Assembly (NCBI RefSeq): GCF_001194135.2
Contig: NC_069001.1
Coordinates: forward strand, 28,393,446 to 28,452,960
Origin: Octopus bimaculoides
Lineage: Eukaryota
Direction of reading: 5' to 3'
Length of the DNA: 59,515 nucleotides
The position numbers and the translations under genes are program-made. The notes under the pieces are model-generated. The model was not told where the DNA came from, searched no databases, and saw nothing but the letters and a program-made list of their open reading frames with translations. Below are positions 1 through 59,515 of the stretch, piece after piece. Numbering within the stretch: the first letter of the stretch is position 1; each line of letters begins with the position of its first letter.

Positions 1-40
<40 letters not shown>
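1..40. repeat. (TA)n microsatellite
   Basis: Perfect AT dinucleotide run at the window start; one of dozens of (TA)n/(CA)n/(GA)n runs in the window. Confidence 0.98.
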
Positions 41-42
<2 letters not shown>

Positions 43-1215
43 CACACGCGGGCACACACACATATACATATCTATACGTTTTTATATTGATACTTCCATT
101 CACTTCTTTATATATGTGTGTAGATCTAATAAGACTACATATTTGATAATGGATGGATGGATCCTTTCTATGTGTACATGTAGGTGTGTGCGAGGGAATT
201 CCACAATATAAATACACTTGAGTTCATTATATCTTACAATAGATTCTTATTAAAATAACATTTAACAGCATTTAGGTATGCTCAATGAAATATGCTTATA
301 ATGCCTTTGTTTCTTGTTTTTTTTTTCCTTTTCTTTATCTTTTGTTTGTTCTCTCACGACGCTTCCCGAATTTGAGTGATCATGCTATGAGTAAAAATGC
401 AGTAGATAAAAATTAAATAAATCTGACGTTATTTTAGAAGCTAAAGTAGATTTATCATTTCATAGCCCATTATATAAGAGAAACAAGCAAGGAAGGAAAG
501 CCTTAGAAAGTTACGCAAGAAAAATTTAATAGTTTATAAAACGGTATCGTAAATATTGAATACGATATTAATATGTTGAAACTAATGAATGGGCTCTCAG
601 ATATAATTGAAGGAGAAAATAACAGCTACATTCAATATGTAACTAACAGGAAATAGGATGATGCGATTCCGATGTGGAATAAAGAGGCGTATTAAAAGGA
701 AGAGTGAACCCTGGATTCAACTATTTTGTACGATTTTCGTTTCTTTACTTAATTATATTTTTTGTTGGTGGTGCTGATAGTGGTATGTAAAGTTATTCCT
801 GATCCTGAAAAATCTAAAATGAAATGATTTACAACCGTTTCTTCTTCTAATTATCGGCGTAGATATGCTCCTAACCGTATATAATCTAATGTATCCACCA
901 ACATTTATAAACGTTAGAATAATTCTGAGGGCAATTTTGCTCAGTATTTGAAACGATCAAGCAAGTGTGGCCCAGTTTGTCTAGAGTATTTGGGTTTTCT
1001 TTGCAAAGGAGAGATTAGAATTGTAATTTGGCACCAGGACATTTTGCTATTCATATTAACTCTGTACTTAACGAATCTAGATATATATAAATAATGATAT
1101 ATTTATTTATTTATTTATTTATGTGTTTCAGCCAAGTGGCTGCGGTCATGCTGGTGCACCACCGTGATTTTCACGTTCCTTGCATGGCTCTTGTCCCCCA
1201 CCTGACATGGTCCAA

Positions 1216-1525
1216 TCAAGAGTTTTGATGGCACATTTGGTGTATAAGAGAATTTGACACAGCTGCCCTAAACTGCGTCTCATTACGAGCCATTGGTTCG
1301 TCTGGTATCTTGGAGAGGAAAGCGTCAAGTTTTGTCTTGAAGACCTCCGCATCCATGTCTTGCATGTCTCTCAAATGTTTTGGCAGGGCATTGAAGAGCT
1401 GAGGTCCTCTGAAACCGAGGCTGCNNNNNNNNNNCTCCAGGGAGTAGAGACCTAGTGCCTTCAGTCGCTCCCTGTAGTTCATCTGTTGGACTGTGGCGAT
1501 CTTTGTTGTATAGTGCCGCTGAATT
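1216..1525 (-). pseudogene. LINE ORF2 C-terminal (post-RT) fragment
   Basis: IQRHYT...NYRERLKALGLYSLE...FRGPQLFNALP...FKTKLDAFLSKIPDEP...SNSLIHQ, the characteristic C-terminus of CR1-group ORF2. A 10-N gap of unknown true size lies inside. Confidence 0.85.
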
Positions 1526-1843
1526 GTATGTTGAGCATACAACTACATCAATTTGTTTTATGTGTACTATTAAAGTATCACATACAGAGTTTGAGTGTGA
1601 TAGTAGTAGTAGGGGTGTGACATCTTCTCGGATGTACATTGCAACTCCCCCATGACTTCTATCCCTTCTGTCTGTTCGGAGTACGGCATACTCTGGTATA
1701 TTTATCTCCGCATCTGCTATATTAGGTGTTAGATGCGTTTCGGTAAGCACCATGCATATTGCTAGGTCTTTCAGGTATTGGAACTTGTCTTTGCCGCCTG
1801 TTCGTAATAGGCCCCGGATATTCAGTAGGAATATGGGTGTGAT
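1526..1843 (-). pseudogene. LINE ORF2 AP-endonuclease N-terminal fragment
   Basis: Translation LLNIRGL...LTETHL...INIPEYAVLRTDRRDRSHGGVAMYI matches APE motifs (N-x-x-G-L, ETxL, RxDR, GGVA-x-Y) typical of CR1/L2/jockey-group ORF2. Confidence 0.85.
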
Positions 1844-2782
1844 ATCTGTGCAGGGGTTCCTGGTGTTAGCGGTGGCCATCCCTGATCCATCATCTGTGGT
1901 GGTCTTGGACAAAGGTTCGTGTGGCGTTGACTCTGTACCTTCTGCATCCACGTTAACTGTTGTACNNNNNNNNNNNNNNNNNNNNNNNNNNNNNNNNNNN
2001 NNNNNNNNNNNNNNNNNNNNNNNNNNNNNNNNNNNNNNNNNNNNNNNNNNNNNNNNNNNNNNNNNNNNNNNNNNNNNNNNNNNNNNNNNNNNNNNNNNNN
2101 NNNNNNNNNNNNNNNNNNNNNNNNNNNNNNNNNNNNNNNNNNNNNNNNNNNNNNNNNNNNNNNNNNNNNNNNNNNNNNNNNNNNNNNNNNNNNNNNNNNN
2201 NNNNNNNNNNNNNNNNNNNNNNNNNNNNNNNNNNNNNNNNNNNNNNNNNNNNNNNNNNNNNNNNNNNNNNNNNNNNNNNNNNNNNNNNNNNNNNNNNNNN
2301 NNNNNNNNNNNNNNNNNNNNNNNNNNNNNNNNNNNNNNNNNNNNNNNNNNNNNNNNNNNNNNNNNNNNNNNNNNNNNNNNNNNNNNNNNNNNNNNNNNNN
2401 NNNNNNNNNNNNNNNNNNNNNNNNNNNNNNNNNNNNNNNNNNNNNNNNNNNNNNNNNNNNNNNNNNNNNNNNNNNNNNNNNNNNNNNNNNNNNNNNNNNN
2501 NNNNNNNNNNNNNNNNNNNNNNNNNNNNNNNNNNNNNNNNNNNNNNNNNNNNNNNNNNNNNNNNNNNNNNNNNNNNNNNNNNNNNNNNNNNNNNNNNNNN
2601 NNNNNNNNNNNNNNNNNATGCAATAAAACGATCCCAGTAACTATTCGTGATTTGTTATAAACTGGGGAAAACGAAGTAGATATTTCAGATATATAAAAAT
2701 AATAATAGATGAGTGTCTGTGTTCGTATTTAACGACTAATCTATCCCTTTCTCTATATGTGTATGTTAATGTGTGTGCGCGC

Positions 2783-2823
<41 letters not shown>

Positions 2824-3796
2824 GTCGCTTAGGCCTAGCCTTACTAATAATCACTTGCTTAAACTCAGTAGCTGTATATACAAATAATGACCAAGGATTC
2901 TACGATTTCCTCTGCTGCTAAAACGCATTCCTCTTAACAGCAGTTTAAAATGCTTCGTGGATAATTTTACGCGTCGGATTTGCATGACTTCTCACCATAC
3001 CAAACGCATGACTGGCCCGAAAATTCCTACGGAATTAAAAGCAGCCAATTATAAAATTCTAACAATGCCTATTAGCTAATTTATGATTTATATAACATTA
3101 TAAAAAGAGTAATTCATAGTGTGTACTCTCTATAAGAACAATCTGAAATATATACGAAAGTACTACGCACAAGAAATATTAGAATAATATCTTTCGAATT
3201 ATTCGTAGGTCATATCACATTGCTTTATATAATGGTCATTTTAGATCATGAAGCACTACCTTACTAAAAAAATATGCACCTGGAATTCTTTTGATTTCAA
3301 GCGTAAACGGGACCAATGAAGAAATCGCAAAACATACTAAATGTAATAAATAATAAAACAAGGAAAAATAGATAAAAATAGAAGCGTTAAGGATAAAATA
3401 CCTCAGTGTAATATAAATTCAGAAGACATAAAGCGATGCAATGCAATGTAATAAACTATTATAGAAGATAATTTAATGCAGGACTCGTACGTTCTGTGAA
3501 GAAAACATGAAAAAAAAATATATTGCGGTTTAATGTACAATATAACGAAGCCAAGGATTTTCACATAAAACATATAAGATGATCCGTCACTGCAAACGAA
3601 CAACAGAAAACGTATCCAGCAGCCGTTCAGAACAGTAAAATGTCCATTAAAAGCAAACGTAATTGTATACGAAATTTTGCCATATGCTACCGTTAATCTC
3701 AGATCTCGGCGTATCAAAAGACGGTTGCATTAGTTGCGTAATTACATACATACATACATAATATATACATACATATATACATACATATGTAAATGC

Positions 3797-3950
3797 CTCA
3801 TACAACTCGTAATACTACTATTATTACTACCACCACCACCAACAATAACACTACTAATATCACCACCACCACCACTAACACCACCAAAACTAACACCACC
3901 ATCACCACTACTACCAATACTACTACTACTACTAATAATAATAATAATTC
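3797..3950. repeat. Compound trinucleotide microsatellite (CAC/ACT/AAT)
   Basis: Interleaved CAC, ACT and AAT runs; source of the poly-L/P and poly-V ORFs. Confidence 0.9.
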
Positions 3951-3972
3951 AACAATGTGAATATATATATAT

Positions 3973-4024
3973 AAAGCCTTGTGAGTGGATTTGGTAGACG
4001 GAAACTGAAAAGAAGCCCGTCGTA

Positions 4025-4062
<38 letters not shown>

Positions 4063-4275
4063 TGTGTGTATGTGTATATGTTTGTGTGTCTGTGTTTGTC
4101 CCCCAACATTGCTTGACAACCGATGCTGGTGTGTTTACCACCCCATAACTTAGCGGTTCGGAAAGAGAGACCGATATAATAAGTACTAGGCTTAAAATGA
4201 ATGTCCTGGGGTCGATTTCCTCGACCCATGCTCCAGCATGGCCACATTCAAATTACTGAAACAAGTAAAAGAATA
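3973..4275 (+). mobile_element. SINE-A, 5'-truncated
   Basis: Homologous to the copies at 6192-6632, 41241-41545 and 45117-45365. It has an internal (TA)/(TG) run and ends ...ctgaaacaagtaaaagaata. Confidence 0.85.
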
Positions 4276-5413
4276 GTTGTAATTACATACTGAAAACACG
4301 TGTGCAAGGCAGCCACATCTTTATCCATTATGAATTCGAACTTTGTGCCCGAGTGTATATATATATAGTCCAGCAGTAAATAAAAAAAATTTGAAACTGT
4401 GTCCTGTGCAACCTCTGAATCATAAATATTACTATCGTATGTATGAGGGTAATAAATTAAAACAATTTATTACCAGTGGTTAGCATCCATAACTAAAAGT
4501 TATAGGACAACATATTTTTTAAAATATATGAGTGTAAAGTATATTTATACACAGAGGAGACTTTGACAGGACTACTTACATGTTAAATATGTCAGTTAAA
4601 ACCCAAAACACGAAAAAGAGAATTCTTGAGGCATACACTTGTATGCATGCGTCCTTGTGTGTGTGTGTGTGTCCTTCTCAGATATTTCAATATTTCCAGT
4701 CAAGACCAATTGTTCAGGAATTTCACTCAAGAAATATGTTGGTGATATTAGCTATGAACAGCTTTCTTCCGTATATTTTCAAAAGAAGGGTGGTCCTTGA
4801 CACTGAAATATTGAAATACTAGATATGAATATGAAGCATCGTCTTGCAATATTAAATGTCGTCAGTCTGAAGAACATAGCTTTTGGTTAGTGATTCGCTA
4901 TATTTTCAGCAGATCAGTTGATTGATTAAGATTGAACGATAAGGAAATATCTGAAACAGTGGTAAGCCTATAATAAATTAATGCATATAACTCATTGTGT
5001 GTGTGTGTTTGTGTGTGTTTTTATAGATACCTATTCATATGGATGCTTGTATAGTGTGTTCAAAAGTTCTCTCCGCAGTATTCTATTGCAAAATAAATAT
5101 TTATAAGATGGTATAAGACTACCAAAGAATATATTATACTTTACAATACTTTAAAAAACGTTCAAAAAAGAGTTGTTGAAAGTGTCATCCTTCATTTTCA
5201 ATACAAAAGTTGACTCGTCTACACGTTATGAATTATATCTTGAAGAGTCAGGATCAAAAAATATTCACTGCAGAGAGATTATTTGAACACCTATATTTAT
5301 AAGGAAATATACATTTGCATTCGATGTCAGTGTGTTCTTCTATGTATGTATCTCTTGTATTTGCAGATTTTATTCCATAGAAATATTATTTTTTCCTGCT
5401 TTGCATCAACTTT

Positions 5414-5463
<50 letters not shown>

Positions 5464-6056
5464 CGCGTCTGTTCAGACCTTAATTTATAAATTGAATTAA
5501 ATTTCTCAACTCTTGAATAGATGTGTGAAGAACTCTTCTTTTAGCCATTCTGTAAAATTTAAATCTTAGCTCAAAGCAATAATTATTCACTCTTGTATGC
5601 TACTGCTTCATTAAATGTAATCTAGAAAATCTGGAACTGGAAGTTGTTGTCTCACATCAATTAATCAATGATTAAGATCTAGAAAATATACAATAGAACA
5701 GATCCCACTAACTATTCTTGATTCTTTATAATGGGGAAAAAATGAAGTAGATAATATAAAATATATCTTGACAGAAAAATAATTCTGCATAAAAGTAAAG
5801 TACGAGAAATACCTAAGGGCCATTTTAACTTCTTGCCTTGTTATTAAAATTGCGTTTCTTTTGTGTATTCGTTTCTAATAAATTTTTGAATAAAACCGAA
5901 ATGAAAAACGACAAAAATTAGTAACATTAACCAGCAGTGATGATTATATAATTATATAACTCAAACAATGCGACATTGAAAGCATCATTTTTCTTATCAT
6001 TATCATCCCCATCCTTCTCCTTTTCTTTCTTTTCGCTGTCGTCCCCTCCTCCCCTT

Positions 6057-6058
6057 CT

Positions 6059-6113
<55 letters not shown>

Positions 6114-6141
6114 TTTTATTGTTATTATCTTTATTAATGTT

Positions 6142-6176
<35 letters not shown>

Positions 6177-6185
6177 TGATGATAA
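6057..6185. repeat. (ATT)n to (AAT)n microsatellite
   Basis: Trinucleotide run that switches polarity near 6140; it abuts the SINE-A tail. Confidence 0.9.
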
Positions 6186-6191
6186 TATACT

Positions 6192-6424
6192 CTTTTTGTT
6201 CCCTTTTATTCTTTTACTTGTTTCAGTCATTTTACTGTGGCAATGCTGGAGCACCGCCTTTAGTCGAGCGAATCGACCCCAGGACTTATTCTTTGTAAGC
6301 CTAGTACTTAATCTATCGGTCTCTTTTGCCGAACCATTAAGTTATGAGGACGTAAACACACCACCATCGTTTGTCAAGCGATGTTGGTGTAACAATTACA
6401 ACCATACAAACATATGCACACACA

Positions 6425-6475
<51 letters not shown>

Positions 6476-6632
6476 GACGGGCTTCTTTCAGTTTCTGTCC
6501 ACCTAATCCACTCATAAGGCTTTGATCGACCTGAGGCTATAGTAGAAGACACTTCTCAAGGTGCCACGCAGTGTGACTAAACCCGGAACCATGTGTTTCG
6601 TAATTAAGGTACTTACCACACATCCACTCCTA
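6192..6632 (-). mobile_element. SINE-A, near full length
   Basis: Minus strand: tRNA-like head with degenerate A/B boxes, CORE-like ccttgagaagtgtctt segment (ccttgggcaaatgtc in the 53939-54098 copy), internal (TA)n, and a 3' tail shared with the LINE at 1123-1160. Confidence 0.9.
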
Positions 6633-8369
6633 CGTCAATATGATGATTTTATTTACTTGCCACGAGGGCGAAGGATGAGGGGGACAATAGAAATCAAACA
6701 AAATGTGTTTTGCTTTTTCATATAATGACATTATTAAATAAGTGTATAAACAAGGAAAGATTAAGTATGCACGGTATACGATGTAAAGGAAGGGACATAT
6801 ACATTGTATACAATGGTAAAAATGTGAGAGGTGTTATAGAAATGTTGTCCCTTTGGTACAGGATGACCTTTAGGGACAATCGACGAAACCTACTGTCCAA
6901 TACATCTCTGAACATCAAGGACACGCGTCCTCTCCAGTTTCATTTCTCTGACTAATAAGTCTACACTTAGGGAGGTGCCATCCGCCCTCGCCATTTTCAC
7001 AAATTCAACCACATTTCCATAAATTCACTCGAGAGGGATTATTCATGCAGAGAAATGTAAGAATATTGACTAAGTTTTAAAGCTTATTGTCACTGAAACG
7101 GGCATGTCGTATAATGTTAAGGTGCGAAAGTGTCCGATGATTTATACAAGATATGAGGAAACTTTAGAAAATGCCTCAAATAAATTCAATTAAGAGAACA
7201 GTCACTTATATAGAAGCAATCAAGAAGAAATTAGATCGCTAAACAAAGTCGAATGAGTACGGAGAGAAACACCAACATTCGATTACGTGAGTCAGTGTTC
7301 TATATTCTGGGCTCTCAAACTTTCCTTACTTTGTTTCCTCCTGTCACGACAGACAGCTAGTGCTGTCTAATTTCAATTTGCTCCGTAACTTCGAAATATC
7401 GTGTAAGAATAGGACTAAGAAGGAAGCAATATCACGCATTTGGAATTCTTGTGTTTCTGCAAGAGTAGCCTCAGCGATTTACTTTTGTGATCGTTTTTTT
7501 TTGTCGATAAATTTTCGAAGTGTTTTCAATCAACCAAAACAAAATTTCCAGTTATGTAACATCCCAATTTACATAATCAGTCTTACGGATTTGGTTTCTG
7601 CACACCAAGCCAGAAAATAGATTCACATGTTTGAGCTTTCTGAGAACGAGAGTAATATAGAATTGCGTACTCACTTCCTAAGAACACAAATAAAATTTTG
7701 TAATACATACATAACCTAACCTTATTTTGCGAAAAAAATACTAAGGACTGAAACATCATAGCTGCTGTTAAATTACCTATATAACACTATTTTTTTCAGA
7801 AATCTGCATGGACATGTTATTACGTTGTTAGCTTAAAGGCAGATATTGTATCGCTGTGTCAAATGTGAGGTCTACATTATAAAGTCTTGAAAGTTACGTA
7901 AACATATACGCCGTGCAACAACTACCGACCATAAAAGCATAGCTCATTCATATATGATGCCGGTCTTGTACCACTAAAGATGTTCATATAACGACTTCTA
8001 CGCAACTGCATCCCTTTAGTATAAATCAATCCATGTAGCACGTATTCTGTATAACAGCAGCAGACAGAACAATACATCAGGAGACATGACAAAACGAGTC
8101 CCTAAAAGATGCAAAACCGATGTTGCATATCAACAAAATTTTAAGAATCAAAACTTGAACGAACCACAAATTTCAGTCGCTTCGGCGTTGCATGCAGTTA
8201 ACGACGTAGTATCAATTGGCACAACACTTTTGCATATGTATTTTAAATAATAATAATAATAATGATAATAATAATGATAATAAATATGATTATATATAAG
8301 GCATAATAATATTAGGAAATAATATGTTAGACGTAAAAGATTAATACTTTAAAACAGTGTTAAAAGCAG

Positions 8370-8411
8370 GCACATACACACATAGTTACACACACACATA
8401 TATATTCATAA

Positions 8412-8497
<86 letters not shown>

Positions 8498-8646
8498 TCA
8501 TAAATACACACAGTCACACACACACACACACACACACACAAATATAATTCATAAATGCACACACACATATATATAGATATTCATAAATACACACATACAC
8601 ATATACATATATATATTCATAAATAGACACAAACACACACACACAT
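8370..8646. repeat. Higher-order microsatellite array: (CA)n(TA)n-TTCATAAAT units
   Basis: TTCATAAAT recurs at about 8405, 8497, 8548, 8580 and 8616, separated by variable CA/TA runs. Confidence 0.85.
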
Positions 8647-9539
8647 ATTGAGAGAAAGAGAAGAGAAAGATTACGTGATAACCATCAAATCTCTAGCTGT
8701 GGCATTAATAAGTTATAGTTTTGCTATTCTGAGCTGGCTGATAAATGAATTAACAAAATTAAACATAAAACGTAAAAATGGCTTTATATATAATGAACCT
8801 CCTGCAATTTGAGATCAGAAGATTATATTTCCTACGAATACCAAATTGTTAGGGCGGGGCTTAGATAGCTCGAAAACTTTTAACACATAAACAGATACGC
8901 ATACACTTAGAAAATATGCATGTGTGTATGTGTGTGTGCGTTTGTGTGTGTGAGTGACTTGTGTGAGTATGTGTGTGAGGGAACGTATGTGTTTGTTTTT
9001 GTGAGAGAGTGTGTGTTAGTATGTGGGTGGGTGAGTGTGTGTAGGTGCATGCGTACGTAACGTGTCCATATTTGTATACGGAGCTTTCCATATCAATACA
9101 CTCCATACGCCTAGATTTGTTTATCTGAGTTTTGCTCCTTTCGTTCTCTCTCCCTCTCCTTGTATACACACAACACACACACACACACACACATATATAT
9201 NNNNNNNNNNNNNNNNNNNNNNNNNNNNNNNNNNNNNNNNNNNNNNNNNNNNNNNNNNNNNNNNNNNNNNNNNNNNNNNNNNNNNNNNNNNNNNNNNNNN
9301 NNNNNNNNTATATATATACATGTATGTGTGTGTGCGTGTGTCTGTGTGCGTATGTAGTATTATTCCAGTAAAAACTTTAAGGGAAATTACTAAAAATATC
9401 TACGTTTCTACATTTTTCGAACAATCTCATTTCACTCTTCCAAAACAGTACCAAACATTTACACATTAAAAAAACATTACAGACAGATAAATGCTATCAC
9501 TTGCAAATAGTTACAAACATTTGTAAAGGAAAAGAAAAT

Positions 9540-9688
9540 GACAGGCTTCTTTCAGTTTCTACCCACCAATTCCACTCACAAGTCTTTGGTGCACCTGAAG
9601 CCATAGCAGAAGACACCTGGCAAAGGTGTCATGCACTTAAATTTAGTGATGCGTTTGGTAAGCAAGATTCTTACCACACAGCCGCGTA
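9540..9688 (-). mobile_element. SINE-A 5' half only
   Basis: Aligns to the head half of 6192-6632 (ccactcacaag..., cttaccacacagcc). No 3' half is adjacent. Confidence 0.75.
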
Positions 9689-10855
9689 TCTCTTTTTTTT
9701 CCCACCGATATACAAGTGTAACTCCTTCACAGTTTAGACAGCTACATTTTGTTGGTGTTGTTGTTTTGTCGAGTTGCCTAGCATTGAGCTATCATTTAAT
9801 CAAATGGGTGACTTTCATAGCCCATCAATTTATCAACCAGAATGTGAGATTTGTCTCGACAACCTAATCAAATGTAATTCAGAGGACACATATTTTCTGA
9901 CCGCAACGATTGCAGTTAAGTTGAAAATTGAATTGCGCTGCCAACATTTCTAACTTGTGAGTTGGTACGCCTGACACTACGACGTCGTTTGATTTTCTAA
10001 AAATTGCATCCAAATCTCTCTCTCTCAGAGCAGCCTCAGAAGTTCTAAAAGAGGATCAAATGGATGAAGTAATAAAATGTACTGTACACCTATGCGTCTT
10101 TTTTGAAAGATGGACGATATAGGACTAAACAGTAATAGAGAACTGTAATAAATAAATCCTTCGCAAGTGTGGCATGTGCTTTGATGTATAACTATCAACA
10201 AACCGATTGATTAGCAGTAGTTGACTGCTTCCTTATACTCAGTAGATATCTTTTCACTCGGTCGACAAAGATATTTTATATTTAAGATTATTGGTACCGA
10301 TGTTTTCATCAGCAGTTTTATTAAGGTTTTTGACATTGACTCCCTCATGGATAATAACGAAATTATAGTAGCAGAACTTAGCTTCAGGATCATTGTAATA
10401 TTCTCAAGAACAAAGAATTAGTGAAATAGTATAATAGCGAAATAGTATAGAGAAACGAAGATATATAGAAGTAATACAGAGAAAATTGTTATATTTTTAT
10501 TTCAACAATTCCTCTTAATCCCTAAAGAATTGATGCATAAAACGTATGTCCAAGATAGGTTGTTTACATTGCCGCAGAGTTAAATGTATAATTATATACA
10601 GTCTATTTTGTCGTGATCGAAAAATAACGATGGAAAAAAAAAAGATACAATAGAATACGCGAATAAAGAATACGATGAAAAAAAAAGTAAACGAAACAAA
10701 GCAAAATATAGCAAGAAAAAAAGGGGAAGAATCCTATTGGTGACATCATATATTTGATACAAAAACACGGACTGATGTTATGACCTCCAGTTTTTATCGT
10801 ATTACGCATTCGATTGCTGACATGTAATCCGCTGAGACATCGACATCGATGTCCG

Positions 10856-10902
10856 ATATCATCATCATCATCATCTTCTTCATCATCATCATCTTCATCA
10901 TC
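10856..10902. repeat. (ATC)n microsatellite
   Basis: Imperfect ATC run producing the poly-Asp stretch in ORF 10603..10953. Confidence 0.9.
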
Positions 10903-12299
10903 ATAAATACGTTGCAGTTGCGTGTTACACTGAATTAAATAACAGAACTCCATCTATCCTCTCTTCACGTGTGGTATTCCGGTTTGCTTTGGCGGTTTTG
11001 TTTCCCTTCTAGTGGAAATATTCAGTATATATATTCAGCTCTATTTTCTCATTTTTTTGCCGGGTTATTTCTATATACATATTTGCATTTATTTTTTACT
11101 TTTTTTCTTAGCTATTATTTCGAAGACATCTAATTAGCATGGGTACAATATCTATTTTCCATGCTATGATTTCGGATACATCTATTTCCAGAAAATATTA
11201 TTTGAAATCCATCATAGAAATTGAGCATTTCAAAACCATTGTTGTGATTAGATTAATCGTATTGCAATTTACTCTTTAGTCAACTGCTTTGTCTCGAAAT
11301 ATGATTCTTCGTTTAGCTTGCAACGTTGAAAATGGACACGTGAGAAGTATTTCTAAGTCAACACAATGTATGTCTTTTATCTCTTTTTATATTTTTTCTT
11401 CCATATGCTTCAATTATTTATATTTGTAAAGATTCTGTTTCGGCATATCATGCCTTACTAATGCCATGTGCGATGCTAACCGTTCTTACTTTCATTTTTT
11501 ATTTTACATTATTTTTTGAGACAAATTATCGACCATCGATTTGGAAGCATATTATTATTACATTCGTTATTTACTTTGTTAATGCCATTATAATTATTAA
11601 TACATATTTACCATATTTGTTATCATATTCACAGATTTGTGCTTTTTTTTTTGTTTTTGATCAATGCAACTGCTTGTCTTTGAAGTCTATACCAAATCAT
11701 ATATATTCAAGAAGGTGGAAAGATATGTTTATCTCGTGTTGCGGTGTTTGTTTCATTATTATAAAATGACTTGTATCTTAGGTTCTGATTATACAGAAGA
11801 AGTCATGTACATGTTATTGTAGCTCAAGTGTGGCCCATAGGATGGCTGAATAGATTTATGATACGAAAGCAATTAGTTGAAAACCTGGGCTTGGCACATA
11901 AATTTATTTTTACAGATCATCACAATGATACAGTTCATACCATAAATTCTAACCATAAATTCGTTAGTCCTACTAAGTAGAGTTGTTTAGGCGACTGTAC
12001 ATTTTGGATACCCTACGTACGTTAATGCTTAATTAATGCATTTGTCACTGTTTTTACTTGAACAAAGATCAGTAACTAACAAACTCTATCAAATCAGATC
12101 CATAATTAATGGTGTTTCAGTTAAAGCCTTCCGCGTTTCTATGTATCGCTGGCTGGCTATTGTTATCCAGTTGCATTCATTTTTGTGAGATATAATTCAA
12201 TGTTATATAGTCAAACGAAAGACAAAAAGCTCATTTTGTTGAATTTATCCATTCATCATATGCGATTGTAAGCATGTACCGTATGATCGTAATGCAGTG

Positions 12300-12480
12300 T
12301 ACAAAACTGGAAACCAATTTTTATTACAAGACCAGCAATATTTGAAGTGGGGTTCAAGTTGATTATGTGAATGCCGATTCTCAAATGGTATTTACTGTCT
12401 TTCTCTTGAAACAATGAAAAGCAAAGTCGAATACGATAGATTTTGAACTCAGAGGGTAAAAACCGACGAAATTCCCCCAT
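12300..12480 (-). mobile_element. SINE-B, degenerate
   Basis: aaaagcaaagtcga...tttgaactcagag...gacgaaatt matches the antisense core of SINE-B. Confidence 0.5.
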
Positions 12481-13039
12481 GCCCTTTGTAGAAGTTAAAT
12501 GATCTTAATAGCAGTATGTGTAAACTATGGGAGAATTCCGAGAGCCAAGACTAAGATGTTGTACCTGAGGTGAGTTATTCTATGATACACTTAACACCGA
12601 CTGTCAGTCGTAATATTATATTACATTACACAAATCTATGTTGCCTTCTAACAAAGTTCTATGGAGGGATTAGTACGAAGTTGAGAGGCACATCTGCGAA
12701 TTGTTTTATGATAGGTCAGAGAGAACGAGGCTGACTGGAAGCAAAAGAGAAAGCAACAGTGACAAGTAGAGACAGCAGTGAATAGGCACTTTTGCGAATA
12801 AAGTTGTATATTCGTGAAAAGCGAGAGACCGGTTATCGATTGTACTCGGTAGAATTGTAGATGTCTTCAAAATATAATGTACGTTAATATTGATATTAAA
12901 AGCTTAAACGCTAGAGTATCTATGCATATATGTATGTTTGTATGTAATGTTGTATGTATGTAGATATGTATATATATATGAATATATATACACACATATA
13001 TTTATATCAGAACATGTATATATTTATATAAATATATGT

Positions 13040-13042
13040 ATG

Positions 13043-13104
<62 letters not shown>

Positions 13105-25944: not shown

Positions 25945-26292
25945 TCAACCATATTTCGTGGTCTCCTACCACAACAGCTCCTTTATAGTATCCATTTAGC
26001 TCAAGACATCATCAGGAAGAACCACGTCCGGTTTCGGCCCCTACTCCTCTACAGTTTTGACGTGGCACTCCCCTCCTTTCGGAGGTGTCTTCAGCTCTGG
26101 TGTTGAGTGCATATCTTCTTTCTCCTTTCTTCTGTTCCCTGACCTCTTCGAAGCTGCGTCAACGAGTGTCAGCGGCCGACTGACAGTCTTGTCAAATTTC
26201 CCTTTAGGTTGCTGGATTCCCACACTTATTTAGAACTCTTCATATGTATGCGTTTTCTTTTATATTAATGTGCCTGTATTGTAAAGAAAGCA

Positions 26293-26300
<8 letters not shown>
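25945..26300. other. GC-richer island of unknown origin, possibly a retroelement terminal repeat
   Basis: Compositionally distinct; CCTCC-TTTC-GGAGG hairpin at 26073-26086; ends at an (ATT)n run. No second copy in the window. Confidence 0.25.
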
Positions 26301-26328
<28 letters not shown>

Positions 26329-26330
26329 TA

Positions 26331-26535
26331 AGGCGGCGAACTGGCAGAATCATTAGCACGCTGGACGAAATACTTAGAGATATTTCACCCGTCGCTACAT
26401 TATAAGGTTCAAATTCCGCCGAGATCGACTTCGCCTTTGATTCTTTCAGTGTCAATAAATTAAGTACCAGTAAAACACCAGGGCCGATGTAATCAACTAG
26501 CTCCTCTACCGTCCGTGCCTAGAGTGGAAAGCGTT
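26331..26535 (+). mobile_element. SINE-B, full length
   Basis: A-box-like TGGCAGAATCATTAG and B-box GGTTCAAATTCC (26406-26417); preceded by (ATT)n at about 26293-26328. Confidence 0.9.
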
Positions 26536-26555
26536 GTTTTAATTATTATCCTTAT

Positions 26556-26788
26556 TATTCCTTCGTAACACAGTGTAGGTAAAAATGCACCGTAGACTTT
26601 AATCATCCGTCAGGTCACAACAACGACCTCAGACCGATAATACTTTCCTTAAGATATGTCGTGTACCCGATAAGGCTACTTTTTTTGCAAGATGTCAACA
26701 TTGCATGGGATTTCCAGTTGCCTTAGGAAGTCTTGAAGCTTGAATGTGATTAAGCCCAACGCTCCGATAACCACCGGTATCACTTTTA

Positions 26789-26790
<2 letters not shown>
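26556..26790 (-). mobile_element. R4/Dong-type non-LTR retrotransposon, 5'-truncated 3' end
   Basis: Minus translation VKVIPVVIGALGLITFKLQDFLRQLEIPCNVDILQK/VALSGTRHILRKVLSV* (one frameshift in an A-run; stop at 26629-26631) is the RLE-clade C-terminus. TAA-type repeats lie on both sides. Confidence 0.85.
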
Positions 26791-26858
<68 letters not shown>

Positions 26859-26945
26859 GTTATCTTTATTGTCGTTGTTGTTATTAGTATTATTATTATT
26901 ATTATTATTATTATTGTTGTTGTTGTTGTTGTTAGTATTAGTATA
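26791..26945. repeat. (ATT)n/(GTT)n microsatellite
   Basis: Direct reading. Confidence 0.95.
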
Positions 26946-27602
26946 GTCGCCTTTTGTGACAGAGCAGATGAATTAAAATAAAAAATGACTCGGGTATGGT
27001 TTCAGATTTCCCTACCAGTCGGTTGTCAGTATGTAAAGCGAAGCTAATTCTGCTATCTTACTGAGTCAAGGTCCTATGTCTAAATTTATCCACTGATTCC
27101 GCTACAACGAGGTGACTGGTTTAATCTTACCTGTTGTCAAATCAATAGGTTATTGATTAATTAAGGTGAAATCATTTTCCTTAAAATAAGTTGCAGCTTT
27201 ATCATCGTTTTTTTGTTTAGTTGTTGTTTAAATCTTGCATTTATGTTTTGTTTCTCAGTTTCATATCTGTACCAAACTTGTCTGTCTTTAAGGAATTCAC
27301 TTTATGCTTCTCTCACTCTCAGAACTTCTAGCTATTTTTGATTTTCATTCGTGTATCATTCTTTCAGATAATCAAAAATAGCCCAAGATAATATGAACGG
27401 ATGGAGTGCATTGATGAAGCGGAAAATTCCCGCTACTAATATCTAGTTATGGTCCCTCCGTTTGTGAGAATATACTCCCTAGAAATATTAATCAAATCCT
27501 TAAAAATTAGTGAGTTAACTAGAATTAAACCGAAAAAGGAAAAAGGTATATTAGTCCTATAGATATAAGGATAATGTCCTATAGATATGAGGATTAATGT
27601 GC

Positions 27603-27656
<54 letters not shown>

Positions 27657-29395
27657 ACGAATGCATCAATACGTAATATAAAACAGAGAAGGAAAAATTC
27701 GATTTTTACCAATTGTGGCCGGTGGTGCATAGAAGCACCTACATTGCTGGAGATTAGATTTAAGCCCCCATTAGATCCGCCAAAAAGCATATGTCTATAC
27801 ATCGAGAAATGAGATAACTGCCCCACAGCCAGAGAAATCGATATACCAGTCTATTTTGGATTAGAATTAAAGCTCATCAATGATGGTTTAACTAAAACCC
27901 GAATGTCAGTATATAGTATTAACGGCTATGTTTAAAGTTAAAGTTTAGACAGGACACTTTAAAAATTCGTATCCAAACCTTGTTTGGGCATGTCCCTAAT
28001 TGTATGACTTGAGAGGAGGTTCACCACATACGGCTACCAGATGTCCTCCACGGTCTGCACTTTAGTCGCTGGATCTACGTGAGGAATTCTTCGGTGCACG
28101 GTTAATATATATTAAATAATTGATAGGGTAGACAGAGTGTACCGTAAGCTTTATTTAGCACGACGATCGTTTCGGGTTACATCTGCATTGCGCCCTTGTG
28201 GAACCGAACAGAGGAAACTACATCTGGCTAAATAATGTTACAGTGTTATAATATGTGCGTGCATTTCTAGTAGTTCTTTCACAGATCCATTCATGAGGCA
28301 GAATGTTTGGTACGTATTCGGAGAGCGGTAGGTAGGGATTGCAAAGAATCTATTACAAGGAATATATGGGAAGGTTAGAATAGCTTTCGTATGAAGGATC
28401 TGGATTTCTTTGATGGATGATCAGGCGCATCAATCGTAGCAACGTTGGTGTGTGTGTGCATGTGTACATTTATATATACATACATGTGTATGTTCGCATG
28501 CATATACTTTCACATAAGCACTCATAAGTTCATACACATCTATATACATCCACAAATACTTATCCAAGTGATCATTGTATGGTGTTTATTGGGGTACTCT
28601 ATTGTGGCTATCTGTGCCTGCCCGAGTGGTGAAATGTTCCAACTGCAATAGGCGAATGTGGATGTTTTACATGTATGCATCGTGTAATCCTTTTGGATAA
28701 TTTAACTCATTCTCTACTTGATAGAATGAACAAAGATTCTCCAGAGCACAGTCCACACCTCCTGGTCAGGAGTTTGTACGGTTATGCATGTTTTAATTCC
28801 CCAGAACAGTCCATAATTAAAGTTGTCACATTTTAATTTGCACAGAAAATCCACCAGCGATGTTGCATGTCTCTTAGTTACATTTTTGAGGCTTGAGAAG
28901 TGTTTACGATATCGATTGTATCGGCTGTATCTACACATACAGACCAATTCGTGTGTGCACAGTGCAGTTATACACGAGATTACGACTCGTGCAAAAGTTA
29001 GGCAACGAGCATCATGATTTGTCCCCACACGAGCATTTGTTGCTGGTTGTTTTTAGTGAACTGCTGTTATTCACATACGGTCTAGTTGTTCTCGTTCCAA
29101 CTCGGTTCCTATTCACTATACTGTTGTTTTGCAGACTCGCAGGGTTATTTAGGTTTTCGTTCTAAAATTGAAATTACAACGAAATATCATTGTAAAAAAA
29201 AAACCCTTTAATTACAGAAAATTACAGGTGTTCTGTAATGACAACGAAATCAGAAACGATTACGTTGAAATCATTTCTGGAGTGATTAGTTCTGTAGATT
29301 TCTATGCGTAATGCTTTCTGGGGGAGGGTCACGCGAGCATTGTATGTTGCTTCATAAGTGTTGTGCAACTCTTTGTTTCATTTTCTTTGGTTCAG

Positions 29396-29431
29396 TCGGT
29401 GCCTTTGCTGCCCAAAGTTACAGGAATTGGC
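29396..29431 (+). CDS. Candidate 36-nt microexon (unverified)
   Basis: Acceptor ctctttgtttcattttctttggttcag, donor GTAAGA, length divisible by 3, all three frames open. No homology recognised. Confidence 0.25.
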
Positions 29432-31631
29432 GTAAGACACTTTCACAGTATGTTTGTTAGTAGTATTGTGCATCCGATTCCATTATATCCAGTGCAGATG
29501 TAAGCGACAACGATCGTCGTACTAAATAAAGCTTACAGTACACTCCATCTTCCCTATCATTTATTATATATATATATATCTATATATNNNNNNNNNNNNN
29601 NNNNNNNNNNNNNNNNNNNNNNNNNNNNNNNNNNNNNNNNNNNNNNNNNNNNNNNNNNNNNNNNNNNNNNNNNNNNNNNNNNNNNNNNNNNNNNNNNNNN
29701 NNNNNNNNNNNNNNNNNNNNNNNNNNNNNNNNNNNNNNNNNNNNNNNNNNNNNNNNNNNNNNNNNNNNNNNNNNNNNNNNNNNNNNNNNNNNNNNNNNNN
29801 NNNNNNNNNNNNNNNNNNNNNNNNNNNNNNNNNNNNNNNNNNNNNNNNNNNNNNNNNNNNNTATATATATATATTCATATATATATATATATATTCACTA
29901 TGGACACAGTTCCACTGCATTTGTGGAAAATCTGTTACAGACAAAATTATATAATCTTGTACGTATTTTCTCTTGGTTGTTTTGTTTAATTCTCTAATTT
30001 GGCCTTTTCTCATCTCTGTCATAAGCATCAATGGTTTTAGTTAGATTGTAACACTATTTATCCCTGAGCAATGAATGAGTTATTTTCCTACAGTATGTTT
30101 TTCAAGTTTAGAACAGCGTTTCTATCGTAGTGCTTCTACTTGGAATTTACACTTGTGAATCCACTGTTATATTCAGACTTAAAATTCACTTTGATTCCAT
30201 TCTTTTCAATACTTCCATCTCCCTTTCATATTTGCCATCCATAACATTCTAATTAATTATTTATATTGGTTATTTGTTATATTCTTCTATGTGTAGCGTT
30301 GTTTTCGAGTACTACGGCTATAACAGGTTTAGAGATGGAACTATATCACAGAAATAATCGACAACTCTAACCACGTTGTTATAAATACCAGTGCTGCGCT
30401 TCAATTGGTTTTAAGTATACAACAAAATCGTTAAAACATATTCATCTGCTCACAAATATTTAGATAACTACTTTTGACTCAAAATAGCATGAATTTCATA
30501 TATAAATCGCTGAATTCACAAGAAACATCTCAATATTTATTCATTTAATTAAATATTCCTGAGCCCTTATGGTTAATAGAAAACAAATTAAGTTTAATAT
30601 TTATCGACTTCCAAATGGTGAAAGTCAAATTTGACTTCGTCAGCATTTGAATATTAAACGCAATGACTCGGAACTAATACTGACTGGTAGTCCTATCCGA
30701 CGCACTACTACTACTACTACTACTATCACCACGACTACCACCACCACCTTCAAACACTTTGTGCATTTATGTGTAAAGTATTGTTCTGTGGCTTTTTTTT
30801 TTAACATTTTAACCAATAAATCGTTTGTCACACGCTCGCTCCTACCCACTAAACATTAATTTAGAGTAATTAATTAGCAGCTCACTTATGAAGCCAGTTA
30901 TCATGGGAGTGTACTGATAGCTTCATATTTTATTCGTCGCTCATAATTCATAGTTTGTAAGAAAAATACACTTTCTGTTTAAATCACGTATATACTACAA
31001 ACTTAGTTAATTTGAAAGCATCTATGATAGCAATTGTATCTCTTATTCTTGTTGTTTTATAGCTTATCAGAGGTCAACCTAATTGCAGATATCTATAAGA
31101 GTTTGTAACAGAAGCAAAAGGCTAGACATTTAGGGAGTGGAAAGTTAATACTAGCAATTGACTATTACTTTTATCGAAGCTTTATTAATGAAGTACCGTG
31201 TTGAACTCGACAAGTTGCAAGTTTCGAATTACGAAAATAAAGAACCAGAAAAAATACTAAAATATTTAATTGATAGTTCAAGAGGACTCCCCTCTTAAAA
31301 TTACAATCTACATTACACATTTCTTCAAATCCAAGTATATATATATATATATNNNNNNNNNNNNNNNNNNNNNNNNNNNNNNNNNNNNNNNNNNNNNNNN
31401 NNNNNNNNNNNNNNNNNNNNNNNNNNNNNNNNNNNNNNNNNNNNNNNNNNNNNNNNNNNNNNNNNNNNNNNNNNNNNNNNNNNNNNNNNNNNNNNNNNNN
31501 NNNNNNNNNNNNNNNNNNNNNNNNNNNNNNNNNNNNNNNNNNNNNNNNNNNNNNNNNNNNNNNNNNNNNNNNNNNNACGCACTGTATATTTGGTGTTAAT
31601 TTTTTTTTTTTATATATATATATATATATAT

Positions 31632-31672
<41 letters not shown>

Positions 31673-31904
31673 TGCGTGTTTCAAATTTACAACAAACAAA
31701 AGACGAAGACAAGTGTAGGAACAACAAGCAGGTGAATTAGTTTAACTTTCGGAAAGAAAGGAAAAGTTTTTTTTAGGATTTGAGCAGACGCTCTTCAACA
31801 GAAAGGAACAAGAGAAAGGAAAATGAGAGAGAAAATAAAAATAAAAACGCAGAGAGAAAAAAATGTGGCGGAGAAAAACAGTTCAACATGCTAATATATA
31901 TATT

Positions 31905-32025
31905 ATCTTCTTTCAACTTCCGTCTACCGGTCGGCCCGAGGCAGTAGTAGAAACACTTGACAAACGTACAAAGTAGTTGGACGGGATCCGAAACCATGTT
32001 TGTGAGAAACAATCTCCTGACTACT
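31905..32025 (-). mobile_element. SINE-A 5' half, degenerate
   Basis: cttccgtctacc...ggtcggcccgaggcagtagtagaaacacttg...ccgaaaccatgt. Confidence 0.6.
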
Positions 32026-32884
32026 TTGTTTCAAGATTTTATTCTTTGTTCTTGAAGCCACCTCGACAGCAATATAGTATTACTACACTCAAACAAAATT
32101 CGGCCTTCTCCATCCCCTATTTTTACTAAATATCATACCAAATCATATCATAGGCGCTGATCGTAAGAAACATTGCTCTATTCAATCTGCTTTTTGCCAG
32201 AGCGAAAAGAAAGGTATACCAACCTGCATAGGTAAGAGGTCAGTCACACACTGAGAATTCTTCATACAGTTGACGAAAAAAGGGTTTGTTGGAGCCAGTG
32301 CTCTGCGGGCGGGTATTTATATATGGTCTAAATAAATATAACTTTCGCTCACATAATAGTATATAATAAAATTAAATGTAAACGAATTCTAGGTAGCTAG
32401 AATTTGTTTGATTTGTCCACCAGCGAATAATCGCATACCCTTCACAAACTCTTTTTTTTAATCGCTTCTCTCTAAAGCATATCACCACCATAAAATTGAT
32501 CATTGCATAACCCGATGCGGATTATCAAGTTCGGTATTATACAGGGGTTTCGTTATGTCCACTTAACATTTTAAGTAATCCAGTTGGGATTAATTCTTCC
32601 TCTTTCATTATTCAGTTGTCGATAGATCGACTTCGCAATAAAGCAATGGATTCGATAAAATCGAATGAACTCCAATGGACTTTGTGAGACTCGTACTTGT
32701 ATAGCCTTTCCATGATATATCAACCTGCAAGACACAGAATCCAAAGCTGACAATAAGGATCACGTTTGTCAATATTTAGTAAAATTAGAAGATGGAAAAG
32801 AGTAAAATGGCTTTCAGCATAGTATTACTTCGTTACTGTCGAGATGAGTTGTAAAATAAACAAACAAAAATATTTAACAACGTT

Positions 32885-33202
32885 GCAAGAAGTTTGCTTC
32901 TCATTCACATGATTCAGAATTCAGTCCCACTACGTCGTACCCTGGGTACCACGAGTCTTCTATTATAGCCTCGGGGTAACCAAAACTTTGTGAGTGAATT
33001 TGCTAGATGAAAACTGAAAGATGTCCCTCTGTCGTATATAGTTCCATATATTCATACAAATATGTATATGCATATGTGCGTAAATTTGTGTGTGTGTGGT
33101 TCTGAGTTCAGCCCTACCGCGTGGCACTTCGGCTTCTGCTCTAACTTCGGACCGAAAAATCCGTTTGAGACGGAAAATGAACGAAGCTCATCGTGTACAT
33201 AA

Positions 33203-33242
<40 letters not shown>

Positions 33243-33640
33243 CAAATTGAATGTACAACTGAAGGAGCTACGAATAGTTTCATACTCTTATGGTATTTGG
33301 ATAGGCGTTTTTATGAAATACGTCATGTGTCTTAAAGCAATCTTTCACTATCTATTTGTGAGTTCTACTTGCATGTACATATGTATGTGTGCGCGCGCAT
33401 GCTTTGTGCGTGTGTGTATATGAGTCTGTCTATGCCACCTATCACCGCTTGAGAACCGGTTTTGGTTTCTTTGTGTCCTAATATTTTAGCGATTCGTTAA
33501 AAGAATTCGATAGAAGGAATGCAAGGCTTTAAACAGATATTAGTACTGGAGTCGTTTCTTTGGACTAAAGATTTTTCACATAAATGCCCCAGCATTGCCA
33601 TAGACTAATAACTCAAAGAAGTAAGAAGCGATAAACAAAA
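32885..33640 (+). mobile_element. SINE-A with expanded microsatellite and a second nested head
   Basis: Head at 32885-33050, second head fragment at about 33095-33200 inside the microsatellite, 3' half at about 33430-33640. Confidence 0.65.
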
Positions 33641-34076
33641 AGATAAAATCTATGATGGATCAATAAAATGGTGTATTTCGTGAACAGGTTACAATTTCAG
33701 GAAACGAAAAATGTCAGGAATATCTAATCTCTTGTGACAGAATTTCAAACATATAGAAAGGAGAATTGTATTGGCCACATAGAATGTCAACATTATAATA
33801 TATCACATTGGTATATCACCCATTCGCATCGTTGATTATATATTCAAGTTAAAAATGTCATGTTAGCTCATAGGAAATAATCGATAATTGTAAGTGTAAT
33901 TTATTCATTGTTAAATAGTATTAGTGTTATTACTAACATATTTACTACAAATATATAATTGAAGAATTTGTTTTATTAAATTTCCCTTTACGTTATAAAT
34001 ATATTCAATTCGAAAATTAATTTTCATAAGCACAATTAGAAATTTGAAAACGTATATCAATATAACGTAATATATA

Positions 34077-34495
34077 GGCCATTGAGCTGGGAGAACCGTT
34101 AGCGCGCTGTACGAAAGCTAACGTTCTTAGTTCAAATTCCGCCGAGTTTGACTTTGCTTTTATTATTTCAGGGTCGATAAAATATGAAACAATTTTTCAC
34201 TACGGTCGCTTTAATGTACTTCCTCTCCCCCGAAGTTGCTGGACTTGTACCAATTTTGGACAACAATATTATCATAATCTATGTTAGGTGGAGCCCCGGC
34301 AGAATTGTCAGCACGTCAGACAGTGCTTGGCGGTATGCCGTCCATCATTATTTTCTGAGTTCAAATTTCGTCGACGTCTACCTTGCCTTTCATCTATCCG
34401 GAGGTCGATAAAATAAGTACCCTTTGAGCGATGAGAACAATGTTAAGACTAACCCTTCACCCGAACTTACTGGACATGCGAAAATTTGAAAGCAA
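34077..34495 (+). mobile_element. Two head-to-tail SINE-B copies
   Basis: Two gagttcaaatt(c/t)...gtcgataaaat cores (about 34130-34180 and 34357-34420) joined by aatattatcataat. Confidence 0.8.
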
Positions 34496-35571
34496 TATTG
34501 TAGTTAATATACACTGTAAAATTATTTATATTGTCTACAGTAATGAAATTATATTCCGAACTGTTACCAGCTATATGATAGAGAAACACTAGTGCAATCT
34601 TTGTTCTCTTATACTTTACTATTGCTAGTCATCAGCCTCAAAGCGCACAAGTGTATTGCTGCTTACGATTTTCTTCGTTTTTAATTATATTGAGCGATGG
34701 CATAGTTCAGGTTAACTTATTTTATCGATTTAATGGTCAAACAGAAGTTCCTTAAGACAAAAAAAAATGGAATTACGCATTTCAAAGAGTGTAAAAAAAG
34801 AAGACATATTTGCACGTACGACAGATTTCCTAAACATTTCTGTATACAGAAACGTTTGAGAATTGCTCAACAGGAAATCTACTCGACAATATTTGCCAAA
34901 GATGGTACGTACCTAGTGGAACCGAAAACCAAAATCCGGGAATACGAAGTGAAATTCCTAACATCAAAGAAATCTCAGGTACTAATTATTAGAATCTTTT
35001 ATCAACTCGGGTTCATTTCAGATGTTATCACCTCCGAGCACGGCTTTTGCAAAAATTACCTCTGTGTGTGTGCGTATATATATATATATATATATTCACA
35101 TATATCTATATTCATTTGTACGAGTGGCCTATGTTACTGCTTAGCTCAAATGGTCTGGTTTGCCTGGGGGTTACAGTAGAAGTCACTTGTCCAGAATGCC
35201 ACACAGTAGGACTGATTTTGGGACTACGTGTGGTTCAGACGCAAAATTCTTACTGCAGAACAATGCCATGTCCTATAAAATAAATAGGTGAAGTTGTATG
35301 TATCGATAGTTGTGTGAAACTAAAAGTATAGCAAAACATAATTTTTTTTTTTTTCTTTTGAAATTCAAACTAAATCGTAATCTTTGTTTCCTTTCTTATT
35401 GCAAGGAGTGGGTGAAAAGAAATTAGGCATCTGCTTTGCCGCAGTGCATTGACTATGGTTTCAAATACACCCATAACAATATCGATTATATATATATATA
35501 TATATATATATNNNNNNNNNNNNNNNNNNNNNNNNNNNNNNNNNNNNNNNNNNNNNNNNNNNNNNNNNNNN

Positions 35572-35633
<62 letters not shown>

Positions 35634-35795
35634 CACATACATACATATGAATGTGTCGGTGTGCGCGTGCATGTTTCTTCTGTATTGTCTTTAATCTTAT
35701 TGGCAGAGTAGGTATTGGTGTATTCATTCTGCTAATACGAAACAAATATTGATAATAATGCTTCTTTTCAATCTTACAAACACACACACACACAA

Positions 35796-35827
<32 letters not shown>

Positions 35828-36309
35828 TCATTTATCTATTCTTGTATTTTATTTCATTTATTTTAACTTTACATATACATAGAAATAACAGAAGCAACAC
35901 ACAGTGTGAAGTGTTCTAGAGTTATATACGTATGATCAAATAAGAAACTGTATATGAATATGAAGACGAAAACTTGATATTTGAAGAGACAGTTTGACTG
36001 CTAATATCAAGAAATCAACGATATCATGTTGATATAGAGAAAACATAAAACATAAATGTACAGAAAATAATATAGACTTTTCAAAACTAATAACTGCTTT
36101 ACTAAATGTACATATGCTACACTCATATGTTCCATGACGTGTGCTCACAAAACCATATACACCAGAAACAAATACTCTTAGAATTTGTAGATACATGAAT
36201 CTTTATGCACATATGTATGTACATCATGTGGTACACATAGATAGACAGATCGATAGTTAGATAATACATCGATTTATCGATTGGCCGAGAGAAAGTTCGA
36301 TACATACAT

Positions 36310-36345
<36 letters not shown>

Positions 36346-36355
36346 NNNNNNNNNN

Positions 36356-36394
<39 letters not shown>

Positions 36395-36475
36395 GCATGT
36401 GTATATACATATGGGCCTGTGTGTGTGTGTAGATAGGTATGCATAAATACATACACATACAAGCATATACACATT

Positions 36476-36542
<67 letters not shown>

Positions 36543-36937
36543 AATGGGTATATGTATGCCTGTATGGATGTGTGTATGTATGTGTCCATATATACGTATA
36601 TAGGTGGGAGAGGAAGAGAGAATTTTTGCTAAAATATTTCATCAATCAAACTACAGTGAATGCAATAATCGATTTTCTAAACTATAACACCAATCCTTCA
36701 GTGTATTTTTATTTGATTGTATTTCATCATTGTTTGCATTTTCATATTCTTGTGGAAAACATTCGCCAGCATTAATATTGATTGAGCAATTGAACAATTG
36801 TTCTGTCGAAATATGTAATGGTGTGTGCATATAGCAGTTGGCTTCACTTTGGAAATTAGTCTCTACCGACTCTTTTCATATTATTGCTGATGATTCACTA
36901 CCTTACTTCATAGCAGCTTACTTTCATATTCATACTA

Positions 36938-36969
<32 letters not shown>

Positions 36970-36970
<1 letters not shown>

Positions 36971-37180
36971 ACGCGGTGAGCTGGCAGGATAGTTAGCTCG
37001 CCGGATGAAAATATGTTGCGGCATTTCATCCGTCCTTGTATTCCGAGTTCAAATTTCCCTGCGGTTGACTTTGCTTTTCATCCTCTCGGGGTCAATAAAT
37101 TAAGCATCAGAGAAATATTAGGGTTGATATAACCGACTAGACCCCCACCCCCAAAATTTCAGATCCTATAGTAGAAATTG
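36970..37180 (+). mobile_element. SINE-B, full length
   Basis: gcggtgagctggcagga head, gagttcaaattt B box, ccccaaaatttc tail; (ATT)n before and (AGT)n after. Confidence 0.85.
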
Positions 37181-37184
37181 TTTT

Positions 37185-37219
<35 letters not shown>

Positions 37220-37250
37220 CAACAAGAACTACTACTACTATTATTATTTA

Positions 37251-37962
37251 TTGTTTTTGCACAGCTTCTAACGCTGGAGATGTACTACTGTGCTAGTTGT
37301 TCACTACAAGTGAACTAAGGTATCGCCTCATATATTTTGAGCCCCATCCGCAGTATTCGAGCGGTTCCAAAGTGTGCTGTTTTCTGCAAGTGCTCCACAC
37401 TTATTGCAGCCCTTATTTGTTTCATGTACCTCTCAAGGTTTCACAATTTTGTACTTATCACTTTCTGATCTGTTGTCTATTCTGTATTTGATGTAATTCG
37501 TTCTTAATGCTTGCTCTTGGACAGTACATATTAGAGCCTTCGTTTCCGGTTTTAAATCACTTTTAGTGTTCTATAGCCATCTATTTTTCTCTGTATGTCC
37601 TATCTTCAACATCCCTATGGAATTGTTTATGCATTCTTTTCTTTATCCGCCTATTTTCAGTTTCATTCATTCTCAAGTGCTTGTACAGTACTTTATCTTT
37701 GCAATATCCCATCCTACGCAAGCCTGGCCTTTTTACATCCAATAATAGTGGTCCTGTGGCATTCTTTACATACCATGCTATATTGTTTTCTTCTGCTCTA
37801 ATGCTATGTTCGCATCCTATAAGTCCTCCCCCCCCTCTTTTTCTTTGTATATATAGTTGGCCTGCGCCACTTTTTGGGTGGAATATCACATATCTAGTTA
37901 GCAACTTTCTTGTCTTTCTGTCTAAGCTAGTCTACTGTCCATGCGATTACCCCTGTCCCATA
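37251..37962 (-). mobile_element. R4/Dong-type element (family Y), 5'-truncated and internally deleted
   Basis: YGTGVIAWTVD..LDRKTRKLL..FHPKS..LYIQRKRGGGGLIGCE..EENNIAWYV..MHKQFHR..KSDLKPETKALIC..QEQALRTNYIK, then a jump near 37443 to LERYMKQI..EHLQKTAHFGTARILR, the 3' UTR and TAA repeats. Confidence 0.88.
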
Positions 37963-38118
37963 TATTTGTAAGTCCTGGTGTTTTTGTTATGTATTTGTCT
38001 GAATATTTTTTTATTATACCTAAGGCACCTACTATAATAGAAAGTGTTTCTGTTTTTAGATTCCACATTCGAGTTACCTCTATTTCCAGGTCTTTGTATT
38101 TTGAAAGTTTTTCCATAT
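37963..38118 (-). mobile_element. R4/Dong-type element (family X) RLE fragment
   Basis: EKLSKYKDLEIEVTRMWNLKTETLSIIVGALGIIKKYSDKYITKTPGLTNI, an RLE-domain EK..KYxDL and GALG motif; it starts directly after (AAT)n on the minus strand. Confidence 0.85.
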
Positions 38119-38183
38119 TATTATTATTATTATTATTAATACATAAAGGTAGCGTACTGACAGAATCATTAGCATACACAGAG

Positions 38184-38420
38184 TGATTAGATTTTGGGAT
38201 CTATCCGGTACCAGACAATGATTCTGGATTATTTTTCGGTTTTTTTTTGGTTTTTTTTTAATTTTTGAGAGCGGTCGGGTTCATTTTTACTATTCTTGTT
38301 TGTGATAGCAGTGGACTTTATTTCAGATATTCTCATTTAAAAAATCATCTCTGGCCAATCTTTGAGAGAAAGTTGGCGTTGCCTTGGCGGAGGTTTGCGC
38401 TCTCTGAGAACTCTTGTCAT
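38184..38420 (+). mobile_element. Probable Helentron-associated (HINE-like) element 3' half
   Basis: CCTTGGCGGAGG subterminal motif (38382-38393) overlapping hairpin CGGAG...CTCTG (38388-38406), plus a gattagattttggg...ccgg...ctggatt interior recalled from such elements. The 5' inverted copy is absent. Confidence 0.4.
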
Positions 38421-38442
38421 TATCGTTATTATTAGTATCATT

Positions 38443-38875
38443 AAGTCGATGAGCTGGCGGAATCGCTAAACCGCGAGAGAAAATACTAACGCTTTTCGAT
38501 TGTCTCTACGTTCTGGGTTTAAGGTCGAATTTTTATTTCACCGCTCTAGTGATGATAAAATGAGTACCAGTCAAGCAAATGTGTTGATATAATCGACTTC
38601 AGTTTCCCTTCAAATTCTGCTGGGTCTTTGCCAAACTTTGTTATTTTGATTGGGAGATGATAAGATAGAAAAATCGATGCTGCTTCGGACAAAATGTTTA
38701 ACGGAAATTTGTCATTCTTTAAGTTCTAAATTCAAACTTCATCGAAGTAGACTTTGCTTTTTTTTTTTTTCCTTTCGGGGTCGACAAATTAAGTACTATT
38801 GAAACTTTGGGGTCGATGTAATCGACTACTACCCTGCCCACAAATATGAGGCTTTGTGTCTCCAGTAGTAAGGAT
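38443..38875 (+). mobile_element. Two head-to-tail SINE-B copies
   Basis: gatgagctggcggaatcg head; second copy with ctttcggggtcgacaaattaagtac...ggggtcgatgtaatcgact; (ATT)n tail. Confidence 0.75.
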
Positions 38876-39564
38876 TATTATTATTATTATTGTTGTTGTT
38901 GTTGAGGAGACGACAATGAAATCACCAAGTGGTTCCTTCATTGCTATTTCACACTGTATCTTTTTATGAAAGTCTATCTACGCACACCAATGACAGAACT
39001 TCGCTATAAATCTTCATAAACAAATTTCTTTGACATCGACCTGAATGTATTTAATAACCTGAATATATTTGATAACATAGAGCCTTTGATGAAATGTCTC
39101 CTTGATCAAGTCTGTATAATTAGTAATAAAATATAGAATGAACATACGTTATATATTTAATAATTGCAACCTGTGACATACAAAAATCCAGGATGCTGAA
39201 AACCGGCAAGTCTTTGATCACCAGCTTCTTTAATGAGAGCTTATCCGGGATAAAATATAATCACACGATACAATATTTACTTCATTCAGACATTGACTTA
39301 TTGGTGAAAAATGGTTAGTTTATAGGTGATCAACTGCTTTTAAAAATCATCAACTTCACATCCTAACGTATAATGTAGTTAAATTACTACTTTTTTCTGA
39401 TCTTTACTGTCCACAGCTTCCTGCTGTTCTTCTTAGAGTTTTTGTTGTCAAGCAAGTAATAGGAATTAACTTCCTCTCCAAATGTGGCTACTCTGTCTTT
39501 ATTTAGATATTTGTTACAATACTATAGAGCGCGTCTTGTCTTTTCTTAAAGCTAGAAGTCTTAC

Positions 39565-39619
39565 TTAGATTTCATAGCTGGTTTGGCTACCACTTTCCAT
39601 TGCAATTTATTCTGTTTGA
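39565..39619 (-). CDS. Candidate 55-nt exon (unverified)
   Basis: Minus-strand acceptor ttgcttgccgttgctttttcag, donor GTAAGA, one open frame KQNKLQWKVVAKPAMKS. No homology recognised. Confidence 0.15.
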
Positions 39620-40095
39620 CTGAAAAAGCAACGGCAAGCAAATATATTATTAATTCACATCCATAACTCCAAATATACANNNNNNNNNNNNNNNNNNNNN
39701 NNNNNNNNNNNNNNNNNNNNNNNNNNNNNNNNNNNNNNNNNNNNNNNNNNNNNNNNNNNNNNNNNNNNNNNNNNNNNNNNNNNNNNNNNNNNNNNNNNNN
39801 NNNNNNNNNNNNNNNNNNNNNNNNNNNNNNNNNNNNNNNNNNNNNNNNNNNNNNNNNNNNNNNNNNNNNNNNNNNNNNNNNNNNNNNNNNNNNNNNNNNN
39901 NNNNNNNNNNNNNNNNNNNNNNNNNNNNNNNNNNNNNNNNNNNNNNNNNNNNNNNNNNNNNNNTACGATAATAAGGAAATCATTTTCTTTAAGAATCAGT
40001 GAGACTAATAAAATTGCAGGCGTCCAAACTATGCATCAATCCTTTTCTGAAGTGTGTGTATGTGTGTCACCAACTGTAAGTGAGTGTGTGTGTAC

Positions 40096-40145
<50 letters not shown>

Positions 40146-40269
40146 TTGTGTGTTTCTCTGTGTGGTTGTTTTTCTTTGTGTTTTTTCTCATTATCTCTCT
40201 GTCTGTGTGCGTGTGTAATATCTCCTACATGATATCTAAACGGATATTACATAGCTATAACTGAGGCGG

Positions 40270-40400
40270 TTAAGTCGGTTCTGATCAATTACTAGTTATT
40301 TTATCGACCTCGAAAGGATAAGAGGAAATGTTGAACTCTGCACTATTTTAAATCAGAACCTAGAAAGCAAGAAAAAAATACCACAAAGTATTTTGTGCGG
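40270..40400 (-). mobile_element. SINE-B, degenerate
   Basis: ttattttatcgacctcgaaaggat...aaatcagaacc core. Confidence 0.55.
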
Positions 40401-41240
40401 AGTGATATTTCTCTTTCAAACATAATCACCACGACTCTTTCACATCACAGCTTATAACTGGAAAAGAGATTTGCCTCAGTTTCACAGAAATGTGCGACCT
40501 TTTCTCCATCTGTAGCGGATGTATCATGGAACACATGATTAATGCATATGCAATTTTTCCACAGAATACATCAGATGTGTTTAACTGTAAAGTAATGTTC
40601 AAAAAGAAATGATGGAGCACATTGTATTAAATATAAGAACAGTAAATAATCTACGTAACCTGCGTCCAAAAGGTTACGTCAAACCAACTCACAAACATTC
40701 GATTGATCCTAGTGTTAACTATAAGACAATTCTATTATCGCATCTCGTCACCTCACATCTTGGCTAGCATGTTGGCCACGCTTTGAAAAAATAAAATGTA
40801 GCGCACTATAACATGTAGTTTCAGATATACAAAGAGTTGAAATGGTGATTGCTAGAAAGTCTTTCATCATAGATATCTATTCGATCAGAAATGATTTGCA
40901 CCAAATCAACATCAACAACAACAGGAATAAGCGTAGCAACAACAACAGCTGCAGATTACTTGTTCTGGCTATTCTAAGTGCAGGAGATATTTCTCATATG
41001 ATAAAAGCAATTAACAGTTGATTAGGTGGTAATTTTCAGGAAAGTTGTAAACATTCTCTTATTGAAGCACTCAAAGCCGAGCGAACTTATAAAAATAAAT
41101 AAACGACATCCAATTCAATCCGTTGCCGTATATTGCCATTGTATAGAAATTCTACAAAATCTACATTGCAGGCAATAGTTCCAATAAGAATGAATCCAAT
41201 ATTCAGCATCCGTTATATACAGTTATGTACATACAAATTC

Positions 41241-41471
41241 TTTTTATTCTTTTACTTGTTTCAGTCATTTGACTGCGGCAATGCTGGAGCACCGATTTTA
41301 GTTGAGCAAATCGAACCTAGGACTTATTCTGTGTAAGCTTAGTATTTATTCTATCCGTCTCTTTTGCCGAATCACTAAGTTACGGGGACATAAACACAGC
41401 AGCATCAGTTGTCATGCGATGTTAGGATGGGAACCCAGACACAAACATATACGCGCACACACATACATACG

Positions 41472-41545
<74 letters not shown>
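41241..41545 (-). mobile_element. SINE-A 3' half, ending in its internal (TA)n
   Basis: High similarity to 6205-6470; intact tail hairpin CAGTC-ATTT-GACTG at 41262-41275. Confidence 0.9.
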
Positions 41546-41551
<6 letters not shown>

Positions 41552-42497
41552 CATACAAACATATACATATGCACGCATGCATATGTACCGATGTGTCATA
41601 TAAGTTAGGGGTTGTCTAAGCTTGAATTTATAATATCAGTATATAACTACCCGTATGCTTCAAACAGCGTGACGTAGGTATTCTTTGTGGCATACCATTT
41701 ACAAAAGATCAAATACGTAAGCGATTGAGAAAAAACGTACATGAGTAGATATAAACGAGTGTCAACCCTCCAGGCGGTACCTTACTACTTTTGGCTGGAA
41801 CCTGTAGAAGTCTATTAAATAGCACAAAGTATACATCAGAGAATACAAGCATAACAGAGATTTACCAACAGTGAAAATGTTATTATTAATCGTCGGTTAC
41901 ACTGGTTAATATAGATTAGTAAGTTTGGCACAATGCCGCCCATTTAGCAAGACGGAATAAACGAGTTAATCGATGCTACTTATTTGTCTACAATGTCTTT
42001 TATAGAGCCGGGATGGCTGGAAGGGAAATTCGAGGCAACCAGTCGTAAATAATTACAGCGTAGCATTTAAATATTCTCTTAACCGAGTCTGCCAATCTGC
42101 CGGTTGCACATTGGTTAATATAAAGAGCAAGCAATTCTGTCTATAACGTTATAAGTATTATTATTTCTGAAAATCTGCTGCTACGAAATGTTTTCGTTGT
42201 AGAAATATAACTAACTTGATAGGTTTATGTACAAATTTATTTCATAAAGTGCTGCAAAGCAAAGATGACTTTATAGTCAAACTGATAGTATTCAGCAGCC
42301 TTTACTATCTATAACTATCGCATAAATATAGTCTTCCTACAGTGAAATGGAATGCAGTATCATGTTTTGCGTTATGGTACATGCATGTGTCATTCCAGAA
42401 CATGAATATGAGTGCGAAGATGAGATTTATTGCATGACGCACAAACAAATGCTGTTTCCCGTGGCGAATATAATTTTAATAGTTCATAATTATACAT

Positions 42498-42534
<37 letters not shown>

Positions 42535-43484
42535 NNNNNNNNNNNNNNNNNNNNNNNNNNNNNNNNNNNNNNNNNNNNNNNNNNNNNNNNNNNNNNNNNN
42601 NNNNNNNNNNNNNNNNNNNNNNNNNNNNNNNNNNNNNNNNNNNNNNNNNNNNNNNNNNNNNNNNNNNNNNNNNNNNNNNNNNNNNNNNNNNNNNNNNNNN
42701 NNNNNNNNNNNNNNNNNNNNNNNNNNNNNNNNNNNNNNNNNNNNNNNNNNNNNNNNNNNNNNNNNNNNNNNNNNNNNNNNNNNNNNNNNNNNNNNNNNNN
42801 NNNNNNNNNNNNNNNNNNNNNNNNNNNNNNNNNNNNNNNTATTTTTTTTCTGTAGTCAAGCATTCAAGTTTTAGAATGAAATAAATTTCTTTCTGTGAAA
42901 GAGCTGCAGTGTAAGCATACATGTAATAACTTTATGCGTGCATAACTGTAGCTTCCAATGATGAGCCAAAAGGCATTTACAGAAAAGTAGCGATACGATG
43001 CCGGTATTGAGATAACCGTCTGCAAGAAGCATGCAAGGCACATCGTTCTTTGCACAAGCATCGGCAATTATGAGAAGGTGCCGCAGTAGACGAGTAAAGT
43101 TTTAGAGAAAGCCGCATCGATGAAAAGCGATGTTGATCCTGAGATTGGATATCAGAAAACCACATAACGAAAAAAGACTAAGAATGTAACCTGTATGAAC
43201 TCTGGAAACTCAGTTCTTATACACACGCTCATGAAAACACACACGCACGCACACAAGCATATGAGCATGTCTTTATGTGCGTATGTATATACGTATATAT
43301 GTACATACACATGCGAAAGTATATGTCTATGTGTGCATGTGTGTACATTCATGCAATGTGGGGTTTTGATTAGAGGAAATACATTTGGTTTGAAATCAGA
43401 ATGTCAAACGCGCTAACCGAACGCAAGTAACACATGTTCACTGGGCGTTATGTCAGATTGGACATCCATATATATGAAAGCAAT

Positions 43485-43515
<31 letters not shown>

Positions 43516-44705
43516 CACACACAGACACACACACACAAAAGTGACGTCATAATCGGTATTTATACTCTAAATGCAACGTTTAAACTTTAATAAACCATTT
43601 ATGAATACAATGAATTGGAATTCAACAGGACGTACAAAGAGATGGCAATACATTTTAGTAATATATTTAAAATTGCAAAAGCATGTTCTGGAAAGGAAAA
43701 AAATTAAAATGGCGCTTCAGACGGATGAATAAAGGTACGACTAAATACATTTATCTATATTTTAATATTACGAACACAACGTTACACAAATTCATAATCA
43801 AGCAGACACATAAAATTACAAGCATATACACAGACAAACACACACACGCAATCATACGAGAACACTTATTAATGTATATGGACATGCATAGACAGAAACT
43901 TGTAGAAATAGAGACATATGGATAAAATCTCATAAACACACACATATGCACACACATATAGCAAGAGGGACAGAGACAGACAGAGAGGAAATGGATGGTG
44001 AGAGAAGCAAATTTAAATGTACATTTGTGAATAAATATATATATGTGTGTGTGGTTGTACCTGTGTTTGTCTGTGTGTTATAAGCATACCCGTACAGGAG
44101 AAATTGATTAATGTGAATACAGAGCTGCGTGTGCCTGCGTATATATAAGCTACATGTAGAGAAATTTATATCCACGCATTAGTAACAACTTACAGTCCTT
44201 TCTACCAAGACCCATTTACAATCATATTCATAAATATATTACATATATATATATGCGTGTGTATGTACACACACAATCACACACATCTATATATGTATTC
44301 GATACGAATAACAGAAATATTTTCCAATTTACCATTAACTGAAATATATCGAAAAAGATTGTAAGATTGAAAGACAGAAATAATGAAAGATTGTAAATAC
44401 GAAAATAGGCACGGAATAAAGAGAAGACAAGGAAAACGAAAACAATAAAACACACATACAAATTTGTACATATATATATATCTATANNNNNNNNNNNNNN
44501 NNNNNNNNNNNNNNNNNNNNNNNNNNNNNNNNNNNNNNNNNNNNNNNNNNNNNNNNNNNNNNNNNNNNNNNNNNNNNNNNNNNNNNNNNNNNNNNNNNNN
44601 NNNNNNNNNNNNNNNNNNNNNNNNNNNNNNNNNNNNNNNNNNNNNNNNNNNNNNNNNNNNNNNNNNNNNNNNNNNNNNNNNNNNNNNNNNNNNNNNNNNN
44701 NNNNN

Positions 44706-44749
<44 letters not shown>

Positions 44750-45116
44750 GTATGTAGGTACGGATGTGTGAGTGAAGTGCTAGTGTGCTTTTCTAACTAT
44801 GTTTCCCTAAATTTTCGAGAATTATTAATCTATACGTTCCGAATCGCTTGCAGTGAACATCACGCTGTTACGCTATTGAACTGCGGCTAATATGCGTACT
44901 TATGAGTATGAATGTATGTAAGTAATATGCATAATTTTATGGAAGCGTGCAAACCTGTGTTGGAGTATATATGTACTATACAGATATGTGTGTGTGTGTG
45001 TGTGTAATCCATCAAACATCTAAGGAAAGCAGACATTGCAAAAGAACTTACAATCACACGCTATGCAAGCACTTGCACACGAACATAAAGTAACCGAACA
45101 GAAACCTGTCTGCGTG

Positions 45117-45365
45117 GTAGGCTTGGCTGTATGGTAAGAAGCTTGTTTCCCAACCATATAGATCCGGGTTCAATCTCACTGTGTGGCATCTTGGTCTAGT
45201 GCCTTCTACTATAGCCTCAGGCCGCTCAAAGCCTTGCGAGTGGATTTGTTGGACGGAAACTGAGAGAAGACTGCCGTATATATATATTTGTTGATTATAT
45301 CTATGTGTCTGTGTGTCTATTACCCCCACTTGATAGCAGATCTTGGTGTCTTGTCGTCCCTGTAT
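45117..45365 (+). mobile_element. SINE-A, 3'-truncated
   Basis: tggctgtatggtaag head, gggttcaatctc B box, gagtggatttg...ggaaactga, short microsatellite, then the start of the 3' half. Confidence 0.8.
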
Positions 45366-45763
45366 GCATGCGTATTATGTGTGTTTCTATGGATTTATAT
45401 ATTTATATATGTGCATATCTTTGATTATTTCGTTTAAAAGTGATTCGTCCCGTTATGTTACATTTTCAAATTTTGACTATGTATAATTTATCCAACTTGA
45501 CTTCTGTCTTTACAAATTTTACATCAATCTCCCTCTACCTTTACATTATAATCATTATTATTATTATTCAATTCATGTATATTTGGCCTTTCACGTTTTA
45601 AAATGAAAGCAATAAACCATATGTGGCATACCTAAAATACCTGAAATTTATTATTGTTCGGCAGGCAGTATTTTGTATGACGTTAATATCATTCTGAAAC
45701 GTAATATCAACGTGGGACTTGTAATATGTCTGCTTGCGTGCGGTGACTTTAAACTTTCTATCG

Positions 45764-45811
45764 CTAATCTATAAGGAATCAATTTTACTAATCTATAAGG
45801 AATCAATTTTA
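45764..45811. repeat. Perfect 24-bp tandem duplication
   Basis: CTAATCTATAAGGAATCAATTTTA twice. Confidence 0.95.
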
Positions 45812-47296
45812 TTATTTAATTATCGTTTGCAGCAATAAACTGTTGCCTTACTGAGGTACCGCCATTAGTGTTAAAGCGTATTTGGAATCTTTTGCCGTTC
45901 CTGTCTTCGGAATACAGCAGCAATTCTTAGCATTTCTTACCGTTTCACTGCATCTGCTTTGCGTCTTTAAATTTCGTCTATTAATGCCATGGGTATGATT
46001 CGAGTTGAGCTGTTAAATATGGGGCTTTGTTGCGATTAAAATTGAGAGCAGTAATTCAAGTGACTTAGATGGAAAATTTCTCATAGAAGCAACATGGTTT
46101 CGCTTTACCGTGTTCTGAAGTATCACGTTATGTAACTAGCCAATCACCACATTCATGTCCTTGTCACGCAGTAAATCTCAATCACGGGCTGCAATACGCT
46201 CTGGATTCTGATTACAAGCCGTCTCTTGGTACATATCGGTGTGTCTGTAACTGATCGGCATTCCACTGTATTCTCTTCATTAATCCCACTTTTATATCGC
46301 ATTCAAATATTTCTTTAATTAGATGTCTTTCCAGTTTTCTGGACTGTCTCCGGTACTTTTGTGCCAGCACAGTTGTTTACAGTGGCCGACTGTATGGCCG
46401 AACGCATATCTAAGGAAGTTACGTGAACAGAAGAGGATCCAAAGCATTTAACTGAGGAACTAAGTTAACTACGGGTAGTCTCGGTATGGATGGCTGTCTT
46501 CGTAGTGAGATGTCGATTAGCTGTCAGTGTCTGACTCCTATATCTTACAAAGTCATGTGGCCGCTCCTCTTCTGTACAAAGGATAACAAGGTCAGGCAGT
46601 TTGAGATATATCATGCTTTGATCAAGATACATCACACCCAGATTTGTAAACACACACACACACACGCATGCACACACACACATACACACTAGTCAATTTC
46701 TGCCACGACGTTTCCAACTAATCCCCTACCTCCGAACAAATTGGAAACGTTGGGACTCCTGTCGCAATAATAATAACGATGATAATAATAATAATAATAA
46801 CAACAACAACAACAATAATAATAATCGCTTCTACTAGACAATAATAATAGTAGTAAATATATTATTGCTGTTACTGTTGTCGCTATTATTATTATTATTA
46901 TTATTATTCTTATTATTATTATTATTTCCACTATTATTATTATTATTATTGTTGTTATGTTTATATACGATATTCAATACACGACTCCTTTTATATTTAC
47001 TTAGATTTGAGAATGCTTGACATTTATAGAAATACTCAGCATAGTGTGTTGAATGGATGTAAATGTTTGCGTGATCCACATGGCAAGAATGGAAAGCGAA
47101 ATCGATCATTGAACACGTTTGAACTCGAAACTTAATTAGTTGAAGTTAAATAATCTATTACATCACAGGAATGCTTCCAGCAAAATAATCCGTTCGGTAT
47201 TTGGTTAAATATCAACGACGACTCCTCCTTCTTCTTCTTCTTCTTCTTAATTTTTTTGCTTTTCTTCTTTTTCTTCGTATTATTATTATTATTATA

Positions 47297-47465
47297 AAGG
47301 CAGCGCACTGGCGGAATAGTTAGCACACCGGGTGATATACACCGTAGTGGTATATCGTCTGCCGATACGCTTCTGAGTTCGAATTCCGCCGAGGTAGAAT
47401 TTGCCTTTCATCCTTTCGGAGTCGATAAATTAAGTACCAGTGAAACATTGGTGTCGATGTGATGG
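47297..47465 (+). mobile_element. SINE-B lacking its 3' tail
   Basis: Preceded by (ATT)n; gagttcgaattccgcc B box and cctttcatcctttcggagtcgataaattaagtaccag core; similarity stops near 47465. Confidence 0.85.
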
Positions 47466-47499
47466 CTGTGCTTGTGGTGATCTTTGAAAATATCCTTAT

Positions 47500-48030
47500 T
47501 ATTGAGTGAGAGAGCAGTGCATGCTATGAAAGTGACACTGGGGTACAATAATACGAAGCCCAGTATACCCATCATGAATACAAACCTGATAAGAGTACAC
47601 CAGGCATATGCATCACACCCACATGTGTGCGACATGGTGATCTTATATCGAGATAAACTGCACGTTACCTTGCAGGTGGGGCCCAGTTAGAATTTTTTTC
47701 AGGTCGAGTAGCCCATCCTGCTAAAAAGTTCCATGAATAAGGGTTGTTTAAGGCTGTTAGGCAAAACATCCAAGTTTCCAGAAGTGATTTAGCCAAACCC
47801 TAAAGAATTCCTGTTAACGCATGACTATGATGCTTCTCCGCTACTCTGTTCTTGATCAGAGATGCACATATCGTCATCCAGCAAAGGACATGCACAACTG
47901 GTTAAGGTCAAACAACTGACAAGCAAATATGTGGTATTGAGCAGAATGAATATCTGCTGTAGCCCATCTTCTACACCAAGACAGAACAGTGTACATGAGA
48001 AAGCTTCCAATCAGTTAAGATGAGAAGCCA
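47500..48030. other. Probable interspersed repeat of unresolved class
   Basis: GC-richer block starting gagtgagagagcagtgcatgc after a short ATT run. It resembles octopus repeat sequence from memory; no second copy in the window. Confidence 0.3.
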
Positions 48031-49212
48031 TGAGAGCCCAAAATTTCAGCAGAAGATACTTGCTCGCCGGAGTACCACACAGTGGAAGTGAACCCGAAAT
48101 CACATAGTCGGTAAGCAAACTTCTTGACCCATCACCACGCCGGTGTGTATGAAATGAAAACTTTTCATCTGCAGATTGAGGCCGCATTGTACTGTGAGCT
48201 TTCAAGACGTTTATCTTTCTTCTGTATTAATATTCCCTACCACATGGCCATCACTCATAATAGCGCCAATCAATCACCAAAGCTTCATTACCCACACCCA
48301 TATGGTAATGTGCGCTGACAATGAATGCACATTTTCTGTGACAGCGAGTACAAAAATCATTGTAGCTACATCAATAAAAGATAATAATTGAAAACAAACA
48401 TCAAAAGTAATGCAAAGTACACAATCAAGCAATAGGAAAAAAAAATGAACAGCTGTAACTATGAACAAGTGCCGTTCTCTGTAGGAGTGTTTGCGACTAC
48501 TGTACACATTTGCTGCATTTTGTTTCAATATTAGAAATAATATTGTATTTGTTTTTTGATTGATTGTTTTTTTATTCTATTTATTTTTTTTGTTTTGTCT
48601 GCTGTTGTAGTTTTGATTAGTTATAGAGTTCTAAATAATCGATGGAAATCAATCAATGAAATTTATCGAAAGATAATTTTGATGATTGTAAATTGAGTTC
48701 TAGAAACTGCTTTCACGTGAACAGACATAAATTAATTGACTATAAAATCATTGTCAGATATTATACCACGTCAGATATTAACACTAAGACACATATACAG
48801 ACAAACATCGAGCACGAAGATGCGTGTGAATATAGCCATGGTGACTGAGAAAGTTATGTAATTCGTCAACATGCACTCACTCGCAACCACGCGCACATTA
48901 CACATGATCATCTGCATTAGAACCCGACAGTTATTCTATCTAAGTTTCGGTTTTTTCTTCTTGTTAATCCCCTAAATCTCCCACTGTGGCGTATTTACAG
49001 GGATTTCTGCACAGTCTCTGTGCTACTTGGTAATATATATGCAGATCAATAATGCGATGGAAAGAACATAAGCGTGAAAGTGGTACTCTTTTATGTCATT
49101 TGTTGCAGTATTCACACATCGATGCAATTCAAGAATGCCTCTCATTAATCCACATGATTAAACAAACTCCTCGTCAGCCGGAGCAGTAGGAAATGCATTT
49201 CAAGCATGCTGT

Positions 49213-49526
49213 CGTTGTTGTTGTTGGCACTCCGTCGATTACGACGACGAGGGTTCCAGTTGATCCGTTCAATGGAACAGCCTGCTCGTGGAATTCACGT
49301 GCAAGTGGCTGAGCACTCCACAGACACGTGTACCCTTAACGTAGTTCTCGGGGATATTCAGCGTGACACAGTATGACAAGGCTGACCCTTTGAATTACAG
49401 GCACAACAAAAACAGCTTTAGGTGTTTGCGCTCAATAAACACTCACAACGCCCGGTCTGGGAATCAAGACCGCGATCCTATGACCGCGAGTCCGCTGCCC
49501 TAACCACTGGGCCATTGCGCCTCCAT
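49213..49526 (-). mobile_element. SINE-C with internal deletion
   Basis: Homologous to 22853-23234; (CAA)n tail at 49213-49225; lacks the segment between aaacag and ctttagg. Confidence 0.92.
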
Positions 49527-49670
49527 ACATATATGCATACATACATACGTACGCAAAAAAACATACAGATATATATAGGTAAATATAGACAAATAGTTAG
49601 GCACATATATATAGGCAGATAGGTACATACATATACACATACATAAATAGAGATAAAGATACATACAATG

Positions 49671-50045
49671 TGTTGCTGGCACTCCGTCGCTTACGGCATT
49701 GAGGGTTCCAGTTGGTCCGATCAACGGAACAGCCTGCTTGTGAAATTAACGTGCAAGTGGCTGAGCACTCCACAGACACGTGTACCCTTAACGTAGTTCT
49801 CGGGGATATTCAGCGTGACACAGTGTGACAAGGCTGGACCTTTGAGTTACAGGTACAACAGAAACAGGAAGAAAGAGTGAGAGAAAGTTGTGGCGAAAGA
49901 GTTCGCCACCATCCCCTGCCGGAGCCTCGTAGAGTTTTAGGTGTTTTCGCTCAATAAAAACTCACAACGCCCGGTCTGGGAATCGAAACCGCGATCCTAT
50001 GACCACGAGCCCACTGCCCTAACCACTGGGCCATTGCGCCTCCAC
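49671..50045 (-). mobile_element. SINE-C, near full length
   Basis: Homologous to 22853-23234; its 5' end gtggaggcgc coincides with that copy. Confidence 0.92.
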
Positions 50046-50527
50046 CAAGCATGCTGTAACCAAGTATAAATACTTGTGATGTAAAGACATATTTTATTTA
50101 GCTTTATATCTATTTGTATTAAACACTTCATTAGTCCTTGCCTGTACCCGAGTTCATAGAATCAGAAATTTGCATTCGAACAAATCTGACTATATATTCA
50201 CCGTATATCATATACTGGTCGTATAATAAAACATTTCCACGGAAACTTATCGGTTCATCGTATAACAGTTGATTCTTTGTTCTGCACAGGTTACATATAT
50301 CAGACAAATTTCACCTGAATCATATGATATCTACTAATCATGTATTTCTGATATCGAAACTTGTCAACCTAGAATTAAAAATACAAATGTAGTGTATCAT
50401 TGATGAAGTGCTTCATCAGTTCTTAGTCTGTTTATCATTGAGACATTATTGTGACACCTTTAGAAAATTAAACATTAAAATATACAGAGTAGCTGCAAGC
50501 CATATATCTATAATCTATACGCATCAA

Positions 50528-50706
50528 GTTAGCACGCAGGGCGAAATGCTTAGCGGTATTTCTTCTGAGTTCAAATTCCACCGGGGTCGACTTTGCCTTT
50601 CATCCTTTTACGGTCGCTAAATTAAGTACCAGTTGCGTACTGTGGTCGATCTAATCGACTAGCCCATTCCCCCAAAATTTCGGGCCTTGTACCTTGAGTA
50701 GAAAAG
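50528..50706 (+). mobile_element. SINE-B, low divergence, 5'-clipped
   Basis: gttagcacgcagggcgaaatgcttagcggtattt...gagttcaaattcc...ggtcgactttgcctttcatcc...ccccaaaatttcgggccttgt. Confidence 0.9.
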
Positions 50707-50730
50707 TATATATATGGGTGTGACCGTGTG

Positions 50731-50774
<44 letters not shown>

Positions 50775-50920
50775 TATGTATGTGTGTGTGTATACGTATA
50801 TCTGCGTAAATATACATTTATAAACACACGCACATACACAAACATGTATACAGGCATACATATGCAGAAATAAGCCTTCATGGTGGCACCTCAGCTGCGA
50901 TGTTTTGCAATATATCTGGT

Positions 50921-50955
<35 letters not shown>

Positions 50956-51274
50956 GTTTATATATATATATATATATATATAAACGGGGGAAAAACAGAG
51001 AGAGAGAGAGAAAGAGAGAGAACCAGATATATNNNNNNNNNNNNNNNNNNNNNNNNNNNNNNNNNNNNNNNNNNNNNNNNNNNNNNNNNNNNNNNNNNNN
51101 NNNNNNNNNNNNNNNNNNNNNNNNNNNNNNNNNNNNNNNNNNNNNNNNNNNNNNNNNNNNNNNNNNNNNNNNNNNNNNNNNNNNNNNNNNNNNNNNNNNN
51201 NNNNNNNNNNNNNNNNNNNNNNNNNNNNNNNNNNNNNNNNNNNNNNNNNNNNNNNNNNNNNNNNNNNNNNNNNN

Positions 51275-59515: not shown

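What the first reader, a model, noticed from the sequence alone, without database searches (positions are those of the whole stretch)
1123..1160. LINE and SINE-A share a 3' stem-loop with a compensatory base-pair change
Seen: the LINE 3' end (+ strand GTTTCAGCCAAGTGGCTGCGGTCATGCTGGTGCACC) matches the SINE-A tail at 41259-41294 (GTTTCAGTCATTTGACTGCGGCAATGCTGGAGCACC) at 29 of 36 nt. The LINE hairpin is CAGCC-loop-GGCTG (1129-1142) and the SINE hairpin is CAGTC-loop-GACTG (41262-41275). One C-G pair has become T-A, and two further differences fall in the 4-nt loop. Established: CR1/L2-group 'stringent' LINEs recognise a 3' stem-loop that partner SINEs copy. Inference: this LINE family, or a close relative, is the mobilising partner of a very abundant SINE, and the covariation marks the RT recognition element. 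The tails differ ((TAAA)n versus AAAAG-type), so the actual partner may be a sister family.
Basis: partly seen in the sequence, partly recalled or inferred. Interest (0 to 1): 0.7.

Follow-up and report, generated by a model that had tools for sequence, protein, structure and literature searches.

The report
Shared LINE–SINE 3′ double-hairpin tail
A jumping-gene (LINE) fragment and an abundant octopus-type short repeat (SINE) end in the same ~60-base RNA module of two small hairpins plus a short tandem repeat, which is the expected handle by which the LINE's copying enzyme also copies the SINE; a clear new example of a well-known mechanism.

Summary
In detail: 29/36 identity.

The element is larger than described. 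On the sense (minus) strand it is two adjacent hairpins:
- HP1: 3-4 bp, a 1x1 mismatch, 4 bp, and an NCCA tetraloop.
- Then GAAAC and a microsatellite.

All seven differences in the 36-mer are structure-neutral. Four independent LINE 3' ends fetched from other assemblies carry the same module directly after the ORF2 stop. At family level three pairs covary and the loops are hypervariable. Each sequence folds alone into this structure; the antisense strand does not.

Sister LINEs, including a copy in Octopus vulgaris, carry the SINE's tail unit (TAAAAGAA; two copies in L001 and L005). The window copy is dead: it is internally deleted, with an endonuclease start fused to the ORF2 C-terminus.

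Full-length relatives have endonuclease, reverse transcriptase and this C-terminal domain. CR1/L2 clade placement and RT recognition remain inferences.

I found no published octopus SINE/LINE pair in the papers searched. This is a new member of a known kind, of moderate interest.

The parts
1101..1122 (-). LINE 3' microsatellite tail, (AAAU)5 in RNA sense; the insertion ends here
   Evidence: Read directly. The tail differs from the SINE-A tail. The same (TAAA)n type is seen in the distant LINE L007.
1123..1128 (-). Conserved single-stranded spacer, AAAC plus 2 variable nt, between HP2 and the tail
   Evidence: AAAC follows HP2 in all five family-level sequences, and the next nucleotides vary.
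1129..1142 (-).
   Evidence: MFE fold, RNAalifold, pair counts. Pair 4 is C-G in 5 LINE copies and U-A in 6 SINE copies.
1143..1164 (-). HP1, new here: CGGU-G-GUGC-ACCA-GCAU-G-ACCG. It has 4 bp, a 1x1 G/G mismatch, 4 bp including a conserved G.U, and an NCCA tetraloop.
   Evidence: MFE -20.6 kcal/mol, z = -4.0. Covarying pairs: U-A vs C-G, and a closing pair C-G vs U-A.
1165..1215 (-). Remaining LINE 3' UTR between the stop codon and HP1; not shared with the SINE
   Evidence: ORF end at 1216. blastn similarity to the SINE stops at 1160.
1216..1542 (-). LINE ORF2 C-terminal domain, interrupted by the 10-N assembly gap at 1425-1434, which hides about 50 codons
   Evidence: BLASTP to P0026 residues 828-973, E = 3e-29. 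tblastn. 73% identity to P0001.
1526..1965 (-). LINE ORF2 N-terminal part (start of the AP-endonuclease domain) fused directly to the C-terminal domain. This is an internal deletion of about residues 109-827, including the RT. It runs into the 652-N gap at 1966-2617.
   Evidence: 63% identity to P0026 residues 1-108, E = 4e-42. P0026 has Exo_endo_phos and RVT_1. P0023 continues '...TYRPPDAP' where the window copy jumps.
41238..41301 (-). SINE-A copy 1, 3' module: HP1 (41276-41297, outer arm decayed), HP2 CAGUC-AAAU-GACUG (41262-41275), GAAACAAG, and a (UAAAAGAA)2-type tail
   Evidence: CM hit at 71.8 bits. Sequence.
41230..41460 (-). SINE-A copy 1, body plus tail up to the internal (TA)n(TG)n microsatellite; no head recognisable upstream
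   Evidence: blastn and alignment A6.
6195..6640 (-). SINE-A copy 2, the most complete: head, internal (TA)n(TG)n microsatellite, body, and 3' module at 6209-6263
   Evidence: CM hit at 75 bits. Head and alignment.
3973..4275 (+). SINE-A copy 3, 5'-truncated in the head; 3' module at 4219-4273 with a decayed HP2
   Evidence: CM hit at 59.2 bits. Alignment A6.
45815..46143 (-). Second, older LINE 3' end of the same family: ORF2 C-terminal remnant at 45994-46143, decayed HP1/HP2 at 45815-45868, and a (UAAW)n tail
   Evidence: tblastn to P0003 and P0026. CM hit E = 0.04. Sequence and alignment.
20192..20557 (-). Old SINE-A-like copy: head at 20489-20557, decayed tail module at 20192-20238
   Evidence: CM hit E = 0.008. 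Head blastn. Sequence.
32955..33635 (+). Old SINE-A-like copy: head at 32955-33039, decayed tail at 33575-33635

Best explanation
The last ~60 nt of this LINE family's transcript and of SINE-A's transcript form the same RNA module. It consists of two hairpins that abut in the LINEs (in the SINE consensus one unpaired nt separates them), a conserved single-stranded GAAAC, and a short tandem-repeat tail.
- HP1: 3-4 bp, a 1x1 mismatch, 4 bp, an NCCA tetraloop.
- HP2: a 5-6 bp stem with a free loop.

The LINE is an endonuclease plus reverse-transcriptase element with a CR1/L2-like C-terminal domain. Its ORF2 protein most likely binds this module on its own RNA and starts target-primed reverse transcription on the repeat tail. 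SINE-A carries a copy of the module, so it is reverse-transcribed and inserted by the same enzyme.

The window's LINE copy is a dead, internally deleted member with an (AAAU)n tail. The working partner of SINE-A is more likely the sister family whose tail is built from the same UAAAAGAA unit as SINE-A's.

Shown here: the homology, the structure and its covariation, the LINE's identity, and the sister families with the SINE's tail. Inferred: protein binding, priming on the tail, and trans-mobilisation.
For: Homology:
- 29/36 exact region and a 51-nt blastn match.
- A covariance model finds the module in 4 window copies and 7 copies in fetched loci at 55-75 bits.

The box is the LINE's own 3' end:
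- It starts immediately after the ORF2 stop in L001 and L005.
- In L004 it starts about 50 nt after the ORF2 stop. L003 (O. vulgaris chromosome OX597824) also carries it, inside the called reading frame of a degraded copy.

Structure:
- Each of 7 sequences folds alone into HP1 plus HP2 as its MFE. z-scores are -2.3 to -4.3 for six of them and -0.6 for L007.
- RNAalifold predicts the same structure.
- 89% of cells are paired, against 20-41% when partners are slid.
- The covariation score is 0.24 against 0.14 in shuffles; 0/500 shuffles reach it.

Family-level covariation:
- Every variable column of the core is either a loop or mismatch position, or one of three covarying pairs.
- The three pairs vary U-A/C-G, C-G/U-A/G.U and C-G/U-A.
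- The chance that 6 variable paired columns fall into exactly 3 pairs is 0.0012.
- Random substitution gives the observed LINE-versus-SINE pattern with P = 0.003.

Other structural support:
- HP2 loops differ in sequence and length (ACUU, AUAU, ACU, GUAAACUA with one extra pair, AAAU, UAAU).
- A conserved G.U pair and much poorer, inconsistent antisense folds point to the sense RNA.
- Distant LINEs L007 and L010 (about 50% amino-acid identity) keep the architecture: 3 bp, a mismatch, 5 bp, a CCCA loop, then a second hairpin. Between them each hairpin has one compensatory change.

Tail:
- (UAAAAGAA)2 occurs in SINE-A, L001 and L005, and once in L003.

LINE identity:
- 23,473 library relatives of the C-terminal domain, many about 980 aa with the match at the C-terminus.
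- Five of them have Exo_endo_phos plus RVT_1.
- L007's upstream ORF is RVT_1.

Known mechanism: stringent 3'-end recognition, stem-loops and template slippage on repeats (PMC3747384); the CR1 hairpin plus 8-bp microsatellite as a putative RT recognition site (PMC8665684 and PMC4316615).
Against: - No functional data exist.
- No sampled LINE has the SINE's U-A pair in HP2, so the exact partner is unsampled, or the change arose in the SINE master copy.
- The SINE consensus lacks the HP1 closing pair (A x A).
- The LINE sequences are single genomic or metagenomic copies, not family consensuses. L001, L004 and L005 come from an unidentified assembly (GCA_024449705.1) and from metagenomes of unknown host.
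- The SINE consensus rests on only 6 copies.
- There are only three covarying pairs, each perhaps a single event.
- More distant relatives (L008, L009, L011, L012, L013) have unrelated 3' UTRs, so the module is confined to a sub-lineage.
Confidence: 0.75

Rival explanations
1. Shared descent only. SINE-A once captured a LINE 3' end, but the hairpins are not a recognition element. The similarity and apparent pairing reflect recent common ancestry and chance.
For: Only three covarying pairs, each possibly a single event. Related sequences can beat column shuffles without any structure, a caveat stated in the output. Decayed copies break pairs freely.
Against: All variable core columns are loop positions or paired-and-compensated positions. 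Loop length and sequence vary while the stems are kept. The architecture persists at about 50% protein identity with fresh compensatory changes. The fold is strand-specific.
Confidence: 0.1
2. The module is functional RNA structure, but serves another step, such as transcript 3'-end stability or processing, nuclear export, or RNP assembly with ORF1p or a host factor, rather than direct ORF2p/RT recognition.
For: Nothing here identifies the binding protein. The sequence-conserved NCCA tetraloop and GAAAC could be protein or host-factor sites.
Against: The position at the extreme 3' end, immediately before the repeat tail, matches LINEs where the 3' UTR was shown to be needed for reverse transcription (UnaL2 and others; PMC3747384). 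The SINE retains exactly this part and nothing else of the LINE.
Confidence: 0.12
3. The 36-nt match is a SINE-A fragment that landed next to an unrelated LINE.
For: SINE-A-related copies are frequent in the window: at least 7 in about 56 kb.
Against: The box sits after the ORF2 stop in independent LINE copies from other sources. The window LINE's box shares diagnostic states with the L004 LINE (the U-A pair, GACC) and not with any SINE copy, and it ends in its own (AAAU)5 tail. A second, old LINE copy in the window also carries the box.
Confidence: 0.01

Closest known systems
Eel UnaL2 LINE / UnaSINE1 pair (L2 clade; stringent 3'-end recognition)
   Same: The LINE and a CORE-type SINE share a short 3' tail containing a conserved stem-loop followed by a short tandem repeat ((TGTAA)n there). 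The stem-loop and repeats are needed for retrotransposition, with template slippage on the repeats (as summarised in PMC3747384).
   Different: There is no sequence or Rfam-model similarity: no Rfam family matched at E <= 10. Here there are two abutting hairpins with an NCCA tetraloop and an internal 1x1 mismatch. The repeats are 8-mers (UAAAAGAA) or 4-mers (AAAU). Function is untested.
Amniote CR1 LINE 3' end (hairpin plus 8-bp microsatellite ATTCTRTG) and its SINE partners
   Same: A hairpin immediately upstream of a 2-4 copy octamer microsatellite, proposed as the RT recognition site (PMC8665684 and PMC4316615). The ORF2 has EN, RT and a C-terminal domain. Copies are typically heavily 5'-truncated, as L003 is here.
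   Different: The hairpin and octamer sequences differ. The window copy uses a tetramer. Clade membership by RT phylogeny was not tested. The host is a cephalopod.
Octopus tRNA-derived SINEs OK, OR1 and OR2 (Ohshima and Okada 1994), one of which is a CORE-SINE
   Same: Same host group and very high copy number. From my memory of the CORE consensus, SINE-A's head (…CACCTTGAGAAGTGTCTTCTACTATAGCCTCAG…) looks like a CORE domain. This is a lead only.
   Different: I could not retrieve those sequences, so identity with SINE-A is untested. The 2013 table of SINE/LINE pairs lists no octopus pair. Recent octopus repeat papers list most SINEs as unclassified and do not discuss tails or partners.
RTE-2_OV, the LINE highlighted as active in the octopus brain (PMC9115989)
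   Same: A LINE in the same genomes and a candidate driver of retroelement activity.
   Different: It belongs to a different clade (RTE). Nothing in that paper's text links it to SINE tails. The SINE-A tail matches the CR1-like family studied here instead.

Membership tests
Stringent-type LINE/SINE pair with a common 3' tail (Ohshima-Okada model) | The SINE 3' end is homologous to the 3' end of a LINE in the same genome | tested here: met
   51-nt match in the window. CM hits at 55-75 bits in both element types. A LINE copy carrying the SINE-type tail unit lies in the O. vulgaris chromosome locus L003, which also holds SINE-A copies.
Stringent-type LINE/SINE pair with a common 3' tail (Ohshima-Okada model) | The autonomous partner encodes endonuclease and reverse transcriptase | tested here: met
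   Full-length relatives (P0026 and others) have Exo_endo_phos plus RVT_1. The window fragments match P0026 residues 1-108 and 828-973. The window copy itself lacks the RT.
Stringent-type LINE/SINE pair with a common 3' tail (Ohshima-Okada model) | A conserved 3' stem-loop supported by compensatory changes, and a non-poly(A) repeat tail | tested here: met
   Tails are (AAAU)5 and (UAAAAGAA)2.
Stringent-type LINE/SINE pair with a common 3' tail (Ohshima-Okada model) | The 3' UTR is required for retrotransposition, and the SINE is mobilised in trans | not testable with these tools
   Needs a retrotransposition assay.
CR1/L2 group of LINEs | Placement of the RT domain inside the CR1 or L2 clade in a phylogeny with reference elements | not tested
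   No reference set was available. Pfam gives only generic RVT_1 and EEP. The C-terminal motif (…YWERL..L.LYSLERRRERY…FN.LP…FK..LD…) resembles CR1/L2 ORF2 ends from my own knowledge only.
CR1/L2 group of LINEs | 3' hairpin followed by a short microsatellite (an octamer in CR1) | tested here: met
   An octamer repeated twice in L001, L005 and SINE-A; a tetramer repeated five times in the window LINE. Compared with the description in PMC8665684.
Rfam curated RNA families (including the LINE 3' elements held there) | Score at or above a family's gathering threshold | tested here: not met
   No gathering-level hit in the whole window. Only chance-level hits at E <= 10 on 1050-1300.
tRNA-derived SINE | 5' head recognisably derived from a tRNA, with pol III A and B boxes | tested here: inconclusive
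   ARAGORN finds no tRNA in the window. Rfam gives no hit at E <= 1 on the head at 6470-6760. A GGTTCCGGGTTTAGTC box-B-like motif is visible by eye.

The most novel reading that the evidence does not exclude
A previously undescribed two-hairpin, NCCA-tetraloop 3' module defines a lineage of CR1-like LINEs of marine invertebrates. This lineage, rather than the RTE elements highlighted so far, would be the engine of the octopus-specific SINE expansion (SINEs are about 11.6% of the O. vulgaris genome per PMC13282606). That would make the expansion experimentally testable with stem and compensatory mutants.
Probability: 0.4. Interest if true: 0.55.

Novelty: new member of a known kind. Interest (0 to 1): 0.4.

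Why it matters
SINEs are the largest transposon class in Octopus genomes. They are about 40% of TE content (PMC8967140) and 11.6% of the O. vulgaris genome, mostly 'unclassified' (PMC13282606). None of the papers I could search names the LINE that mobilises them.

A defined 60-nt module with covariation support gives three things:
- a concrete partner candidate (a CR1-like family with a (UAAAAGAA)n tail);
- a diagnostic for classifying octopus SINEs by tail;
- a compact RNA target for binding and retrotransposition assays.

Conceptually it adds nothing beyond the established 'common tail' model.

Tried and rejected
- Pfam on the window's own ORF pieces and on P0003, P0007 and P0023 gave nothing. 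A PDB sequence search with P0023 gave nothing. The LINE's identity had to come from full-length relatives instead.
- DNA-pattern scans for the module found only one chance phage hit in IMG/VR (L002), and nothing in JGI metagenomes or GTDB genomes.
- Protein-guided scans of JGI metagenomes gave one distant LINE with an unrelated 3' UTR (L013). The same scans of GTDB genomes and IMG/VR gave nothing.
- P0006 could not be located. L006 is a chimeric or bacterial-looking contig downstream of the ORF.
- The distant LINEs L008, L009, L011 and L012 lack the module.
- The species of GCA_024449705.1 and the hosts of the ENA samples could not be identified from the literature.
- Ohshima 1996 and Albertin 2015 are not held.
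- Rfam and ARAGORN do not recognise a tRNA in the SINE head.

Full report
**1. Observation**

The window is a gap-rich scaffold with 16 runs of N. Its repeats match Octopus sequences. The LINE 36-mer lies at 1125-1160 and the SINE 36-mer at 41258-41293. The hairpin coordinates (1129-1142 and 41262-41275) are exact.

I counted 7 mismatches, so 29/36 is right. One stem pair is C-G in the LINE and T-A in the SINE, and two differences lie in the 4-nt loop, as stated. No shuffle of the window contains either 36-mer. blastn extends the similarity to 51 nt at 78% identity. Both elements are on the minus strand, so all RNA-sense statements below refer to the reverse complement.

**2. What the two elements are**

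*The LINE*
- Minus-strand ORF 1216-1542 is an ORF2 C-terminal domain. It aligns to residues 828-973 of P0026, and the 10-N gap hides about 50 codons.
- Directly upstream (1526-1965, minus strand) is the first ~108 residues of the same protein type, at 63% identity and E = 4e-42.
- P0026 and four other ~1000-aa relatives have Exo_endo_phos, RVT_1 and this C-terminal domain.
- In L007 the ORF just upstream of the homologous domain is RVT_1.
- The window copy is therefore an internally deleted, dead LINE lacking roughly residues 109-827.
- A profile of the C-terminal domain finds 23,473 representative proteins, so this is a large LINE group.
- A second, older 3' end of the family lies at 45815-46143 on the minus strand.

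*SINE-A*
- It has three good copies in the window, at 41230-41460 (-), 6195-6640 (-) and 3973-4275 (+). Several decayed copies are also present.
It has a ~165-nt head, an internal (TA)n(TG)n microsatellite, a ~215-nt body, and the tail.

**3. The shared element is the LINE's own 3' end**

Homologues of the C-terminal domain led to independent LINE copies:
- L001, from NCBI assembly GCA_024449705.1;
- L003, on an Octopus vulgaris chromosome;
- L004 and L005, from ENA metagenome contigs.

In L001 and L005 the box begins 1-2 nt after the ORF2 stop codon. In L004 it lies about 50 nt after the stop, and in the window LINE 51 nt after. This excludes the 'SINE fragment next to a LINE' scenario.

**4. 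Structure**

Read as RNA, the box is two hairpins that abut in the LINEs:
- HP1 is [N]GG[Y]-G-GUGC-NCCA-GCAU-G-[R]CC[N]. That is 3-4 bp, a 1x1 mismatch, 4 bp with a conserved G.U, and an NCCA tetraloop.
- HP2 is CAG[Y]C-loop-G[R]CUG.
- GAAAC, 2-3 variable nt and a microsatellite follow.

Evidence for the fold:
- Each of seven sequences folds alone into exactly this MFE structure.

| Sequence | MFE (kcal/mol) | z-score |
|---|---|---|
| Window LINE | -20.6 | -4.0 |
| L001 | -24.7 | -4.3 |
| SINE consensus | -17.8 | -3.6 |

- RNAalifold on 11 copies predicts the same structure.
- On that alignment 89.4% of cells pair, against 20-41% when partners are slid by 1-3 columns.
- The covariation score is 0.24 against 0.14 in shuffles, and 0/500 shuffles reach it.
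- The antisense strand folds worse and inconsistently. Together with the conserved G.U, this points to the sense RNA.

Family-level covariation, using four LINEs plus the SINE consensus:
- Every variable column in the core is one of three things. It is a tetraloop position, a mismatch position, or a member of one of three covarying pairs.
- The HP1 Y-R pair is U-A in the window LINE and L004, and C-G in L001, L005 and the SINE.
- The HP1 closing pair is C-G, U-A, U-A and G.U in the four LINEs.
- The HP2 pair is C-G in all LINEs and U-A in all six SINE copies.
- The chance that six variable paired columns fall into exactly three pairs is 0.0012.
- Random substitution reproduces the LINE-versus-SINE pattern (at most 1 broken pair, at least 2 compensated) with P = 0.003.

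- two form the HP2 pair;
- two lie in the HP2 loop;
- one is the tetraloop N;
- one is half of the HP1 Y-R pair, whose partner is at 1161, outside the 36-mer;
- one is the mismatch position.

HP2 loops differ in sequence and length (ACUU, AUAU, ACU, an 8-nt loop with one added pair, AAAU, UAAU).

Two distant LINEs from marine metagenomes, L007 and L010 (about 50% amino-acid identity), keep the architecture. They read ACGGUGUAC-CCCA-GUACAACGU and GCGGUGUAC-CCCA-GUACAACGC, followed by UGAC/GUCA and UGGC/GCCA. Between the two, each hairpin has one compensatory change. More distant relatives (L008, L009, L011, L012, L013) have other 3' UTRs.

**5. Tails and the likely partner**

| Element | Tail after GAAAC (RNA sense) |
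|---|---|
| SINE-A | AAG(UAAAAGAA)2 |
| L001 | (UAAAAGAA)2 |
| L005 | (UAAAAGAA)2 |
| L003 (O. vulgaris LINE copy) | one UAAAAGAA unit |
| L004 | UUAAAGAA-UUAAAAAAA… |
| Both window LINE copies | (AAAU)n type |

These tails are read.

By tail and by the HP1 Y-R pair, SINE-A groups with the L001/L005/L003 type, not with the window LINE. No sampled LINE has the SINE's U-A pair in HP2. The true master partner is therefore either unsampled, or the change arose in the SINE.

**6. Mechanism**

Established knowledge, taken from the papers read:
- 'Stringent' LINEs need their 3' UTR.
- Stem-loops with compensatory changes are typical of stringent LINE and SINE 3' ends.
- Repeat tails support template slippage (PMC3747384).
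- CR1 elements carry a hairpin plus an 8-bp microsatellite, thought to be the RT recognition site (PMC8665684 and PMC4316615).

Inference for this case: ORF2p binds HP1/HP2 and primes on the repeat tail, and SINE-A RNA is copied in trans because it carries the same module.

**7. Comparison and novelty**

- No Rfam family matches.
- The 2013 compilation of SINE/LINE pairs contains no octopus entry.
- The octopus repeat papers I could read do not discuss SINE tails or partners. They list most SINE families as unclassified.
- Repbase and Dfam could not be consulted, so prior description there cannot be excluded.

The principle is textbook. The instance, and the two-hairpin NCCA architecture, appear to be a new member of a known kind.

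**8. Caveats**

- The LINE sequences are single copies, not consensuses, and three come from sources whose species I could not identify.
- The SINE consensus rests on six copies.
- Clade assignment (CR1 versus L2 and others) rests on architecture and on motifs recalled from memory, not on a phylogeny.
- Function is untested.

Noticed in passing
window 1526-1965 joined to 1216-1542 (minus strand): The LINE copy is an internal-deletion derivative. The start of the endonuclease domain (P0026 residues 1-108) is fused directly to the ORF2 C-terminal domain (from about residue 828), so the whole RT is missing. I did not resolve whether this is a one-off deletion, an assembly join, or a propagating non-autonomous subfamily.
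   Followed up: partly
window 6385-6475, 41440-41560, 4028-4075; also 1-40 and 59400-59515: SINE-A carries an internal (TA)n(TG)n microsatellite between its head and body. Its length differs greatly between copies. Many of the window's (TA)n tracts may be SINE-borne.
   Followed up: partly
window 6470-6640 (minus strand); other head copies at 53937-54094(-), 45117-45281(+), 9540-9635(-), 20489-20557(-), 32955-33039(+): The SINE-A head (…GTGGTAAGTACC…GGTTCCGGGTTTAGTC…CACCTTGAGAAGTGTCTTCTACTATAGCCTCAG…) is not called a tRNA by ARAGORN or Rfam. From memory it resembles a CORE-SINE domain, so SINE-A may be the published octopus CORE-SINE (OR1 or OR2). Heads outnumber tails in the window, which suggests truncated or rearranged copies, or other SINEs sharing the head.
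   Followed up: partly
window 45815-46143 (minus strand): A second, older LINE 3' end of the same family. Its HP1 inner stem reads GUAC…GUAA, an A-U pair where the others have G-C, as in the distant L007/L010 group. It may be decay or an older variant of the stem.
   Followed up: partly
L003 2950-3004 (minus strand; O. vulgaris SINE copy): One O. vulgaris SINE copy has double changes that keep HP1 pairs (C-G to U-A next to the tetraloop; G-C to C-G in the outer stem). This hints at a distinct source-gene subfamily with its own compensated stem.
   Followed up: no
L012 650-680: A distant LINE (46% amino-acid identity) has a 7-bp hairpin, CCAGUCA-UUA-UGACUGG. Its core is identical to SINE-A's HP2 stem (CAGUC/GACUG), but it sits in a different position in a longer 3' UTR. 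It could be coincidence or a relic of module shuffling.
   Followed up: no
P0006: A 94-aa fragment of this LINE's ORF2 is deposited as a 'hypothetical protein, partial [Escherichia coli]'. This is almost certainly cephalopod DNA contaminating a bacterial assembly.
   Followed up: no
window gaps at 1425-1434, 1966-2617 and 14 others: There are 16 runs of N, 2949 nt in total. The 10-N gap inside the LINE ORF hides about 150 nt, judging by the alignment to P0026. The 10-N gaps are therefore placeholders of unknown size.
   Followed up: yes
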